In this document: positions 1 through 64,000 of the stretch, piece after piece | Position numbering within the stretch: position 1 is the first letter of the stretch | How the letters are laid out: each line of letters begins with the position of its first letter | Source of the DNA: Corallococcus sp. | GTDB lineage: Bacteria; Bacillota; Clostridia; Christensenellales; CAG-314 | NCBI GenBank assembly: GCA_023665205.1 | Contig: JAMPEJ010000001.1 | Coordinates: 78,955-142,954, forward strand | Direction of reading: 5' to 3' | Length of the DNA: 64,000 bases | Program-made: the position numbers and the translations under genes | Notes under the pieces: model-generated | Told to the model about the DNA's origin: nothing | The model's database searches: none | What the model saw: only the letters and a program-made list of their open reading frames with translations

Positions 1-483
1 CACGCCAGTCTCGGCAATTTCTCTTATTTCATCAAGCGTAGATTCCCTCGCGCAAACCACCGTTGACGCACCGAGTCTTTTCAAAAATTCTGCACCATAC
101 TTGTCGTGTACGTTAAGTTGAGTACTGGCAACCACTTCAAAAGGTTTGGGCAAACTTGACGCATATCTAATAAGCGCCAAATCTGTCACTATAACACCGT
201 CGGCATTATTTTTATATGCGCAAAATATCGCCTGCTTAGCAGCTAAAACTTCATTATTCTTAACTGAAGTGTTTACAGCAACGTAAACTTTTACTCCGAA
301 AAAATGGCAAAAATCTATCCAATATCCCAAATTGTCGGCATTGAAATTAGGTGCTCTCATACGCGCATTAAAACAGTCCAATCCCAAATATACCGAGTCG
401 CACCCGTTATGCACCGCTGCCGTCAATTGTTCAATACTACCAGCAGGAGCCAATATTTCCCAATTTTTGATTTTCGGTTTCAT
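1..483 (-). CDS. Peptidase U32 family protein (N-terminal part; the gene runs off the left edge)
   Basis: ATG at 483..481, 3 nt after the pheT stop. My translation begins MKPKIKNWEILAPAGSIEQLTAAVHNGCDSVYLGLDCFNARMRAPNF, typical of U32 collagenase-like peptidases. The frame stays open to position 1. Confidence 0.6.
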   Translation of the reverse strand, partial: MKPKIKNWEILAPAGSIEQLTAAVHNGCDSVYLGLDCFNARMRAPNFNADNLGYWIDFCHFFGVKVYVAVNTSVKNNEVLAAKQAIFCAYKNNADGVIVTDLALIRYASSLPKPFEVVASTQLNVHDKYGAEFLKRLGASTVVCARESTLDEIREIAETGV

Positions 484-486
484 CTG

Positions 487-2865
487 TCAGCGTAACGTAG
501 CATCGTATTTATCTTTGATATTTTTAAGCGCTCTACCCACCTGTTTTTCGATGTCGGCATCTTGCAAAGTTCTGTTATTGTCCCTGAACTCAACGGATAT
601 TGCCAAACTTTTTTTATCCGCGCCCAGTTGTTCTCCGCGATAAACGTCAAATAAATGCGCGTCGCACACGTATGAAAGCGCCAAAAATTCATTCAAAATT
701 TCCTGCGCTGGAACGCTCTCATCACATACAAATGCAAAGTCGCGCGATATTGACGGAAATTTTCCAAAGTTTTCAAATTTGATTTCTTCGCTCTTATTAG
801 CAGTCAATTTGTCAAAATCCAATTCTGCATACGCCACTTCAACATTAATACCAAAGTTTTTGGCTATTTGCGGATGTATCTTACCAAATGCACCGCAACA
901 TTCGCCATTGATCAAGACCTCGGCAGATATTCCAGGATGCAGTAATTCACTGTTTTCCGAACGAACCAATTTAATATCTCCGCATGCAAACGCGTGTACC
1001 AGGCGGAGTACAGTCTTGCGGAACTCGTCAAAATCAATATCAGTAGCGCATACGGAAACCTTTTGCACTTCTTTAGGTAAACTACGCAAAGGCAAGATTT
1101 CCGCTTCGTATGTTTTTCCTATTTCGAAAAATTTAAGTCCCATGACTTTACGCGAAAGATTCAGCGCAACACATTGCAACATATTTGGAGCAAGAGACAA
1201 ATTCATCAACGACAGTTCCTCTCCGATAGGATTTTTTATACGGATGTATTTATTTTCCTCCACAGATACAAGCGACGCTTTTTCAAACAAAGATTTACCA
1301 CCGAACGGATAGAAAATGCACTCGCTGTATCCCATTCCGGAAAGTATTTCGCGCACGGTATCGCATTTCTTCGCCTTCTCAGTTTTTCCTCCACAAGTGA
1401 TTTGACAATTATCCAACAAAGTCCCATTTATGTTGTCGTATCCGTAAACTCGTATCAATTCTTCAACAATATCGCAATCGCGAACAAGGTCGTCGCGATA
1501 CGGCGGAACAATGCAAATTACTGTATTTTTTTCAATTTTTGCATCGATATTAAGCAATTTCAAAATGCTTAATATCTTATCGTCGGCAATTTCTATACCC
1601 AATAAACGCTTGATTCGCTCTTTGCCAAACTTAACGTTGCGTTCTCTTGCGACCTCCCCTACGGATATACGGCCCTTTGTTACTTTGCCGCAACCGATTT
1701 GCTCTGCAAGATGCAACGCCCGGCTCAATCCCAAATTGTTTGTATACGTTTCTATACCCTTTTCAAACCGCGCAGAAGAATCGCTCCTAAGTCCCAGTCT
1801 ACGGCTTGTACGCCTGACGTTGCCGCGGGCAAACGTTGCCGATTCCAACATAACACAATTCGTAGTGTTTTTGACGCCGGAATTTGCTCCGCCCATTATT
1901 CCAGCCAAACCTACCACACGGGTTTTATCTGCAATTACAATGTCGTCGTTACCCAGCGCGTATTCTTTACCGTCTAAAGGTACTATTTTTTCTCCGTCTT
2001 GGGCTCTACGCACCACAATTGTTTTATCCGTCAAATCGTCGCAATCGAACGAGTGCATAGGCTGACCTATTTCAAACAAGACATAATTTGTAATATCCAC
2101 AATGTTATTTATGCCGTGCAGCCCAACTTTCGCTAAACGTCGCGTCATCCAAACGGGCGACGGAGCAATTTTTACGTCCGTAAGCCCTTGCATAAAGTAG
2201 CCCGAGCAAACGTCATTTGCCGCAACGTCTACCTTAACAAGAGACGTCGTGTCAACTCCGATTTCACGGTATGAAACGTCAGGTTCCCTACAAGTTTTAC
2301 CAAGGGCAACAGCCACTTCGCGTGCCAATCCTAACACGCTGTTGCAATCTTGACGGTTACTTGTAACGCATACGTCCAAAACGTAATCGTCTAATCCTAC
2401 TTCGGCACACACGTTTCCGCCGATTTCAGCGTCAGGCGACAACACCAATACGCCGTCAGCATCCGCTCCCGCATAGAAATCTTTAGTTATGCCTAACTCC
2501 TCGGCGCCGCAAAACATACCCCAAGATTCCTCACCGCGCATTTTTCCCTTAGTAATATGCAATCCGTTTGCCAAATTGGCATTGTGCAACGCGACAGGCA
2601 CTTTATCACCGATTTTGACTCGGTGGTCGTTTGTTACGATAGGAATAATTTCCCCACCGATATCCACTTTGCAACAAAGCAAGCGCTCGGCATTCGGATG
2701 CTGCGCAATTTCCGTAATGCGGCATATTTTAACGTTGGTAACGTTTTCTCCTAAATATTTTACTTCTTCTATCTCAAGGCCGATAGCGACCATTTTTTCG
2801 CAAAGAGTTTCTATACTCTCATCAATGTCAACAAAGTCTTTCAACCAAGAAAGAGGTACTTTCAT
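487..2865 (-). CDS. pheT: Phenylalanine--tRNA ligase beta subunit
   Basis: 792-aa ORF starting MKVPLSWLKDFVDI, with a tRNA-binding N-terminal domain, B3/4 and B5 regions and an FDX-ACB-like C-terminus. It lies directly downstream of pheS. Confidence 0.95.
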   Translation of the reverse strand: MKVPLSWLKDFVDIDESIETLCEKMVAIGLEIEEVKYLGENVTNVKICRITEIAQHPNAERLLCCKVDIGGEIIPIVTNDHRVKIGDKVPVALHNANLANGLHITKGKMRGEESWGMFCGAEELGITKDFYAGADADGVLVLSPDAEIGGNVCAEVGLDDYVLDVCVTSNRQDCNSVLGLAREVAVALGKTCREPDVSYREIGVDTTSLVKVDVAANDVCSGYFMQGLTDVKIAPSPVWMTRRLAKVGLHGINNIVDITNYVLFEIGQPMHSFDCDDLTDKTIVVRRAQDGEKIVPLDGKEYALGNDDIVIADKTRVVGLAGIMGGANSGVKNTTNCVMLESATFARGNVRRTSRRLGLRSDSSARFEKGIETYTNNLGLSRALHLAEQIGCGKVTKGRISVGEVARERNVKFGKERIKRLLGIEIADDKILSILKLLNIDAKIEKNTVICIVPPYRDDLVRDCDIVEELIRVYGYDNINGTLLDNCQITCGGKTEKAKKCDTVREILSGMGYSECIFYPFGGKSLFEKASLVSVEENKYIRIKNPIGEELSLMNLSLAPNMLQCVALNLSRKVMGLKFFEIGKTYEAEILPLRSLPKEVQKVSVCATDIDFDEFRKTVLRLVHAFACGDIKLVRSENSELLHPGISAEVLINGECCGAFGKIHPQIAKNFGINVEVAYAELDFDKLTANKSEEIKFENFGKFPSISRDFAFVCDESVPAQEILNEFLALSYVCDAHLFDVYRGEQLGADKKSLAISVEFRDNNRTLQDADIEKQVGRALKNIKDKYDATLR

Positions 2866-2882
2866 AGTAATCTTTCACACTC

Positions 2883-3899
2883 CTATTTGCTAAATTGTTT
2901 CAAAAAGCGCTTGTCGTTTTCGTAAAACAATCTAATATCCGGAATTCCGTATTTTATCATAGCCACACGTTCCAACCCCCAACCGAATGCGTAGCCGGTA
3001 TATTTTTTACTGTCGATTCCGCAGTTTTCCAAAACGGCAGGGTTGACCATCCCCGCGCCAAGCACTTCTATCCAACCGGTACCTTTGCAAAGCGAACAGC
3101 CTTTCCCCCCACAATTGCTGCACGAAAGGTCGACTTCAACGCTCGGTTCGGTAAAAGGAAAATAGGACGGACGGAATCGAACTTTCGTATCTTTGCCAAA
3201 TAAATTTTTCGCAAGATATTCCAACGTTCCTTTTAAGTCGCGCAGAGTAACGTTCTCATCAACAACCAACCCCTCTATTTGATGGAATACAGGCGAGTGA
3301 GACGAATCGCTATCCGAACGGAACACCTTGCCGGGACAAATCATCTTGATGGGCGGTTGACTTTTCTCCATCAAACGCGCCTGCATAGGAGAAGTGTGCG
3401 TGCGCAACAAAATACTGTCGGTAATATAGAAAGTATCTTGCATATCTCGCGCGGGGTGATCCGCAGGTATGTTCAGCGCCTCAAAGTTGTAACGATCAGT
3501 TTCTATTTCCGGTCCGGAAAGTACTTCAAAACCCAAAGTAGTAAGCAAATCGCAAATTTGATTTTCCACAATTGTGATCGGATGCAAAGCACCGCGCGGC
3601 TCGAAATCCAACAGACTGACGTCCACACGTTCGTTTTGCAAACGTGCCTGCATTTCCTGTTCGGAAAGGGTTTGAGATTTTTGATTGAAACAGTCTTCCA
3701 ACAGATTACGTAAAACGTTGACTTTAGCGCCGAAACCGGGACGCTCTTCTACAGGCAAATCCTTTATTCCCTTCAATAACGCTGTCAACAATCCGCTTTT
3801 TCCAAGATATTTTACCTTCAATTCCTGCAAATTAAAAAGCGTATCGCAACTACCAATTTCTTGCAAACAATCTTGCTTTATTTGTTCCAACTTATCCAT
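2883..3899 (-). CDS. pheS: Phenylalanine--tRNA ligase alpha subunit
   Basis: Class II aaRS motifs (HPARDMQDTFY, FRPSYFPFTEPS, GWGLERVAM). I chose the ATG at 3899 (MDKLEQIKQD), preceded by AGGAGA. The longer track ORF to 3995 would run into the T-box terminator. Confidence 0.95.
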   Translation of the reverse strand: MDKLEQIKQDCLQEIGSCDTLFNLQELKVKYLGKSGLLTALLKGIKDLPVEERPGFGAKVNVLRNLLEDCFNQKSQTLSEQEMQARLQNERVDVSLLDFEPRGALHPITIVENQICDLLTTLGFEVLSGPEIETDRYNFEALNIPADHPARDMQDTFYITDSILLRTHTSPMQARLMEKSQPPIKMICPGKVFRSDSDSSHSPVFHQIEGLVVDENVTLRDLKGTLEYLAKNLFGKDTKVRFRPSYFPFTEPSVEVDLSCSNCGGKGCSLCKGTGWIEVLGAGMVNPAVLENCGIDSKKYTGYAFGWGLERVAMIKYGIPDIRLFYENDKRFLKQFSK

Positions 3900-3904
3900 A
3901 GATC

Positions 3905-4170
3905 TCTCCTTTATATAAAAAACGTCCCTTGCAAATTTTGCATAAGCAAAAATTACATAGGACGAAATAAATTCCGTGGTACCACCTATTTTCAAAAAGC
4001 ACCGAAGTGCTTTTCCTCCTACGTTCTCTAACGGAAACGACTCGCAAACGACTACTTGTTTTCACCGTTCAAACTCCAAAGCGAATATCTTTTTGCGCAA
4101 GGTCGGGGCTTGCACCGTCCCCCGCTCGCTAAAACCAAGCTGATCGCAAACTCTTACACTTTTTCACAGT
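3905..4170 (-). promoter_or_regulatory. T-box leader (tRNA-Phe-responsive attenuator) upstream of pheST
   Basis: The minus-strand RNA has the conserved T-box core AAATAGGTGGTACCACGGAAT (GGTGGTACCACG = 3986..3975). A terminator stem (CGTCCT...AGGGACG) plus a T6 run follows just before the pheS RBS. Upstream are an AGCGA/GGTGCAAGCCC stem I-like region and a UUC triplet (GATATTCGC) in a plausible specifier position. Confidence 0.85.
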
Positions 4171-4177
4171 TTTTATA

Positions 4178-4206
4178 AGTATAGCAAAAAAACGTAATAT
4201 TGACAA
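4178..4206 (-). promoter_or_regulatory. SigA-type promoter for the pheST T-box leader
   Basis: Minus strand reads TTGTCA (4206..4201), 17 nt spacer, TATACT (4183..4178). Confidence 0.55.
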
Positions 4207-4407
4207 CGGTTTTTCTAAACATTGTCGAAAACAAATTATTTACTCTCATCTCACGCACCCTCAACAATACATATAAGATTTGACTAAGAAATTTAATCGC
4301 ACTATAAAAAAGCCTCTATTTTCCTGTTCAAATGCAAGATTTCTGCATCGCAACTTAGAAAATACAGACTTTTTAGAATACTATTACAGACATATAATAT
4401 ATTATTG

Positions 4408-5094
4408 CTACACGCTGCCGCTCAAAACCACGCCACCTTGCAAAAAAGTATCGGGAATTTTGCCGACGATAATCGTTTCACACACCAATATTGGAGTATT
4501 TATTTCTAAAATTTTATGCATAGTAGGCACAATAACATCAACACGGCTTTCCACATGCAGATATATACGGTGCAAAGTTTGATTTATACCGGCAGATTCG
4601 AAATGTGAAACAAATTTGCATGTCACAGCGCCGACTGGCGATACAGATATGCTCACGTTCGGCCCGACTTCATTCAAAAGCGGAATACCCGTAAGCGTTC
4701 CGAAAGGTATATCTATCGATTCGCCAAATAACGACGTTATTTTATTTTGCGTAACGATAGACGTATCTCGCGCAAGTTCGTTCACTACGGCTTGATTTGC
4801 GGTAAGCATTACTATTTCGTTTGCCGAGTTACGCTCCACCGCAACCATATCGTCATATTTTACTCCGCCGGCAAAAACTGATAATACTGCTTCGTTTGCC
4901 GCTCGTGTGGCTTCCGATTGAACGCGCACTTCGACTATTTCCAGGATAGTGGGCGTCATGGATTTCCAATAAATCCACATAGCAACGCCAAGCGCGCAAA
5001 ACAATGCCACAAGCAGAACGGCAATACACTTCCTGCACACACGTTTACGTTTTTTTCGTTTTTCTGCGTGGTTCACCACAACGTAGCTAGACAT
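4408..5094 (-). CDS. yunB: Sporulation protein YunB
   Basis: 228 aa with a basic N-terminus and one TM segment. The body resembles the YunB family (DDMVAVERNSANEIVMLTANQ..., GIPLLNEVGPNVSISVSPVG, IVGKIPDTFL). Confidence 0.7.
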   Translation of the reverse strand: MSSYVVVNHAEKRKKRKRVCRKCIAVLLVALFCALGVAMWIYWKSMTPTILEIVEVRVQSEATRAANEAVLSVFAGGVKYDDMVAVERNSANEIVMLTANQAVVNELARDTSIVTQNKITSLFGESIDIPFGTLTGIPLLNEVGPNVSISVSPVGAVTCKFVSHFESAGINQTLHRIYLHVESRVDVIVPTMHKILEINTPILVCETIIVGKIPDTFLQGGVVLSGSV

Positions 5095-5155
5095 AATGCA
5101 CCTTTTGCCACATTATATTCCGTTAGCCGATAAAGTGTTACGCTTTTGATCAAAT

Positions 5156-5527
5156 TTATTTCTTTTTGGTACGAGGTCTAAATACTACGGATACCAAATA
5201 TCCGGAAATAATCGCTATGCTTATTCCAGTTGCACATGCAGCCAAACCGCCTTTCAAAGCGCCGTAAAAACCTTCGCTTTTGGCAGATTCCACTGCACCT
5301 TTGACAAGCGCACAGCCAAATCCCGATATAGGTACGCTAGCGCCTGCGCCCGCAAACTCCACCAACGGACTATAAAGTCCGAAACCTTCCAAAACGGCGC
5401 CTGCAATCAAAAATAATACCAAAATTTTACCGTTAGTCAAGTGAGTCCAATTGATTATTATTTGTCCTACAAGACAAATGCCCCCACCTACCAAAAAAGC
5501 TTTTATAAACATCAAAAACGTTTCCAT
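5156..5527 (-). CDS. spoVAE: Stage V sporulation protein AE
   Basis: 123-aa polytopic membrane protein (GAGASVPISGFG motif). Its start overlaps the spoVAD stop (TAATG). Confidence 0.8.
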   Translation of the reverse strand: METFLMFIKAFLVGGGICLVGQIIINWTHLTNGKILVLFLIAGAVLEGFGLYSPLVEFAGAGASVPISGFGCALVKGAVESAKSEGFYGALKGGLAACATGISIAIISGYLVSVVFRPRTKKK

Positions 5528-6528
5528 TACGCAGTTACCTCCACCAAGTGAGTTATCGCAGGAATACTGTCGCCTTGAAACGACGTAGTAGGGCTCATCA
5601 ATGCGCCCGTGCCTGCAAGCAAAATTTTCTTATAATCGCCGCGTCTAAGCTTGCCGAGCAAATAACTGTTGAACACCAAAGCAGAACATGCCGCACCGCT
5701 GCCGCCCTGATACGTTTGTTGCTCTTCAAAAAACAAAGAACCTCCGCAGTCGCAAAGTTTGCGTTCAAAATCATACCCCCGCTGCTTAGTAAGGTCCAAC
5801 AATATTTCCGTACCCAATTTTCCCAAGTCGCCGGTATATATAGCGTCGTAGTCATCCACGCTTGCCATAGTATCTTCAAAAAAGGTTACCAAAGTATCGC
5901 AGGCGGAAGGAGCCATTGCCGCTCCCATATTGTTTACATCCATAATACCGTAGTCAATAACTCTCCCCAAGGTGGCGCGTGTTATCTTGGGGACTTTTTC
6001 TTCGCTATCGCGCGACAGCACCGTTGCGCCAACCCCTGTCGCCGTCCACTGCGTCACGGGCGAGCGCAAAACTCCCAACTCTAACGGATATCTGTATTGC
6101 CTTTCAGCCGTCGAAAAATGACTTCCGGCAACGCATATTACATTTTCCATACCGGCATTCAAAGCGGTTGCGCCCAAAATCAAACTTTCTGCAAACGTTG
6201 CGCAAGCGTTATATAAGCCTAAAAACGCAGAGTGCTGCTTGCGCGCGGCAAAAGACGCAGAAACACACTGATTAAGTAAATCGCCGCCTAAAATGGCGTC
6301 TACGTCGCGATTTGTCATATTAGCCTTCCCTATTACGCCGTCAATTGCATGTTCAAACATTTTACGTTCGGCGCGCTCGAAAGTCTGTTGCCCAAACATA
6401 TCGTCCGGCAACGCAAGGTCAAACAATCCGCGGTAACGTCCGTCGTTCTCCTTGGGGCCTGCGACGGTATACCCCTCGATCACGTGGCAATCATTAAACG
6501 TCAGGGTGCGCTTTTTATAATATTCCAT
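5527..6528 (-). CDS. spoVAD: Stage V sporulation protein AD (thiolase-fold)
   Basis: 333 aa starting MEYYKKRTLTFNDCHVIEGYTVAGPKE, a typical SpoVAD N-terminus. It sits between spoVAC and spoVAE. Confidence 0.85.
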   Translation of the reverse strand: MEYYKKRTLTFNDCHVIEGYTVAGPKENDGRYRGLFDLALPDDMFGQQTFERAERKMFEHAIDGVIGKANMTNRDVDAILGGDLLNQCVSASFAARKQHSAFLGLYNACATFAESLILGATALNAGMENVICVAGSHFSTAERQYRYPLELGVLRSPVTQWTATGVGATVLSRDSEEKVPKITRATLGRVIDYGIMDVNNMGAAMAPSACDTLVTFFEDTMASVDDYDAIYTGDLGKLGTEILLDLTKQRGYDFERKLCDCGGSLFFEEQQTYQGGSGAACSALVFNSYLLGKLRRGDYKKILLAGTGALMSPTTSFQGDSIPAITHLVEVTA

Positions 6529-6531
6529 TTA

Positions 6532-7002
6532 TCACAGACCTCCCAAAATTAAAGTGATAACTGCAACTATAACGGAAATAGCCACTCCGTTTACGATTAC
6601 GGGACCTGCGACTTGAAACATCCTTGCCCCCACCCCGTAAACGTATCCTTCGGAGCGAAATTCCAATGCAGGGGACACCACTGCATTGGAAAAACCCGTT
6701 ATTGGTATCGTAGAACCGGCTCCGGCAAAACGACCGACATTGTCGTATACGCCGAATCCGGTTAAAACTGCCGCCAAAAATACCAACGTACCGCTCGCCA
6801 ATATCGACGCATCCTCAGTGCTGAACCACAATTTATACAATTCTATAAATGCCTGCCCGATAATGCAAATAACGCCGCCTATCAAAAATGCCCAAAACAT
6901 ATTTTTCCAGTGAGAGCTTTTAGGCATTTTTTCAAAGACGTATTGTTTGTAATTTTCTTTTGTTATTGTCTTGTTTTCGACAATCGCAGTTTCTTCTTTC
7001 AT
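6532..7002 (-). CDS. spoVAC: Stage V sporulation protein AC
   Basis: 156-aa membrane protein with GRFAGAGSTIPITGFSN, and first in the spoVAC-AD-AE order. RBS AAAGGAGAAG precedes the ATG. Confidence 0.85.
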   Translation of the reverse strand: MKEETAIVENKTITKENYKQYVFEKMPKSSHWKNMFWAFLIGGVICIIGQAFIELYKLWFSTEDASILASGTLVFLAAVLTGFGVYDNVGRFAGAGSTIPITGFSNAVVSPALEFRSEGYVYGVGARMFQVAGPVIVNGVAISVIVAVITLILGGL

Positions 7003-7187
7003 AACTTCTCCTTTCTTACAGAGTTATCTACGTCTATTTCTTGCGGACAAACGCCGTTTGGTAAAAAACTTTCTCTTTCATCTGAATTTGCCCCGTATTT
7101 AACGCTATTTTTCCTTTTCATACAACAATTATTGCCCCGCAACACAAAAAAATACAAAACGGCAGATAATATTATACTTTCATGCAG

Positions 7188-7217
7188 CAAAAAAGGCAGA
7201 GCGTTTTTCGTTCTGCC
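7188..7217 (-). terminator. Rho-independent terminator after the cvpA-like gene
   Basis: Minus RNA forms GGCAGAACG-AAAAA-CGCTCTGCC (one mismatch), followed by TTTTTTGC. Confidence 0.6.
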
Positions 7218-7240
7218 TCAGTTGATTATTCAAAAATCGA

Positions 7241-7750
7241 CTATGCTATTAATCCTCTTACAAATAATTTCAAAAGCCAATCGCCGAAGAAATTATTGGC
7301 ATATACGTTGTTTATGATCCAACTATCTGTAAGTTGGTTGCCCAACAATTCGCGCACTTTCACAACCAAAGATATGTCGACGTTAAGCAGTACGGTTACA
7401 ACAACAGCGATAACGGCATATACGCTAACTATTCCAATAAGCATACCGAATATCCTGCTAATCACGGACGGAAATTTTATTTTCAAAAACGGTTTTTTAA
7501 GGAAATGCGCCACTACCGCGTACACTACAGATACTACGATCAAAGTTGCGGCAAGAGCCGCGCAAGCCCTCCACGCGACGGAAGAAATAAAACCAAACCA
7601 CTGCATTGGAAAACGAGACAAATATGCCGTGCCGATAGTTACCGCCGCGATACCTATAAGATCAAACAGCGATTTACAAAACTTTTTGAAAAAACCTATA
7701 AGCGCACCTATAACTACTATACCTATAATCACGTAATCGGATATTTGCAT
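7241..7750 (-). CDS. cvpA: CvpA family membrane protein
   Basis: 169 aa with four predicted TM segments. The N-terminus MQISDYVIIGIVVIGALIGFFKKF is typical of the CvpA family. It starts 3 nt after the upstream gene. Confidence 0.65.
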   Translation of the reverse strand: MQISDYVIIGIVVIGALIGFFKKFCKSLFDLIGIAAVTIGTAYLSRFPMQWFGFISSVAWRACAALAATLIVVSVVYAVVAHFLKKPFLKIKFPSVISRIFGMLIGIVSVYAVIAVVVTVLLNVDISLVVKVRELLGNQLTDSWIINNVYANNFFGDWLLKLFVRGLIA

Positions 7751-7753
7751 TTC

Positions 7754-8269
7754 TTATTCCCCTTTTTCTGTATTGTATATAGTGGTATGCAAATCCAAAC
7801 CGTCTATATAAACGGCACCTTGTACCGCATATGCCGTAACTTTTACGTTTTCAAAAGCGTCGGTTTTGGGCAATTCTACCACCACAAAATATTTCAAGTA
7901 ATCCCCACTCCAAATTCTTTGCAACAAATCGGAGGGATTTTCTATTGTCTGAGTTATTTTAAGCGTTTTATTCTCATAAGTCGCATTTATTTCTATGCCA
8001 TCGGGCAAACTTGAAAGATATTTGACATTTACTTTCTCAGCGTCATGAGATTGTACCAAATACACGCAAAACTGATTTGTACTAACCTCTACCTGCTCCA
8101 AATCTTGTAGATCAGATGCTGCAAATTCTTTTACTTCATCTGCTTTATTCAAATCGTGGAAGGACAAATTTTCCCCGCCGGAAAAACCTTTCGCACCGCC
8201 GTAAACGCCTACTATTACTATTCCCGCAATAACGAGAATAATTCCCAAAGATACAAATACTTTTTTCAT
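7754..8269 (-). CDS. Membrane-anchored protein of unknown function (resembles the N-terminal part of DUF4097-type proteins)
   Basis: 171 aa with an N-terminal TM anchor and then a beta-rich soluble region. It is third in a tightly packed PadR operon. The family assignment is my recollection of typical PadR/DUF1700/DUF4097 operons, not a search result. Confidence 0.5.
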   Translation of the reverse strand: MKKVFVSLGIILVIAGIVIVGVYGGAKGFSGGENLSFHDLNKADEVKEFAASDLQDLEQVEVSTNQFCVYLVQSHDAEKVNVKYLSSLPDGIEINATYENKTLKITQTIENPSDLLQRIWSGDYLKYFVVVELPKTDAFENVKVTAYAVQGAVYIDGLDLHTTIYNTEKGE

Positions 8270-8272
8270 TGT

Positions 8273-9352
8273 TTACGCCTCCTTTCCAAAGCAAGCGGAA
8301 ATACTTTTCCCAAATCCGTTACTCATCTTAGCGCAATACTTAAATACTCCCGCCATACCGAAGGTCATTACAAATCCAAGCCCCAAGGCAACAAGGGATC
8401 CACCCAAAACAATCATTGCTGTAGTCATTGCAAGAGACATTGAACGTAAAGCCCAAATAAGCGCGACTATTCCGCCGCCAATCATACCTATGCCTGCAAT
8501 AAACAACGCAATTACGGTCGCCCATACAACAAGAAGCAACGCCACTAAAGCAATCGTAAGCAATACTCCGGCAATTTTTCTGCTTATTCCGATACGTTGC
8601 TTTTTCTTTTTGCCTTTCTTATCTTCCCTTTCCGGAATCGGCACACTTCTCTCGTTATCAAACCGATCCTCATCTTCCGCTTTTTTTGCCGCAGTGCCCT
8701 TGGATATATACGTACCCAATGAGTAGTAAATAGGAATAGTTATAAACAATACCCAAGTCGGGTGCCAAATTCCGCCGTAAAATCCGACGGCAAGGTAAAT
8801 CAACGTTATAAATATAGGATAACAAAAAACGTTGAAATTTCTCTTTTCGATAGCAACTACCAAAGACGAAACAACCGGAATGGCCAGAAATATCATCCAA
8901 GCGGGGTGCCACATATCAAAACAAGCACCCAATATAAAAAACAGCAAAACGCATAACAGCGTAGCAAGCCCGCCTGCAGAACGGTAGTTTTTGTTTATAA
9001 CGATACTGTTTCGTGAGCGTTTCCTTTTGTTAAAACGTTCTCGCTCGTCGTCATAGTCGTCTACTCGCATATGCGGCTGTTCGTCAAAGTCCTCGTCTAT
9101 GCCGTCAGCGCCGGAGTAAACGTACTCGTCAGCTTCGCGGTTACCTTTTTCCTCTTTGTAAAAATCTACCAAGAGCTTATTTGCAACGTCATACGGGTTA
9201 CCGAATTCGGCAATAATTTCTCTCTCACGCATGCCCGCATCGATTTTATCCGAGAACAACTCGTTGTAGTATTCCAAAACGCGCTGTTGCTCGCTTTTAG
9301 GCAAACCGGAAATTCCTTTTTTCAGTTGCCTTTCCCATTCAAATTTTGTCAT
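8273..9352 (-). CDS. DUF1700/HAAS-domain membrane protein (PadR-associated sensor-like)
   Basis: The N-terminus MTKFEWERQLKKGISGLPKSEQQRVLEYYNELFSDKIDAG is DUF1700-like. An acidic linker and about 6 TM segments follow. The ATG abuts the PadR stop (9353). Confidence 0.6.
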   Translation of the reverse strand: MTKFEWERQLKKGISGLPKSEQQRVLEYYNELFSDKIDAGMREREIIAEFGNPYDVANKLLVDFYKEEKGNREADEYVYSGADGIDEDFDEQPHMRVDDYDDERERFNKRKRSRNSIVINKNYRSAGGLATLLCVLLFFILGACFDMWHPAWMIFLAIPVVSSLVVAIEKRNFNVFCYPIFITLIYLAVGFYGGIWHPTWVLFITIPIYYSLGTYISKGTAAKKAEDEDRFDNERSVPIPEREDKKGKKKKQRIGISRKIAGVLLTIALVALLLVVWATVIALFIAGIGMIGGGIVALIWALRSMSLAMTTAMIVLGGSLVALGLGFVMTFGMAGVFKYCAKMSNGFGKSISACFGKEA

Positions 9353-9664
9353 CTACCTGTCTCCTCTTCGAATAAATTCCGACAATCTGTTCAATTCGCT
9401 TATGTCCTGCATAAAACTTCTGATTTTAGCAACGCCTGCGGTGGTAATTCGATAATACTTTCGTAACCTGCCGTTATAAGCTTTGGTACGTGTCACTAAG
9501 TACCCCCCGGCTTCCAAACGTTTCAAAATCGGGTACAGCGTCGATTCGGATATTTCCATATAAGGCGAAATATCGCTTATAATTTTATATCCGTAGGATT
9601 CCTCGGTGCGCAGTGCAGCTAACACAAACACTTCCAAAAAACCCTTTTTCAATTGAGCATCCAC
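9353..9664 (-). CDS. PadR family transcriptional regulator
   Basis: Winged-helix PadR signature (LEVFVLAAL...SYGYKI...STLYPILKRLEAGGYL...RKYYRIT). I chose the GTG at 9664, 7 nt after AAAGGAGA. The track ORF start (TTG 9742) lies upstream of the predicted transcription start site (TSS). Confidence 0.85.
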   Translation of the reverse strand: MDAQLKKGFLEVFVLAALRTEESYGYKIISDISPYMEISESTLYPILKRLEAGGYLVTRTKAYNGRLRKYYRITTAGVAKIRSFMQDISELNRLSEFIRRGDR

Positions 9665-9730
9665 AAGGTCATCTCCTTTTGCTCGCAAGTGTGTTCTATC
9701 ATACGCAATGCGATATACTTTGTTATGCCT

Positions 9731-9762
9731 AATACTATACAATGCATAGTATTGCTTGTCAA
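9731..9762 (-). promoter_or_regulatory. SigA-type promoter overlapped by an inverted repeat (candidate PadR operator)
   Basis: Minus strand reads TTGACA (9762..9757), 17 nt, TATAGT (9739..9734). A perfect 8-bp inverted repeat AATACTAT-N7-ATAGTATT (9731..9753) covers the -10 and spacer. Confidence 0.6.
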
Positions 9763-9883
9763 GAGTTTTTATGATTTTTTTTCAAAAAATATTCGAGTGA
9801 AATTCTATACTCCCAGAATTGTGCAATTTAGCGTCAAAAACAAACGATTCGCAATATATTTATGACATAAATTAGCAAATATT

Positions 9884-9913
9884 TATAAAAAAGAACGGCA
9901 AGTTGTTGCCGTT
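9884..9913 (-). terminator. Rho-independent terminator after the 2H-phosphoesterase gene
   Basis: Hairpin AACGGCAA-GTTG-TTGCCGTT (9894..9913), followed on the minus strand by CTTTTTTAT. Confidence 0.7.
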
Positions 9914-9956
9914 AGTAAAAGAAAAAACAATAATTTCGCTGCAATTATCCTAAAAA

Positions 9957-10493
9957 CTATCCTACCGCGATCGTCTTTTTGACGATAAACGTACCCAATT
10001 TACCGTTTGGCGAAATCCCGAGAACAAACTTATTGGCAGTAACTTTTTTGGGTAACGGAACATTTTTAATGTTCGTAAATCCCTCTGCATTGCTGCTATC
10101 ATCGTCAAACATAAACACCGTCGTATGATGCAAATAATCTTTGTCATATTCGTGCAACGGTATCTCGTATTTTTCAGAAAGCATTGCGTTCAATTCGTCT
10201 TTGATCTCGTTCAAGCGCGAATTTTCGTCGTATCTTATCCACACAATATTACCGGCATTTTCTAATCTCGGGTTCGTGAGTTGCACCGGCTTTTGTTTTT
10301 CAAAAAAACGTATTAAACTACTTTCAATATCTTCAAAGCGATCTTCACTTATTTCAAAAGACATTTTCAAAGAAACGTGCATAGGCAACGTATAGCAAGA
10401 GTGTTCACATCCCAGTACAGCCTCCGCTTCCATTGCTCTTTTCCGCATATCGTCAAAGGGATCATCTACGTCTATTCCAATCCAAATATACAT
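9957..10493 (-). CDS. 2H phosphoesterase superfamily protein (LigT / 2'-5' RNA ligase-like)
   Basis: Two H-x-S/T motifs (PMHVSLK and LHHTTVF) at the spacing expected for the 2H fold. I chose the ATG at 10493, preceded by GGAGAA. The track start at 10505 is a TTG. Confidence 0.6.
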   Translation of the reverse strand: MYIWIGIDVDDPFDDMRKRAMEAEAVLGCEHSCYTLPMHVSLKMSFEISEDRFEDIESSLIRFFEKQKPVQLTNPRLENAGNIVWIRYDENSRLNEIKDELNAMLSEKYEIPLHEYDKDYLHHTTVFMFDDDSSNAEGFTNIKNVPLPKKVTANKFVLGISPNGKLGTFIVKKTIAVG

Positions 10494-10654
10494 GATTTTC
10501 TCCAATTTTCACTCCGCCCGTATAAAAAGACGGTTGCTTAAATTATTTGCATAACACAAAAATAAAAATTCGACTAACTACACCGACGCAAAAACGACGT
10601 TAACCGTTTATCGACAACCGAATTTTTACAGTGCTACTTATCTAACAAAATGTA

Positions 10655-11188
10655 TTATTCAAGTTTTGATTTCGGTACGTAAAAATTGTCGTCAAAAGCG
10701 CCTTCCAATTTCAACAAGGCAATTTTCTTGTCTAAACCTGCCGCATAACCGGTCAAATTACCGTTTGCACCCATAACTCGGTGACAAGGTACAATAATAG
10801 ATATATCGTTACTACCTACTGCGCCGCCCACAGCCTGCGCCGACATTTTTGTAATGCCGCGTTCTCTTGCCAAAATTTTTGCAATGTCGCCGTAAGTCAT
10901 CGTTTGTCCGTAAGGTATTCCGCACAATATTTTCCAAACCGTTTTTTGAAATTCCGTGCCGTAAAAACTCAGCGGTAAGTCGAAATTTGGATTTTTACCA
11001 TCAAAATAAACATCTAACCAACGTTTTACATCGCAAAAAATCGGCAAATCGGCGGTAACGTATCCACGCTCCACAAACAATTCCGTACAGCGTTTTTCTC
11101 TTGAGAACCAAAGTCCTGCAAGCCCGTTTTCATCCGCCGCCATTATCAATTCCCCCAACGGAGATTGGTATTTGTTGAAATGCTTCAT
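10655..11188 (-). CDS. ogt: Methylated-DNA--protein-cysteine methyltransferase
   Basis: Active-site PCHRV motif within IIVPCHRVMGANGNLTGYAGG, and a YGDIA helix-turn-helix region. Confidence 0.9.
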   Translation of the reverse strand: MKHFNKYQSPLGELIMAADENGLAGLWFSREKRCTELFVERGYVTADLPIFCDVKRWLDVYFDGKNPNFDLPLSFYGTEFQKTVWKILCGIPYGQTMTYGDIAKILARERGITKMSAQAVGGAVGSNDISIIVPCHRVMGANGNLTGYAAGLDKKIALLKLEGAFDDNFYVPKSKLE

Positions 11189-11253
11189 TGATCCATACGC
11201 CTTTATACAGTGTTACTTTTGATCTTAAGCGACACAAATAGCCCGTTTGTTAA

Positions 11254-12234
11254 CTAGAATTCCTCCGTTATCGGCTCAAACTCGGCCCAAAGTGTCACGT
11301 CGCCACAATCGTACAAGTCGCTCAAATTGTATACGAATCCGCCGTATTCGTAGCAATACCACCCGATAAAATTAAATCCGTCTTTTACCGCATCCTTTAA
11401 TACAAAATCCGACTCTGCATTATGCGTATCGGGATTATCCGAATCGTTCTCTGCACCATCCATTACGTAAGTAATGCTAAAATCTATCGGCCGTATGACG
11501 GCTGAAATCAGCGCTTCACCATTAGGCATAACAAAGGTATCTCCATCAATTCTTACGCCGTTAACCGTGTAGTACAGCAATTCATAACGATAATCTATAC
11601 CGGAATTGTACAGAGATATTTCTTCCCCGACCATCGCTTCGTCGCAATTTGGATAAACATAGGTTTCAAACTCGGAGTCCACCGTTACGGCGTGCGCAAC
11701 GTTGTAATAATACGCATATAGCGTCAATTCTCCCGTAGTTCCAATTGCTACACCATTTACGAAATAATCCGATTTTTCGTCTAAATACCAGTTACTTTCT
11801 CCGCAAAAGTATTGCCAAACGGCAAACTCGAACTCGGGTTTTGAGGGCGGCGGCATCAATGTGGCGCCGCTTTCAACGGTGTAATGTTTTGGGTTGCCTA
11901 CATCTGATTCATTTCCGTCTACAACGTATTTGATGCCATATGTGATAATGGAGAAAGTTGCCGACACTTCTACGTCTTTTTCCGACATCTCAAAAGAGTT
12001 ACCTTCTATCCTTTTCCCGTCTACAAAGTAGCCGTCCAATTTATAACCGGCGTCCGGCATACAGGATAGCACAACTTTTTCTCCGGTGACTGCCTTATTT
12101 TGCAGAACAAAAACCTCTCCGTGTTCGCATTGCGCCGCGCTTACTGAAAATTCGTTGCCTTTACAGCAAGCGGCAAAAGCGAAGCAAAAGAAAAGCGTTA
12201 ACAAAACGGCAAAGCCCGCAATATACCTTTTCAT
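11254..12234 (-). CDS. Lipoprotein with Listeria-Bacteroides (InlB B-type) repeats
   Basis: Signal peptide with a lipobox-like FAAC. Repeated units of the form Y-V-x-D-G...GF-F-GW...LYA/LWAEF (for example ITYVMDGAEND...GFNFIGWYCYEYGG...VTLWAEFEP). Its start overlaps the M28 gene stop by 4 nt. Confidence 0.65.
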   Translation of the reverse strand: MKRYIAGFAVLLTLFFCFAFAACCKGNEFSVSAAQCEHGEVFVLQNKAVTGEKVVLSCMPDAGYKLDGYFVDGKRIEGNSFEMSEKDVEVSATFSIITYGIKYVVDGNESDVGNPKHYTVESGATLMPPPSKPEFEFAVWQYFCGESNWYLDEKSDYFVNGVAIGTTGELTLYAYYYNVAHAVTVDSEFETYVYPNCDEAMVGEEISLYNSGIDYRYELLYYTVNGVRIDGDTFVMPNGEALISAVIRPIDFSITYVMDGAENDSDNPDTHNAESDFVLKDAVKDGFNFIGWYCYEYGGFVYNLSDLYDCGDVTLWAEFEPITEEF

Positions 12235-13973
12235 ACGTTCACCTCGACCTTATCGGTAATGTCAGTCGCAACGGAAGGTTCATCATAAAACCCGAATATC
12301 TGCGGAGCCAACAACGTAAAAGGCAACGCAATCAATACCAACAAGAAACCCAATGCCCCAAACGTCAATGATACATACAAAGAATACGTCAACGATAAAC
12401 CTAAACTCAGTGTAAACAATGCCGTAATTGCAACGGATACTCCTGCAAGCGACTGTCGCAACTTATTCTTTTTAACAAACGAAAGAGACAAAGCGATTGT
12501 GGACAGAAACGCAGGAATAACAAAAACAAACGATCCGCCGAAAATTACAGTAACGCACACCACACACAGCACTGCATAAATCAGCAACGAACCTACAGAC
12601 GATTCTGTGTAGTTTATACCTAAACGTTGTTTTATGGGTGCGGAAACCATAGCGGCACTAGCGCTTACGATACCAAATAATATCAAAAGCACAATGTCGG
12701 CACTTACACCTATCACAAATATAAGGTGAAAGTTAACTCCGGCGATCGCGCATGAAATCAATGCCACCACAAATCCCAATCCGCATATAACTGCCAACAA
12801 TCCCAAATCCACCGCTAATGAAATAAGCGTTTTAACTATATTTATTCTTTTTTTCCAAATCAACAATGAAACCAAAGCCGTAACCAGTGCCAACGTCACA
12901 CCGAAAAATGCCCAACCTGTAGCATCGCCGTATACCACCAAAGCGTTTGGAAACAGCGTAAAAAACAACGCGTCGCCGTCCCCTTCAAAATAATTCATAT
13001 CTGAATATTTTTCCTGCAATACGTATTCATCAACTAGCGGCAACAGCGTATCGCAATATTTTGCAAGAGTATTAACGTCAATGTTTTCAAATACATCCTT
13101 TTCGTTATGATAAGTTTTAAGACTGTCTAAGGTTGCAACGTTAAGTCCGGCAAACCCTTTTTCTATAAAGGGAGACAAATCAGTGTCGTTCGGCATCATA
13201 TCATACACGTCAGCAGCCAAAGAAAAAGTATAGGGACACCCTGCATTTTTATAAAAATCAATAAGTTTGCGGTTGTTAGGAGAAGTTTGAAAAAGATACA
13301 CCGGTCCGGTTTCTCCGCGCGATTCCACGTTCAAAACAAGGTTGACGTCGGCAAGCCAGTCGCCGTACTCCTCAACAAGTGACTCGCTGCCCAACGTGCC
13401 CTCTTCCTCGGCATCTACAAATGCCAATTTAATGCCGTTTTTAAGTCCGGTTTCTGTTGCGTAGATTCGCGCCAATTCCAAAACAACAGCCACTCCGTAC
13501 CCGTCGTCTATCGCCCCGTGAGAGCCCTCGCTCGCCTCATCGTATTTTATTTTGTACGGACACGAATCATAGTGGCAAATCAGCAGTATATTCGTCCCGC
13601 TTTCGCCGGCAATTTCCGCATAAATATTCTTAGGTGCGTATGGCACCATATCGTTAATTTTTTCGTTGAAAGCATAACGCGTCCTATGCTTTATAGTTTC
13701 GTTTTCTATACCGTAACCGTACAGAGTAGAAGAAATATAACCGCGCACTTCTGCAGAATTATCCTCGTCGTAAATAGAGTGTTCCTTTCGCGATATTGCG
13801 TACACGTGCGAAAGCAAGGCGTCTACGCTGTACTCACGGCTGCTTGTATTGTACGTGACGGTTATATTAAGTGCGCCTATCAATATAGACAACGCAATAA
13901 CCATCGCCAAAAACGTACACGTAATTATCGTCTTTTTCTTTCCCCAAACGGGAAAAATTTTGTTTAATTTCAC
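12231..13973 (-). CDS. M28 family metallopeptidase fused to a C-terminal polytopic membrane domain
   Basis: The N-terminal half has M28 zinc-ligand context (CHYDS..., HGAIDDGYGVAVVLELAR, AFVDAEEEGTLGSE). The C-terminal ~240 aa are strongly hydrophobic, about 8 TM segments. GTG start after AAGGAG. Confidence 0.8.
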   Translation of the reverse strand: MKLNKIFPVWGKKKTIITCTFLAMVIALSILIGALNITVTYNTSSREYSVDALLSHVYAISRKEHSIYDEDNSAEVRGYISSTLYGYGIENETIKHRTRYAFNEKINDMVPYAPKNIYAEIAGESGTNILLICHYDSCPYKIKYDEASEGSHGAIDDGYGVAVVLELARIYATETGLKNGIKLAFVDAEEEGTLGSESLVEEYGDWLADVNLVLNVESRGETGPVYLFQTSPNNRKLIDFYKNAGCPYTFSLAADVYDMMPNDTDLSPFIEKGFAGLNVATLDSLKTYHNEKDVFENIDVNTLAKYCDTLLPLVDEYVLQEKYSDMNYFEGDGDALFFTLFPNALVVYGDATGWAFFGVTLALVTALVSLLIWKKRINIVKTLISLAVDLGLLAVICGLGFVVALISCAIAGVNFHLIFVIGVSADIVLLILFGIVSASAAMVSAPIKQRLGINYTESSVGSLLIYAVLCVVCVTVIFGGSFVFVIPAFLSTIALSLSFVKKNKLRQSLAGVSVAITALFTLSLGLSLTYSLYVSLTFGALGFLLVLIALPFTLLAPQIFGFYDEPSVATDITDKVEVNV

Positions 13974-14086
13974 TTTTGCTCCTTAATATATTTTACAAAA
14001 CATCGTGTATGCACTTTTCCAACTTAAAATAGTATTTTTATAATACAAAAAAGTGTGCACTTCTCATGTTTTTTCCATTTTTAGTG

Positions 14087-14554
14087 CTAACAATCCTTAT
14101 TCGTCTTTCGCATCTCAAAGTTTTTAAGCACTACGCCGTGCCGCTTCACTTGCCGATCTTTGACAACAACATAGCCGCGCTTTTCGAAAAACGGCTTTGC
14201 AGTTATAGATGCGTAAGTTGAAATTTCGCAAAAATCTTTTTCCAAAGCATCGCACAAAGCGGTTGCAATTCCGCGGCGCTGAAATTCTTTGCTTACAAAA
14301 AGTAAATCTAACACGCCAAATTTGTCAATACTTGCAAAACCGACTACTTCATCGTTCAACTCAGCCACTAACGTATATTGTTCAATCAAAGCGTCCGCGC
14401 GAGATTTTAGACTATCCGCGCTCGGAGCCCAAGCGGCAAGCTGCGACTTAGTATAATCGCCGCCATTTACAGCATGAACCGTATCGTAAAACAATTGTGA
14501 CACCGACGAACAATCAGCGTTTTCGTATTCTCTTATAGTAAAATTCAGCAACAT
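14087..14554 (-). CDS. GNAT family N-acetyltransferase
   Basis: Acetyl-CoA motif A (FVSKEFQRRGIATALCDAL). I chose the ATG at 14554 (MLLNFTIREY). The track start at 14578 is a TTG. Confidence 0.85.
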   Translation of the reverse strand: MLLNFTIREYENADCSSVSQLFYDTVHAVNGGDYTKSQLAAWAPSADSLKSRADALIEQYTLVAELNDEVVGFASIDKFGVLDLLFVSKEFQRRGIATALCDALEKDFCEISTYASITAKPFFEKRGYVVVKDRQVKRHGVVLKNFEMRKTNKDC

Positions 14555-14809
14555 ATTCGTTATCCTATTAAAAACCAAAATTACTAACTCTACTATTCAA
14601 CGTTACAAAACGCGGCTGAACGTATCAACGCACCACTTCAAAAGAAAAAAGTAATTGTAACGTTGTGTGACTTTTAAGAATTTTCGTGTATCATCAAACA
14701 AAGTCGAGTACTTTTCTATTATGTTACCTTTACGAAAGTACTTATATGTAAATTTGAACCAATCAAATTTATTCTTTTTACCAAACATCTTACGTCGGCA
14801 TTACAAGAA

Positions 14810-15223
14810 CTAAAATTCAACCGTTTCAACTTTCAGGTCGCAGTAGTATTCGGCGGCTTGACAGGTAAATTTCAGAACGCAATAATCCGGATCGCTAATG
14901 CCATACTTATAGATAAATCTGTCGCACGTCCTCCAAATTTCGTTTTTAGTCGATTGCTCTGTACACACTTCCATTTTGCCGATAATTGTTACGCCTTGAT
15001 AACGTATTTTTCCTCGTTTGTAAAAATACACGCACGCTTTGTCATCGGCAATAAACTGTTTTACCTTTTTAGACGACGTATTTGTTGAGAAATAAATCTC
15101 ACCGTCATCAATTTTTCTCGGAGCAAGCATCGCTCGGATTACAGGATATCCGTTTTCATCCACAGACGCAATAAACGCAGTTTTTTGTTTTGAAATAAAC
15201 TTAAAAATTCCATTTTTGTCCAT
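14810..15223 (-). CDS. Pyridoxamine 5'-phosphate oxidase family protein (general-stress-26-like)
   Basis: 137 aa with the pattern FIASVDENGYPVIRAMLAP...IYFSTNTSSKKVKQF. Strong RBS AAGGAGAAATA precedes the ATG. Confidence 0.75.
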   Translation of the reverse strand: MDKNGIFKFISKQKTAFIASVDENGYPVIRAMLAPRKIDDGEIYFSTNTSSKKVKQFIADDKACVYFYKRGKIRYQGVTIIGKMEVCTEQSTKNEIWRTCDRFIYKYGISDPDYCVLKFTCQAAEYYCDLKVETVEF

Positions 15224-15277
15224 TATTTCTCCTTTACAATTTGAAAGGCGTTTTGCATTTGTATTGTTTGTTTGCCT

Positions 15278-15748
15278 TCATTGATTTGAAACAATATCTC
15301 TCAACTTATTTAGCCAATAAGCAAGATTTTCACGAGCCGTTTCTATCGCCTTTTTTGATTTTTCGCAATTGCCGTCGTAACCGTACCATTGCACCCATTT
15401 TTCAAAATTATCTTCAACGTCACAAATAAGTTCCTTTGCCAAGTCGTACGGATCGGCATTAAACGCCTTAAAATTCCAACCGTTTCCGTCGGAATAAAAC
15501 ATAAATACTTTTTGACCGTTTCCGCTATAAGTCATATCACTAAAAACAAAGTTTGCAGCCCCGCCTTCACTATCGACGTATACGCTTGAAGACATTCTGC
15601 ACTCTACTTCGTCCAATTCTTCTCTACTGCAATAATCATATAAAGCTTTCATAAAATCGCACGGAATATCTGTTAGATAACTGCCTCTGTAAACAACTTG
15701 ATTATCAATACTTATCGCCGTCCATCCTAATCCTGTAATTTTTAACAT
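15278..15748 (-). CDS. Hypothetical protein, 156 aa, acidic, family not recognised
   Basis: Clean ORF with an ATG but only a weak RBS (GAAGAGA). I recognise no motif in it. Confidence 0.55.
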   Translation of the reverse strand: MLKITGLGWTAISIDNQVVYRGSYLTDIPCDFMKALYDYCSREELDEVECRMSSSVYVDSEGGAANFVFSDMTYSGNGQKVFMFYSDGNGWNFKAFNADPYDLAKELICDVEDNFEKWVQWYGYDGNCEKSKKAIETARENLAYWLNKLRDIVSNQ

Positions 15749-16002
15749 ATTGTTATCTCTTCAAAATATTTATACAAAGAGGAATAAACTTTTCAAACTT
15801 TTGTGTCATTACGTTATAATATAAATTTACCGCGATACATAGCGTATGTAAACTCCGCTTTTTAAGATTCTGCCAGAATAGGCTTAAAATGAATTTTCAA
15901 ATACAAGCCAATGCAGAACATATAAATTTTAGTTTTCTCTTTGTAAAAAATTCACCTTGCATATTTACGATATTGTCGCAGTTTTCTTGCATTGTAAATT
16001 AA

Positions 16003-16038
16003 AATACAAAAACCGATAAGAAAGAGGTTCTTATCGGT
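16003..16038 (-). terminator. Rho-independent terminator of the six-tRNA operon
   Basis: Perfect 11-bp stem ACCGATAAGAA/TTCTTATCGGT (16012..16038), followed on the minus strand by TTTTTGTATTTT. Confidence 0.75.
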
Positions 16039-16045
16039 CATTATG

Positions 16046-16130
<85 letters not shown>

Positions 16131-16167
16131 AAATATATCTGCTTCAGTGTTCCACTTCATAAAAAAA

Positions 16168-16244
16168 TGGAGCTGGTGAACGGAATCGAACCATCAACCT
16201 GCTGATTACAAATCAGCTGCTCTGCCTGATTGAGCTACACCAGC
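16168..16244 (-). tRNA. tRNA-Thr (anticodon TGT)
   Basis: Reverse complement GCTGGTGTAGCTCAATCAGG...GCTGATTTGTAATCAGC...GGTTCGATTCC...CACCAGCTCCA. Confidence 0.9.
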
Positions 16245-16266
16245 ACACTGTTATATATCCAATGGA

Positions 16267-16342
16267 TGGTGCTTCGGGGCGGAATCGAACCACCGACACG
16301 GGGATTTTCAGTCCCCTGCTCTACCGACTGAGCTACCGAAGC
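16267..16342 (-). tRNA. tRNA-Phe (anticodon GAA)
   Basis: Reverse complement GCTTCGGTAGCTCAGTCGGTAGAGCAGGGGACTGAAAATCCCC...GGTTCGATTCCGCCCCGAAGCACCA. Confidence 0.92.
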
Positions 16343-16349
16343 AAAACAT

Positions 16350-16426
16350 TGGCGACCCGGAAGGGACTCGAACCCTCGACCTCCAGCGTGACAGGCTGGC
16401 GTACTAACCAACTGTACTACCGGGCC
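16350..16426 (-). tRNA. tRNA-Asp (anticodon GTC)
   Basis: Reverse complement GGCCCGGTAGTACAGTTGGTTAGTACGCCAGCCTGTCACGCTGG...GGTTCGAGTCCC...GGGTCGCCA. Confidence 0.9.
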
Positions 16427-16445
16427 AAATATTGTGTTTTGCAAA

Positions 16446-16521
16446 TGGTGGGCCTTCAGGGACTTGAACCCCGGACCGATCGGTTATGAGCCGACTGCTC
16501 TAACCACTGAGCTAAAGGCCC
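16446..16521 (-). tRNA. tRNA with CAT anticodon (Met, or more likely lysidine-modified Ile2)
   Basis: Reverse complement GGGCCTTTAGCTCAGTGGTTAGAGCAGTCGGCTCATAACCGATCGGTC...GGTTCAAGTCCC...GGCCCACCA. By my recollection, the body closely resembles Bacillus tRNA-Ile2(CAT). Confidence 0.85.
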
Positions 16522-16534
16522 ATAAAACTATCTG

Positions 16535-16611
16535 TGGTCGGGGTGGCGAGACTCGAACTCACGACATCTTGCTCCCAAAGCAAGCGCGCTACCAAACTGC
16601 GCTACACCCCG
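16535..16611 (-). tRNA. tRNA-Pro (anticodon TGG)
   Basis: Reverse complement CGGGGTGTAGCGCAGTTTGGTAGCGCGCTTGCTTTGGGAGCAAG...AGTTCGAGTCTCGCCACCCCGACCA. Confidence 0.9.
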
Positions 16612-16632
16612 CTGCATAATATCAGCTTTTCT

Positions 16633-16661
16633 ATCTTACAATATTTTCTTAGCATTGTCAA
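16633..16661 (-). promoter_or_regulatory. SigA-type promoter of the tRNA operon
   Basis: Minus strand reads TTGACA (16661..16656), 17 nt, TAAGAT (16638..16633), about 20 nt upstream of tRNA-Pro. Confidence 0.6.
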
Positions 16662-16758
16662 CAAATTTTTTGACGATTTTTCACAAAACTTTTATCTTTG
16701 AGAGATTAGTATAAAGAACGTTATTTTAGATAAATGAAAGATGCACACAATGGTAGTT

Positions 16759-17154
16759 TCATTGTATCCACCACTCCGGTGTCAATTGCCCCAGCAAAAC
16801 AATTTTTTGCAAATCGTAGTCCAACATTATTTCTATGTTTTTGTAATCTTCCGGCATAAGTTGCACTATCAACTCTCTGCATGCGCCGCAGGGAGCGCCG
16901 GTTTTTCCGTTTTCCATTAAAGCAAGAACCTTTGAAATTTTGTCCTCACCGTTGGTCAGCATATTAAATATGGCATTCCGTTCGGCACAAATTCCCAACG
17001 TACTGCAAGTATCTACGCAAACGCCGGTATAAATTTTTCCGCTTACAGAAAGTATTGCAGCGGCAACTCCTCCCGCTTGCACGTACTTAGAAATTACACG
17101 CTCTTTTTGCACCGCTTTTGCGGCAGAATACATTTTTTTCCAAATGTTTTCCAT
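16759..17154 (-). CDS. cdd: Cytidine/deoxycytidylate deaminase family protein (Cdd-like)
   Basis: Zinc-binding motifs CAERNAIFNM and PCGACRELI. I chose the ATG at 17154 (MENIWKKMY) after AAGGAG. The longer track ORF is an upstream extension. Confidence 0.8.
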   Translation of the reverse strand: MENIWKKMYSAAKAVQKERVISKYVQAGGVAAAILSVSGKIYTGVCVDTCSTLGICAERNAIFNMLTNGEDKISKVLALMENGKTGAPCGACRELIVQLMPEDYKNIEIMLDYDLQKIVLLGQLTPEWWIQ

Positions 17155-17423
17155 AATTTCACTCCTTATAACAAATTGGAAAGTCACACGACGTTTTCTA
17201 AAATTAAACTTATTTCTACAATAATATCGCGAAACAAGCAAGTTGACAATACAAAACTTATTGCTTTGTTCTCTTAGTTTTCAAAATATTTAATTCACTG
17301 GTAATTATACTTGTAAAGTCAGGTTAATGCAACGTTATTTCGACAATTTCAAACCTTCACTTGCAAAAGATTACAATGTGCGCCCGAATTTTTCTGCAAC
17401 AATATCTGCGGAGGCAGAGAGTT

Positions 17424-17732
17424 ATGGAAGTTTACGTCAATTTCGACAATCAAACGATGATAGTCAGACTTGTAGGAGAACTGGACGAACATTCGGCCGA
17501 GTTTGTCCGCCGCAAACTGGACGCACTGTTTCAGGAAAACGCGTTTAGCCAAGTTGTGCTTGATCTATCGCGCATGTCCTTTATGGATTCCACCGGTATA
17601 GGCGTTGTGATCGGACGATATAAATTGCTACGCAAGACTAACAAAAAATTGTATATCCAAAACCCTTCCCCCACTGTAGACAAGATATTCAAAATGTCCG
17701 GCCTGTACGAAATCATTCAAAAAGTCGGCTAA
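17424..17732 (+). CDS. spoIIAA: Anti-sigma F factor antagonist SpoIIAA (STAS domain)
   Basis: MEVYVNFDNQTMIVRLVGELDEHSA...LDLSRMSFMDSTGIGVVIGRYK, including the phosphorylatable DSTG serine. GGAGG RBS, and first gene of the spoIIA operon. Confidence 0.9.
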   Translation: MEVYVNFDNQTMIVRLVGELDEHSAEFVRRKLDALFQENAFSQVVLDLSRMSFMDSTGIGVVIGRYKLLRKTNKKLYIQNPSPTVDKIFKMSGLYEIIQKVG

Positions 17733-17770
17733 AAGAAACCCAACAATTTCAATATTTAAGAGGTAGCAAA

Positions 17771-18193
17771 ATGTCCAATCTAAACAGCATGCAACTCGTA
17801 ATAGACGCACAATCTCAAAACGAAAAATTTGCCCGCAGTGTCGTAGGAGCATTCTTTGCCCAATTAAACCCCACCTTAGAGCAAGTGGAGGATATAAAGA
17901 CCGCAGTATCAGAGGCTGTCACAAATTGTATAGTGCACGCTTACGACGGCCAACAAAACGGCAAAATTCAAATAAATTGTCAAATTTCGTCCGATACTTT
18001 ATTTGTAGAAATCATCGACAACGGCAAAGGGATCAACGACGTAGAAAAGGCAATGCAACCGTTCTTTACTACCGTAAGCACCGGAGAGCGTTCCGGCATG
18101 GGCTTTACGGTTATGCAAGCATTTTGCGATAAAGTTGAAGTATCCTCTCAAAACGGACAGACTAGAGTTAAACTCACAAAAAAGGTTGCCTAG
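17771..18193 (+). CDS. spoIIAB: Anti-sigma F factor / serine kinase SpoIIAB
   Basis: GHKL ATPase motifs (AVSEAVTNCIVHAY, DNGKGI, GERSGMGFTVM). It lies between spoIIAA and sigF. Confidence 0.9.
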   Translation: MSNLNSMQLVIDAQSQNEKFARSVVGAFFAQLNPTLEQVEDIKTAVSEAVTNCIVHAYDGQQNGKIQINCQISSDTLFVEIIDNGKGINDVEKAMQPFFTTVSTGERSGMGFTVMQAFCDKVEVSSQNGQTRVKLTKKVA

Positions 18194-18207
18194 GAGGTTG
18201 GGCGACA

Positions 18208-18933
18208 ATGGTCAGTCACGAAGAAACTATGCGCTTGATTTCACTTGCGCAACAAGGCAATGAGGAAGCCTGTTCCACCCTGATTGTGGAAAATACGCCG
18301 CTGCTCAAAAGCATAATAAAACGATATTTGGGCAAACACGTCGAGTACGACGATTTGCTGCAAATAGCGGCAATCGGGTTACTCAAAGCAATCAAAAACT
18401 TCTCTACCGATTTCAACGTCAAGTTTTCCACATATGCAGTTCCTATGGTATTGGGAGAAATCAAGCGCTATATGCGCGACGACGGCTACATCAAAGTTTC
18501 CCGCTCCGTCAAAAGCCTCTCGACCAAAATTATGAGATATATTGAGGAACAAAATAAACAAGGCGCAGAAGAGCCTACTATCGAACAGATTGCTAAACAC
18601 TTTGAAATGGATCCAGCAGACGTCGTTTTCGCAATGGACGCAACGCGTTTGCCGGTTTCGCTGTACGAAACCACAAGCGATAAAGACGGCAAACAAACGG
18701 AACTTATAGACCACATTGCCACAACGGAAGACAAAAAAATGTTGGACAACGTGATACTTAAAGACATGCTTAAACAGCTTCCTCCGCGCGAACAAAAAAT
18801 TGTTATTTTACGCTACTTCCGCGATATGACACAAGGCGAAATAGCACAAAAAATGGGTGTATCTCAGGTGCAAATTTCACGCATGGAAAACAAAATTTTG
18901 CAAAAACTTCGACAAATGTATGCAGATAATTAA
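18208..18933 (+). CDS. sigF: RNA polymerase sporulation sigma factor SigF
   Basis: Sigma-70 regions 2-4 (FSTYAVPMVLGEIKRYMRDDG, ISQVQISRMENKIL), and third gene of the spoIIA operon. Confidence 0.9.
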   Translation: MVSHEETMRLISLAQQGNEEACSTLIVENTPLLKSIIKRYLGKHVEYDDLLQIAAIGLLKAIKNFSTDFNVKFSTYAVPMVLGEIKRYMRDDGYIKVSRSVKSLSTKIMRYIEEQNKQGAEEPTIEQIAKHFEMDPADVVFAMDATRLPVSLYETTSDKDGKQTELIDHIATTEDKKMLDNVILKDMLKQLPPREQKIVILRYFRDMTQGEIAQKMGVSQVQISRMENKILQKLRQMYADN

Positions 18934-18936
18934 ACG

Positions 18937-18976
18937 GGCGCAAACAGTTTTCTCAAATCCTGTTGCGCCTGTTTTA
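18937..18976 (+). terminator. Probable terminator after sigF
   Basis: Stem GGCGCAAACAG...CTGTTGCGCC (one bulge), followed by TGTTTT. Confidence 0.55.
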
Positions 18977-19290
18977 ACTAACGCTTTAATGCGTCAAAAG
19001 TATGTACAATATTTTTCAAAGACGTCGCATAAGGAGTCAATTTGTCGCCTCACAAATTCTTACAAAAGACTTTAGCTTTTGCAACGATACAAAAACTTAC
19101 TATATGCGTTTTCAATCTAGTCGTTGTAGTTTCATATAAAAAAAGACTCTGCGCCTAGACCGACGATTTATTTTTCTGTGAGGCAAATACCGATATTATG
19201 TCAGTAATAATACTATGCAAATCGGCATTTTTCGTAATTATACTCAGGATTGTAATAAATGCCAGCTAAAATTTGCTCAGAAATTTGCAA

Positions 19291-20751
19291 TTATAATAAC
19301 AAGCAAATCAGCCCGCCTCGATTTTCATTGACAATCTTTCTAACCGTACGAGTCAATTTTTCCTTCATTTCCGTAGGCATCGCAGTGCATTTACCTTCCA
19401 AGCCTTCTTTTGCCAAACCGGACATTGTCTTTCCGAACATATTCGTATTCCAAATAGCATCGGGATTTTGCTTATATTCTTCAAGCAAATACTGACTCTG
19501 TTGCTCGCTGCCCACCATCGGACTGACTTCCGTAGCCACGTCCACGCGGATAATATGATAGCTTGGCGCCGTGGCTTTCAACCTAACTCCGTAAATATTC
19601 CCCTGTTTTACCATTTCAGGCTCGTCGAGAGCCATCTTATCTACGTCGGGATAAACTATACCGTAACCTAATTTGTCGGCCTGTTCCAACGCGTCCTTCA
19701 TATTTTCAAAGCGTTTCTTAGCATACGCAGCACTCGTCACGTAACTCATTAGCGAAAACTCGTCGCTTATTTCCATATCCGCTTCTTCTGAAAGCACGTC
19801 GAAAAACAAATTTGCTTTAGGCAGCAAATTGTAATTAGCAACGCCATTACCCATATCCAAACTGCCAATAGCGCACTCTTGCAAAAGCTCGCAATCGTCA
19901 AGCCCCGCCAACAATTTTTCGCAATCTTTCATCTTGTCGATTGTGCCGCAGCCGCTTTTAATTTTATCAATAATTGTACCGATAACTTTGCTGTCTTTAC
20001 TCAAAGCGCGCATCCAATTCGGCAAATTTATTGCCAATCTGCGCACAGGAAACTCTCTCAAAATGTTTTGCAGAACTTCTTCCAACTGCTTAGCGGAAGC
20101 AGTTTTGACGTTCATCGGCAATACGCAAACTCCGTATTTTTCGGCAAGAGTTTGAGACAAACTTTGCGCGCTTTCTTGTTCGGGATTTTGACAATTCAAC
20201 ACGATAACAAAAGGTTTTCCGACCATTTTCAATTCTTTGACGGTTTTTTCTTCCGCCGCAACGTAATTTTTGCGAGGAAGATCTCCGACAGTTCCGTCCG
20301 TAGTAACGACAACGGCAACCGTAGAATGTTCGGCAGCGACCTTTTGCGTACCAATCTCGGCAGCACGCTCAAAAGGAATAGGTTCCGCAGACCAAGGCGT
20401 ATTTACCAAACGCATTTTTTCGCCGTCCATATGTCCTTCAGCGCCCTCGATCAAAAAACCCACACAGTCGATCAGGCGGACGTTGGCTGTAGTTTTGTTG
20501 TCGAAAACCAATTTCACGGCGTTATTCGGCACAAATTTCAGTTGCGTCGTCATAATAATTTTGCCGTCCGCCGATTGCGGCAACTCGTCGATAGCACGCG
20601 CTTTATCATTTTTGTCGGCTATTTCCGGCAATACCAACTTTTCCACAAAGTTAGTCACAAAGGTAGATTTTCCGCTTCTGACAGGACCCACCACGCCGAT
20701 GTAAATATCGCCGTTCGTTCTTTCGGAAATATCCCTATAAATGTTGTTCAT
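19291..20751 (-). CDS. spoIVA: Stage IV sporulation protein A (spore coat morphogenetic ATPase)
   Basis: MNNIYRDISERTNGDIYIGVVGPVRSGKSTFV (Walker A) and full-length similarity to SpoIVA. ATG at 20751 after GGAGGA. The track start at 20763 is a TTG lying inside the RBS. Confidence 0.92.
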   Translation of the reverse strand: MNNIYRDISERTNGDIYIGVVGPVRSGKSTFVTNFVEKLVLPEIADKNDKARAIDELPQSADGKIIMTTQLKFVPNNAVKLVFDNKTTANVRLIDCVGFLIEGAEGHMDGEKMRLVNTPWSAEPIPFERAAEIGTQKVAAEHSTVAVVVTTDGTVGDLPRKNYVAAEEKTVKELKMVGKPFVIVLNCQNPEQESAQSLSQTLAEKYGVCVLPMNVKTASAKQLEEVLQNILREFPVRRLAINLPNWMRALSKDSKVIGTIIDKIKSGCGTIDKMKDCEKLLAGLDDCELLQECAIGSLDMGNGVANYNLLPKANLFFDVLSEEADMEISDEFSLMSYVTSAAYAKKRFENMKDALEQADKLGYGIVYPDVDKMALDEPEMVKQGNIYGVRLKATAPSYHIIRVDVATEVSPMVGSEQQSQYLLEEYKQNPDAIWNTNMFGKTMSGLAKEGLEGKCTAMPTEMKEKLTRTVRKIVNENRGGLICLLL

Positions 20752-20777
20752 ACGTTCCTCCAATATGCGTTTGCTAG

Positions 20778-20806
20778 ATTGTATGAATAACGTTGCACAA
20801 ATAGAA
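20778..20806 (-). promoter_or_regulatory. Candidate SigE-type promoter for spoIVA
   Basis: Minus strand reads TTCTATT, 14 nt, CATACAAT, against my recalled SigE consensus kmATATT-N14-CATACAnT. It lies about 27 nt upstream of the ATG. Confidence 0.4.
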
Positions 20807-21253
20807 CAATAATGAAATTCAACAAACGAAAACGTTCAATCGATAACGCAGTCGCTAGCCCAAAAATCAGGTTGCATATATCGGGTTTTTCGATAAAACT
20901 ACAACAAAACTTTAGCATCACAAATATAATTGCGCAGACAAACAAAATAAATTCTGACATGATTTGCATTACTGATTTTCAAATTATATACAAATATGAC
21001 AATATTCAAAAATTAGTCAAAAACAAAAAAAAGCGCAACCGTGATTTAATATTATACAAAACGCTTTTATTGCACACATTTTTGCCTTTTCTTTATTTTT
21101 AGATATCCTATATTATATTTTTGATATGTATGCCACACATAGTATTATCTAATTAACTAATATTCTGCATAATCCATCGCATATTCGCAACTAAGGTCCA
21201 CAAATTTTTCTTAAACAGCTGTTTGCGCGCTTACAAGCAATTTGTATAAAATT

Positions 21254-21952
21254 TTATTTATCAAACAAAAACGGATTACCGGACAAAGGTTTTAAGATAC
21301 ACTTTCCACTAAGACTTATTTCGTCTTTGCCCGCAGGTATAGTTATTGTGTCGCGGCACCACTCTGCTGAAGTCATATCGAACAACGCAACTATTATCAC
21401 TCTGTTTTGAGGTATCTCAAATTGTACGGTTTTGCCATTGGCGACCTTTCCAAGATAACGGAACTTTTTAGAGTGAAACGTACCGTCATTCACATTCAAA
21501 ACAAGGTCGCATTCACTTTTAGACGAAACGTACAATTTAACCTTCAATGCGCAACCTGCAGCGGCTTTGCGGCGTTTAATTGTCAATATTCTGGTCGGGG
21601 CTTCTGTCTCGTTGATACTTTCGCTGACATCTACGACAGTATTCATCAGTTCCAATTCATGTTGAGAATAAAATAAATATTCCCTCCATAACATTTTGGT
21701 AAAACGCGAATGTTTCGGCCAAATGCGCACTAGTGTGATGGATGCCACAAAATGAGCGATTCCCAACGCCAATACCACAGCACACAACACAAATAATATC
21801 ACTCTGTCGATTTCGTCAACGTTATCGTAGAACAGCCCAATAAACAAAAACTCCAACGCAAACGCCAAAAATACACCATCGACAAAAATCAATACGCCGA
21901 GGAAACGCTTTGGATTTTTCACTCTTCCGTTAAACAAGTCTTTTCTTTTCAC
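21254..21952 (-). CDS. Hypothetical membrane protein (2-3 N-terminal TM segments plus a beta-rich C-terminal domain)
   Basis: 232 aa, GTG start after AGGAG. I recognise no motif in it. Confidence 0.6.
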   Translation of the reverse strand: MKRKDLFNGRVKNPKRFLGVLIFVDGVFLAFALEFLFIGLFYDNVDEIDRVILFVLCAVVLALGIAHFVASITLVRIWPKHSRFTKMLWREYLFYSQHELELMNTVVDVSESINETEAPTRILTIKRRKAAAGCALKVKLYVSSKSECDLVLNVNDGTFHSKKFRYLGKVANGKTVQFEIPQNRVIIVALFDMTSAEWCRDTITIPAGKDEISLSGKCILKPLSGNPFLFDK

Positions 21953-22073
21953 AAACTATCACTCCTGAAAGCATCGCTTACTCTCACAACAAATATGGAA
22001 TGTCCATCGTATAGGTAATTACAAGATCCGCGAATGGTGCTACCGCTCACAACTCGGCGTTTACACAAAAGAT

Positions 22074-23222
22074 CTACTTGCACAAAAGCTTATACAAAGT
22101 TTGCTCAAAACCGTACTTATGCATTAACCTTTCAATTTCCGCACGATTCTTTGAACATTTTCCCTTAGTTTTTTTCGCTCTAATCATCAAATTTTTAGGA
22201 GAGTGAGCCAAGTCCACAAATTCCATCACATCCACGCTGTAGCCTTCGTCTTCCAAAAGCATTGCTCGCACACTGTCAGTCAATAATGCCGCAACTCGTT
22301 CTTTAACAATGCCGTAACGCAAAAGCGAATCCAAGTCTCCGTCGCCTTTTTTGATACTCAAATTTATTTCATGCTGACAACACGGCACACTGAACACATA
22401 TTTTACGCCCTTTTTGACGGCATAAGCAAGCGCATAGTCGGTCGCAGTGTCGCAAGCATGCAACGATACCACCATGTCTATACGTTCGTTACACAACGCG
22501 TCTCGCTCAACGTCAGCAACTTCAAATCGCAAGTTTTCATATCCGTACTTTTTCGCCGTATCATTGCAATTATTTACTACTTCGGATTTAAGATCGTAGC
22601 CGATAATCTTGGCATTTATCTTTTTTATTTCAGTAAAGTAATGATAAATAAAAAACGTCAAGTAGGACTTTCCGCAACCGAAATCCAAAACAGAAATATC
22701 CTTCCCGCCAAAAGTTTTCAGCGCGTCATCTATTATTTCTACAAAACGATTGATTTGCCTAAATTTATCGTACTTGCTTTCAACCACTTTCAAATCTTTA
22801 GTAAAAATGCCCAAATCTACGAAAGCAGGAATATACTCTCCCTCTTTCAGCAAATAATTTTTAGTGCGGTTAGCGTTCGATACACCACGCTCCGTAGCTT
22901 TCACCATTTTGTTTTCCAAACGCTTGTAGCCCTTTGAAGAAAACAAATAAGTAATATTTCTGTCCGAGCAAAGCAAACAAATTTGCTTAAATTTTCCTTC
23001 CAAGTTTTCCGTATACCAACACGAAAAACGCTCGACGCTTACATTTTCGTGGAACGCTTGCGTTGACGTCAATTTCTCAATATGAAAAATATACGCCCCG
23101 TTTTTATCGTTTACAGGGCGTATAGTCACTTTGCGAAAGTCACTGCCCTTTTTATCAAAAGGATTACTGCAAACAACCTTCAACAAATTTCTCAAGGAAA
23201 CTATTTCCTCACAAAACGTCAC
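22074..23222 (-). CDS. Class I SAM-dependent methyltransferase, substrate unknown
   Basis: SAM-binding motif I (VLDFGCGKSYLT), a later LHACDTATD segment, and a ~170-aa N-terminal extension. The GTG start overlaps the plsY stop (GTGA). Confidence 0.8.
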   Translation of the reverse strand: MTFCEEIVSLRNLLKVVCSNPFDKKGSDFRKVTIRPVNDKNGAYIFHIEKLTSTQAFHENVSVERFSCWYTENLEGKFKQICLLCSDRNITYLFSSKGYKRLENKMVKATERGVSNANRTKNYLLKEGEYIPAFVDLGIFTKDLKVVESKYDKFRQINRFVEIIDDALKTFGGKDISVLDFGCGKSYLTFFIYHYFTEIKKINAKIIGYDLKSEVVNNCNDTAKKYGYENLRFEVADVERDALCNERIDMVVSLHACDTATDYALAYAVKKGVKYVFSVPCCQHEINLSIKKGDGDLDSLLRYGIVKERVAALLTDSVRAMLLEDEGYSVDVMEFVDLAHSPKNLMIRAKKTKGKCSKNRAEIERLMHKYGFEQTLYKLLCK

Positions 23223-24082
23223 TTCTTCTCTCCTTTTTCCGCAATCTCCGTTGCAACGCCGTCGACATTATACTGTTCACCGGCATCGCGCTCCAAAACT
23301 TCGCCGACGTTTTCTTCAAAAACCTCATCTTCCGTAACAACGTTTGAAACCGCTTCGCTCACAACAACGCTCTCAGACGCGTTTAGATCCTCTTCCGTTT
23401 TTTCTTGCTCAAGACGCGCCTCACGCTTATCCTTGCGCAAAATTTTTCTGCGCACTCCGGTACGCATTTCTTTTCCTGTCAAAATTCGGACAATATTATG
23501 CCTATGCGCAAACAACACTGCCGCAAACATACAAGAAACAAATATGCATGCCGAAAGACCTATATCGTCCAAAAGCATTGTCCAGTGCCATACCGTCAAA
23601 AAAATTGAAAAAAGTATGGACATTACGGACATTCTGTCAAAAGCAAAAATCATAGCAATTGCAGGCGGCACACAGCACAACGTTAATATTGGTTGCACTA
23701 CAAGACACACTCCGATGGCCGTCGCAACGCCTTTGCCTCCGCGCAGTTTGTGGAAGACCGGAAAGATATGTCCTAAAACTGCAAACAAACCCGACCAATA
23801 CATAAAATCGGTTTCTCTTTTAGTAAACCGAAAAATAAACATGCACGCCAAAGCCGGAACAACGCCCTTTACAACGTCGCATAAAAAAGTAAGCGCGCCC
23901 ATACGCAAGCCAAATACTCTAAACACGTTTGTAGTTCCGGCATTTCCGCTGCCGACGTTTCGTATATCTTTATGCTTTATCAGTTTAGAAAACAAAATCG
24001 CATAATTGACGCCGCCAAACGCATATGCAGCTATCGCAACCAAAATCAGTTGCCACCAATAATTTGCAAAAAGTTCTTTCAT
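23219..24082 (-). CDS. plsY: Glycerol-3-phosphate acyltransferase PlsY with an ~85-aa acidic C-terminal tail
   Basis: PlsY signature GSGNAGTTNVFRVFG within a ~200-aa multi-TM core. The tail is acidic: ...LEQEKTEEDLNASESVVVSEAVSNVVTEDEVFEENVGEVLERD.... Confidence 0.9.
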   Translation of the reverse strand: MKELFANYWWQLILVAIAAYAFGGVNYAILFSKLIKHKDIRNVGSGNAGTTNVFRVFGLRMGALTFLCDVVKGVVPALACMFIFRFTKRETDFMYWSGLFAVLGHIFPVFHKLRGGKGVATAIGVCLVVQPILTLCCVPPAIAMIFAFDRMSVMSILFSIFLTVWHWTMLLDDIGLSACIFVSCMFAAVLFAHRHNIVRILTGKEMRTGVRRKILRKDKREARLEQEKTEEDLNASESVVVSEAVSNVVTEDEVFEENVGEVLERDAGEQYNVDGVATEIAEKGEKK

Positions 24083-25410
24083 CAGTCGTCTTCCCTATCG
24101 CTACCGTCCCTAAAAACAAGTTTAATCGGCGTTCCGTCCAAACCAAATGCACGTCTGATGCAATTTTCTAAATATCTTCGGTAAGAAAAGTGCACCAACT
24201 TTGCGTCGTTTACAAAAATTACAAACGTTGGAGGCTGCGACGAAGGTTGCGTAGCATACTTTATTTTTGCTCGTCTTCCTGATGCCGACGGAGGCGAAAC
24301 TGCCTGTACGGCGTCCGCTATAACGTCGTTAAGCATACCGGTAGTTGCTCTGAACGTCGATTTTTCGTAAACGTAATTTACTTCGTTCATAAGTTTGGCT
24401 ACGCGCTGCCCAGTAAGAGCGGAAACGGTGATATATCTGAAGTAATCCATAAATGCAAGATCGCAGGAAAGTTTGTTTTTGAACTTCTCCACAGTATGAG
24501 TGTCTTTCTCTACAAGATCCCACTTGTTTACCACAACGACGGAAGGTTTCCCTTCCTCGTGAATAAATCCTGCAATTTTTACGTCCTGCTCGCTTAACCC
24601 CTCGTTTGCATCCATTACGATCAAACAAACGTCGGCACGACGCACAGCATTTAGCGAACGCATAACGCTGTATTGCTCTACGCTGTCGTCGGGCACAGCG
24701 CGTTTACGGCGCATACCGGCAGTGTCGATTATGACGTATTTTCTGCCGTCCCAAACAAAAGGCGTATCTATTGCGTCGCGCGTAGTACCTGCAATATCCG
24801 ATACGATCGTGCGGTCGTAGCCCAAAATCTTGTTAACCAATGAGGATTTTCCCGCATTGGGCTTGCCTACAACTGCAATTTTAACGACATCTGTGGCGTC
24901 TTCCTCCAAATCGATATCACCGAAATGTGACACAACTTCGTCCAAAAGATCGCCCACGCCCTGTTTTTGTTCCGCAGCAATAGGAAAAACGTCGCCCAAT
25001 CCCAAAGAATAAAAGTCCGTCCAGTCACTGTCAAGATAGTTATCAACTTTATTTACAACCAAGACTACAGGTTTGTTAGTCTTGCGCAAAAGCGTAGCCA
25101 CGTCATAGTCTTCCGAAGTTAATCCTGTCTTGTAGTCGCAAAAAAACAATATCACATCCGCAAGGTCAACGGCAATGCGCGCCTGTTCGGCAATATGCTT
25201 AAACATAGCGTCGTCGCTTTTCAACTGAATACCGCCGGTATCTACAAGAGTAAATTTCTTACCAAGCCACTCCGTGTCGGCATAGACTCTGTCACGCGTA
25301 ACGCCCGGCATATCTGACACGATAGAAATTCTGCCGCCGCAAACTTTATTAAAAAACGTCGATTTTCCAACATTAGGTCTGCCAACTATGGCAACAAGCG
25401 GTTTACTCAT
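24082..25410 (-). CDS. der: Ribosome biogenesis GTPase Der (EngA)
   Basis: Two tandem GTPase domains (GRPNVGKST and GKPNAGKSS G1 motifs) plus a KH-like C-terminus. ATG at 25410 (MSKPLVAIVG) overlaps the upstream stop. Confidence 0.95.
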   Translation of the reverse strand: MSKPLVAIVGRPNVGKSTFFNKVCGGRISIVSDMPGVTRDRVYADTEWLGKKFTLVDTGGIQLKSDDAMFKHIAEQARIAVDLADVILFFCDYKTGLTSEDYDVATLLRKTNKPVVLVVNKVDNYLDSDWTDFYSLGLGDVFPIAAEQKQGVGDLLDEVVSHFGDIDLEEDATDVVKIAVVGKPNAGKSSLVNKILGYDRTIVSDIAGTTRDAIDTPFVWDGRKYVIIDTAGMRRKRAVPDDSVEQYSVMRSLNAVRRADVCLIVMDANEGLSEQDVKIAGFIHEEGKPSVVVVNKWDLVEKDTHTVEKFKNKLSCDLAFMDYFRYITVSALTGQRVAKLMNEVNYVYEKSTFRATTGMLNDVIADAVQAVSPPSASGRRAKIKYATQPSSQPPTFVIFVNDAKLVHFSYRRYLENCIRRAFGLDGTPIKLVFRDGSDREDD

Positions 25411-26708
25411 CACTCACACTCCAAAACGGCCTCGCAAAATTCGTACCCATCCGCCGTTACTATTATTTTTTTGCCCGTAATTTTTTTCAATTCACCTAGC
25501 GTCATGCCGTCCAAAAATACGTCTTCAGTCTCGCGTAGCATAACGCGCGGCAAAAGCAACGTGTCCCCAATGTCTGTACGGTCAGCAAGAGCGGCAAGTA
25601 TGTCGCGCCCTACAATAAGCCCAGCAACAGTCACAGTTTCGCCGAAAAAATTATTTTTTACAGTGACGACGTTGAGGTTCAAATCGGAAAACTTTCCTTT
25701 TGCTTTATTGATAGTTTCTTTAATAAGAGGCGTTGCAGAAACACCTGTAACGACGGTAAAACTTCCCTTTTTTGCGGCGACGGCACTGCTGAATGCCAAA
25801 TTAAATTGATATCGAAAATCGGCAATCAATCCTACGCCGTTCTCCAACTGTTCAAAATCGCCGTAGTATTCAAATTCCGGAACGTCGCGTTTGGCATAAA
25901 GATACATTTCGTCGGAACAATACGCAAAATGCTTGCCACTTTTCACAAAACAATCCGCATCAAATTTTTCCACAAAATCAATTGTTTTCAACGCAACTTT
26001 TTCATTCATCGGCGCAAGATCGCACAGATTATTGCGGTGCTTTGTAAGTCCTACCGGAACTATCGCTACGTTTTGCACCGCAGGATATAAATTATACAAA
26101 TCTTTCAATGTCTTTTCCAATTGCTTGCCGTCGTTAAGGTTAGGACACATAACGATTTGCGTAAACATTGTAATACCGCTGTTTGCCAAACGCGTAAGCA
26201 GCGGCAAAATAGGTCTTGCTTTGGGGTTTCCCAACAGTTTTTTGCGTAAATCCTCGTCTGTGGCATGCACGGATACGTACAACGGAGAAAATTTTTTACT
26301 TTCTATACGTTCGATTTCTTTATCCGACACGTTAGTCAAAGTAACAAAGTTGCCCGAAACAAAAGAAAGGCGCCAATCATCGTCCTTGACATACAAAGTC
26401 TTACGCTGCCCTTCGGGTAATTGGTCGACAAAACAAAAAACACATTTATTTGCGCACCAACGCGGCTCTATATAGCATTCGTCGTAAAAGTTCCACCCCA
26501 TCGTCTGCATTGCGTCTTTTTCCACGTGAAAAACGATTTGCTTTTTCCCGCGTAAAACCGTTACGTCAAATTCAGCAAGAGAATCGTAATACGCTACGTC
26601 CAACATATCCGCAGCCGGCTCTCCGCAAAAGGCAACGATTTCGTCGTTTCTTCTTATTCCGACCTTTTGGGCAACGGTTTTTTTTTCGACATTGCTGATT
26701 TTAAGCAT
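25410..26708 (-). CDS. DUF512 domain protein (PDZ-like N-terminus plus radical-SAM-like CxxxCxFC motif)
   Basis: CANKCVFCFVDQLPEG motif and the conserved position upstream of der. I chose the ATG at 26708 (MLKISNVEKK) after GAGGA. Confidence 0.8.
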   Translation of the reverse strand: MLKISNVEKKTVAQKVGIRRNDEIVAFCGEPAADMLDVAYYDSLAEFDVTVLRGKKQIVFHVEKDAMQTMGWNFYDECYIEPRWCANKCVFCFVDQLPEGQRKTLYVKDDDWRLSFVSGNFVTLTNVSDKEIERIESKKFSPLYVSVHATDEDLRKKLLGNPKARPILPLLTRLANSGITMFTQIVMCPNLNDGKQLEKTLKDLYNLYPAVQNVAIVPVGLTKHRNNLCDLAPMNEKVALKTIDFVEKFDADCFVKSGKHFAYCSDEMYLYAKRDVPEFEYYGDFEQLENGVGLIADFRYQFNLAFSSAVAAKKGSFTVVTGVSATPLIKETINKAKGKFSDLNLNVVTVKNNFFGETVTVAGLIVGRDILAALADRTDIGDTLLLPRVMLRETEDVFLDGMTLGELKKITGKKIIVTADGYEFCEAVLECE

Positions 26709-26805
26709 TAATTCCTCACAAAAAAGGCAACCGAACAGGTTGCCGAATTTATGCAAACACTGCGCAGAAATATATTCACAAACAACTTCGCAGCAAAGTT
26801 GCAAG

Positions 26806-27654
26806 TTATTTTTTATAGTGTTGCGTCAAATCCACGTTCAATACGACGCTTTTGTTATCTAAGTATTTTAACGGACCTTGTGCAAAGTGAAACGTAATTT
26901 TAGTACAACACAACAATTGCGTTTTAACGCGGTATCTGCGATTAACTTTGTTCAATCCGTACTTGCCGTCACCCAAAATAGGTAATCTTACGTGAGCTAA
27001 ATGTGCGCGGATTTGATGCGTACGACCGGTTACAAGTTTGACTTCCAACAGCGACAACTCGCCAAGATTTTTAAGCAATTTGTAGTGCGTCTCTATAGGC
27101 AAATATCCTTGTTTTTGGTTATCCGATACGTAAACTAAACTTTTTTTTGCATCCTTAAACAAATATGCCTTCAACTTGGCGTTTGCAGGTTTAGGATTAC
27201 CAACTACGATACAGTTATAAAGTTTATCTATTTCTTTATCCTTAAAAGATGCCAAAAGTTCGGTTTCAGCGGTTTTATTCAACGCAAACACAACCAACCC
27301 CATGGTGTTTCTGTCCAAACGGTGTACAGGCACAGCGACGGCATCAGTCAAAATATTGTTGATACGCTCCGTCAACGAATCGGCCCCCTGAACTTCAATT
27401 CCGGAATTTTTGTTGACCACTAAAATATTATCGTCACGGTACACGACTTCTATCCCGTCCTTTTCGCGGTCTGCAAAATAAACGTAAATAGTATCACCGA
27501 CATTCACGTTCTGATCTACGCCGACGCGAATGCCGTTGATTTTTACGCTTTTTGTTTTAATCAATTTTTGAATTCTGTAATATCCCAAATCCGTGTTTTC
27601 CGCTATCGCATCGGAAAGCAACTGTCTGGTAGAAACTTGGATTTCTTTAAGCAT
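26806..27654 (-). CDS. RluA family pseudouridine synthase (S4-like N-terminus)
   Basis: Catalytic HRLDRNTMGL motif and GRTHQIRAHLA. Confidence 0.85.
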   Translation of the reverse strand: MLKEIQVSTRQLLSDAIAENTDLGYYRIQKLIKTKSVKINGIRVGVDQNVNVGDTIYVYFADREKDGIEVVYRDDNILVVNKNSGIEVQGADSLTERINNILTDAVAVPVHRLDRNTMGLVVFALNKTAETELLASFKDKEIDKLYNCIVVGNPKPANAKLKAYLFKDAKKSLVYVSDNQKQGYLPIETHYKLLKNLGELSLLEVKLVTGRTHQIRAHLAHVRLPILGDGKYGLNKVNRRYRVKTQLLCCTKITFHFAQGPLKYLDNKSVVLNVDLTQHYKK

Positions 27655-27660
27655 GGGCTT

Positions 27661-27689
27661 ATTATATCAAAATATATATAAAAAAGCAA
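27661..27689 (-). promoter_or_regulatory. SigA-type promoter placed for a leaderless transcript of the pseudouridine synthase gene
   Basis: Minus strand reads TTGCTT (27689..27684), 17 nt, TGaTATAAT (-10 = 27666..27661), then only AAGCCC before the ATG at 27654. No Shine-Dalgarno is present. Confidence 0.55.
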
Positions 27690-27865
27690 ATAAATATCAA
27701 ATAATAATTGCCGTAGAGAACAAATAGCGCAACACGCTTAGAGCATTAAAAAATGCCGTACTTTTTACAAAATTACGACATTTCGAGATATTATGCTACG
27801 CATAGTATTATATATAACTAAAGATTCCATTAGTAATCGTCGCAAATTTGTAACGTTCAAGCTTT

Positions 27866-28174
27866 TCAATCGATAAAATCGCTATCGCATTCTTCTGCGC
27901 CGTGTTTATCTTTGCATTTTTTACTTATAACGTTTGTGACGGAGTGAACGTTTAAGGATATTAAAATTACGTCGCTACCAATCTTAGTTATGTTACACCA
28001 AGGAACAAATATATCCTCGTTTGCGCGAAACAGTTTTCTTTCGCCGGGCAATACCAATCCCAAGACGTCCTTACCGTTACTGTCCACTATCAAGTCTATA
28101 ATTTTCCCCATTCTGGCACCGTTCGTCAAATTGACAACTTCTTTGCAGCGTAATTCGTTGTAACTGATTTCCAT
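27866..28174 (-). CDS. YlmC/YmxH family sporulation protein (PRC-barrel)
   Basis: MEISYNELRCKEVVNLTNGARMGKIIDLIVDS... is typical of YlmC/YmxH. ATG at 28174 after GGAGAA. Confidence 0.75.
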   Translation of the reverse strand: MEISYNELRCKEVVNLTNGARMGKIIDLIVDSNGKDVLGLVLPGERKLFRANEDIFVPWCNITKIGSDVILISLNVHSVTNVISKKCKDKHGAEECDSDFID

Positions 28175-28245
28175 ATGCTTCTCCACAATTACATTACGCA
28201 AAGGCCAATAGATAATTACTATTACGCACAAAATTGGTACAAGCG

Positions 28246-29019
28246 TTATGCGAAGTCGTCCCGAAGCCTATTCATGGCGTTTTTTTCCAAACGAGAAACC
28301 TGCGCTTGACTCAAACCGATTTCCGAAGATACTTCCATTTGCGTTTTTCCCTCAAAATACCTTTTAAGCAAAATATTGCGCTCCTTTTCATCCAAAGCGT
28401 TCAACGCATCAAATAACGTCACGTTGTCAGCCCATACCGTTTCCGAAGAAGTTTTGTCGGCCAGACTGTCCAACAATGACAATGAATCCTCCTCGTCGCT
28501 GTAAACCGCGTCGGAAAGAGAAATTGGATCGCTGATTGCGTCCAGACAATACATCACTCTAAAAACAGGTAAATCCAGTTCGTGTGCGACTTCTTCGACA
28601 GTAACTTCCGCAATACTCTCTTTTTCCAGCCTGTCGCGCGTCTGTAATGCCATATACGCCGTATCGCGTATACCTCTGCTTACACGCAGCGAATTGGATT
28701 CTCTCAAAAATCGGCGAATTTCTCCGTCTATCATCGGCACCGCATAAGTTGAAAAACAAACGCCGAAATCCGGATTAAAATTATCTACGGACTTAATAAG
28801 CCCCACGCATCCTATCTGAAACAAATCGTCCATACTGTCGCTTCGCGAAGAATATCTCTGAACTATGGACAACACTAAACGTAAATTGCAATTGATAAAA
28901 GCATTTCGCGCAGCAGAGTCGCCTTGCCGTATTTTTTTTAGCAAGTCCGTCGATTCCGCCGCCGTAAGTTTGGGTAAAGCCGAGGTATCAACCCCGCAGA
29001 TTTCCACTTTTTTTCGCAC
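28246..29019 (-). CDS. sigG: RNA polymerase sporulation sigma factor SigG
   Basis: N-terminus KVEICGVDTSALPKL, plus NLRLVLSIVQRY, FSTYAVPMIDGEIRRFLR and LSQAQVSRLEK, all matching my recollection of B. subtilis SigG. GTG start after GGAGG. Confidence 0.9.
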   Translation of the reverse strand: MRKKVEICGVDTSALPKLTAAESTDLLKKIRQGDSAARNAFINCNLRLVLSIVQRYSSRSDSMDDLFQIGCVGLIKSVDNFNPDFGVCFSTYAVPMIDGEIRRFLRESNSLRVSRGIRDTAYMALQTRDRLEKESIAEVTVEEVAHELDLPVFRVMYCLDAISDPISLSDAVYSDEEDSLSLLDSLADKTSSETVWADNVTLFDALNALDEKERNILLKRYFEGKTQMEVSSEIGLSQAQVSRLEKNAMNRLRDDFA

Positions 29020-29049
29020 AGAGAGCCTCCGAAATTGTCGTTTATTGTG

Positions 29050-29079
29050 TATTTTGCGCCGAAAAATGCCGTTTTATAC
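29050..29079 (-). promoter_or_regulatory. Candidate forespore-type (SigF/SigG) promoter for sigG
   Basis: Minus strand reads GTATA (29079..29075), 18 nt, CAAAATA (29056..29050), against my recalled SigG consensus GnATR-N18-CAtAaTA. Confidence 0.4.
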
Positions 29080-29090
29080 AACGCGTAGTG

Positions 29091-29119
29091 TTGACAAGAC
29101 GGACATAAAGTTATAGAAT
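29091..29119 (+). promoter_or_regulatory. SigA-type promoter for the IlvD-like gene
   Basis: TTGACA (29091..29096), 17 nt, TAGAAT (29114..29119). Confidence 0.55.
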
Positions 29120-29138
29120 AATTACAGAGGTTAATTAT

Positions 29139-30788
29139 ATGTTAAAAGAATTTATCGAGCAAATAGACAAACTTCCTCAAAAAGCTCTGGTCAACTGTAC
29201 GGAAATCGACAGTAACAAACCGTGTATCGGTATTATTTCTGCCCAAAACAGCAGCACTTCGGCACATCAAAATTTGGACGAGATTTGTATGCGCGTAAAA
29301 GACGGAATAACACAAAGCGGCGCCACTGCAAAAATCGCTTACGTATCTTCAATCGATTGTACTGCAATGCACGGCACGCAAACTACAAAATACGATTTAC
29401 CGTCGCGCGACCTCACTGCTAACGCCGTAGAACTGTTATGTTCAAACGAATTTTTTGACGGATTGGTTTTTGTCGCAAGCGAACCGAACGTAGTTTGCGG
29501 AATGTTGCTTGGTGCAATTCGACTTAACATACCTTGCACTTTTGTTTGTCAAGGTACTATGTCTCCCATAGTATATAACCACAAAGAGCGTGGGTTTGTG
29601 CACTTTTTCGAGCAAATAGCGAAAATAAAAACAGGTAAAACAGCTTACGAACAAATGACAGAAATCGAGTCGAATTTGCCGCTTGCTTTGGGTACCGACT
29701 GCGAAAGATACGGAGCAAACAGTTTTAATTGCCTATTAGAAGCCACAGGTATGGCCGTAAAAGGCAACGGCACCGCTCCTGCCCTCTCAGTCGAACGAAA
29801 TAATATTGCCCGCAAAACAGGCGAATTGGCCGTCAAACTCGCCAACGACAAATACACGCCGCGCAGAATCCTTACTCAATCTATGCTTTGCAATTTGGTA
29901 ACTTTGGATTTGGCGTGCGGAGGCAGTTCCACAACTATGCTCAATCTTATTGCATTGGCAAAGGAACTGGGCATCAAAAATCTTTCTCTAAAAACCGTTG
30001 GAGATATGGCAAAAAGCACTCCGCTGCTCCTTTTCAACGAAGATGAAAAAAGTTGCATAATGCCGCAATTTCACAAAGCAGGCGGTGTCTACGCAATGCT
30101 TAAACAACTGTCGGATGCACGACTAATCCGCGACGATGTCTCCGTTAGCGAAGGATTAACGCTTGCGGACGTTTTGCAAAACGTAGAGGTTACAACGCCA
30201 AACGTAATTCGCCCTGCAGATAATTGCGTATTGGGTTCTTCAAAATTGCGCGTGCTTTACGGCAACTTAGCGGAAGACGGTTGCTTTGTTCAATTCGCAA
30301 CAGAAAACAGTTTTAGCGGTACGGCAAAAGTCTACAATAACGAGGAGATGGCCGTCGACGCTTTGCTTCACCGTGAAATCCGTGCCGGCGACGTCCTAGT
30401 TATCCGCGGAGAAGGTCCCAAAAGCGGCCCCGGAATGCGTGAAATTTATACCGCGCTGGCGCTCCTCAAAGGGTTTGATTTGGAAAACAAAGTAGCTGTC
30501 GTTACAGACGGACGCATTGCTGATTTCTACAACGGCGTTACAGTAGGACACATTACTCCGGAAACAAACGAGGACACCACTTTCACCGTCTTGCAAGACG
30601 GCGACGAAATTGAAATCAGCGTTTCCAAGGGCAAAATCTCCTGCGATATCAAAGCAAAAGAACTTGCTCAACGTTTCCGCGATAACGATCTAGGCGTAGG
30701 CAACTACGGCAACTTCTTTTTGAAGAATTGGGCAAAAACATGCGCGTCTGCTAGCGAAGGATGCGTATTCAAGTCCAAAGGAAAATAG
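29139..30788 (+). CDS. IlvD/Edd family dehydratase paralog with degenerate active-site motifs
   Basis: Colinear with IlvD over the full length (LPSRD, GMLLGAIRLNIP, GGSSTTMLNLIALA, IRGEGPKSGPGMRE, VTDGR...GH.TPE). The canonical CDK(I/L)TPG motif is SEPNVVCG, and the GRFSG serine is GRIAD. Confidence 0.8.
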   Translation: MLKEFIEQIDKLPQKALVNCTEIDSNKPCIGIISAQNSSTSAHQNLDEICMRVKDGITQSGATAKIAYVSSIDCTAMHGTQTTKYDLPSRDLTANAVELLCSNEFFDGLVFVASEPNVVCGMLLGAIRLNIPCTFVCQGTMSPIVYNHKERGFVHFFEQIAKIKTGKTAYEQMTEIESNLPLALGTDCERYGANSFNCLLEATGMAVKGNGTAPALSVERNNIARKTGELAVKLANDKYTPRRILTQSMLCNLVTLDLACGGSSTTMLNLIALAKELGIKNLSLKTVGDMAKSTPLLLFNEDEKSCIMPQFHKAGGVYAMLKQLSDARLIRDDVSVSEGLTLADVLQNVEVTTPNVIRPADNCVLGSSKLRVLYGNLAEDGCFVQFATENSFSGTAKVYNNEEMAVDALLHREIRAGDVLVIRGEGPKSGPGMREIYTALALLKGFDLENKVAVVTDGRIADFYNGVTVGHITPETNEDTTFTVLQDGDEIEISVSKGKISCDIKAKELAQRFRDNDLGVGNYGNFFLKNWAKTCASASEGCVFKSKGK

Positions 30789-30816
30789 ATCTTATACGTA
30801 TATAAAATGATTAAAA

Positions 30817-30848
30817 AACGGCGCGCTTTTGTTAAGCGCGCCGTTTTG
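30817..30848. terminator. Strong bidirectional rho-independent terminator
   Basis: Perfect 12-bp stem AACGGCGCGCTT/AAGCGCGCCGTT (30817..30845), flanked by A6 upstream and T4 downstream. Confidence 0.85.
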
Positions 30849-31002
30849 ATATAGATATATTATTTTATACAAATCAATATTCTGTTTTAAGACAAGTTAC
30901 GCACTACGTCCGATTCGATCGCTTTTGTTTTGCTTTATCAAAAAATACGTAGCATAAGTAGCACTATCTAAACCGTATAATATAATTGACACAAAATCAA
31001 TT

Positions 31003-31590
31003 TTATTTTTTAGCGCTTTTTTTCAATTCCTTTTTCCAGCACCAATAGCACATATTTTCGTAACTTTCGTCTCCGCCTATCAACACCACTGGACCATCAT
31101 CCACGCATTTTCCATTTACAAAGCGCGCGTTCACCGTAGACTTTCTTCCGCATCTGCACACAGATTTGATCTCCTGCAACGAATCAGCCAACTCTACCAA
31201 TCTTTTGCTGCCTTCAAATAATCTACACTTAAAATCAGCTAGCAACCCATAACATAACACCGGTACAAATTCAGTCAAATCTTTCAATTCGTCTACCTGT
31301 TTTGTAGTACAAAACTGCGCTTCGTCAACAATAATACAATCGCACTCACCCTTGTCGCTGTATTCTTTATACAATTTGGCAAAACTGCCTTCCGGCGTCA
31401 TAGTTTCACATTCGCAAACTAGACCTATGCGCGAACGTACTTTGGGGGTATCCGTATCGTCTCTGTTATCCAGCGAAGGCTTAACCAACAATACCTTCAT
31501 ACCTTTTTGTTCGTAGTTGAACTTGCACATAAGCGCTTGAGCAGATTTACTGCTGCCCATCGTTCCATATTTGAAGTACAGTCTCGGCAT
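31003..31590 (-). CDS. tdk: Thymidine kinase
   Basis: MPRLYFKYGTMGSSKS (P-loop; compare E. coli MAQLYFYYSAMNAGKS), DEAQF, and a C-terminal zinc motif CRCGRK...CYWC. ATG at 31590 after AAAGGAGA. Longer in-frame starts exist at 31614 and 31626. Confidence 0.9.
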   Translation of the reverse strand: MPRLYFKYGTMGSSKSAQALMCKFNYEQKGMKVLLVKPSLDNRDDTDTPKVRSRIGLVCECETMTPEGSFAKLYKEYSDKGECDCIIVDEAQFCTTKQVDELKDLTEFVPVLCYGLLADFKCRLFEGSKRLVELADSLQEIKSVCRCGRKSTVNARFVNGKCVDDGPVVLIGGDESYENMCYWCWKKELKKSAKK

Positions 31591-31622
31591 AACTTTCTCC
31601 TTTGCTTCCGTCATTTTTTGCC

Positions 31623-33284
31623 TCAATACAATCCGTCTATTTTGCCAGAATCGTCGATCGTCATTTTTACTGCATTAGGAATTTTTGACAATCCGGGCAT
31701 AAGTAGCATATTTCCCGCTATTGCTACTAAAAATCCTGCTCCACCGCGGTATTCCACGTCACGAATATGCAACGTAAATCCATCCGGAGCACCGAGCAAC
31801 TCTGCATCGTCGGAAAAACTGTACTGCGTTTTAGCAATTACAACAGGCATTTTAGCAATGCCGGATAAAGCAGAAAGTCTTTTCAAACTTTGTCTTGCCT
31901 TGTCGCTGAATTCAATTCCGTCTGCACCGTAAATACGCTTTGCCACTTTGGATATCTTTTCTTCCACGCTGTCGCATTCGTCGTAAGCAAACGTAAAATT
32001 ACCGTTATCCTCACAATCGCAAAGTTTCTTTACACTTTCGGCAAGTTCCAACGCGCCCTTTCCGCCTTTGCCCCAAACGTCGCAACAAACGGCCCTTACA
32101 CCCATTTTAGCAACAGAAGACTCTATTTCAGCTATTTCCGTATCGGTGTCGTCGGTAAAACGGTTGATTGCTACCAAAACAGGCAAACGATACACGTCCA
32201 TTATATTGCTAACGTGCCGTGTCAAATTGCACATCCCAAGTTTTAATGCGTCTAAATTTTCTTGCGCCAGATTGTCTTTGGCTGCACCGCCGTGAAGTTT
32301 AAGCGCACGAAGCGTAGCTACTACAACCACCGCATTGGGCACAAGACCGGACATCCTGCATTTTACGTCCAAGAATTTTTCTGCGCCGAGATCCGCACCG
32401 AACCCCGCTTCCGTCACGGTGTAATCAGCAAACGTCATTGCAAGTTTTGTGGCCTGCACACTGTTGCATCCGTGTGCGATATTAGCAAAAGGTCCGCAAT
32501 GCACAAAAGCAGGCGTTCCGCCGATTGTTTGTACCAAATTCGGTTTCAACGCATCTTTCAACAAAATCGCCATCGCATTTTCCGCTTTCAAATCGCGCGC
32601 AAATATCGGTTTCCCCTCAAAATTATACGCAACCAAAATATTGCCTAAGCGGCGTTTCAAGTCAGAGATATTCTCCGCCAAAGTCAACACCGCCATCACC
32701 TCGCTTGCTGCGGTAATATTAAACTTATCCGCGCGAGGTATCGTATCTTTAACGTTGCTATTAACCGTTACGCCGCGTAAAGCTCTGTCGTTTACGTCCA
32801 AAGTACGGTTAAAGACAATTTTGTCGGGATCTATACCTAGTTCATTCCCCTGAAAAACACTGTTGTCTATTAGAGCACATAACAAATTATTTGCAGCCGT
32901 AATAGCGTGAAAATCCCCTGTAAAATGTAAATTAATATCTTCCATAGGCAAAATTTGAGAATATCCTCCGCCCGTCGCACCGCCTTTTATTCCGAAAACA
33001 GGTCCGAGCGACGGTTCTCTGAGCGCCAAACACGTTTTTGCTCCTACAAGGTTCAATCCGTCGGCGAGACCGATGGACACGGTAGTCTTTCCTTCTCCGG
33101 CTGCGGTCGGATTTATAGCCGTAACCAATATTAATTTTGCATCTTTTTTAGGGACAGGTTTTGCAGATACCTTCGCTTTATAATTTCCGTATAACTCCAA
33201 CTCGGAGGAGGAAATCCCTATTTTTTTTGCTATTTCCGCAATATTTTTCAATTTGCAATTTCGTGCTATTTCAATATCCGTCAT
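31623..33284 (-). CDS. fhs: Formate--tetrahydrofolate ligase
   Basis: TDIEIA N-terminus, P-loop PTAAGEGKTT, and full-length FTHFS similarity. ATG at 33284 after GGAGG. Confidence 0.95.
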   Translation of the reverse strand: MTDIEIARNCKLKNIAEIAKKIGISSSELELYGNYKAKVSAKPVPKKDAKLILVTAINPTAAGEGKTTVSIGLADGLNLVGAKTCLALREPSLGPVFGIKGGATGGGYSQILPMEDINLHFTGDFHAITAANNLLCALIDNSVFQGNELGIDPDKIVFNRTLDVNDRALRGVTVNSNVKDTIPRADKFNITAASEVMAVLTLAENISDLKRRLGNILVAYNFEGKPIFARDLKAENAMAILLKDALKPNLVQTIGGTPAFVHCGPFANIAHGCNSVQATKLAMTFADYTVTEAGFGADLGAEKFLDVKCRMSGLVPNAVVVVATLRALKLHGGAAKDNLAQENLDALKLGMCNLTRHVSNIMDVYRLPVLVAINRFTDDTDTEIAEIESSVAKMGVRAVCCDVWGKGGKGALELAESVKKLCDCEDNGNFTFAYDECDSVEEKISKVAKRIYGADGIEFSDKARQSLKRLSALSGIAKMPVVIAKTQYSFSDDAELLGAPDGFTLHIRDVEYRGGAGFLVAIAGNMLLMPGLSKIPNAVKMTIDDSGKIDGLY

Positions 33285-33314
33285 TTCCAAACCTCCGTAC
33301 AGTTCAATGTAGTT

Positions 33315-33343
33315 ATAATACCAAAAAACACAATATTTAGCAA
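33315..33343 (-). promoter_or_regulatory. SigA-type promoter for fhs-tdk
   Basis: Minus strand reads TTGCTA (33343..33338), 17 nt, TGgTATTAT (-10 = 33320..33315). Confidence 0.5.
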
Positions 33344-33444
33344 ATAAAAAACACGTCCGAAATGCGTCTTTACAAATATTTACAATCTGTCATAAAGCGC
33401 GCAAAACGCCCATAAACAATTAGAGAAAAGTTTAACGAAAACTG

Positions 33445-33473
33445 TTGATTTTTTTTCCCTTCTTTGATACAAT
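33445..33473 (+). promoter_or_regulatory. SigA-type promoter for tRNA-Cys/tRNA-Leu
   Basis: TTGATT (33445..33450), 17 nt, TGaTACAAT (-10 = 33468..33473), 12 nt before tRNA-Cys. Confidence 0.55.
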
Positions 33474-33485
33474 AGAAAAGCAGTT

Positions 33486-33559
33486 GGCACCATAGCCAAG
33501 CGGTAAGGCAGAGCTCTGCAAAAGCTCCACCCCCGGTCCGATTCCGGGTGGTGCCTCCA
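33486..33559 (+). tRNA. tRNA-Cys (anticodon GCA)
   Basis: GGCACCATAGCCAAGCGGTAAGGCAGAGCTCTGCAAAAGCTC...GGTCCGATTCCGGGTGGTGCCTCCA. Confidence 0.92.
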
Positions 33560-33601
33560 ACACAGCGCAAAGTTGCCAGTCAATTTTGCGCTTAATTATT
33601 T

Positions 33602-33688
33602 GCTTGTGTGGCGAAATCGGCAGACGCAAGGGACTTAAAATCCCTCGGTGGAAACACCGTACCGGTTCAAATCCGGTCACAAGCACCA
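33602..33688 (+). tRNA. tRNA-Leu (anticodon TAA)
   Basis: GCTTGTGTGGCGAAATCGGCAGACGCAAGGGACTTAAAATCCCT, then a long variable arm, then GGTTCAAATCCGGTCACAAGCACCA. Confidence 0.92.
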
Positions 33689-34063
33689 AGCAATAAATAT
33701 TTTGCACAGAGAAAAGGAACGATAATTAGTATCGCTTCTTTTTCTTTTTTACTAATGCACCTCTATTATTTATAAGTTTGAAATATTGTTTTTGAAGAAA
33801 ACAGCATAGATAATTCCAAGGAATATACTGTTTAGTCACACAAAAATAACAAGTGATACAATACACTTCAATTGCTGACATACATAAAAGACAAAAGTGC
33901 TACTTCGTTATTTTGATCATCGTAAAAATCATGTTGCTCGACCAACGATATGCAAGCACTTTAACGTCAAGGCGATTATGCAAAATTATTCAATATCTGT
34001 TGACATCTCTCAAAAAACTGTTATAATAACATTTAACAATTATTAAATGTCAATAAAGGGGAA

Positions 34064-35353
34064 ATGACGTTGAATAAGAATATTAAAAGGTACGACTTTG
34101 CGCGCAAACCGCAGCGCGCCAGTTTGTTTTGGTTGTTCGTTGCAAAAAATTTTGTAGCGGCGCCGCAATTACGCGGTTTCGATCTTAAAATCACAAAAAT
34201 TAACATGGACGGCATCAAACCGCCTTATCTGCTTTTGGCAACTCATCAAAGCGAATTGGATTTAGCCGTAACCATCAAAGCCATTGAACCGTACCGCCGT
34301 TCCAACAACGTGTGCGCAATAGACGCTATTCGCGATAACGGCGAGTTTTTAATGCGCAAACTCGGCACTATCGGCAAACGTAAATTTATAAAAGATTTCA
34401 ATCTTATTCGCAACATGAAGTACTGCGTTACAAAACATAAGGACATAGTCTGCATGTATCCCGAGGCTCGTTACACATTGGATGGTTGCGAATCCTTCCT
34501 TCCGGATTCTTTGGGCAAAATGTGCAAACTAATGTCGGTTCCCGTAGTTACTTTGTGTATGCACGGCACGTTTATAGTAGGTCCGCAGTGGAACAAAACG
34601 AGGCAAAAATTGCCTTTGAGAGCAGAAATGGAACAAATCGCCACCGCCGAACAAGTGAAAGCTATGAGCGTAGATCAACTAAACACACTTATTCGCGACA
34701 GATTTCATCGCGACGATTTTCTTTACCAACTGCAAAACAATATTGAAAACAACTACGAAAAACGTGCTGAAGGCCTACACCACATCTTGTACCGTTGCCC
34801 TAATTGCGGAACTGAATTTGAAATGTATTCCGAAGGTACCAAGCTTTGGTGCGACCATTGCGGCAAATCCTGGCAAATGAGCAATCTCGGTCAACTTCAA
34901 GCAGATGACGGAGAAACGGAATTTTCGCACATACCCGATTGGTTCAAATGGGAACGTCAACTTGTACGCGATGAAGTACGCAGCGGCAACTATCGCTTCG
35001 AAGACGACGTAACCGTTCATACACTGCCCAACGGCAAACGTTTCTACAACCAAGGCAGAGGAAAACTTGTGCAAACTGCCGACGGAACGGTGATAGATTG
35101 CACCGCTTACGGAGCCCCCGTACATCTGGAGTTTAGCGGAGCGGAACTGGAAAGTGTTCATATCGAATACGATTATCCGTTTTTGAAAAAACGCTACAAA
35201 AAGAATTGCTTTGGCGATTGTGTAGATATTTCTATTGCCGACGACAGTTTTTGGCTTCATCCTATCAACAAACGCACGCAATTGACCAAAATTTCCTTCG
35301 CCACGGAGGAAATCCACCAACTGGCATTGGAAAAAATACGTAACTCAAAATAA
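34064..35353 (+). CDS. Lysophospholipid (PlsC-type) acyltransferase with a C-terminal zinc-ribbon-containing domain
   Basis: H(X)4D motif LLATHQSELD and a PEARY block in the N-terminal half. The C-terminal ~200 aa carries CPNCG...CDHCG. Confidence 0.75.
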   Translation: MTLNKNIKRYDFARKPQRASLFWLFVAKNFVAAPQLRGFDLKITKINMDGIKPPYLLLATHQSELDLAVTIKAIEPYRRSNNVCAIDAIRDNGEFLMRKLGTIGKRKFIKDFNLIRNMKYCVTKHKDIVCMYPEARYTLDGCESFLPDSLGKMCKLMSVPVVTLCMHGTFIVGPQWNKTRQKLPLRAEMEQIATAEQVKAMSVDQLNTLIRDRFHRDDFLYQLQNNIENNYEKRAEGLHHILYRCPNCGTEFEMYSEGTKLWCDHCGKSWQMSNLGQLQADDGETEFSHIPDWFKWERQLVRDEVRSGNYRFEDDVTVHTLPNGKRFYNQGRGKLVQTADGTVIDCTAYGAPVHLEFSGAELESVHIEYDYPFLKKRYKKNCFGDCVDISIADDSFWLHPINKRTQLTKISFATEEIHQLALEKIRNSK

Positions 35354-35381
35354 TCAAACCGTTCTTACTGCCGACATAAAA

Positions 35382-35410
35382 ATGGAAACGCACACCGTTT
35401 CCATTTTTAT
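35382..35410 (+). terminator. Rho-independent terminator after the acyltransferase gene
   Basis: Perfect 9-bp stem ATGGAAACG/CGTTTCCAT, followed by TTTTTAT. Confidence 0.8.
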
Positions 35411-35570
35411 ATACGTATCAGGCACAAAAACTGTAAGCATTTTGAGTCTGATATTGTACTAACTCTCTCGTCCAAATGCAAACGACGCATTTTCAATGCT
35501 TGACAAACCCAATTGAATATAATAAAATCAATTATAATAAATTCCTTAAAGTAATACACAACTCTAATAA

Positions 35571-35640
35571 GACAGTTCGCAACCATCCTGTCTCAAAACA
35601 AAACTAGGGAAATTCGATGGGGCACTTTGCGCCCTTTTTT
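35571..35640 (+). promoter_or_regulatory. preQ1-I riboswitch with terminator expression platform
   Basis: Aptamer GACAGTTCGCAACCATCCTGTCTCAAAACAAAACTAGGG (35571..35609): P1 GACAG/CTGTC, a TTCGCAACC loop and an A-rich tail ending CTAGG. A GGGGCAC-TTT-GCGCCC hairpin plus T7 follows (35618..35640). The downstream gene is a queuosine-precursor transporter. Confidence 0.75.
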
Positions 35641-35811
35641 AATGTTTGCAGGCAAATTGAATTTTTATTGTAAATACACCGCCGATTGCCTCGTTTGATT
35701 TTTCTTACACGTTTTGTTACAAATCGAAATCCGCGCAGCCAAATACATCGCGACACGAATTGTTATTACCGTTGCACTTAGTCTTAAATTACAAAATATA
35801 CCGAGGGAAAA

Positions 35812-36657
35812 ATGAAACAAAAACTAAAAGACGCCTTGTTGGAATTCAAATTACTGATACGTTCCGTACCTACCGTTATAACCGTAGTATTTATAATTTC
35901 GATTTTTGCAATGAATTTACTCGCCAATAAGAGCATAGATTTGCACGTATCATGGTTAGCTTTAGATTGCGGTATAGCCGTTTCCTGGTTTGCGTTTTTA
36001 TCAATGGACGTAATTACAAAACAATTCGGTCCCAAAGCTTCTACTCAAATTTCCATATTAGCTTTGGCGATCAATCTTATATTTTGCCTGTTTTTTTATC
36101 TGATAAGCCTAATTCCGGGCATTTGGGGAGCAAGTTTTGACGCCGGCGGTAACGTTCAACAAGAAGTTAATAATGCCCTCGACAGTACGTTTGGCGGATC
36201 TTGGTACGTTCTTTTGGGCAGTTCCGTCGCTTTCGTGGCATCTGCCGTAATAAACAACTTTTCCAATTGGGGTTTGGGCAAGCTTTTCAAAAAAAATCCA
36301 GACGGCGCTTGCGCTTACTTTTTACGCACATACGTTTCCACCGCCGTAGGTCAATTTGCCGATAACCTGATTTTTGCATTTATCGTAAGCCTAAACTTTT
36401 TCGGTTGGACGCCGTTGCAATGCGTTACTTGCGCACTGACGGGAATGCTTGTAGAACTAGCATGCGAAGCTCTCTTTTCCTACTTCGGTTTTACTATTTG
36501 CAAAAAGATGCAACGCGATAACGTCGGAAAGGAATATTTTGATTTTGTTGCAAACAGAAAAAAACACCAAATTGCGCTTTCCGACGACATCAAAAATAAT
36601 TCCAAAGTATCCGCACCGCAAAATAGCGACGACATATCGTCTAAAAATCCCGACTAA
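35812..36657 (+). CDS. yhhQ: Queuosine precursor transporter (YhhQ / VUT family, DUF165)
   Basis: 281-aa polytopic membrane protein (SWFAFLSMDVITKQFGPKAS, VSTAVGQFADNLIFAFI). It lies downstream of the preQ1 riboswitch. Confidence 0.8.
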   Translation: MKQKLKDALLEFKLLIRSVPTVITVVFIISIFAMNLLANKSIDLHVSWLALDCGIAVSWFAFLSMDVITKQFGPKASTQISILALAINLIFCLFFYLISLIPGIWGASFDAGGNVQQEVNNALDSTFGGSWYVLLGSSVAFVASAVINNFSNWGLGKLFKKNPDGACAYFLRTYVSTAVGQFADNLIFAFIVSLNFFGWTPLQCVTCALTGMLVELACEALFSYFGFTICKKMQRDNVGKEYFDFVANRKKHQIALSDDIKNNSKVSAPQNSDDISSKNPD

Positions 36658-36688
36658 CTGACTTCGAAACAATTTTAAGGAGAACATT

Positions 36689-37339
36689 GTGATGAAAATA
36701 CTTATAACCGGCACGTCCCACGGCATTGGCAAAGCTGTTGCGCACAAATTTCTTTCAGAAGGACATTCCGTCTACGGCATAGACGTTTGCACGGCGACTA
36801 TCGACCATCCGAAATATCTGCACTACTCTGCAGATATATTTTCCGACACACTGCCCGAAATAAACGGGATACAAATACTCGTCAATAATGCTGGAGTTCA
36901 AAACAGCGGACGTGATATAGACGTCAATTTAAAGGGAGCAATGCGCGTTACAGAAAAATACGCTTTTCAAGACGAAATCAAGAGCGTACTTTTTATTGCA
37001 TCTGCAAGCGCACACACCGGTTCAGAATTTCCGGAATACGCAGCCAGCAAAGGCGGTATGATTGCGTACATGAAAAACGTTGCTTTGCGCGTTGCAAAAT
37101 GGCAGGCAACTTCTAACAGTCTTTCGCCCGGAGGAGTACTGACAAACTCAAACAAACGCGTAATAGACGACCCCAAACTTTGGAAGCGTATTATGGATCA
37201 AACGTTAATTCCCAAATGGGCAGAAGTGTCTGAAATTGCCGATTGGGCATATTTTGTAACTTTTGTAAACCGCTCTATGACCGCGCAAGATATCCTTATC
37301 GATAACGGAGAAATCGCCAAAGCGGAATTTGTATGGTAA
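36689..37339 (+). CDS. SDR family oxidoreductase
   Basis: TGTSHGIGKA cofactor motif, NNAG, and YAASKGG active-site context. Start is GTG 36689 or ATG 36692, after AAGGAGA. Confidence 0.85.
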   Translation: MMKILITGTSHGIGKAVAHKFLSEGHSVYGIDVCTATIDHPKYLHYSADIFSDTLPEINGIQILVNNAGVQNSGRDIDVNLKGAMRVTEKYAFQDEIKSVLFIASASAHTGSEFPEYAASKGGMIAYMKNVALRVAKWQATSNSLSPGGVLTNSNKRVIDDPKLWKRIMDQTLIPKWAEVSEIADWAYFVTFVNRSMTAQDILIDNGEIAKAEFVW

Positions 37340-37620
37340 TCGCAGGCACAACTGCGCCCGTTTTTCAGATTACGTTAGGTAAATTTAATAAAAACCATTT
37401 AACGTTCGCAAGCAAACTGCACAGTTTTTATATAACAAGATAGTATTGCATGCAACCGTTATATTTATTACCAAAACTGTTAAAATAAAAATTTTCGTAA
37501 CGTTTTTATCCGTTTGACTTTTGCGTATATCTTACACGGTTTCACTAATAGATATCCATCAACTCCACACTGTTAAAATCTGCAAATCAATCGCGTACAA
37601 ATTTTATTTTTGAAAATAAC

Positions 37621-37649
37621 TTGAAAAGAATTTGATTTTATGCTATACT
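37621..37649 (+). promoter_or_regulatory. SigA-type promoter for the glycosylase-like gene
   Basis: TTGAAA (37621..37626), 17 nt, TGcTATACT (-10 = 37644..37649). Confidence 0.55.
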
Positions 37650-37761
37650 CTATCAAGTATTTATGCGGTAAAAGCATATTAGAGACCTTTTTCTAAAAGC
37701 TTAAATAATAAAATAAAAAAAATACCGCTTTCGCCCGCCGCGAACGTTCAGGAGAAAAGAA

Positions 37762-38319
37762 ATGGCAAGAAAAACGCAGCAGGACGTAATGCATCGCACG
37801 TCTTTCAACCCTATAGTAGACGATCAATCCGTCACGCTTATTTTGGGGATTGCCCCGCACGATAACTACATCGAACAAGGTCAATACTACTGCAATCCCA
37901 ACGACTGTTTTTGGGAGGCGATCGGCCAATTTATGAAAGCTCCCGCAAACTTTCCATCTAACGCATATAATACAAAATTGTTTTTACTCAAAAGTCACGG
38001 CATAGCACTGTGGGATATTGTACACGAATGTGACAGAGTCGGCGCCACGAATAAAGATATTATAAAGATCACAAGCTACAATGATATTCCGGATCTTTTG
38101 GATAAATATCCGTCAATAGAAAATATCGTATTTAACGGTAAAGATACCTACACGTATTTCAAACGTAGTATTTTGGCAAAATATCCAAACAACACAAACC
38201 TCAAGCGGTTTTTGAAGAAGAATTTTATCGTAACTCTTAATACCGCCGCACGCACAACGGAAAACCGCGAAAAAATACTTGCAGATTGGCAAAAGAAAGT
38301 CGCGCCGCTTTTCAAATAA
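37762..38319 (+). CDS. Uracil-DNA glycosylase superfamily protein, family-6-like (DNA-deoxyinosine/hypoxanthine glycosylase)
   Basis: SFNPIVDDQSVTLILGIAPHDNYIEQGQYYCNPNDCFWEAIG matches my recalled family 6 pattern (ILGS.PS...yYa...N.FW). Size of 185 aa fits. Confidence 0.6.
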   Translation: MARKTQQDVMHRTSFNPIVDDQSVTLILGIAPHDNYIEQGQYYCNPNDCFWEAIGQFMKAPANFPSNAYNTKLFLLKSHGIALWDIVHECDRVGATNKDIIKITSYNDIPDLLDKYPSIENIVFNGKDTYTYFKRSILAKYPNNTNLKRFLKKNFIVTLNTAARTTENREKILADWQKKVAPLFK

Positions 38320-38414
38320 TTATACAAGTAAATAAGTCAAGCGATCACATAACGTTAAAAAGGTTCACCATAAACAGTGAACCTTTTATCAATATATTTT
38401 ATCTATTTATGTTT

Positions 38415-40904
38415 CTAACCGACTTTATCTGCAGAAGTCTTGTACGCAAGCACTTTTTCCACAACTATTCCGCCGCGCTTACCTTTTGGCAATTTACCTT
38501 TATTATTTTTGTTTTCCACAGAAACGTCTTTCACTTCCACCACGTACGTGTTTGCGCGGTCAAAAATAGCAATTTGATAATTTTCTGAATTTACATAACT
38601 TGCAAACACAATAGATGTTCCGTTTACTCCAAATTCCGTACCCTTTGCGCCCTTACAATTTCTCGCATGCTTGGTAATTTCCGTTACCGGTAAACGTTTC
38701 AAAAATCCCTTATTTGTTGCCATAAGTATTTCGCCGGTATCTTTTTCTACTTGTCCGGCAAATACCACGTATTCGCCATCTGCAAGATTTATACAGCGAA
38801 CACCGCCGGCAACACGACCTTGCAAAGGAATCTCATTCAAGTCGAAGCGCGTACATCCGCCGCGATTTGTAACGTAGAATATTTCGGTATTAGGACGAAC
38901 AACTTCTACCTTAAATACCTCGTCACCTTCCTTACCTTTGTATCCTTGGAATACCGATTTCAACAGTTGATATTCCGTCCATTCAGAACGCTTGATAAGA
39001 CCTTGTCTGGTGTAAATAAGTAATTCTCCCGACGGCATTTCTTCCTTCGGCAATACAAATACGCTAACGGGTATTTCGCCCATGGCAGCCTCAGGAAAGG
39101 CCTGAGAAAGAACTGTGCCGTTATCGCGGAAACGCACTTCCGGTAAATCGCTGACGCTCGCCTTGAAACAATTTCCCAAGTTTGAGAAAAACATAACCTT
39201 AGAATCCGTTTGCGTTTCTATAGCGTGCGTCAATATTTCCGACATACCGCACCCCACGGCATCCTTGTTGGATAGGTTAAAGTTTTTGACCGGAATACGT
39301 TTCAATGAATAATCTGCAGTTAAGCCGACTACTACGGTTTCAATAGGCTTTTCGTCAGTTTCACTGGGAATTACCGCGTCTTTTTCTTCCTTACACATAT
39401 CAGAGCGACGCACTTGCTTAAAGTTGCGTTTGAGCGTAGTAAGTTCGCTTTTGATAAGTTCCATTTGCTCTTTTTTACTGTTGATAATTGTAGTCAATCT
39501 TGCAATCGTACGTTCTAACTCCTGCAATTCCAATATCAACTTGTTTACTTCCAATTTGGTAATACGCGCCAAACGCAAGTCCAAGATTGCCTGCGCTTGC
39601 TTATCCGATAAGTCAAATGCCAAACGCAGTTTATTTTTGGCGTCAGTTGTCGAAGAAGCATTTTTAATTATCTGAATCACTTCGTCAATGTTTTGTACAG
39701 CAATAACCAGCCCCTTGACGATGTGCTCGCGTGCCTTAGCTTCTTCCAGTTCAAATTTGCTGCGACGCAAAATTACATCGCGCTGATAGTTGACGTAATA
39801 AGCAATAATATCCAACAGTCCCATCAGTTGAGGTTTACCGTCGGCGATAGCAACCATATTGATGCCGTAACTCATTTGCAGTTGAGAATATTTCAGCAAT
39901 CCGTTAATGATCTTCTGTTGATCGCAATCTTTACGTAACTTGATAACGGCTCGCATACCTTCTTTGTCGCTCTCATCAACGATTTCGGCAATCCCCTGGA
40001 AAAGATCTTTCTTTTCGTCTTTCAAGTTGGCAATTTTTATCAACATATCGGCTTTGTTTACGCCGTAAGGTATTTCCGTAATAACAATATTCTTTCTGTC
40101 GCCGGGGGCTACTTCTATATGCATTTTTGCGCGCACAAGGATTTTACCTTTACCCGTCTCGTATGCCTGTTTCAAACCATCTCCGGGAATAACGTATCCG
40201 CCTGTGGGAAAGTCTGGTCCCTTGATGATTTTCATCATCGCGTTTAAGGTAATATTTTTGTTCTCGATAAATGCAATAGTTCCGTCTATTACTTCCGCAA
40301 AATTGTGAGGAGGAATATTGGTAGCAAGACCGACCGCTATACCGGTTGCGCCGTTCACCAAAAGATTGGGAAAACGTCCAGGAAGCATGTCCGGCTCTTT
40401 TGTCGTATCGTCAAAGTTACGCGACCAACGCACCGTGTCTTTTTCTATATCGCGCAACAACTCGATAGCCGCAGGCGAAAGTTTAGCCTCGGTATAACGC
40501 ATTGCAGCAGCACTGTCTCCGTCAATATTGCCGAAGTTTCCTTGCCCGATAACAAGCGGCACGTTCATAGAAAACTCCTGTGCCATGCGCACCATTGCAT
40601 CGTAGATAGACGAGTCTCCGTGCGGATGGTATCTACCCATACAATCTCCTACGATGCGAGCCGACTTGCGAGTAGGTTTGTCCGGTGTATTTGATTGTTC
40701 GTACATAGAGTACAATATACGGCGCTGAACGGGCTTCAAACCGTCTTCAACGCGAGGCAGCGCCCTGTCCAAAATTACGTGTTCAGCATACGGCATCATG
40801 GATTCGTGCATAACCACTTCCATAGGTTTGGTCAAGAGATTGCTACCGTCCTCCATTTTCTCCATTTCACTATGTTCCAAATCGAAAATATCCAATTGTT
40901 TCAT
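38415..40904 (-). CDS. parC: Type IIA topoisomerase subunit A, ParC-like (no GyrA box seen)
   Basis: [17 protein letters not shown] and [11 protein letters not shown] (catalytic Tyr context), with a beta-pinwheel C-terminal domain. No QRRGGKG-type GyrA box appears at the first blade ([15 protein letters not shown]). Confidence 0.75.
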
Positions 40905-40919
40905 TTGTTCCCCCTATGC

Positions 40920-42881
40920 CTATACCAATTCGTCAAACACTTTGTCAGAGTCTTTATTGAAGTCGGCATTGTCGATAATGTACTGTTTGCGCGCGTCTAT
41001 CTGGTCGCCCATCAAAGTAGTAACCATACGTTCAGCCTCGCTTACGTTTTCTATCGTCACGCGCATAAGCGTTCTGCTTTCAGGATTCATCGTCGTTTCC
41101 CACAGTTGTTCTGCATTCATCTCTCCCAACCCCTTATAGCGCTGTAAGTCGTACCCTTTGCCGAAATCTTGCACCAACTCCTGCAACTCGTAGTCGTCGT
41201 ACGCATATGCAACTTTGCCTTTTTTTGCAAGTTTATACAACGGCGGCATACCGATATAAACGTGACCTTCCGTTATCAAAGGTTTCATATAACGGAAGAA
41301 AAAAGTCAACAAAATCGCTCTGATATGCGCGCCGTCTTGGTCGGCATCGGACAAAATAATTATCTTATCGTACTTCAAGTCGTCTATGTTGAAATCCTCT
41401 TCGCCTATACCTGTATCCAGCGCAGAAATCAACGAGCGTATCTCTTCGTTACCCAACACTTGGTCGATGCGCTTGCGTTCTGCGTTCAAAGGCTTACCGC
41501 GCAAAGGCAAAATGGCTTGGAAACGGCGGTTGCGCGCTTGCTTTGCAGAACCGCCGGCGCTGTCGCCCTCAACGATAAACAGTTCGTTTTTGGATGCATC
41601 CCTACCTGTGCAACTGGCAAGTTTACCTATCAATGTTGAATTAAATATACTGTTCTTTTGGCGAGTAACTTCTTTTGCTTTGCGCGCGGCTTCACGAACC
41701 TTTGCCGATGCAATAGATTTTTTTATTATTACTTCCGCAGTCTTTGGATCTTCTTCCAAGAGCTGAGCAAATGCCGCTGTCGCTAATGCTTCGCAAGCAA
41801 TACGCGCTTCCACGTTTCCCAATTTGGTTTTGGTTTGCCCCTCAAATTGCACGTTCGCCATCTTGACGGACATGACGATCGTAATACCTTCGCGAAAGTC
41901 CTCTCCCAACAAATTGTCCTCTTTGGCTTTCAAAAAATTATGCGAACGCGCGTAATCGTTAAAGGCCTTTGTCATTGCCGTTTTAACGCCGGTCTCGTGC
42001 ATTCCGCCCTCACCGGTAGGAATATTATTAACGTAAGAAATAAAATTTTCCGTATAATTAGACGTGTATTGGAAAGCAAATTCCAATTGCAACGTTTCGT
42101 TTTGTCCCGACCAGTACATAGGACTTATGTGCAACGGTGCCTTATTTTCATTAAGATACATCACAAAATCGCGCAAACCGCCTTCGTAACAGAAGGTCTC
42201 GTGCACCATGTTACCGTCCGCGTCGTCGGCACGTTCATCCGTAAGATCAAAAGTGATGCCCTTGTTCAAAAAAGCCAATTCTTTCACGCGCTCGGCAATT
42301 ATGCGGTAGTCCATTTTGACATTTTTGAAAACTCTGCTGTCGGCAAGAAACGTTATTGTCGAACCGTGTCTATCGGTCTTCCCGATTTCAGTAAGAGAAT
42401 CCTTCGGCACGCCGCTAAGAATTTTGCCGTTTTCTCCCACGGGACTGTGAAATTGCTGACGGTACATTTTACCGTTTTTGCAGACCTCAACCGTCAGCCA
42501 CTCAGACAAGGCGTTCGTTACGCTTGCACCCACGCCGTGTAATCCGCCGGAAAAGGCATAGTTTTCGTTATTAAATTTTCCGCCTGCGTGCAATTGCGTA
42601 AAAACCACTTCAACGCCGGATATTTTAAGTTGCGGATGAATATCAACGGGTATGCCTCGACCGTTGTCGCACACAGTAACGCTGTTGTCCTTGTGCAATA
42701 CTATTTCCACCCTGTCCGCAAATCCGTTTGCAGCTTCGTCTACAGCGTTGTCGACTATCTCCCATAACAGGTGATGCAATCCCTTAGTACCGGTAGTTCC
42801 TATATACATTCCGGGGCGCATACGCACCGCATCCAGCCCTTCCAAGACTTGTATATCTTTCGCTTCGTAAGTCTTACTCAC
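40920..42881 (-). CDS. parE: Type IIA topoisomerase subunit B (ParE/GyrB family)
   Basis: GHKL ATPase (LHHLLWEIVDNAVDEA, GLHGVGAS) and Toprim (ELFIVEGDSAGGSAKQ, PLRGK, DADQDGAHI). GTG start after GGAGGA, 15 nt upstream of the A subunit. Confidence 0.75.
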   Translation of the reverse strand: MSKTYEAKDIQVLEGLDAVRMRPGMYIGTTGTKGLHHLLWEIVDNAVDEAANGFADRVEIVLHKDNSVTVCDNGRGIPVDIHPQLKISGVEVVFTQLHAGGKFNNENYAFSGGLHGVGASVTNALSEWLTVEVCKNGKMYRQQFHSPVGENGKILSGVPKDSLTEIGKTDRHGSTITFLADSRVFKNVKMDYRIIAERVKELAFLNKGITFDLTDERADDADGNMVHETFCYEGGLRDFVMYLNENKAPLHISPMYWSGQNETLQLEFAFQYTSNYTENFISYVNNIPTGEGGMHETGVKTAMTKAFNDYARSHNFLKAKEDNLLGEDFREGITIVMSVKMANVQFEGQTKTKLGNVEARIACEALATAAFAQLLEEDPKTAEVIIKKSIASAKVREAARKAKEVTRQKNSIFNSTLIGKLASCTGRDASKNELFIVEGDSAGGSAKQARNRRFQAILPLRGKPLNAERKRIDQVLGNEEIRSLISALDTGIGEEDFNIDDLKYDKIIILSDADQDGAHIRAILLTFFFRYMKPLITEGHVYIGMPPLYKLAKKGKVAYAYDDYELQELVQDFGKGYDLQRYKGLGEMNAEQLWETTMNPESRTLMRVTIENVSEAERMVTTLMGDQIDARKQYIIDNADFNKDSDKVFDELV

Positions 42882-43035
42882 TTATTCTTCCTCCGAGTAA
42901 AATATTTTCAGTAACAATAAAGTAAAACGCATTTACGCAAACAGAATGTTTGCAGCAAAGCTGTAGCGACAAAGGCACTCGTATAAAAATACTTTTGCCA
43001 AAACCGTGCATAAAAATTCGTTTTCACTCAACGAT

Positions 43036-43064
43036 ATTATACCACAAACAACATCTCATTGCAA
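43036..43064 (-). promoter_or_regulatory. SigA-type promoter of the topoisomerase operon
   Basis: Minus strand reads TTGCAA (43064..43059), 17 nt, TGgTATAAT (-10 = 43041..43036). This predicts a ~148-nt 5' UTR. Confidence 0.55.
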
Positions 43065-43130
43065 CAGTATTTTTTATATTTATTCATATAATTTTTATAA
43101 AATGGTTGTAAATTTGATTTATACAAAATA

Positions 43131-43190
43131 TTTTGCATAATTATAAATATTTTTGCATATTTATAAATTTAGTATGCATAATTATGCATA
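43131..43190. repeat. AT-rich TGCATA repeat and palindrome cluster
   Basis: An 18-nt direct repeat occurs at 43131..43148 (TTTTGCATAATTATAAAT) and 43151..43168 (TTTTGCATATTTATAAAT), with one mismatch. A perfect 18-bp palindrome TATGCATAATTATGCATA lies at 43173..43190. Confidence 0.8.
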
Positions 43191-43220
43191 TAATTGACCC
43201 GCATATTACGCCCACGAAAC

Positions 43221-43254
43221 AAATAAAAACGCCGCCCATACAATAAGGACGGCG
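43221..43254 (-). terminator. Rho-independent terminator after the YcxB-like gene
   Basis: Minus RNA forms CGCCGTCC...GGGCGGCG (one mismatch), followed by TTTTTATTT. Confidence 0.65.
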
Positions 43255-43271
43255 AATGACATCAAATCGCT

Positions 43272-43772
43272 TTACTTCTTTTTAGATATATATCCCGCAA
43301 ATAACTGACATGTGCGAGCGTCGTTAGGACAGCAGATAATTTGCTTAGAAACCAATTTTAGCAGCAAAAGATTTTTATACAATGTCGCTGAAGCAATATC
43401 CGAAGCAGAATATCTCGTAATATCGCCTTTAGATAAGTTGCAAAAAATATACGTTCCGTCAGAATATTCTATAGAAAACCTTTCTTTGCCGCCTGCGCTG
43501 TAAATAGAAAAAGCTTTTTCCGTACTTTTGGATGCAGAAACATACACTACAACAAAGGAGAGCGCAATAAACGCAGCCGCAATCAAAAGTAAACATCCCA
43601 ACCACAAAAATATTTTTTCTTCCGCAAATACCGTCAAAGCCAAAACCACTATCGCGACGCCCATTGCCGCAGATACAACGGCAGGCAGCAGTAGTCTTCG
43701 ATACAAAAAGCACACCAGTTGCTTTGCATTACGTTTTTCGTCTTCTAAAGTGTATTCGTACTCAACAAACAT
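43272..43772 (-). CDS. YcxB-like membrane protein (two TM segments plus a small C-terminal domain)
   Basis: MFVEYEYTLEDEKRNAKQLV..., then two hydrophobic helices and a ~70-aa tail. ATG at 43772 lies 4 nt after the upstream stop, with an AAGGA RBS. The family call is tentative. Confidence 0.45.
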   Translation of the reverse strand: MFVEYEYTLEDEKRNAKQLVCFLYRRLLLPAVVSAAMGVAIVVLALTVFAEEKIFLWLGCLLLIAAAFIALSFVVVYVSASKSTEKAFSIYSAGGKERFSIEYSDGTYIFCNLSKGDITRYSASDIASATLYKNLLLLKLVSKQIICCPNDARTCQLFAGYISKKK

Positions 43773-43776
43773 TTCT

Positions 43777-44685
43777 TTATCCTTCGGCAAACACACCGTC
43801 TAACCACTCAACTACGTCGGCATAAACTTCGTGCTTGCAAGTTTCGTTCAATATTTCGTGACGTGCGCCGCTATACAGACGCTTAGTAACGTTATTAACC
43901 CTCACTTTCTTAGCGTAAAACTTTTCAAGTTTGCTAACGCCTTTTCCATATACGCCCACAGGATCAGCATCCCCCGCAATAAGCAAAATAGGTTTATTCA
44001 CGTCGATTCTTCCGTAATATTCTTTTTTATAAAGCTTGGAAATACCGTCCATAAACGTTCGGTAAAAATTTGCAGAGCAAATATACGTACACAAAGGATC
44101 CTCGTTGTATTTTTTGACTTCCGATTCATCTCTATTTAACCAAGCGTTGTTTCCCGGAAATTTCTTTTCGTACGACTTAAACGACAAATTGACGATCATT
44201 TGAGCAGGATAGCGTCCGCCCTTGTTACGGCACATACTTTTAGCTACCGTGCGACACAATTTGTATTGTAAGCCTCTCATGTAATTAGAACCGCACAGAA
44301 TAAAACCTAGCACGTCAGGGTTTTCCTCTATTACGGCTTGCGTGACGAAACTTCCGTAACTATGCCCCATCATCACCATAGGCAAACGGTATTTTTCTTT
44401 GCAATAATTCAAGATAGCAATTTGGTCGCCCACATTGTTACTCCACATATCGCCGTCTTCAAAACCCAAACTGTCCGACTCAGCAGTTAAACCGTGGCCA
44501 CGGTGATCATTCATCACGACTATGTATCCGCGACTGTTGAGAAACTTTGCGAAATCGTCATATCTTGCAGAATGCTCAACCATTCCGTGCGCTATTTTTA
44601 CAAGACCTTTAGGAGACTCCACTTCGTCCCAAACGTACATCTCAACTTCGCGTCCGTCGTGAGAAACAAATTTATTGTGTTTCAT
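43777..44685 (-). CDS. Alpha/beta hydrolase (lysophospholipase / monoacylglycerol lipase-like)
   Basis: HGMVEHSARY, nucleophile elbow MMGHSYGS, and C-terminal GARHEI. Confidence 0.8.
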   Translation of the reverse strand: MKHNKFVSHDGREVEMYVWDEVESPKGLVKIAHGMVEHSARYDDFAKFLNSRGYIVVMNDHRGHGLTAESDSLGFEDGDMWSNNVGDQIAILNYCKEKYRLPMVMMGHSYGSFVTQAVIEENPDVLGFILCGSNYMRGLQYKLCRTVAKSMCRNKGGRYPAQMIVNLSFKSYEKKFPGNNAWLNRDESEVKKYNEDPLCTYICSANFYRTFMDGISKLYKKEYYGRIDVNKPILLIAGDADPVGVYGKGVSKLEKFYAKKVRVNNVTKRLYSGARHEILNETCKHEVYADVVEWLDGVFAEG

Positions 44686-45158
44686 TCAAAATACCTGCCT
44701 TGTGCAATTTTCTAAATTGTACACCGTACGATAAGTTTTGTCAATACGCTTTGGGCGCGTCACGTTTAACGTTTCAAAGTCAAAATCTATCAACAACACA
44801 TCCAAAAAATTTGATAAAATGCCACTAAATTTATATATTATGTCACGCATAATATTCTGCGAATCATCTATTTTCAAAGTACAAATACGGTTTGTCGCGA
44901 AACAAAAATATTTCATTACAATACAAGAACAACACACTAGCACAACCGCGAGCGCCGCAAAAACAATAAGTCATTTCCCAAATCACAGGCAATTATCGAA
45001 ACGATCGAGAAAATTTATGTTTTTTAGGTAAACATATTTATCGCACATATACGTCCGTTTCATTTTTTCCGTGTCTATCAGTAGCCTTATTCCTTATTAC
45101 TCCGAATAATTCTTTGCCACAATACAATATTTTACGTTATCTTAAATATACTATCAGT

Positions 45159-46193
45159 ATGAAAACAGTATTTTGCGGAGGCGGCACCGCGGGTCATGTA
45201 ACCCCCAACTTAGCGCTGATAGATCTATTGCAAGACTCTACAAACTTCTATATCGGTACAAACGGAATGGAAAAAACGCTTACCGCTCCGTATCTACAAA
45301 ACGGCAAAATTGCCGAGTTTTGCGAAATTTCCGCGACCAAATTCAGACGAAAGTTTACATTAAAAAATTTGCTATTGCCGTTTGCACTGTCCAAAAGCGT
45401 TCGCGAAGCAAAAAATCATCTTAAACGCATTAAGCCAAACGTAGTTTTCAGCAAAGGCGGCTACGTGGGGTTACCCGTAGTAATGGCAGCAAAATCGCTC
45501 AAAATTCCTGTAATAATCCACGAAAGCGATATGTCGTTAGGTCTTGCAAACAAAATTTCAGCACGCTACGCAGATAAACTTCTCACAGCCTATCCTTGTC
45601 ATAAAAAAGCTACTGTCGTTGGAGCCATTATACGCAAACAAACAATTAGCGGTAACCGCGCAAACGGATTATCAACTATGGGATTTGACGGCAGTAAACC
45701 GGTACTTTTGGTGATGGGCGGCAGCCTGGGAGCAAAAGCGTTAAACGAAGCAATTTGCCAAAATAAAAATCTGTCGGAAAAATTTGACATTTTCGTCATT
45801 TGTGGAAAGGGAAAAACCGTGCAATGCGACTTTGTCCGTCAAGCGGAATTCGTTTCCAATATCGGAGATATTTTTGCTGCAACTACCGTATGTATCACAA
45901 GAGCGGGCAGCAATTCCCTTGCCGAACTCACGCTGGCGCAGGTTCCGTTCGTTTCCGTTCCGTTGACAAAATGCTCTCGCGGAGAACAGGTTAAAAATGC
46001 CCGTTGGTTTGCCGAGAAAGGCTGTGGATTGTCCGTTTCCGAAGACAGTCTAGAGCAGAAGATCCCTCGCTACATTTCCGACGTTTTTGATAACAGATAT
46101 AATATCCAAGCGAAACAGCGGTTACAAAGCGGACTTTACGGCACAGACAAAGTAATAGAAGAAATTTCAAATTACCGAGTACAAAACGAATAA
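45159..46193 (+). CDS. murG: Undecaprenyldiphospho-muramoylpentapeptide beta-N-acetylglucosaminyltransferase
   Basis: MKTVFCGGGTAGHVTPNLAL (G-loop), HESDMSLGLANK, and GGSLGA...RAGSNSLAE. ATG at 45159 has no SD and lies 6 nt after a TATACT box (45147..45152). Confidence 0.9.
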   Translation: MKTVFCGGGTAGHVTPNLALIDLLQDSTNFYIGTNGMEKTLTAPYLQNGKIAEFCEISATKFRRKFTLKNLLLPFALSKSVREAKNHLKRIKPNVVFSKGGYVGLPVVMAAKSLKIPVIIHESDMSLGLANKISARYADKLLTAYPCHKKATVVGAIIRKQTISGNRANGLSTMGFDGSKPVLLVMGGSLGAKALNEAICQNKNLSEKFDIFVICGKGKTVQCDFVRQAEFVSNIGDIFAATTVCITRAGSNSLAELTLAQVPFVSVPLTKCSRGEQVKNARWFAEKGCGLSVSEDSLEQKIPRYISDVFDNRYNIQAKQRLQSGLYGTDKVIEEISNYRVQNE

Positions 46194-46256
46194 ACTTTCG
46201 ACAAAAATACCCCAAAAATATATTTGTATTTATTTTACTTTTACATGTTACACAAA

Positions 46257-46285
46257 GACCCGCACCAATTTATGCAGCGCGGGTC
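46257..46285. terminator. Hairpin between convergent murG and the WYL gene (probable shared terminator)
   Basis: GACCCGC...GCGGGTC 7-bp GC-rich stem. The flanking T-tracts are weak. Confidence 0.5.
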
Positions 46286-46317
46286 ATATTATTATAATTT
46301 TAATTTAACAGTGTAGT

Positions 46318-47235
46318 TCATTCTTTCCTATTCATCTCTGCAACGATCTTACAACGTTCCACCACGGCTTCTCTCAACCTGGCAGGTTTTTCCACACGCA
46401 CGCCGTCTCCCAAAGCTAGTATTTGGTTTATCAAGACGTCGTCAAACGGAAGCGCCGCTTTTGCAACGTATCCTTCACCAACTTGCGCAACACGCCCTAT
46501 ACCTAACCATTCTTCACAAGCAGTCAGCGCTTTATGTTCCAAAGATAAAATCACTTCGCAAATTTCTTTTCCACGCAAAACGTCCGTACCTATAACGCTG
46601 CTATCCACCTCGAAACTGCGAGGAATAAACCTTTCTCCAACGGATAATTTTACTATGCGCGAAATTTTAAAGTATCTAAAACCTTTCCGTAGCCTACAGA
46701 AACAATAAACGTACCAGCTGCCGTCTTTCAGTATCAAACAATACGGCTCAACAATTCTGAGAGTACCAGCTCCGGCCTTAGAATGGTACTCGATTTCACA
46801 CAGCATTTTTTTAGAAACGCAGTCGGATAACACGCTGACATAGTCACCCACGGAAAGATCCGACATATCGACAACCAATTGCTCGGATTTCAACACGGTC
46901 GCCCCCGTATGAGAACGTTTCAAGCCCGAAAGTTTTTGTACAGACATCTTAGTTACTTCGTCTTGAAGCGAAAAACTCTGCAAAGCAAAAATCAAGCGTC
47001 TATATTCTTCTTCTGTAAAAAACGTAGCGTTCAATTTGTAGGTATCTACTATTCCCCAACCGCCGCCGCGGCCAAGATGCGATTCTATCGGAACTCCGCC
47101 TTCGGAAAGCATTGCAATGTATCTGTAAACAGATCTCTTGCTAATTTCAAATCTGTTCGCCAATTCTTCGGCGGTAACCAACTTATCCGAAGCCAGCAAT
47201 GTTGACATTATTCCAACCAACACAGGTATTTGCAT
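46318..47235 (-). CDS. HTH plus WYL domain transcriptional regulator (YafY-like)
   Basis: N-terminal DeoR-type HTH (LVTAEELANRFEISKRSVYRYIAML) and a central WYL-type region (GSWYVYCFCRLRKGFRYFKISRI). 305 aa. Confidence 0.8.
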   Translation of the reverse strand: MQIPVLVGIMSTLLASDKLVTAEELANRFEISKRSVYRYIAMLSEGGVPIESHLGRGGGWGIVDTYKLNATFFTEEEYRRLIFALQSFSLQDEVTKMSVQKLSGLKRSHTGATVLKSEQLVVDMSDLSVGDYVSVLSDCVSKKMLCEIEYHSKAGAGTLRIVEPYCLILKDGSWYVYCFCRLRKGFRYFKISRIVKLSVGERFIPRSFEVDSSVIGTDVLRGKEICEVILSLEHKALTACEEWLGIGRVAQVGEGYVAKAALPFDDVLINQILALGDGVRVEKPARLREAVVERCKIVAEMNRKE

Positions 47236-47269
47236 TTTTCTTTCTCCAAATTAGTCATCTACAAAAAGA

Positions 47270-47298
47270 ATTATAAAATACTGACAATATATTGTCAA
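47270..47298 (-). promoter_or_regulatory. Consensus SigA promoter of the WYL gene, overlapped by a perfect 16-bp palindrome (candidate operator O1)
   Basis: Minus strand reads TTGACA (47298..47293), 17 nt, TATAAT (47275..47270). Palindrome TGACAATATATTGTCA at 47282..47297 covers the -35 and spacer. Confidence 0.65.
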
Positions 47299-47335
47299 CT
47301 TTTTTCAAAATATATTGAAAAAAATTAATAAACAC

Positions 47336-47368
47336 TGACATATAGTTGGCATATATACTTGGTATAAT
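47336..47368 (+). promoter_or_regulatory. Second, imperfect operator copy (O2) plus an extended -10 promoter facing away from the WYL gene
   Basis: TGACATATAGTTGGCA (47336..47351) keeps the outer half-sites TGACA-N6-TGkCA of O1. TGgTATAAT has its -10 at 47363..47368. Confidence 0.5.
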
Positions 47369-47445
47369 TTAATCACAAAACCAAAAAGGAGATAACGCAG
47401 TTTGCGAAACTAATAATAATAGCAAACTTGTGCCGAAACAACAAA

Positions 47446-47634
47446 ATGAATCACGATTGTTCCAAAGAATTCGATCTGAATTTAATCTATAAAAAATTGA
47501 CCTCCAAACGTCACTACACTCCAACCGTAAAAGCATGTGATTTTTTCACTCGTAAAACCGAATTGCAGTTGCTTCAAGACAAAATGGAAAAAATTATGCA
47601 GTCTCCACAAAAGCAAATTCAACAAACCCGCTAG
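47446..47634 (+). CDS. Possible small basic protein (62 aa), doubtful
   Basis: ATG ORF MNHDCSKEFDLNLIYKKLTSKRHYTPTVKACDFF... lies downstream of the divergent promoter but has no SD of its own. The only strong SD (AAGGAG, 47386..47391) precedes a 3-codon mini-ORF. Confidence 0.25.
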   Translation: MNHDCSKEFDLNLIYKKLTSKRHYTPTVKACDFFTRKTELQLLQDKMEKIMQSPQKQIQQTR

Positions 47635-47639
47635 ACGTA

Positions 47640-47673
47640 AAGCAAAATGCGCCTGTGCATATAAACAGGCGCA
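47640..47673 (-). terminator. Rho-independent terminator after ddl
   Basis: Perfect 9-bp stem TGCGCCTGT/ACAGGCGCA (47648..47673), followed on the minus strand by TTTTGCTTT. Confidence 0.7.
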
Positions 47674-47784
47674 CAAATATGACTATCGTTTTCCGTTCAC
47701 TTTATTTTACTAAAGCGACGCTTACGTACAAAAAATATATAACATCGTGCCGCACATCATTCCAAATAAGCAATTTTTACAAAT

Positions 47785-48867
47785 TTACTTTTTACATATC
47801 GAAACGCTTTCCAGCACATCAGAGACATACTTTCGGTTCAGTTTTTCCTGTTCTGCAAAATCCGATACGGCCTGATCAGTCAGAAGTCTTCCAAACTGCT
47901 TTGGCGTATATTTATTTTGCCACAAACCGTAAGATAGAGACCCCGGAATCGAATTTATTTCGTTTACGTATAATGCTCCTGAAACGTTATCAACCATATA
48001 ATCTATACGCACAACACCCTGCAATCCCAGTTTTTCGTATATTTCCGCAGTCAGTTTTTTAACGTCGATTGACAACTCAGAGTTTACCTCTCGGCTTCTT
48101 TCCCCGCATTTCTCACCGCGACGGTATTTATCTGCAAACGTCAATATGTCGTGCGTAGCAAACGGACGTTCCACAACGCTTATTTCCACGCCGTTTTTTG
48201 TGCGCATTGCTGCGCAATTTAGTTCATAGAAATCCGACAGACCTTTTTCACACAATACGCGCTTATCGTAACGAAGTGCCGCATTTAGTCCTTTTTCCAA
48301 TTCCAATCTGTCACGACAAAGCGCAACTCCTATGCTAGACCCCAAAGTCGACGGCTTAACGACAACAGGATAACCTAAATTTTCTATATTCTCAATATCC
48401 TTTTCGACAAATTCTCCAACGATTTCAACTCCGGGCAAAACACAAAAGTTTTCATATGTAAGAGCCTGTTTTGTAACTATTTTGTCCATTGTTACGGCCG
48501 AAGCAATAACGTCGCATCCAACGACAGGCAAATTAGACATTTTGCACAATGCGGCAACCGTACCGTCCTCGCCGCAATTACCGTGACAGCAGTTAACTAC
48601 AACGTCCACGTCAAATATTTTTTTGATTTTATTCTTTTGTATTACAGCTACTTGTTTACGGCCAAACAAAAAAGAAAGCTGTTGCTTACAAACTAAATCT
48701 TTGTGCCCTGTCGGCGTCAAATTATTCGGCACAAAGTAACACACGTTTTCTTTGGTAAAATACGCGCTGATAACGTTACCGTCAAAGTATCCTTTTGCCA
48801 AACACGCCGTTATAACAGAAATATCGTGTTCGCAGCTCTTTCCTCCGTAAGCAATCAATATGTTCAT
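47785..48867 (-). CDS. ddl: D-alanine--D-alanine ligase
   Basis: MNILIAYGGKSCEHDISVITA, ATP-grasp motifs (GYPVVVKPSTLGSSIG, VNEINSIPGS). ATG at 48867 after GGAGG. Confidence 0.92.
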   Translation of the reverse strand: MNILIAYGGKSCEHDISVITACLAKGYFDGNVISAYFTKENVCYFVPNNLTPTGHKDLVCKQQLSFLFGRKQVAVIQKNKIKKIFDVDVVVNCCHGNCGEDGTVAALCKMSNLPVVGCDVIASAVTMDKIVTKQALTYENFCVLPGVEIVGEFVEKDIENIENLGYPVVVKPSTLGSSIGVALCRDRLELEKGLNAALRYDKRVLCEKGLSDFYELNCAAMRTKNGVEISVVERPFATHDILTFADKYRRGEKCGERSREVNSELSIDVKKLTAEIYEKLGLQGVVRIDYMVDNVSGALYVNEINSIPGSLSYGLWQNKYTPKQFGRLLTDQAVSDFAEQEKLNRKYVSDVLESVSICKK

Positions 48868-48886
48868 TTCTATACCTCCATCGCCG

Positions 48887-50344
48887 TTAAACGTTAGCCA
48901 CGTCCGGCAAATCATTTTGAAAAAGCAAAAAACAATCCTTTACTATATACGGCTGCGCTAATTTTACAGCGGCATTCAAATTTTTGGCAATAATTACCGT
49001 TTCGCAATGTGCATTGCGCGCGCCCTCGCAAAGATACTTGGAATTTTTGCCAGTAAATATCAATACGTCGCAGACTTCCCCAAGCATTTGCCCGCACAAA
49101 ACGTTCATTTCTCGTCGTTTTTTGCCGCATTCTACAATTCCTTGTGAAACTGCTATTTTTTTACTACCGAATTGCACAAGCGTTTTACAACAACTTTCCA
49201 CACCTTTTATACTTCCGTTATAACTGTCATCCACAATATACGCAAAACCGTTATAGATAATCTGCATTCTATGGTCCGTTTGCTTTACAAATTGCGCGTT
49301 ATCAACAGTTTTTTCAAAACTCTGCCCCAACTTCAGACAGACAAATAAGCTCAAAGCAAAAGTATCCGTGCCGTACTGTGCTACCTGAGGAATACTCACT
49401 TCAGCACTTTTTCTTCCGTAGATTAACGTAAATTTAGTACCGCTCGGTTCTAGGCGCTTATCGCATATACGAACGCCGGTTTTCAAATATTTTTTGCAGT
49501 CGCCTACCGTCGCAAAATCGTGCACGCTTTTATCCGCCAATACGCAAAAACCGTCCGCAGGTAATCCAATGACTAATTCGCACTTCGTAGCAAGCAAATT
49601 TTCCCAAGTTTTGAACGTAGACATATGCTGTTCGCAAACGCCGGTCACTACCCCTACGCTAGGCGCATAAAGGTGCATCAGTTCTTCAATATCGCCTTTT
49701 TTTCGAGCGCCGAACTCTAAAATCAAATATTCGTATCCAGCCAAATCAGTATTATTTATAAATTTGGCAATACCCAACGGCGTGTTGCAACTACCCATAG
49801 GAGCAATACTTTTATCCAGTAAAGCGCACAACATATCTTTCGTGGACGTCTTACCGTAACTACCGGTAATCGCTATGACGGTCAAATCGCTTTGTCGCAA
49901 TTTTTCGCAGGCCAGGCGCAAAAACTTTTTACCGATTGCAATATCCGCAGGCAAACACAAAGCCCAAGACAGAAGCACCAACACCGGCAATATTAACACC
50001 CAAAAATGCAAAGCGTAGCAACAAACTGCGCACAAAATGACAAACTCCACACACATCATACGCAAAACGCGCGGAGTAAATTTCAAAGGGCTTTTTCTTT
50101 TAACAAATACGCAAGGCAAAGATAGAACTGTATAAATCCCGCACAAAACAGCTTCTATTGCAAAGAAATATCTCCACAAAACAGTCAATATTGCTGCCAG
50201 AAGCAAAACCGCAAAATACCAAGTAGCAAAAACTTTAATGTATCCGCGTTGCGGTCGGTATCCGGCGCTTTGCAACACGCGAAAACACTCCAAACTACAA
50301 CAAAACAATGCCGCCGCGCACCAAATTCCGTAAAAATACCTCAA
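48887..50344 (-). CDS. murF: Mur ligase family protein (MurF-like central and C-terminal domains) with an N-terminal polytopic membrane region
   Basis: P-loop AITGSYGKTSTKDM, EFGARKKGDI, VTGVCEQH and DDSYNGS. The first ~150 aa are 4-5 hydrophobic helices in place of the usual soluble N-domain. TTG start 6 nt after GGAGGA. Confidence 0.7.
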   Translation of the reverse strand: MRYFYGIWCAAALFCCSLECFRVLQSAGYRPQRGYIKVFATWYFAVLLLAAILTVLWRYFFAIEAVLCGIYTVLSLPCVFVKRKSPLKFTPRVLRMMCVEFVILCAVCCYALHFWVLILPVLVLLSWALCLPADIAIGKKFLRLACEKLRQSDLTVIAITGSYGKTSTKDMLCALLDKSIAPMGSCNTPLGIAKFINNTDLAGYEYLILEFGARKKGDIEELMHLYAPSVGVVTGVCEQHMSTFKTWENLLATKCELVIGLPADGFCVLADKSVHDFATVGDCKKYLKTGVRICDKRLEPSGTKFTLIYGRKSAEVSIPQVAQYGTDTFALSLFVCLKLGQSFEKTVDNAQFVKQTDHRMQIIYNGFAYIVDDSYNGSIKGVESCCKTLVQFGSKKIAVSQGIVECGKKRREMNVLCGQMLGEVCDVLIFTGKNSKYLCEGARNAHCETVIIAKNLNAAVKLAQPYIVKDCFLLFQNDLPDVANV

Positions 50345-50346
50345 AA

Positions 50347-51051
50347 TTAATCCTCCACAAAGTAACGGATAGTATTCGCAAAAGCAACTGGATTGTTAAA
50401 CATAGCAAAGTGTCCGCCTTCGATTTCCGACAAAGCAGAATTTTCAATAATCCGCTGCAGTTCACGCGCGTGCTTCAGCGGCGTTTCAAAATCGTCCTTT
50501 CCGTTTATAATCAATGTTTCAGCTTTAATAAGTTTTGCATAACGTGAAAGATCCTGATTGACAACTTTAACAAAGGTATTCTTCATAGCGTCCTCACACG
50601 CATTGTAATCGACACTGCCGGTTTTTTCCGATAGATTTTGACAAAATCCCATTCGACACAAAAATTTACGCAATTTATAACTACGCACCTTACACCAACG
50701 AGAAAAACTGAAATGTCTGATTCCCGCCGGCGCAACCAACAACATTTTTTCCACCGACGAAGGGTTTTTCGCAGCAAATGCCAGCGCTACTCTGCAGCCG
50801 AAACTGTGCCCGACGAGGGTCGCTTTTTCAATGTTATGCAACCTGAAAAAAATCTCCAAAGCGTGAGCATAGTCGTCTACGTTCCAACCGCTTACGCGAG
50901 GAACGGGACTTTTACCGAAGCCGTTAAAATCCGGCAAATAACATTTTCTGTCCGGCAATAGCTTGGCTACAGGCAGAAATATACTTCCGTCACAGCCCCA
51001 ACCGTGCAAAAAAACAATAGGCTTGCCGTTGCCGATTTTCACAAAATACAT
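50347..51051 (-). CDS. Alpha/beta hydrolase
   Basis: FLHGWG oxyanion motif, nucleophile elbow LVGHSFG, and C-terminal GGHFAM. Confidence 0.75.
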   Translation of the reverse strand: MYFVKIGNGKPIVFLHGWGCDGSIFLPVAKLLPDRKCYLPDFNGFGKSPVPRVSGWNVDDYAHALEIFFRLHNIEKATLVGHSFGCRVALAFAAKNPSSVEKMLLVAPAGIRHFSFSRWCKVRSYKLRKFLCRMGFCQNLSEKTGSVDYNACEDAMKNTFVKVVNQDLSRYAKLIKAETLIINGKDDFETPLKHARELQRIIENSALSEIEGGHFAMFNNPVAFANTIRYFVED

Positions 51052-51224
51052 TAAGCCGCCCCATTCTCTCTATTGTATGAAACTCAAACTCCTATTGTGA
51101 CGTTTTCAAACAAAACAATACCGACAAAAAAACAAGAAATAACTCTGCTTCATCAAAAATATGTTCAGTGCTTAGAAACAAAAATAGTTTTCCTGCAACT
51201 TAAAACACAAAACTCTATTGCATT

Positions 51225-51265
51225 TTCAAAAGAAAGAAACGTTCGGCAAACTACACCGAACGTTT
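51225..51265 (-). terminator. Rho-independent terminator after rimI
   Basis: Perfect 10-bp stem AAACGTTCGG/CCGAACGTTT (51237..51265), followed on the minus strand by TTCTTTCTTTTG. Confidence 0.7.
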
Positions 51266-51361
51266 TAGATCTACAAACAAAATTACTATCAAAATCACCC
51301 TACAAACGCTAATTTAGTATATACGGGCATATTATGTCAGAAATAGTATTGCAAAAATAAT

Positions 51362-51820
51362 TCATTTATTAAGTTCTAGCACCATTGTATAAGCATCTCG
51401 ACTAGCATATCTATTTCTTCGATAGAAATTTTTACGCAATCCAACCTCCTCAAACCCGCATTTTTTATAGACGCCTATAGCCGGTTCGTTTAGCGTATTT
51501 ACCTCCAACTCGCAACGCTGACACTCGTTTGCATATGCAAAATCTATCATTTTGTATATCAGTCTTGTAGCTATGCCTTTACGCCGATATTCAGGTAATA
51601 CCGCAATATTACATACCTGTGCTTCACCGCACAAAATGCGCACACAAATATATCCGACTATTTTACCGTCATCGCCGTACTCGGCGAAAAAATGAGAATA
51701 ATCGTTACAAAATTCTCCCCTCAATGCGGCTATATTCCAAGCGTCTCTTCCAAAACAAACTTTTTCCAATCCGCTCAAAGCAATTATGTTCTGCATTGTA
51801 AAATCCAACTTATCTATCAT
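51362..51820 (-). CDS. rimI: Ribosomal-protein-alanine N-acetyltransferase
   Basis: GNAT motif (VLPEYRRKGIATRLI). Its start overlaps tsaB by 4 nt, giving the conserved tsaE-tsaB-rimI order. Confidence 0.8.
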   Translation of the reverse strand: MIDKLDFTMQNIIALSGLEKVCFGRDAWNIAALRGEFCNDYSHFFAEYGDDGKIVGYICVRILCGEAQVCNIAVLPEYRRKGIATRLIYKMIDFAYANECQRCELEVNTLNEPAIGVYKKCGFEEVGLRKNFYRRNRYASRDAYTMVLELNK

Positions 51821-52383
51821 CTCTCCTCCGCTTGACTCCGCCTAATATAACAAGGTTCAAATTCGTCAACAAATACTCTCTCTGCAAATTTCCTACGCAC
51901 AACTTCAATCGCACCGTCAAAATACTCCGTTGCAGATTTCACGAGTGCGCACCCCTTGGATCTTTTGTCATCGTATTGCACTAAACAAGGTTCAATTCGT
52001 CGCGTAGACGAATAATCGGCAAAATAATATCCGTTTCCCGCATCCAATATCGCACGTCCCAAACATCCACACGCGGGAGAAACGGCAATAGCTTCCAAAC
52101 AGTTGACCGCAATAAGCGGCTTTTCTACAGCCATACAGTACCCTTTAAGAGTAGAGATACCTATCCGTATTCCTGTAAAACTACCGGGTCCGACGGCACA
52201 AGCGTATGCGTCCAAATCTGCGAAAGAGAGTCCGCACCCTTTCAAAGCCGTATCAATGCAACCGCATAAAGTTTCGCTGTGACGAGTACCCAAGTTTCTC
52301 TGTGAAAAATCCGATATTCTGTCTTCCTCTATCACCGCTACTACCAAATCGACGGTCGTGGTATCCACATATAAGACTTTCAT
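51817..52383 (-). CDS. tsaB: tRNA t6A37 biosynthesis protein TsaB
   Basis: MKVLYVDTTT...VGPGSFTGIRIGIST motif. It lies between tsaE and rimI. Confidence 0.85.
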   Translation of the reverse strand: MKVLYVDTTTVDLVVAVIEEDRISDFSQRNLGTRHSETLCGCIDTALKGCGLSFADLDAYACAVGPGSFTGIRIGISTLKGYCMAVEKPLIAVNCLEAIAVSPACGCLGRAILDAGNGYYFADYSSTRRIEPCLVQYDDKRSKGCALVKSATEYFDGAIEVVRRKFAERVFVDEFEPCYIRRSQAEER

Positions 52384-52392
52384 TTTAATACT

Positions 52393-52815
52393 TCACCCAA
52401 CCACTGTAATTTCACGTTCGCATTCGGACAACTTTTTCAATGTCACAACAATGCATTTTTTCGGGAGCAAATCCGACACGTTTTCGCTCCATTCGATAGC
52501 AGAGACGCCGTACTTTTCGCCGAAATACTCGTTCAAGCCCAACAGTTCGGCTTCCTCGCTGCTTTCCAAGCGATAAAAGTCAAAATGATTTAGCATCAAG
52601 TCCCGTCCGTGGTAAACGTTGTGCAATGAAAATGTAGGACTAGTTATTACGTCGTCAATTCCCAAAGCAAGCGCCAATCCCTTAACAAAATGCGTCTTGC
52701 CAGCGCCCAAATCTCCGCACAACAGAATCGTCTCGCCTCCCGACAGCATCTTGCCCAAATTTTCAGCAATCCGTTCGGTTTCTTCAACATTTTTAGATAC
52801 AAATTTTTGTAGCAT
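52393..52815 (-). CDS. tsaE: tRNA t6A37 biosynthesis ATPase TsaE
   Basis: P-loop GDLGAGKTHFVKG, SPTFSL and HFDFYRL motifs. I chose the ATG at 52815 (MLQKFVSKN) because a promoter lies inside the longer track ORF, which extends to 52854. Confidence 0.85.
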   Translation of the reverse strand: MLQKFVSKNVEETERIAENLGKMLSGGETILLCGDLGAGKTHFVKGLALALGIDDVITSPTFSLHNVYHGRDLMLNHFDFYRLESSEEAELLGLNEYFGEKYGVSAIEWSENVSDLLPKKCIVVTLKKLSECEREITVVG

Positions 52816-52821
52816 ATTCAT

Positions 52822-52850
52822 ATTATACAACAAACGATACTTATAAGCAA
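52822..52850 (-). promoter_or_regulatory. SigA-type promoter placed for a leaderless tsaE transcript
   Basis: Minus strand reads TTGCTT (52850..52845), 17 nt, TATAAT (52827..52822), then 6 nt before the ATG at 52815. No SD is present. Confidence 0.5.
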
Positions 52851-52852
52851 GC

Positions 52853-52884
52853 ATAAAAAGCGCCCGTCATATACCGACGGACGC
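52853..52884 (-). terminator. Rho-independent terminator after the ribU-like gene
   Basis: Minus RNA forms GCGTCCGTC-GGTATAT-GACGGGCGC (one mismatch), followed by TTTTTATGC. Confidence 0.6.
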
Positions 52885-52933
52885 TAGAAACAAACCTTTC
52901 AATTTATATACAAATCTACCCAGAATTTCAACT

Positions 52934-53755
52934 TTAAAAGCGGTTAAACAACCGATGCGTCCCCTTGTAAATAAAAACTGTAATTATACATGTCAAAACT
53001 GTCTTAATTACATTAAAGAGCAACGTCCACCAAAGCATAGGCATTTGCACTTCAACTTCCTTCATTCCGTACATCGGCAGCAAAAACCACTGATTACAAA
53101 ACCACATAGCAATGCAAAAAACAATGCTGCTAAATATCAAGGCCAAGACAGCACACAATTTGTTTTTCTTTATCAAATAAATAACTCCCGCGACCAAGGC
53201 GTACAACGAACCGCTAACCAAATTAGATAAGTCTCCGACAAATCCGGTGCTGGTACCTCTTATCAAAAGTCCCAACCCAACTTTAACACCGTTGACTATC
53301 ACGCCAGTAATAGGTCCGAACATAAAAGATGCTAGCAAACTCGGAACGTCGGAAAAATTCAATTTAAGGTGAGGCGTTGCCGGCAATATCGGGAATTCGA
53401 TCAAGAGCAAAACTACAGCCATGGCCGATAAAATACTGATTTTAGCCAAATAGGACACAGAAGTTTTTGCAATTTTTTTGGCCTTTTGCCTCTTAGTCGA
53501 TTTAGACGTCGGATCTTTTTCCCCACTAATACTGTCATCGTGATCCGAAACGTTTTCCATACTTACTACCTGCTCACCGTCAGTAAAGTTTTCTAAGTTC
53601 ACGTCTCTATCGCATTTGACAGATTTTTTCTTTTTAACGCTTGTCTCGCCAACTAATTCAATCGCAGCGACACGCTCCGACTCCGAGAAATTTTGTTTTC
53701 CCGACTCTGCCAAGCAGTTTTTGCTCTTTTGCCTTTTTGAAGTTACATCTTTCAT
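52934..53755 (-). CDS. ribU: ECF transporter S component, riboflavin-type (RibU/FmnP-like), with a ~95-aa hydrophilic N-terminal extension
   Basis: The C-terminal ~180 aa match an ECF S component (LNFSDVPSLLASFMFGPITG, SGSLYALVAG). It is controlled by an FMN riboswitch. ATG at 53755 has a strong AAGGAG RBS. Confidence 0.8.
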   Translation of the reverse strand: MKDVTSKRQKSKNCLAESGKQNFSESERVAAIELVGETSVKKKKSVKCDRDVNLENFTDGEQVVSMENVSDHDDSISGEKDPTSKSTKRQKAKKIAKTSVSYLAKISILSAMAVVLLLIEFPILPATPHLKLNFSDVPSLLASFMFGPITGVIVNGVKVGLGLLIRGTSTGFVGDLSNLVSGSLYALVAGVIYLIKKNKLCAVLALIFSSIVFCIAMWFCNQWFLLPMYGMKEVEVQMPMLWWTLLFNVIKTVLTCIITVFIYKGTHRLFNRF

Positions 53756-53815
53756 CTTTGCTCCTTCTCTTTGGAAAAGCTTCTCCCCGAACTTATTTCA
53801 AACAACAGATGTGCA

Positions 53816-54000
53816 ATAAAAAAGTACGTCCTAAAACAGTTCGGGGCGTACCACATCACGTAAAAAATGATAATGATAACAATTCTTTTCTCATCCGGAC
53901 TATACCGTCGGCTCGGGAATTTCACCCGATCGGCGCAAAATTATTTTGCGTTCATAGGCTTTACTATCGGTGTGGAGTTTCACCACGCCCCAAAGAATTT
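53816..54000 (-). promoter_or_regulatory. FMN riboswitch (RFN element) with terminator
   Basis: Minus RNA reads CTTTGGGGCGTGGTGAAACTCCACACCGATAGTAAAGCC...GCCGATCGGGTGAAATTCCCGAGCCGACGGTATAGTCCGGATGAGAAAAGAA (about 53997..53883). A GTACGCCC...GGACGTAC hairpin plus T6 follows (53851..53816). Confidence 0.9.
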
Positions 54001-54027
54001 ATTATATTTTCGTCTTTCGACGTTACA

Positions 54028-54056
54028 ATTATATTACCGCAATACGACCTTGTCAA
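54028..54056 (-). promoter_or_regulatory. Consensus SigA promoter of the FMN riboswitch transcript
   Basis: Minus strand reads TTGACA (54056..54051), 17 nt, TATAAT (54033..54028). Confidence 0.65.
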
Positions 54057-54272
54057 CAAAATACGCTACCCGCTGCGATAAAAGTTTGTTTCATACTTAT
54101 ATAAAAATTGCTTATAAGCAATAACTTTGTTAGAAGTATTCCTAATAGAATACTCCGAATATGCTATATTTTTTCCGCGCAATATTCATCTTGGCAATTT
54201 CTTTCGCTCAACAACCTTAGCACAATATTACTTAATAACACATACGCGGTGCTTTTTTACTAATACAACCGG

Positions 54273-54311
54273 CAAAAGCAAAAATGCGCCGATTTCCACA
54301 TCAAATCGGCG
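54273..54311 (-). terminator. Rho-independent terminator after deoC
   Basis: Perfect 9-bp stem CGCCGATTT/AAATCGGCG (54287..54311), followed on the minus strand by CATTTTTGCTTTTG. Confidence 0.7.
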
Positions 54312-54393
54312 ACATTTTATGTAATATAAGCGTCTTTATATAATTATGACAAACATAGTATTATACAAGATTAAGTTTTGTGATGCAACAAAG

Positions 54394-55044
54394 CTAATCT
54401 TTGCAAATCTCAACACCGCAACTGGCACCGATACGACTAGCACCGGCATTTATCATGGCCATTGCCTCATCGTAATTGTGCACGCCGCCGCTTGCCTTTA
54501 CCTTGACGCCGGCAGTGGCAACTGTATCGTGCATCAGAGCAACCGCTTCAACAGTAGCCCCGCCTTTGCCAAAACCGGTACTTGTTTTTACGTAATCCGC
54601 GCCTGCCGCTACAGATGCTTTGCAAGCCGCTACAATTTGTTTATCACTTAAATTACACGTTTCCAAAATTACTTTCAAAGTCAACTCGCCGCACGCTTTT
54701 TTTATAGCGGCAATTTCTTTTTGAACCTTGCCCCAAGCATTACTCTTAGCCCAAGATTGATTCATAACCATATCAATTTCCGTCGCGCCTTGTTTTACGG
54801 CAATTTTGGTTTCGTCTACTTTAGCTTTAGTTGCGTTTTCTCCCAAAGGAAACCCTATTACCGTACAAACTTTGACGTCCGTTCCGTCTAACAATGCAGC
54901 CGCATCCTTAACGTGGCACGGGTTCACGCACACCGAAGCAAAATGATACGCTTTCGCTTCTTCACACAACGTTTCGATTTGCTTTTTCGTTGCAGGTTTC
55001 AACAGCGTGTGATCTATCATTTTTGCAATCTGTTTCTTATCCAT
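54394..55044 (-). CDS. deoC: Deoxyribose-phosphate aldolase
   Basis: IDHTLLKP, ASVCVNP, and KVILE...DYVKTSTGF (Schiff-base lysine context). 216 aa. Confidence 0.92.
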   Translation of the reverse strand: MDKKQIAKMIDHTLLKPATKKQIETLCEEAKAYHFASVCVNPCHVKDAAALLDGTDVKVCTVIGFPLGENATKAKVDETKIAVKQGATEIDMVMNQSWAKSNAWGKVQKEIAAIKKACGELTLKVILETCNLSDKQIVAACKASVAAGADYVKTSTGFGKGGATVEAVALMHDTVATAGVKVKASGGVHNYDEAMAMINAGASRIGASCGVEICKD

Positions 55045-55166
55045 ATTTCCTCCGCTAGCACTCCGCGCATTGCTTTACGTAAGTTAAAAGCACTGCACGT
55101 TTTGCAAAATTAGTGATATTAATATTTTATCACATAAGCGCCAAACTTTCAACCATCAAGCCACAT

Positions 55167-55349
55167 TTACTTCCTAAAATCTTTCTTATCCAATTTGATA
55201 GTCAACGTTTTGTCGTCCAAGTCGTACTCGATTCGCTTTTTGCATGAATATTTTTTGCGCAAGTACTGCACTAATACGTATCCCAAAAATCCGAAGCAAG
55301 CGGCAATTCCAATCGAACACACAATAATAACCGGTAACACTCCGCCCAT
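55167..55349 (-). CDS. Small single-pass membrane protein (60 aa), function unknown
   Basis: ATG at 55349 after GGAGGTAAAT. One TM segment (GGVLPVIIVCSIGIAACFGFLGYVLV), then a basic tail. Confidence 0.45.
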   Translation of the reverse strand: MGGVLPVIIVCSIGIAACFGFLGYVLVQYLRKKYSCKKRIEYDLDDKTLTIKLDKKDFRK

Positions 55350-55543
55350 ATTTACCTCCGATGACATTTTAATGCATTGTCGCTTGCAAAATATTCAACA
55401 AAACCGATTATTTTCACTGTTTTTGCATATTACTACATACGTTTTGCCGCACGTTCAATTTTTGCAGGGTAACGATTTTCTATATTAGTACGCATATTTT
55501 AGCAAAATATCCTCACACTAACTGCACAAAGGAGCAGAAATCT

Positions 55544-55966
55544 ATGCAACAAACAAAAAAAATATATCTAATTTTATTACCGATAATAGCGCTTGTGCTA
55601 CTGCTTTTGCCCTGTACTGCTTTTGCCGACGTATCCAAACAAGAAACGGAAATTGCCGAACTTGCACAAACGCGCGATCAGGTCAAATCCGCAAAATGCA
55701 TTGTATACCAACGTGCCTGTATAATTGCAATTCAAACTGAAAAATTTACAAACAAAACAGAGTACGATCAATTTCGTCAAGAATTGGAAAACGAAATCTT
55801 AGAAAAATACAATTTAGATAAAGTTGTAATTAGTCGTAGTCCGAAAGTAATGCACGCTATTTGCCAATTGGAAAAAATGAGCGAAAGCGAGCGTCAACAG
55901 GCTATCGAAAAATTCTTACAGCAACACGGCGATACGGAACGTCCTCCTATGATCCAACCAAGATAA
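55544..55966 (+). CDS. YhcN/YlaJ-like sporulation lipoprotein (tentative)
   Basis: Signal peptide with LLPC. The later pattern V.SAKCIVYQRACIIAIQTEK...VVISRSPKVMHAI resembles the Spore_YhcN_YlaJ family. RBS AAAGGAG. Confidence 0.5.
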   Translation: MQQTKKIYLILLPIIALVLLLLPCTAFADVSKQETEIAELAQTRDQVKSAKCIVYQRACIIAIQTEKFTNKTEYDQFRQELENEILEKYNLDKVVISRSPKVMHAICQLEKMSESERQQAIEKFLQQHGDTERPPMIQPR

Positions 55967-56021
55967 CATTGCACCACTTTATAAATTAAAGGCATTTTCC
56001 AAATATTTATATTCCGCAAAT

Positions 56022-56055
56022 TTAACTTGCCGTCTGATATCAGACGGCAAGTTAA
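56022..56055. repeat. Perfect 34-bp palindrome
   Basis: TTAACTTGCCGTCTGAT|ATCAGACGGCAAGTTAA. It would fold into a ~15-bp stem. No clear U-tract follows on either strand. Confidence 0.85.
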
Positions 56056-56064
56056 AAATAATAA

Positions 56065-56106
56065 CGCCGACCGTTAACAATAACAGATAAGTCGGCGCTT
56101 TTTTTG
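56065..56106. terminator. Bidirectional rho-independent terminator between the YhcN-like gene and the M3 peptidase gene
   Basis: Stem CGCCGAC...GTCGGCG, followed by CTTTTTTT on the plus strand and TTATTATTTTT on the minus strand. Confidence 0.7.
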
Positions 56107-56119
56107 CAAATGAATTTTT

Positions 56120-57796
56120 CTATAACCCTAAAATTTTCTCACATGAAGCGACAACCATTTTGAAACTATCTTCTTCAAAGGGAGATTTAAGTCCGCATTC
56201 TGACAACAATTCCGTAAACGTTTTTGTACCGCCGAAATTCAAAAATTTGATATAATTTTCAAACGTCGCGGCATAGTTTTCTTGAGACATAGCCAAAAAT
56301 TGCAACGCGGTAAATTGCGCAAAACAATAGTCAATGTAGTAGAACGGGCTTTCAAAGATGTGAGCCTGTCTCTGCCAACGACGACCGTCTTGCACTGCAG
56401 GTATTCCTTCCGTAGACATATACGGAATAAACTGCTTTTCTATCTTATTGTAAAAAGCGTTTCTTTCCGTAGGCGTCATTTCGGGATTATCGTAACACGT
56501 TTGCTGAAAATAGTCTACTATAGTGCCGTACGGAATAAAGGTTACCGCACCGCCGATATGATAAAACTTGTATTCTTCCGTTTTATTGCCGAAAAATAAA
56601 TTCAACCACGGATATACCAAAAATTCCATCGACATCGAATGGACTTCAGCCGTTTCCATCGAAATACTGCTCAAAAATTCGCTCTCGATGAAAAACGATT
56701 TGTAAAATTCCAACGCGTGTCCGAATTCATGCGTCAACACGTCTATATCACCCGCCGATCCGTTCCAATTGGAAAGTATAAATGGAAGTTGATATTGAGG
56801 AAGCCCTTCACAGTAACCTCCGCCCCACTTGCCTTCGCGAGACATAACGTCAAAACATTCGCATTGCACCATCTTATCAAACAATTTGCCAGTTTCGGGG
56901 GACATCTCGTTGTACATTTTAGAGGCATTTGCAAATATTTCTTTAGGAGATCCGATAGGCTTAGGAGTTTCCTTTGTAAATACGGCGTCGTCGTAGACGT
57001 ATTGCTGTCCGAGATTCAAATTTTCGCCGACTTTGTTACGAATTTTTACACACAACGGCACAAGGTATTTCAAAACGTTTTCACGAAACTTTGCTATATC
57101 TTCTTTTGTGTAGCAATTGCGTTGCATTTGCAAATATCCCAAAGGCGAAAAGTTTTTATACCCCAACTTTTTTCCCATTTTTGTACGTACTTTAACTAGC
57201 TTGTCGTACAATTCGTCCAATTTATCTTTATTATCCTCTATGGCCTGTCCAAATGCAATGTACGCGTCGCGACGCAAATTTCTGTCGGGATCGGTAAAAT
57301 ACTTGCGTATACCGCTCATAGGCAATTTTTCGCCGTTAAAATCAATAACGATGCCGCTCATCAATTTGGTATATGCTGTTGTCAATTTGTTTTGTTCCAC
57401 TTTTTCCGCAACGATTTTAGGATCGTTTGCATCCACCGCCATTTGCAAATTTTTGAACATTACTTTAGGAAAACGCTTTTCCAAATCCTTGCGAAATTTA
57501 CTATTCAAATAACAATTGGCTATTTCTGCCGCAGCAACGGAAATCTCCGGGCCTATTTCGTCTAAATAGTCTTGCTCAGCGGCATAAAACTCGTCTCTCG
57601 TATCCTGTGTAAAGCGAATAAACGCTATGCGAATATTCGTTCCGAGCGTTTCGTTAAACTCTTTGTATTCGTCATGCACAGCGTAAAACTCTTCCACCGT
57701 ACCAGCCTTGCAAAAACGGCTCTTGAAATCGGCAAATTTTGCCAAAACTTCGTCTTTATCAGGACGCACGTATTTAATCTCGGAAATTTTTACCAT
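56120..57796 (-). CDS. M3 family oligoendopeptidase (PepF-like)
   Basis: Zinc motif HEFGH (LTHEFGHALEF) and a downstream E ligand context. 558 aa, RBS AAAGGAGAA. Confidence 0.85.
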   Translation of the reverse strand: MVKISEIKYVRPDKDEVLAKFADFKSRFCKAGTVEEFYAVHDEYKEFNETLGTNIRIAFIRFTQDTRDEFYAAEQDYLDEIGPEISVAAAEIANCYLNSKFRKDLEKRFPKVMFKNLQMAVDANDPKIVAEKVEQNKLTTAYTKLMSGIVIDFNGEKLPMSGIRKYFTDPDRNLRRDAYIAFGQAIEDNKDKLDELYDKLVKVRTKMGKKLGYKNFSPLGYLQMQRNCYTKEDIAKFRENVLKYLVPLCVKIRNKVGENLNLGQQYVYDDAVFTKETPKPIGSPKEIFANASKMYNEMSPETGKLFDKMVQCECFDVMSREGKWGGGYCEGLPQYQLPFILSNWNGSAGDIDVLTHEFGHALEFYKSFFIESEFLSSISMETAEVHSMSMEFLVYPWLNLFFGNKTEEYKFYHIGGAVTFIPYGTIVDYFQQTCYDNPEMTPTERNAFYNKIEKQFIPYMSTEGIPAVQDGRRWQRQAHIFESPFYYIDYCFAQFTALQFLAMSQENYAATFENYIKFLNFGGTKTFTELLSECGLKSPFEEDSFKMVVASCEKILGL

Positions 57797-57892
57797 AAAT
57801 ATTCTCCTTTAATAATATAAACAAATTTTACTACAATTGCCCGTAATTGACAACAATGTATGTTCGCCAAAAATGTAAAAAACATATTTAGT

Positions 57893-58843
57893 TTATTGCA
57901 TCAAACGCGTATTTTCTACTTTTTCAACAAATTCCGTCACTACTTTCCAATACTCGTTCTTATTTGTTACGTGACTTCTTGCGTGCCCTGCGTCTTCAAA
58001 CAAGTGTAATTCCGAAAGAGAATTATTTGATACAGCGTACATTTTTTCACTGTGCTCGGGCAAAATAAATTTATCCGCTTTGCCGTGAATAAAACATATA
58101 GGAGTTTCGCTTTGTTTTACGGCTGCTATCGGACTAACGTTTCTAAAATCGTACCCGTTTTTTCGTTTCGACATTAAATTTGCCATATCTACAACTGGAA
58201 ACGACGGCAAGTGCGTCACCTTGGCGGACAATTGTCTGTAATACGTCATAGTATCGGAAAAAGCGCAATCCGCCACAACAAAATCTATATCCTTGCGCAA
58301 GCCTAATTCCAAGAGTACAGTAGCCGCTCCAAGACTTTCTCCGTGCAATCCTACAAACGCGTCTTTTCCGAATTTTTCACGAACCAAATGCAAAACGCTA
58401 CTCAAATCGTAACGTTCTCCGTCTCCCAAAGTAGTACTTTTTCCGTCAGACTCGCCAAAGTACGCGTGGTCGTAAATAACTATATTGTACCCCATTGCGT
58501 AAAAAATATCGGCGTATTTAACAGAATTTATTCTGTTCCATGTATGCCCGTGACAAATAACCGCAACCTTGCGAGGATCGGATTCTTTATCACTAAAGAT
58601 TATCTCGCCTCTAATTTTCCCTTGAATGCCTTCGACTTCAAACTTCTCCTTTTTCCATACGCGATCATATGTATCAAAATTCATATTTTCGTATTTTATT
58701 TGAAACTCTCTCGCCTGTTCCAACGAATGCGCTTTAGGCGTGGTAGCAGATTTAAGTAGGGCCTTTGCTATAATAGAACACAGCAAAACGTAAATAACCG
58801 CCGCTCCGCCAACTGCTATCAAAACTATCCAATACCAATCCAT
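57893..58843 (-). CDS. Alpha/beta hydrolase with an N-terminal membrane anchor
   Basis: N-terminal TM segment (WYWIVLIAVGGAAVIYVLLCSII), nucleophile elbow GLHGESLGAA, and C-terminal GHARSH. Confidence 0.75.
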   Translation of the reverse strand: MDWYWIVLIAVGGAAVIYVLLCSIIAKALLKSATTPKAHSLEQAREFQIKYENMNFDTYDRVWKKEKFEVEGIQGKIRGEIIFSDKESDPRKVAVICHGHTWNRINSVKYADIFYAMGYNIVIYDHAYFGESDGKSTTLGDGERYDLSSVLHLVREKFGKDAFVGLHGESLGAATVLLELGLRKDIDFVVADCAFSDTMTYYRQLSAKVTHLPSFPVVDMANLMSKRKNGYDFRNVSPIAAVKQSETPICFIHGKADKFILPEHSEKMYAVSNNSLSELHLFEDAGHARSHVTNKNEYWKVVTEFVEKVENTRLMQ

Positions 58844-58849
58844 CTAAGA

Positions 58850-59554
58850 TTACCTCTCTTGTAAAATTACGCCGCTATCCCTGCCCGTTGCCAGACGAAC
58901 GATATCACGCGCGACGTCTTCCGGCAACAACACCGACGTTCCGTTTTCACGACAAAATTCTTCAATTTCGTTTTTTGAAAGATTCGCGCACATATCCGTC
59001 ATAACTATCGGAGGGCAAACGCAATTGACGCGAACGCCGCAAAAAGCCAATTCTTCCGACAAACTCTTTGTCAAACCCACTATGGCGTGCTTGCTCATAG
59101 AATACACGCTTTCGCACGAAGCGCCGGAAACTCCCCAAATAGACGATACGTTTACGATAGCGCCGCCGCCTTGCCTTAAAAAAAACGGTATAGCGTGCTG
59201 GCAACACAAAAAAGTACCTTTTGCATTGATATCCATAACGCGATTGTATTGATCGTCCGTTACGTTTTGACACAAGGCAGAAAGAGCAACGCCTGCATTA
59301 TTGACCAAAACGTCTAGCCTCTTAAAAAACTTAGCTACCCAATCAAACATTTCCGCCACTTCCCGTGTATCCGACACGTCAGCCTTATACAAATGAACGT
59401 CGCAACCGCAATCGAGCAGTTCCGTTCTCAGGCTTTCTGCAGCAACTTTATTTTTGTGCCAATTGATCAATACGGTATATTTTTCCCGCGCAAATGCCTT
59501 TGCAGTAGCTGCACCGATTCCTCGCGATCCGCCCGTAATTAAAGCAACTTTCAT
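58850..59554 (-). CDS. SDR family oxidoreductase (FabG-like)
   Basis: TGGSRGIGAA, NNAG, and YSMSKHA active-site context. I chose the ATG at 59554 (MKVALITGG). Confidence 0.85.
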   Translation of the reverse strand: MKVALITGGSRGIGAATAKAFAREKYTVLINWHKNKVAAESLRTELLDCGCDVHLYKADVSDTREVAEMFDWVAKFFKRLDVLVNNAGVALSALCQNVTDDQYNRVMDINAKGTFLCCQHAIPFFLRQGGGAIVNVSSIWGVSGASCESVYSMSKHAIVGLTKSLSEELAFCGVRVNCVCPPIVMTDMCANLSKNEIEEFCRENGTSVLLPEDVARDIVRLATGRDSGVILQER

Positions 59555-59641
59555 ATAAAACGCTCCGATTTCCAATACTATGAGTGACATAGTATTATAC
59601 AAAAATTCCTTTTTTGAAATAATTCAAACAACAAAATTGAA

Positions 59642-61522
59642 TTAATTTTCCTGCAACCTTTCCCATTCTGCAGTCGCTTTTTCAAGTTCAACATTTTTTA
59701 CGTTTACTTCGTCAACAACGGCCGCCAGTTTTTGATAATCTGAAACAATCTCAGGATCGCTCAATTTTGCATTCAACGCCGTAATTTCCGCTTCCAATTG
59801 TGTTATAAACGATTCGCATTCTTTTATTTTACGCGCACGGTTGGTTTGCTCTGCACGTTGTTTAGCGTTGCGAAAACTACTGTCTGCAATGGAAGACTTA
59901 GTGACAACTACTGTAGTTTTTGCGATTCGTCTTGCAGCAAAGTCATCGTAATTTCCGCTGTGCAGTACTATTTTTTCGTTGCAAAGTTCGGCAACTTGAT
60001 CGGCAACGCTATTGACAAAATATCTGTCGTGCGAAACGAACAGCAAAGTTCCCGTATAGCTTTTCAAAGCGTCTTCCAACGCCTCTCGACTTGGCAAATC
60101 TAAATGATTGGTTGGCTCGTCCAATAACAAGAAATTGTAATCTTTTGCCATTATCAATGCCAACGCCAATTTCGCCCTTTCACCACCCGACAGTTCAGAT
60201 ACTTTCTTATACACGTCGTCGGCACCCAAGGTCACTTGAGCAAGCAAGGCACGGACTTCGGTTTGCGACATTCTCATATTATCAAACCATAACTGATCTA
60301 TAACCCGCGCCGTCCCGTCCAAATTAAAGTTTTCCTGATCGTAATAACCTACACGAACGTTTTTGCCGAAAATAATTTTACCGCAATCTTTGGGATCAAG
60401 CGCAGCAATTTTTCGCATTACAGTAGATTTTCCGGTTCCGTTCAAACCCAATAACGCAACTTTTTTTCCGCGGCGAATTTGTAATTCAGCACCGTTCAGC
60501 AACAAACGTCCATCGTATCCCAACGTCAAATTTTTGATCGTAAGCGGAAATTCCGAAGGCTCGCTACCACAATCAAAAATAAATCGCGGCGGTTGCTCAT
60601 CTCGTTTAGGGGTTGCAACAACCTCCATTCTTTGCAACGCTTTTTCTCGCGATTTTGCCATGTCTGCAGTGGACGCGCGCACTTTATTTCGCGCAATATA
60701 GTCAGTCAGTTTTGCTATTTCTTTTTGCTGTTTATCGAAAGCGCGTTGCTCGTTTGCGCGTCGCTCCGCCTTCAAAGACTTATATTTAGTGTAATTTCCT
60801 TTATATGCCTCGATTTTTTTATGTTGCACGTCCCATATCGAAGTACACAACCTATCCAAAAAATATCTGTCGTGCGAAACCACAATCAAAGTGGATTTTT
60901 TGTCGGACAAAAAAGTTTCCAGCCAATCTAAAGTTTTGTAATCCAAGTGATTGGTAGGTTCGTCAAGAATCAGCAATTCCGGCTTTTGCAGCAACAGTTT
61001 GCATAGCGCCGCTTTGGTTTTCTCGCCTCCGGAAAGAGTAGAAACGAGTCTATCTGAGAACTGCGCCATCCCCATTCCGTTCAATACGGTCCTTACTTTG
61101 ACGGTACTCTGATACGCCTCGCAAGCATCGGCCTCCAGCGTCAATCTGTGATATTTTTCCGCAAGCGTAACGTATGCCTCGCCATCAAATGCAACTTTAC
61201 TCATACTTGTTGCAACATCGTTAATTTGCGAAATAAGGGCCGTTTGACGCTCAAATACCTTCATCATTTCATCCAACAAAGTATTTTCGGAAGAAAAATC
61301 GGCATTTTGTTTTAAGTAACCTATATTCAAACCGCTCTTTTTAATAATACTTCCGGAAAATAGAGTCGCTCCTTCGGCAATGCAACTCAACAGCGTGCTT
61401 TTACCTGCGCCGTTTGCGCCAACTAGCCCGATATTATCACCTTCGTTTACTTCCAAATTTACGTTTTCAAATATCGTAACGTCGCCGTATCTAAATTCCG
61501 CCGACTTAATTTGCAATAACAT
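59642..61522 (-). CDS. ABC-F family ATPase (two ABC domains, linker, C-terminal coiled coil; Uup/YfmR-like or ARE-type)
   Basis: Two Walker A motifs (GANGAGKST, GLNGTGKST), two LSGGE signatures, no TM domain, and a C-terminal coiled coil (ITQLEAEITALNAKL...). Confidence 0.9.
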   Translation of the reverse strand: MLLQIKSAEFRYGDVTIFENVNLEVNEGDNIGLVGANGAGKSTLLSCIAEGATLFSGSIIKKSGLNIGYLKQNADFSSENTLLDEMMKVFERQTALISQINDVATSMSKVAFDGEAYVTLAEKYHRLTLEADACEAYQSTVKVRTVLNGMGMAQFSDRLVSTLSGGEKTKAALCKLLLQKPELLILDEPTNHLDYKTLDWLETFLSDKKSTLIVVSHDRYFLDRLCTSIWDVQHKKIEAYKGNYTKYKSLKAERRANEQRAFDKQQKEIAKLTDYIARNKVRASTADMAKSREKALQRMEVVATPKRDEQPPRFIFDCGSEPSEFPLTIKNLTLGYDGRLLLNGAELQIRRGKKVALLGLNGTGKSTVMRKIAALDPKDCGKIIFGKNVRVGYYDQENFNLDGTARVIDQLWFDNMRMSQTEVRALLAQVTLGADDVYKKVSELSGGERAKLALALIMAKDYNFLLLDEPTNHLDLPSREALEDALKSYTGTLLFVSHDRYFVNSVADQVAELCNEKIVLHSGNYDDFAARRIAKTTVVVTKSSIADSSFRNAKQRAEQTNRARKIKECESFITQLEAEITALNAKLSDPEIVSDYQKLAAVVDEVNVKNVELEKATAEWERLQEN

Positions 61523-61534
61523 TTATTCTTATCC

Positions 61535-61615
61535 TCAATACAAATTTTGACGGCAAATGCCGTCAAAACAGTCACGATATAGACAAATTATCCAATCGCA
61601 GACGATACCGTGCAA
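61535..61615 (-). CDS. Candidate 26-codon leader uORF (MHGIVCDWIICLYRDCFDGICRQNLY)
   Basis: AAAGGAGG (61630..61623), 7 nt, TTG 61615. The frame runs through hairpin TTTTGACGGCA/TGCCGTCAAAA (61569..61544). Its TGA (61537..61535) overlaps the GAGGA RBS of the ABC-F gene. Confidence 0.35.
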   Translation of the reverse strand: MHGIVCDWIICLYRDCFDGICRQNLY

Positions 61616-61658
61616 CGGCGAACCTCCTTTATGGCGTTCACGCATATACAGAATACCG

Positions 61659-64000
61659 CTATTTTTTCACTCTTATCTTAAATTTTCTTTTGTTATACTT
61701 TCCGTGGAACAATTTTACAAATGCGAAAAGCACGAAAGGCATAGCCAATATTTCCACCAACAACAACAAAATTTGCTCGCGGTTTAACGGAGCGTATTGT
61801 AACAACCTGCTGATAACAGGCACGCTGACGCAAAGCGTAACTATTGCAAATATACCGCAGTACATTGCCATCTTCCACTTGTTAAACGGTCTGCAAGCGT
61901 AATACAAAGCGAACAGTCCGCCAAACGTATAGGATATCGTAACCAACGTTCCTAACGCTTTCTCATCCGGAATCATACTCGGATTTGTTGCCGATTGCAA
62001 GACGTACAAAGATACGGTAGACAAAATAAATGTCAATGAAGCGGGCAAGCAACGTTTAAGAACGTTTGCAAAAAAGTTGCCCTTTATCAAACTCTCGTTT
62101 GGCTGCAAAGCCAACAAGGTAGTCGGCAACGCCACTACCACCCAGTCCATAAGCATAACTTGACGGTTAGTCAAAGGCGACGTCATCGTCATATCGAATA
62201 AAAAGTGCATAGTGATCAACATCAAGTTTATTACGATAACATACACGGTCTTCATAAAGTACATTGACGTTGCGCTTTGAATATTGTTTACTACTCGGCG
62301 TCCTTCCGCCACAACTTCCGGCAAAGCAGAAAAACTGTCGTCCATAAGTATCAAATGAGAAACCTTTCTTGCCGCATCGCTGCCTCCCGCAAGAGATATG
62401 GAGCAGTCGGATTCTTTCATAGCCAAAATATCGTTTACGCCGTCACCCGTCATTGCAACAGTGCTGCCTGCCGCACGCATTGCACGAACCAAAATCGCTT
62501 TTTGCTCGGGTGAGACTCTGCCGAATACAGTATATTTGGTTGCAGCATCCTTTACTTCATCCTCGGACATACCTTCAAGACTGATATACTTTTCGGCATT
62601 AGCAACGCCAACTCTCATTGCGATATTAGACACAGCCGTCGGATTGTCTCCTGAAATCACTTTGATTGAAACGCCGTTTTTAACAAACCACTCTATGGTG
62701 GAGGGTGCGTCGCTACGTATATGATCCTCTATCACGATAACCGCTACCGGACGGCGCACCGTAGGCAGGGTTTCGGTATTGTAAATTGCCGATGAAGAAT
62801 GGGCAAGCAACAAGACACGTAATCCCTGTTCGGCGTATTTCTTTACCAGATCGTTCACGCGTTCGTTAGGCGTATGCAACACATATTCCGGAGCACCCAA
62901 CAGGTAAGTACCATTACCCTTAAATGACACCGCAGACAGTTTTCTTTCCGATGAGAACGGAATCGTAGCAATCGCTTCCAACGTAGGTTTTTTGGGACAT
63001 CCGAAAAACTTTTTCAAAGCCTTACTAGTCATATTGTCAGCATCAAGCGCCGCATTCATGCTAGAAACGATTTCCCTCACAGTGTACGCCGCACCGTTCG
63101 GACGCAGATCTATACTTTCTTCCACGCGCATGGATCCGTCAGTTATAGTTCCAGTTTTGTCCAAGCAAAGCGTATCCACGCGGGCAAGCATTTCTATGCA
63201 GTACAATTCCTGCACCATCGTTTTTCTCCGCGCTAAGCGCAAAAACGAGGCCGCCAATGCGATGCTCGTCAACAAGAACGGTCCTGCGGGTATCATAGAA
63301 ATTATCGATCCAGCAGTCAAATTAAGTGCCTTCGTATCCAACGACAGCAACGAAAAGTTTTCAAAAGCTCCCTTGCCCGGAACAAAACTGTCGCTTTGAA
63401 TATACAGCGCCGAAGCGTTTACAATATACAAACCTACAGTAAGAGGAACGACGATTATGGCAATAAACACCAAAATACCTTTCAATGCTTTAAGCATTTG
63501 GCTGCGCGGTTTGTTGTATTGTTTTGCTTTGCCCGTCAGATTAGAGATATAGTTAAACTTTCCTACTTGCGTTACTTGCGCGGTACATTTGCCTGACACA
63601 ACGAAACTACCGGCATACAAAGTGTCGCCTACGCGTTTGGTTACAGCGTCGCTTTCACCTGTTAAAATAGACTCGTTGACTTCCACAAAACCGTCGCAAA
63701 TCGTACAGTCGGCGGATATTTGCGCTCCGCTAGCCAAAAACACTATATCGTCCAACACGAGATCATTGACAGAAATCTCCTTATTTTCCCCCTCACGCAA
63801 CACTTGCACTTTAGGCTCGGTGATAAGATTCAGTTTGTCCAAAGTCAGTTTGGATTTTATCTCTTGCACTATTGCGATAGTAGTATTAGCAATAACCACA
63901 GGCAAAAAAGTGCACTCCAAAACCAATCCGTACACGCACAAAATTACCGCTATAACGATGTAAATGACGTTAAAAAATGTAAAAAGATTGGAAAATATTA
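61659..64000 (-). CDS. Cation-translocating P-type ATPase (N-terminus beyond the right edge)
   Basis: CLDKTGTITDG phosphorylation motif, TGES actuator motif, MTGDGVNDILAM hinge, and C-terminal TM helices. The frame is open through 64000; the track start at 63941 is an internal TTG. Confidence 0.9.
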   Translation of the reverse strand, partial: IFSNLFTFFNVIYIVIAVILCVYGLVLECTFLPVVIANTTIAIVQEIKSKLTLDKLNLITEPKVQVLREGENKEISVNDLVLDDIVFLASGAQISADCTICDGFVEVNESILTGESDAVTKRVGDTLYAGSFVVSGKCTAQVTQVGKFNYISNLTGKAKQYNKPRSQMLKALKGILVFIAIIVVPLTVGLYIVNASALYIQSDSFVPGKGAFENFSLLSLDTKALNLTAGSIISMIPAGPFLLTSIALAASFLRLARRKTMVQELYCIEMLARVDTLCLDKTGTITDGSMRVEESIDLRPNGAAYTVREIVSSMNAALDADNMTSKALKKFFGCPKKPTLEAIATIPFSSERKLSAVSFKGNGTYLLGAPEYVLHTPNERVNDLVKKYAEQGLRVLLLAHSSSAIYNTETLPTVRRPVAVIVIEDHIRSDAPSTIEWFVKNGVSIKVISGDNPTAVSNIAMRVGVANAEKYISLEGMSEDEVKDAATKYTVFGRVSPEQKAILVRAMRAAGSTVAMTGDGVNDILAMKESDCSISLAGGSDAARKVSHLILMDDSFSALPEVVAEGRRVVNNIQSATSMYFMKTVYVIVINLMLITMHFLFDMTMTSPLTNRQVMLMDWVVVALPTTLLALQPNESLIKGNFFANVLKRCLPASLTFILSTVSLYVLQSATNPSMIPDEKALGTLVTISYTFGGLFALYYACRPFNKWKMAMYCGIFAIVTLCVSVPVISRLLQYAPLNREQILLLLVEILAMPFVLFAFVKLFHGKYNKRKFKIRVKK

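Follow-up and report, generated by a model that had tools for sequence, protein, structure and literature searches.

Within the window, by which we mean the whole 64,000-nucleotide stretch of DNA that was analyzed, sequence comparison identifies a WYL regulator gene and a divergent gene for a 62-residue protein that stand back to back, with two conserved putative regulator sites between them. The 210 bp between the two genes form a compact control region that serves both directions and belongs to the wHTH-WYL-WCX transcription factor. Judged by its conservation in the window and 47 related loci (48 loci in all, with ~340 kb of related sequence), the module is kept in a family of uncultured gut Clostridia and is a real, ordinary-looking genetic switch. 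Its features, with the operators designated O1 and O2 and the promoters of the regulator and small-protein genes Pwyl and Psmall, are as follows.

46257..46285, minus strand: terminator-like hairpin and T-run downstream of the WYL gene (11 pairs, 7 G-C)
46318..47235, minus strand: gene for a wHTH-WYL-WCX (YafY-family) transcription factor of 305 aa, from Pfam, orthologs and Foldseek
47270..47275, minus strand: Pwyl -10 hexamer TATAAT, matching at at least 5 of 6 positions in 39/39 loci and lying 6 nt from O1 in 37/39
47282..47297, unstranded: putative operator O1, the perfect palindrome TGACAATATATTGTCA, kept in orthologs as TGNCA-N6-TGTCA
47293..47298, minus strand: Pwyl -35 hexamer TTGACA, formed by the distal O1 half-site plus one base and perfect in 39/39 loci
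47298..47335, unstranded: 38-bp A/T-rich spacer of fixed length between O1 and O2, with phased A- and T-tracts
47336..47351, unstranded: putative operator O2, TGACATATAGTTGGCA, conserved as TG(A/C/T)CA-N6-TG(G/T)CA
47360..47368, plus strand: Psmall TG-extended -10, TGgTATAAT, TGGTATAAT, with no -35 hexamer
47369..47385, plus strand: conserved leader start, consensus tAGACACAAAA, judged by column conservation after the -10 to be the probable region of transcription start
47386..47391, plus strand: Shine-Dalgarno (SD) sequence AAGGAG, the small gene's ancestral ribosome-binding site, aligning with GGAG in orthologs
47396..47432, plus strand: hairpin of 10 pairs with a 16-nt loop within a lineage-specific insertion (fold -10.4 kcal/mol, z = -1.1)
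47402..47413, plus strand: window-specific mini-ORF of 3 codons, TTG CGA AAC TAA
47446..47634, plus strand: gene for a soluble helical protein of 62 aa, with orthologs in 41 loci and the motifs EFDL..IY.KLT, VKA..FF and L..[LF]Q..M
47647..47674, minus strand: terminator hairpin common to the small gene and the convergent ddl, with a T-run on the minus strand only

Two operators on two divergent promoters

The 64-kb window contains exactly two matches to TGNCA-N6-TGNCA, 54 bp apart, where 0.63 would be expected. Both operators recur in 39 of 44 orthologous upstream regions at an offset of 53–55 bp, about five helical turns (53 bp in 16 loci, 54 bp in 22 and 55 bp in one) that holds wherever a locus reaches far enough upstream, and only TG.CA is invariant across the half-sites. 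Over the ~340 kb of the 48 loci, three matches fall outside the pair, which is chance level, and no operator-like site lies ahead of the neighboring genes. The sole near match elsewhere in the window (14858..14875, one mismatch) is inside an open reading frame. On this sequence evidence the operator pair is not a product of chance, its conservation being the strongest evidence on this point. L010 and L024 seemed to lack the module when only 520 nt upstream were taken; in both loci the operators and the small gene sit behind a long insertion.

Pwyl reads TTGACA-17-TATAAT on the minus strand (47298..47270) and matches the consensus at 12 of 12 positions; two such matches are present in the 64-kb window, against none expected. 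O1 overlaps both the -35 and the spacer of this promoter. Because Pwyl is a 12/12 consensus promoter whose TTGACA is at the same time an operator half-site in 39 of 39 loci, we predict that O1 serves autorepression. From its sequence, the A-tract directly upstream of the Pwyl -35 resembles a proximal UP element.

O2 is centered on the vacant -35 position of the TG-extended -10 promoter Psmall and is perfectly palindromic in several loci (TGCCATATATATGGCA in L021, L027 and L032; TGACAAATATTTGTCA in L026). The Psmall -10 starts 11–12 nt past O2 in all 39 loci, and in none of the 39 does the best candidate -35 at a spacing of 16–18 nt match at more than three of six positions. Relative to the promoters that they serve, the registers of the two operators differ by 5–6 bp. 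The TGn extension is present in 32 of the 39 loci. TG-extended -10 promoters can function without a -35, and the extension could let Psmall fire without an activator, a property that would favor simple repression at O2.

All of the sequence features listed in the first-pass annotation were present where it had placed them, and its central proposal, a WYL switch with one operator on its own consensus promoter and a second on the divergent promoter, agrees with positions and spacings that are kept throughout the clade. Its description of O2 needs amending in two respects. The outer half-sites of the two operators are not the same (TGACA/TGGCA in O2 vs TGACA/TGTCA in O1); and it is the center of O2 that falls at the -35 position, whereas neither of its half-sites has -35 spacing.

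The regulator and its proposed mode of action

Pfam assigns the regulator HTH_11 (9e-12), WYL (1.5e-16) and WCX (2.2e-7) domains, the generic WYL model of PADLOC matches it at 1e-45, and its orthologs in gut Clostridia MAGs are 62–90% identical. The top Foldseek matches are PafBC, DriD, CapW and BrxR (E 5e-12 to 1e-7), of which PafBC is the best by both sequence and fold. DriD is among the best fold matches, with a TM of about 0.25, and is not listed among the sequence matches; the repressors score nearly as high as the activators (CapW 1.4e-9, BrxR 2e-8). Given this near parity and a poor AF2 model of the regulator (mean pLDDT 57, TM about 0.25), its assignment to an activator or a repressor subclass is weak.

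The model places three helices (H75-88, H93-109 and H127-141) and no hairpin between the wHTH and WYL domains, at a local pLDDT of 23–64. In DriD and PafBC this linker is a three-helix bundle, and in the repressors it is a helix-β-hairpin (PMC10853764). The RWHVR motif on the WYL strand that marks the CapW/BrxR repressor group (PMC11662680) is absent from the regulator, in which the strand reads G-S-W-Y-V-Y (SWYVY). Six residues, Ser152, Arg160, Arg181, Arg183, Arg187 and Arg193, are invariant across the orthologs and form a basic surface. Ser152 aligns with a serine of BrxR, and BrxR and PafB have arginines at the positions of Arg160, Arg181, Arg187 and Arg193; the regulator lacks the two arginines that border the WYL tripeptide. 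By analogy with other WYL factors, the ligand is probably single-stranded DNA, the most plausible candidate. Neither the neighboring genes nor PADLOC revealed a defense system around the regulator, which lies in a housekeeping context and not in a defense island. To our knowledge, WYL sensors of single-stranded DNA have so far been described in the damage responses of proteobacteria and actinobacteria and in phage-defense islands; the present locus would add a conserved, chromosomal, non-defense WYL example in uncultured gut Clostridia.

We propose that a dimer of the regulator would bind both O1 and O2. At O1 it would compete with sigma region 4 and thereby repress its own, intrinsically very strong, promoter, while at O2 it would occupy a DriD-like register from which, with ligand on the WYL domain, it would most likely activate Psmall. 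Psmall drives a monocistronic, protein-coding gene of 62 codons, and its activation would release a pulse of the small helical protein into the cytoplasm, where it probably acts as a partner-binding effector of the checkpoint type. In the lineage of the window, a hairpin-forming insertion split the ribosome-binding site from the ATG, and the hairpin would draw the two closer together. Activation at O2 is suggested by the lack of a -35 in 39 of 39 loci together with the DriD-like distance of O2 from the -10, by the helical linker (predicted at low confidence), SWYVY in place of RWHVR and the matches to PafBC and DriD, and by the housekeeping genomic context. Taken together, repression at O1, likely ligand-dependent activation at O2 and a split-site leader make up a model that we hold to be evenly balanced between right and wrong. 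Its clean two-operator layout leads to a testable prediction: the sites differ in register, and the effects at O1 and O2 should be opposite.

Among the closest known systems is that of DriD in Caulobacter crescentus, a homodimeric wHTH-WYL-WCX factor of the didA, bapE and driD promoters. DriD recognizes xGAC-N7-GTCx with an AT-rich center (PMC10853764), and in its promoters the site lies over the empty -35 position and keeps a constant distance to the -10, the proximal half-site ending 10–11 nt before the -10 in didA oligonucleotides (PMC13004042). The sites described here are likewise palindromes with GAC/GTC cores and an AT-rich center, spaced as TGAC-N8-GTCA instead of N7, and O2 likewise covers a vacant -35, at 11–12 nt from the -10 compared with 10–11 nt in DriD promoters and with its center 1–1.5 bp farther from the -10. 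Both systems also have a site in the regulator's own promoter and a small protein, DidA in the case of DriD, as a key output. They differ in that the present regulator comes from another phylum, with remote sequence similarity, and its target gene lies next to it in divergent orientation; the small protein is soluble, whereas DidA resides in the membrane. In addition, the regulator's own promoter is here a full consensus with the site shifted 5–6 bp towards the -10, so that autorepression is predicted, in contrast to the autoactivation reported for driD.

The actinobacterial WYL activators SiwR and PafBC are also close. PafBC is a heterodimer whose site is not palindromic and is bound only in company with RNAP (PMC10853764). 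SiwR divergently adjoins its target operon and has its palindrome inside the core promoter, and PafBC-dependent promoters also lack a -35; the sites of both, however, fall between -35 and -10, in the ‘-26 region’, and they control enzymes or a large regulon instead of one small protein. The layout is also shared with lexA-yneA and lexA-sosA of the Firmicutes, where a damage-responsive regulator is back to back with a small effector and operators lie between the two. LexA belongs to a different regulator family, and YneA and SosA are membrane-anchored division inhibitors; the likeness is one of analogy only.

A plausible, though in our estimation less likely, alternative is that the regulator solely represses, as CapW and BrxR do for CBASS and BREX, with the apo protein blocking both promoters and the ligand freeing both together. 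These repressors have the same domain order and palindromic operators in bidirectional or self promoters: CapW acts on a bidirectional promoter through a palindrome and is released by single-stranded DNA (PMC11662680), and BrxR uses two boxes in its island (PMC9122601). Both are significant matches of the regulator by sequence and fold, both operators of the present locus sit in core promoter DNA, and the conserved TG-extended -10 of Psmall would be able to work without a -35. The consensus character of Pwyl, moreover, implies that the regulator is normally bound, since it would otherwise be overproduced. The strand sequence SWYVY instead of RWHVR, a linker predicted as helical and not as a helix-β-hairpin (in a low-confidence model) and the lack of defense genes nearby all speak against such a switch. 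So does the placement of O2 in the activation register of DriD, 5–6 bp off that of O1, a difference for which pure occlusion has no need.

It would be a bolder, and unlikely, extension of the activation model to see in the locus a Firmicute counterpart of the SOS-independent DriD-DidA system. A core-genome WYL sensor of single-stranded DNA would then induce a new soluble checkpoint protein of 55–65 aa that pauses division, sporulation or the synthesis of the cell wall, in the manner of Sda, MciZ or DidA while unrelated to them. The opposite action on the two promoters would follow from sites that lie half a helical turn apart in register.

We consider it very improbable that the dyads are bound by another protein, such as a CRP/FNR-type or other global regulator, and that their linkage to the WYL gene is incidental. 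Some proteins of the CRP/FNR family do recognize sites like TGTCA-N6-TGACA, and the -35 consensus itself resembles a half-site. The pair nevertheless stands beside the WYL gene in all informative loci, with constant distances to the two -10s, and the three background matches in ~340 kb, none of them before the neighboring genes, are unlike a global regulon. The half-sites are also arranged much as in the DriD site, and self-adjacent palindromes are usual for WYL factors, having been reported for 68 of 69 DriD homologs (PMC10853764) and 193 of 347 BrxR homologs (PMC9122601).

The small protein and its leader

The comparison with relatives that the first-pass annotation had proposed, run here for the operators and for the 62-aa frame, finds O1 and O2 conserved and the frame conserved as protein. 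The dN/dS of the small ORF is 0.07–0.26 (pN 0.05–0.29 vs pS 0.22–0.94), and between the window and L042, both of which bear the leader insertion described below, pN is 0.16 and pS 0.80. These substitution patterns mark the 62-codon ORF as a real gene under purifying selection. As to the “small RNA or small protein” that had been offered as the output of the switch, the small protein stands; a small RNA is not supported, because the ORF is conserved as protein with saturated synonymous change and Rfam is blank.

Searched with a profile, collections of 5.8 billion and 1.84 billion proteins yielded 97 and 64 members of the small-protein family, all of 42–104 aa save three weak partial matches in longer proteins, while a single-sequence search retrieved only the protein itself. 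The 97 word-indexed family matches contain no Pfam domain, and no relatives of the small protein were found in Pfam, NCBIfam, PHROGs, PADLOC, a PDB sequence search or Foldseek. No likeness by sequence or fold to the damage-induced division inhibitors DidA, SidA, YneA and SosA was found. The AF2 model (pLDDT 77) has three short helices, and hydropathy over 15 residues, with a maximum of -0.17 for the window's protein and at most 1.65 across the family, indicates no membrane segment. By these searches the protein represents a new, previously undescribed, clade-restricted family. An alternative start at TTG 47428 (68 aa) shares the reading frame in the window and L045 but not in L042 or L046; as this frame is not shared and the N terminus MKYDC is conserved, we keep ATG 47446 as the start.

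That ATG has no SD directly upstream in the window, as had been observed. Among the 41 orthologs of the small ORF, 37 have GGAG 6–10 nt ahead of an ATG or GTG, the exceptions being the window, L042, L045 and L046. An insertion of about 45 nt (about 47399–47445) parts the SD from the ATG in these four loci, all of which retain the SD, and is absent from L043, L044, L047 and L048. Each of the four loci with the insertion has the hairpin, with a conserved stem (AGTTTGC/GCAAACT in the window, which the fold extends to 47396..47432) and unrelated loops. In the window its stability does not exceed that of shuffled sequence (z about -1), and a possible compensatory change in the stem involves one pair only. 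Closing the hairpin reduces the SD-ATG spacing from 52–58 nt to an effective 12–17 nt. Since both the SD and the stem have been retained, the hairpin probably brings SD and ATG closer, and the leader would, by analogy, be a split ribosome-binding site with weaker or conditional translation. The precedent is found in T4 genes 25 and 38, in which a hairpin between SD and AUG shortens an otherwise non-functional spacing to 5 and 11 nt (PMC3014915); the lineage of the window reaches only 12–17 nt, compared with 5–11 nt in the phage genes.

The mini-ORF, TTG CGA AAC followed in frame by TAA TAA TAA TAG, is probably without function. Attenuation or ribosome bypass through it is ruled out, as none of L042, L045 and L046 has a start codon (ATG, GTG or TTG) at the corresponding position. 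The absence of a U-run after the hairpin likewise rules out an intrinsic terminator, and a search of 45000–49000 against Rfam at permissive E-values found no known RNA element. The mini-ORF, its stops and the “missing” SD had been taken as designed features, a view that is not supported, given the ordinary GGAG before the start in 37 of 41 orthologs and the want of a mini-ORF counterpart in the other three insertion-bearing loci; comparison with relatives dispels the idea of an “odd transcript.” A regulatory RNA or attenuator built from SD, mini-ORF, stops and hairpin, with the 62-codon ORF as no real gene, could be read from the window alone, with its strong SD, 3-codon ORF, four stops, hairpin and SD-less long ORF, but is essentially refuted by an ORF conserved as protein in 41 loci at the dN/dS given above, also between insertion-bearing genomes, by the ordinary SD-ATG layout of the orthologs and by the blanks for mini-ORF, Rfam match and U-run.

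Related loci keep the gene order murF-ddl / small gene / WYL / murG, and the neighbors comprise murG, ddl, murF, hydrolases, gyrase or topoisomerase IV subunits and TsaE/TsaB. A role of the module in the envelope or in division stays speculative, given that no operator-like site precedes those genes and that the small protein has no membrane segment. The uncharacterized small-protein family is the only local output of the WYL switch. Were it a stress checkpoint effector, it would offer a way into damage and stress control in a poorly studied gut lineage; failing that, the locus still provides a clearly delimited regulator-target pair that can be annotated as such. The small gene, which in the window shares its terminator hairpin with ddl, has its own hairpin and T-run or a bidirectional terminator in other loci (L002, L007 and L019).

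Putative operators and promoters of the divergent locus

The WYL gene and the divergent small gene are separated by two promoters, two putative operators (O1 and O2, dyads of the form TGNCA-N6-TGNCA) and the leader of the small gene.

Features of the locus (window positions)
46318..47235, minus strand: WYL gene, 305-aa product with HTH_11, WYL and WCX domains
47298..47270, minus strand: WYL gene promoter, TTGACA-17-TATAAT, 12/12 consensus match
47282..47297: O1, TGACAATATATTGTCA, perfect palindrome
47336..47351: O2, TGACATATAGTTGGCA, related to the O1 palindrome
47360..47368, plus strand: small-gene promoter, extended −10 TGgTATAAT
47386..47391, plus strand: SD AAGGAG, read from the sequence
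start 47402, plus strand: TTG mini-ORF of 3 codons, then four in-frame stops, read from the sequence
47446..47634, plus strand: small ORF, 62 codons, ATG start

The first-pass annotation had described the WYL/HTH gene with its TTGACA-17-TATAAT promoter, the perfect palindrome and its degenerate copy, the outward-facing TGgTATAAT, the SD, the mini-ORF with its stops and stem-loop, and the 62-codon ORF, all of which are present in the DNA at the positions given. O1 and O2 are the only matches to TGNCA-N6-TGNCA in the window (0.63 expected). Upstream regions from 39 genome loci, and afterwards from seven closer metagenomic loci, were aligned, and the conservation among relatives that had been proposed as a check is borne out: both operators were found in 39 of 44 upstream regions, offset by 53 bp in 16 loci, 54 bp in 22 and 55 bp in one. 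L010 and L024 are exceptions in appearance only: in both, the whole module lies behind ~500–650 nt of extra DNA. In L015, L035 and L039, the centre of O1 is 7 nt instead of 6 nt; the small protein of this subclade has an N-terminal extension of 5–11 residues, and operator and effector may co-vary here. Across 48 loci (~340 kb), the pattern has just three matches outside O1/O2 pairs, and none before murG, ddl or the Mur ligase gene. The third base of the O2 half-sites is variable (A, C or T in the left one; T, G or A in the right one) and O2 is perfectly symmetric in several loci (e.g. TGCCATATATATGGCA), which fits dimer recognition in which TG.CA matters.

Read along the plus strand, the recurring order is the WYL-promoter −10, 6 nt, O1, an A/T-rich spacer of 37–38 bp containing A- and T-tracts, then O2, 11–12 nt containing TG, a TAnAAT −10, the conserved leader tAGACACAAAA, GGAG and ATG. 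The −35 of the WYL promoter is a perfect TTGACA in 39 of 39 loci and consists of the distal O1 half-site plus one base, while its −10 matches the consensus at at least five of six positions in all loci and lies 6 nt from O1 in 37 of 39. Perfect TTGACA-17-TATAAT promoters occur twice in the 64-kb window and in none of 100 shuffles; the other one (54028..54056, minus strand) is flanked by genes for an ECF-transporter S component (52934..53755) and a DeoC-family aldolase (54394..55044). The −10 of the small-gene promoter is found 11 or 12 nt past O2 in 39 of 39 loci, with a TGn extension in 32. At 16–18-nt spacing, no −35 hexamer in these 39 loci matches at more than 3/6 positions, and O2 is centred on the vacant −35 position.

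The DNA between the WYL promoter and its start codon ranges from ~25 nt to >600 nt across orthologs (L010:3500-4000, L024:3370-4000, L028 and L040) and appears to be a hot spot for insertions or a long 5′ leader of variable length. In L040, ~4 tandem copies of a ~24-nt unit, TGTGTGTTTTTGCGGTGTTTTGA, lie upstream of the start.

Direction of regulation

Published WYL factors comprise a repressor group (CapW, BrxR), with an RWHVR motif, a helix–β-hairpin linker, a defence context and release from DNA by ssDNA, and an activator group (DriD, PafBC, SiwR), with a three-helix bundle, roles in damage responses and activity stimulated by ssDNA (PMC11662680, PMC10853764, PMC12041258, PMC10693628). In the 2026 cryo-EM work on DriD, the palindrome overlaps the position of the missing −35, with sigma region 4 on the opposite DNA face; by our reading of the didA oligonucleotides, the engineered 'optimal −35' takes the place of the DriD site centre, and 10–11 nt separate the end of the proximal half-site from the −10 (PMC13004042). 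The small-gene promoter shares this design: it has no −35, O2 is centred on the vacant position, and 11–12 nt lie between O2 and the −10. The cores of the sites are similar too, with CGAC-N7-GTCG and an AT-rich centre for DriD (PMC10853764) and TGAC-N8-GTCA here. The WYL strand of the regulator reads SWYVY rather than RWHVR, three helices are predicted in its linker at low confidence, PafBC and DriD are its top matches, and the context is housekeeping; all four lean to activation at O2. The distance to the respective −10 is 5–6 bp shorter for O1 than for O2, and O1 includes the consensus −35. A dimer bound at O1 would compete with sigma region 4, making autorepression the natural prediction, and a promoter as strong as that of the WYL gene needs restraint. 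We put the chances of activation at O2 combined with autorepression at O1 at about even.

Repression at both operators is a plausible but less likely alternative. The conserved TG extension could give the small-gene promoter activator-independent activity, the structural assignment of the regulator is weak, and CapW and BrxR score almost as well as PafBC and DriD, all of which speaks against activation at O2. It is very improbable that another factor binds O1 and O2. The locus joins the WYL factors with palindromic sites in a bidirectional promoter; what sets it apart is that its effector family is uncharacterised and that its operators lie in two registers. We found no description of this module in the searchable literature.

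The small gene, its product and its leader

Orthologs of the small ORF occur in 41 loci and share the motifs M-K-Y-D-C-x-x-E-F-D-L-x-x-I-Y-x-K-L-T, V-K-A-x-x-F-F and L-x-x-[LF]-Q-x-x-M. Synonymous differences are near saturation (pS 0.22–0.94 vs pN 0.05–0.29) and dN/dS is 0.07–0.26 for pairs where it is calculable; by these measures, the ORF is a real gene. The reading proposed in the first-pass annotation, an autoregulated WYL switch controlling a small RNA or small protein, is partly supported: the conserved operator pair and the protein output stand, the RNA device does not, and autorepression is predicted from the overlap of O1 and the −35. An RNA-only divergent product is accordingly given very little probability.

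A profile search of 5.8 billion proteins returned 97 relatives of 47–96 aa, none with a Pfam domain, and HMMER, run exhaustively against 1.84 billion cluster representatives, returned 64 proteins of 42–104 aa, except for three longer ones with weak partial matches only. The small protein matched nothing in Pfam, NCBIfam, PADLOC, PHROGs or the PDB sequences. AlphaFold2 predicts three short helices (residues 11–19, 30–33 and 39–52; mean pLDDT 77, pTM 0.34), for which Foldseek found no match in the PDB; neither sequence nor fold searches linked the protein to a known family. The N terminus is usually acidic and the C-terminal tail variable and often basic. Known division inhibitors of the DidA/YneA/SosA kind are membrane proteins, whereas this family has no hydrophobic segment; DriD–DidA, the divergent lexA–yneA and lexA–sosA pairs of Firmicutes, and Sda may be taken as functional analogies only. 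Most cytosolic small proteins act by partner binding, as this one would, and if the regulator senses ssDNA it would be a stress or damage effector.

The small gene has its own terminator in other loci, either bidirectional or on its own strand, and is hence a monocistronic unit. In the window, the hairpin after it (47647..47674) has a T-run on the minus strand only and so serves ddl; the small-gene transcript may read through antisense into the ddl 3′ end. L014 and L016 retain both operators and the −10, but their small ORF seems degenerate: in L014, ATT replaces ATG and the EFD motif is missing, and in L016 the sequence turns after ~7 residues into a peptide rich in Cys, Lys and Arg. Possibly the regulator also controls other genes, or the cell can do without the effector.

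The divergent transcript had been called odd, yet GGAG lies 6–10 nt before the start codon in 37 of 41 orthologs, and the window's AAGGAG aligns with it. The oddity comes from ~45 nt inserted between SD and ATG in four loci (the window, L042, L045 and L046) and absent from the equally close L043, L044, L047 and L048. The mini-ORF, present in the window alone among the four carriers, and the 'missing' SD are, on this alignment, products of a lineage-specific insertion; of the four, only the window and L045 have TTG 47428 in frame. The insertion folds as a 10–11-bp hairpin in all four carriers, with nearly alike stems (GCAAAAGTTT/AAACTTTTGC; a G-U pair in L046, remodelled in the window) and unrelated loops; its z-score is about −1, with one possible compensatory pair. 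Closing the hairpin shortens the SD–ATG distance from 52–58 nt to 12–17 nt. Hairpins of this kind in phage T4 shorten the spacing of gene 38 from 22 to 5 nt and that of gene 25 from 27 to 11 nt (PMC3014915). The 12–17 nt left in the present leader is still long. Because the SD is kept in all four carriers, despite saturated synonymous sites between the window and L042, and given the shared hairpin, the shortened distance and the T4 precedent, we tentatively prefer to read this leader as a split ribosome-binding site, although the hairpin z-score, the single possible compensatory pair and the remaining spacing make the case a weak one.

Genomic context and source lineage

The neighbours are housekeeping genes (murG, ddl, Mur ligase, hydrolases, gyrase or topoisomerase IV subunits, TsaE/TsaB), and the order Mur ligase–ddl/small gene/WYL gene/murG holds throughout the clade apart from occasional insertions; the locus belongs to the core chromosome rather than to a defence island or mobile element. 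Its position between ddl and murG is no evidence of a cell-wall role, since no operator precedes those genes and synteny is expected in a narrow clade. Many gut MAGs, under the labels Candidatus Fimimonas, Clostridia, Christensenellaceae or Oscillospiraceae, carry regulator orthologs (62–90% identity), and the 62-aa protein and intergenic DNA are identical in the mouse-gut MAG GCA_023666325.1. In the NCBI taxonomy (taxid 2840648), Candidatus Fimimonas is placed in the Myxococcaceae, and the matching MAG bears the name 'Corallococcus sp.'. Given that the window has 41.6% G+C, promoters and SDs of Firmicute type, and a gene for a YhcN/YlaJ sporulation lipoprotein (55544..55966), the 'Corallococcus/Myxococcaceae' label is almost certainly a taxonomy error. 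Counted from its first TTG, the Mur-ligase ORF (48887..50344) is 485 aa long and shares 29 nt with ddl; this genome's public annotation gives 399 aa (L001:4442-5641), leaving the start codon uncertain. In MAG HAN105, ddl and the small gene are separated by an additional ORF of 235 aa (L020:2760-3467, minus strand) that has no Pfam match.

Follow-up and report, generated by a model that had tools for sequence, protein, structure and literature searches.

The P-type ATPase gene and the ABC-F gene at the end of the window (the whole stretch of 64,000 nucleotides of DNA that was analysed) are separated by a hairpin, which is a genuine conserved RNA stem-loop of the terminator type located between two co-oriented genes. 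With a probability of roughly 60%, this hairpin would be an intrinsic terminator that acts as an attenuator within the operon, while the Shine-Dalgarno (SD) sequence and the short upstream open reading frame (uORF) running across it would represent an unconstrained overlay. As the hairpin is conserved and the SD sequence and the uORF are not, the arrangement probably represents a common type of terminator or attenuator within an operon and not a novel switch that works by a leader peptide.

Genomic context and loci compared

The ABC-F protein of the window is identical to one of a metagenome-assembled genome that carries the label 'Corallococcus sp.', and at least 120 proteins of relatives share about 67% identity or more. 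The window has a G+C content of 37-46%. Its relatives are labelled as Clostridia, Oscillospiraceae or Candidatus Fimimonas, and we treat the host as an uncultured gut bacterium that is similar to Clostridia; in one of the related loci (L010) a spore-protein gene is found close by. The order of the genes is kept in the relatives and comprises PGI, a HisS-like protein, the P-type ATPase, the ABC-F protein, a short-chain dehydrogenase, an alpha/beta hydrolase and an M3 peptidase. The ORF of the P-type ATPase leaves the window at position 64000, and judged by the relatives its true length is approximately 858 aa. Two plus-strand ORFs (61557-61787 and 61610-61681) run antisense to the 3' end of the ATPase gene and are not accompanied by any signals.

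For the comparison, the window and 16 further orthologous ATPase/ABC-F junctions, i.e., 17 loci, were used. Among these the gap between both genes ranges from 2 nt (L012, with 82% ABC-F identity) to 191 nt (L026), and short gaps are frequent, with 2-50 nt in many relatives. Five relatives were recovered from genome contigs. A protein-guided scan of metagenome contigs yielded no relatives, and an exact 20-mer scan of these contigs yielded six matches that were all unrelated, occurring by chance within coding sequence. An exact look-up of the window protein P0001 returned no record.

Layout of the intergenic region

In the window, 136 nt separate the stop codon of the ATPase gene from the ABC-F start codon ATG 61522 on the minus strand, and the features of this gap are summarized in Table 1. 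The initial annotation had described a near-perfect SD sequence in the gap, a TTG codon seven nucleotides further on that opens a frame of 26 codons, and a uORF stop codon that overlaps the GAGGA motif of the ABC-F gene, and all of these were confirmed. It had also described an 11-bp hairpin at 61569..61544; the hairpin is present, is crossed by the frame and is followed by a U-rich tail, but the palindrome can be folded solely as a stem of 10 bp with the 4-nt loop AUUU (61568-61545), to which the pair G61569·U61544 can optionally be added; an 11-bp stem with a loop of 2 nt is not feasible. As DNA, the palindrome reads TTTTGACGGC-ATTT-GCCGTCAAAA, and TTTGTATT comes next. The frame of the uORF is already open from ATG 61645, which would yield 36 aa and is not preceded by an SD sequence, and the uORF ends 12 nt before the ABC-F ATG.

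Table 1. Features of the ATPase/ABC-F junction in the window.
Feature	Position	Strand	Basis and remarks
Stop codon TAG of the P-type ATPase gene	61659..61661	-	Sequence; synteny with ATPases of 843-858 aa in relatives
Predicted 5' hairpin of the spacer	61604..61657	-	Minimum-free-energy fold; partly pairs AAAGGAGG and the TTG start; not kept in relatives
Orphan SD-like sequence AAAGGAGG	61623..61630	-	Sequence; 7 nt to TTG 61615
uORF from TTG to TGA, 26 codons, MHGIVCDWIICLYRDCFDGICRQNLY	61535..61615	-	Sequence; start codon TTG 61615-61613
Stem-loop UUUUGACGGC-AUUU-GCCGUCAAAA, 10 bp and 4-nt loop, core of the element	61545..61568	-	Fold, conservation and covariation
U-rich tail UUUGUAUU directly 3' of the stem, presumed termination zone	61537..61544	-	Sequence
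SD sequence GAGGA of the ABC-F gene, ATG 9 nt on	61532..61536	-	Overlapped by the uORF stop codon TGA 61537-61535
ABC-F ATPase gene, 626 aa	59642..61522	-	Sequence, family models

Conservation and covariation of the hairpin

The hairpin of the window has a free energy of -15.8 kcal/mol, and its stem pairs are formed with probabilities of 0.84-1.0 within the whole leader; a comparable palindrome appeared in none of 100 shuffles of the window. Of the 17 orthologous loci, 8 carry it at the ATPase/ABC-F junction, at ABC-F identities of approximately 70-82%, and its free energy ranges from -11.5 to -18.6 kcal/mol across all eight. The window, L009, L010 and L011 carry it in long leaders of 100-136 nt, L001, L023, L025 and L027 in short gaps of 44-58 nt. 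The distance from the ATPase stop codon to the hairpin is 5, 9, 16 or 17 nt in the short-gap loci compared to 57-91 nt in the long leaders. On the other side, the distance from the end of the hairpin to the SD sequence of the ABC-F gene is constant, being 8-9 nt in all eight loci.

In an alignment of seven sequences, 98.6% of the stem cells are paired, compared to 31-59% in register-shifted controls. Compensatory changes were found in this alignment at two stem positions, C-G being replaced by U-A and G-C at one and A-U by G-C at the other, the covariation resting on 7-8 sequences and thus having modest statistical power. Two further changes result in G·U pairs, which are formed on the sense strand only (L001, L009). 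The loop is free to vary, being AUUU, UGAU, CAAU, UUAU, UUUUU, ACUA or AACU, and GCAAUU in L027. A covariance model built from the aligned hairpin sequences matches the 64-kb window once, and its matches in the related loci (104 kb) are confined to this junction; a repeated or mobile element is ruled out by the single copy in the window and by the restriction of the relatives' copies to this junction. An Rfam search of positions 61000-62200 with E-values up to 10 gave no match in the gap.

A U-rich tail follows the stem in all eight hairpin loci (UUUGUAUU, UUGUUUUU, UUGUUUAUU, UUGCUUUUU, UUUGUUUUU). In the window the U-tract is interrupted (6 of 8 positions are U), and the base of the stem is rich in A-U pairs. 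The hairpin is within the top five terminator-like sites of the last 20 kb, and the other sites have similarly interrupted U-tails (TTTGTGTAAC, TTTGCTTTAC). The stem with the consensus UUUUGRCGG...CCGYCAAA is invariant or almost so across species with approximately 70% identity, which is unusual for a plain terminator; this strong conservation could reflect an additional constraint besides termination.

In an approximate neighbour-joining tree the hairpin loci are distributed over two clades, with losses in L002, in L012 and in the clade of L019/L026/L020/L024. From this patchy distribution over 8 of the 17 loci, the element appears to be old yet dispensable. The Lys-rich tail at the C-terminus of the ATPase is equally basic in the loci that do not have the hairpin, and a connection between the two was therefore ruled out.

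The SD-like sequence and the uORF

The sequence AAAGGAGG is present in two copies in the window, while 1.2 +/- 1.0 copies are expected and at least two occurred in 31 of 100 shuffles; the second copy is the SD sequence of a real 171-aa gene. Combinations of GGAGG with a start codon that opens an ORF of less than 60 aa are found nine times in the window, three of these ORFs having 22-25 codons. The conserved hairpin block is free of stop codons in two of its three frames, and the frame that crosses the hairpin is open because of this coincidence. The uORF's TGA is contained in TTGAGG, the motif of the ABC-F gene's ribosome-binding site that is conserved in the relatives.

Among the four long leaders, the block of hairpin, tail and SD sequence of the ABC-F gene shows 90.6% identity, compared to 32% for the upstream part, which contains the SD-like sequence, the start codon and the first 15 codons of the uORF. 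The 11 C-terminal residues of the peptide, CFDGxCRQNLY, are the translated hairpin, tail and SD sequence, and the loop codon encodes I, Q, L or a stop across these four leaders. An SD-like motif is found in two of them, i.e., in two of the eight hairpin loci, namely in the window and in L010 (AAAGGAG). In the tree these two loci do not group as sisters, the distance from the motif to the hairpin is 54 nt in the window and 22 nt in L010, and the frames that are fed differ. In L010, a well-spaced TTG (9 nt) lies in the ABC-F frame, while the frame that corresponds to that of the window starts from an ATG just 2 nt past the SD-like motif. The frame of L011 is open from a GTG codon that is not preceded by an SD sequence, and L009 likewise does not have an SD sequence, its frame being cut by a TGA in the hairpin loop. 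In L010 and L011, gene callers wrongly prolonged the N-terminus of the ABC-F protein across the hairpin.

The initial annotation had proposed to align the intergenic regions of related genomes, and had named a frame or SD that is not conserved in orthologous leaders as part of what would refute it; this alignment turned out against a conserved uORF: just two of the four long leaders have the SD-like motif, L009 has a broken frame, and in the four loci in which the hairpin begins 5-17 nt past the ATPase stop codon there is no space for a uORF, which is therefore impossible there. The sequence AAAGGAGG, the TTG codon and the 26-codon frame are thus probably a lineage-specific, fortuitous overlay. 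As a counterpoint, the perfect 8-mer SD, its ideal spacing to the start codon and the AAAGGAG of L010 leave room for real translation in these lineages.

Folding of the leader and search for promoters

The leader of the window is predicted to fold into three independent hairpins, i.e., the 5' hairpin that partly buries the SD-like sequence and the TTG codon, a small middle hairpin and the terminator hairpin. In the predicted nascent RNA the 5' arm of the terminator is unpaired and has no competing partner, and when the start region of the uORF was masked in the folding, the terminator hairpin formed all the same. No alternative antiterminator fold was found in the folds of the window leader, and as the 5' arm has no competitor and masking has no effect, an antiterminator logic of the kind known from vmlR and cplR would not apply here. 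The ABC-F gene's own SD sequence GAGGA follows the stem at a distance of 8 nt; it is unpaired in the fold and hence not sequestered.

No promoter-like site was found on the gene strand of the 136-nt gap. The best candidate from manual inspection, TTGCAC-17-GATAAT, matches 8 of 12 positions and is not conserved, and the short-gap relatives do not have the space for a promoter. Manual inspection of the leaders also revealed neither a conserved promoter nor a recognisable cleavage site 5' of the hairpin. As there is no room for a promoter behind the hairpin, it would act on the expression of the ABC-F gene, be it as attenuator and partial terminator or as stability element.

The ABC-F protein

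The ABC-F protein passes the generic NCBIfam model for ribosomal protection-like ABC-F proteins (NF000355) with 465 bits at a cutoff of 380 bits, while it stays below the NCBIfam cutoffs of every named antibiotic-resistance (ARE) family and of the EttA, YbiT, Uup and YheS equivalogs. The nearest solved structures are those of the E. coli housekeeping paralogues YbiT, EttA and YheS, followed by VmlR, Vga, PoxtA, MsrE and Lsa. In the protein, an arm insertion is present, the linker between the domains is short, and a coiled-coil domain (PF16326) lies at the C-terminus. The catalytic glutamates E188 and E469 have a spacing of 281, which we take to be EttA-like and unlike the spacing of ~303-310 in PLSA-type resistance factors (published EQ2 mutants). 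The ABC-F gene is syntenic in all 17 loci. Together, the EttA-like spacing, the strict synteny and the matches to models and structures point to a core translation factor, although the protein could conceivably be a resistance factor of the short-linker type, similar to OptrA or PoxtA.

An intra-operon terminator as the preferred explanation

The layout is best explained by a Rho-independent terminator, consisting of the stem-loop and the U-rich tail, that would follow the P-type ATPase gene and end 8-9 nt short of the SD sequence of the ABC-F gene. The ABC-F gene would be transcribed by read-through from upstream, and partial termination at the hairpin would set the ratio of ABC-F to ATPase transcripts. 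We infer both the termination at the hairpin and its partial nature from the sequence features described above. Transcription from upstream is most likely since the hairpin lies 8-9 nt before the SD sequence, the gap has no promoter-like site and gaps of 2-42 nt are found in relatives. The relatives with gaps of 2, 21 and 42 nt do not have the hairpin, and these gaps imply co-transcription of the ATPase and the ABC-F genes. In the short-gap loci with hairpin, its position 5-17 nt past the ATPase stop codon is the usual one for a terminator.

Further properties are shared with intrinsic terminators, i.e., a stem with a GC core to which U·A pairs are added, a U-rich tract behind it, the sense orientation a few to some tens of nucleotides past a stop codon, a covarying stem with a free loop, and a downstream gene that appears to have no promoter of its own. 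In contrast to typical intrinsic terminators, the sequence of the stem is unusually conserved over species with ~70% identity, the distance to the SD sequence of the next gene is fixed at 8-9 nt, and the element is distributed patchily (8 of 17 loci). It also has to be considered that a translation factor would normally exceed a membrane pump in abundance, and that the sense of placing a terminator before its gene is not obvious. Of the proposal made in the initial annotation that the region acts as an attenuator for the ABC-F gene, the conserved terminator-type hairpin before the ribosome-binding site stands, while sensing of ribosomes by the uORF finds no support.

Alternative explanations

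It is possible, though unlikely, that the hairpin forms part of a lineage-specific translation-coupled attenuator or coupling device of the pyrBI/pyrE type. A ribosome on the uORF would block folding of the hairpin and thereby result in read-through, and the stop codon 12 nt before the ABC-F ATG would favour re-initiation; in the short-gap relatives, this part would fall to the ribosome on the ATPase ORF, which ends 5-17 nt before the hairpin, and the uORF would have arisen once the spacer had grown to 136 nt. The layout in the window, with a strong SD at 7-nt spacing and a frame that spans the whole hairpin and ends in the ABC-F ribosome-binding site, would fit such a device, as would L010, in which AAAGGAG likewise drives frames over the hairpin, and the stop-to-hairpin distances of 5, 9, 16 and 17 nt compared to 57-91 nt in the long leaders. 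In L012 the ABC-F start codon lies 2 nt past the ATPase stop codon and has no SD sequence, which implies translational coupling at the junction. In E. coli, it was shown that termination drops from ~90% to <10% when the distance from a stop codon to the terminator behind it is shortened from 28 to 5 nt, and that termination is most efficient once the distance exceeds ~27 nt (PMC4824070). The initial annotation had regarded an ORF that covers the hairpin as a departure from the textbook layout; this layout is already known from pyrBI, the terminator of which is located inside its own leader ORF (PMC4824070). Thus, the SD-led ORF of the window passes through the terminator hairpin as in E. coli pyrBI, and the upstream ORF of the short-gap relatives ends 5-17 nt before it as in E. 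coli rph-pyrE. Unlike in these systems, the leader ORF is not conserved here, an RNA polymerase pause site was not identified, the downstream gene encodes a translation factor rather than an enzyme of pyrimidine synthesis, and coupling is perhaps weak in a Firmicute-like host. In Bacillus subtilis, transcription reportedly outruns translation, so that occlusion of terminators by ribosomes may be ineffective in Firmicute-like organisms. Coupling is further disfavoured by the long leaders of L009 and L011, in which 57-70 nt separate the ATPase stop codon from the hairpin and an SD-led ORF is missing, the frame being broken in L009, by the SD sequences of the two loci that have one, which are not sisters and in which the distance to the hairpin (54 nt in the window, 22 nt in L010) and the frame that is fed both differ, by the partial burial of SD and start codon in a predicted hairpin, and by the chance frequency of the SD 8-mer; such a device would also lower ABC-F when translation slows. 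The more far-reaching version, in which the hairpin controls a housekeeping-type ABC-F gene by making the entry of RNA polymerase dependent on the timely arrival of a ribosome, which in short-gap loci would be the one that finishes the ATPase and in the lineage of the window one on a newly recruited SD and uORF, is doubtful.

A role in mRNA processing or stability, rather improbable as well, would mean that the hairpin shields the 3' end of the ATPase transcript or, if the ABC-F transcript is processed or initiated on its own, the 5' end of the latter, with AAAGGAGG being a stabiliser similar to STAB-SD instead of a start signal. Consistent with such a role, the hairpin keeps a fixed spacing of 8-9 nt to the ABC-F SD throughout the eight loci, this SD is not sequestered, and the perfect orphan SD does not belong to a conserved frame; ABC-F would rise and not fall relative to the pump, which is physiologically sensible. 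5' stem-loops and SD-like stabilisers are established in Bacillus, and the junction resembles the 5' stem-loops of aprE and ermC and the STAB-SD of cryIIIA in having a stem-loop close before the ribosome-binding site, and the latter also in its perfect SD-like polypurine tract that is not tied to a conserved gene. Unlike in these stabilisers, there is no sign of a 5' end at the hairpin, with neither a conserved promoter nor a recognisable cleavage site 5' of it, and the SD-like tract is not conserved, being found in just two of the eight hairpin loci; the conserved U-rich tail would moreover not be needed for stabilisation, yet it is accounted for by termination. That the palindrome is a DNA operator of a dimeric regulator or part of a promoter, suggested by its perfect 10+10 inverted repeat with variable spacer and by TTGACG, which resembles a -35 hexamer, is highly improbable and was rejected: the imperfect pairs (L001, L009) are G·T solely when read on the sense strand, and the other strand would have A/C mismatches instead, the innermost (apical) stem pair covaries, and none of the eight loci has a -10 element with A at position 2 located 16-18 nt downstream. 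A start site there would also remove the SD sequence, and the conserved neighbourhood does not contain a regulator gene.

The vmlR and cplR leaders contain a conserved uORF of 3-4 codons in a 5' hairpin that controls mutually exclusive structures, and in known ARE leaders, which have such a short or otherwise specific uORF and their own promoter, the SD sequence is hidden by the terminator or by a further hairpin (PMC9226507, PMC10201436); a dedicated promoter and a 5' leader of ~200 nt were used as yardstick. An antibiotic-sensing, ribosome-stalling attenuator as in the leaders of vmlR, cplR, vga(A), lsa(A) and msrD would fit the position of the terminator directly before the ABC-F start, the short SD-led uORF within a 5' hairpin and the generic ribosomal protection-like model that the protein passes. 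By comparison with these leaders, this reading is largely refuted and very unlikely: the uORF is not conserved, antiterminator and anti-antiterminator alternatives are missing, the SD is free, and the gap, lying inside an operon behind a pump gene, does not contain a promoter-like site. The ABC-F protein itself cannot be assigned to an ARE subfamily, as it misses all named ARE cutoffs, has the glutamate spacing of 281, is nearest to the structures of YbiT, EttA and YheS and is part of the core synteny of 17 loci; the antibiotic-resistance context in which the initial annotation had placed the gene is thus not demonstrable. The micropeptide with four cysteines that it had offered as an alternative, of either 26 or 36 residues, is barely credible in spite of the open frame, the strong SD and the four Cys, since the 15 N-terminal residues are encoded in unalignable sequence (32% nucleotide identity), the 11 C-terminal ones are dictated by hairpin, tail and SD with a loop codon that is I, Q, L or stop, and the frame is missing from the other hairpin loci.

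Implications

If the hairpin is an ordinary intra-operon terminator or attenuator, the finding is mainly cautionary, as a strong-looking SD and a uORF across a hairpin before an ABC-F gene alone would not prove an antibiotic-sensing leader, and a comparison of orthologous junctions can tell a constrained RNA element from an unconstrained reading frame. If read-through instead depended on the arrival of a ribosome, ABC-F synthesis would directly report transcription-translation coupling or the speed of the ribosomes, and the junction would show in a simple natural case how a translation factor can be controlled through coupling. The hairpin itself represents a small clade-specific covarying RNA element, which in uncultured gut bacteria keeps a constant spacing to the ribosome-binding site of an apparent translation factor.

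Spacers of relatives without the hairpin

The spacer between the P-type ATPase gene and the ABC-F gene takes other forms in relatives that lack the conserved terminator-type stem-loop. In L012, the closest relative without the leader (ABC-F identity 82%), only 2 nt separate the ATPase stop codon TAG from the ABC-F ATG and no Shine-Dalgarno (SD) sequence is recognisable, which implies that both genes are translationally coupled and that the entire spacer was cleanly lost. The orthologous loci L019 and L026, from relatives at 72-73% identity, carry a leader of another type of ~190 nt, from which the hairpin is absent. Its conserved blocks are AGTTAGT..., CTTGTTTAGGCAATCACC, ...AAAATGCAAAAGA...TTGAGGATATT, and it may represent an alternative regulatory leader or a promoter region.

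In public gene calls for the hairpin-bearing loci L010 and L011, ABC-F has 19 and 14 additional N-terminal codons, respectively, which run through the hairpin. Both extended calls start at TTG codons, one of them located within the stem, and the extensions look like annotation artefacts when set against the conserved start MLLQIKSAEF.

Coordinates of features at the ATPase/ABC-F junctions and elsewhere in the window
Feature	Location	Strand	Remark
P-type ATPase	window 61659-64000	(-)	760 aa in ORF listing
Short-chain dehydrogenase	window 58850-59602	(-)	directly downstream of ABC-F
Sigma-70 consensus promoter TTGACA-17-TATAAT	window 54056-54028	(-)	12/12; scan of last 20 kb
Sigma-70 consensus promoter TTGACA-17-TATAAT	window 47298-47270	(-)	12/12; scan of last 20 kb
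Junction with the 2-nt gap	L012:520-570
Leader of other type	L019:2813-3000
Leader of other type	L026:1310-1500
Extended ABC-F call	L010:4001-4057
Extended ABC-F call	L011:4001-4042

Source genome and neighbouring genes

In the NCBI taxonomy, the source genome and its relatives fall within the Myxococcaceae, under the names 'Corallococcus sp.' or Candidatus Fimimonas. This looks like a taxonomic mislabel, as a G+C content of ~37-46%, Gram-positive-like SDs, a spore-protein gene nearby and the labels of sister genomes (Clostridia or Oscillospiraceae) conflict with that placement.

The listed ATPase ORF begins at an internal TTG, the frame stays open up to the window edge and it matches an 858-aa orthologue from residue 79 on; the gene is therefore cut by the window edge and not by mutation. 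When the C-termini were compared across all loci, most relatives showed a strongly Lys/Arg-rich tail, e.g., KYNKRKFKIRVKK. This tail probably lies in the cytoplasm close to the membrane; it occurs with or without the hairpin, showing no association with it.

Cross-hits are widespread among short-chain dehydrogenases (SDRs). The SDR encoded next to ABC-F scores 178 bits against the NCBIfam model YmfI (EF-P 5-aminopentanone reductase), close behind generic SDR/FabG models. This score lies below the cutoff of 238; if the assignment were true, an EF-P-modifying enzyme encoded beside an ABC-F translation factor would be an interesting link.
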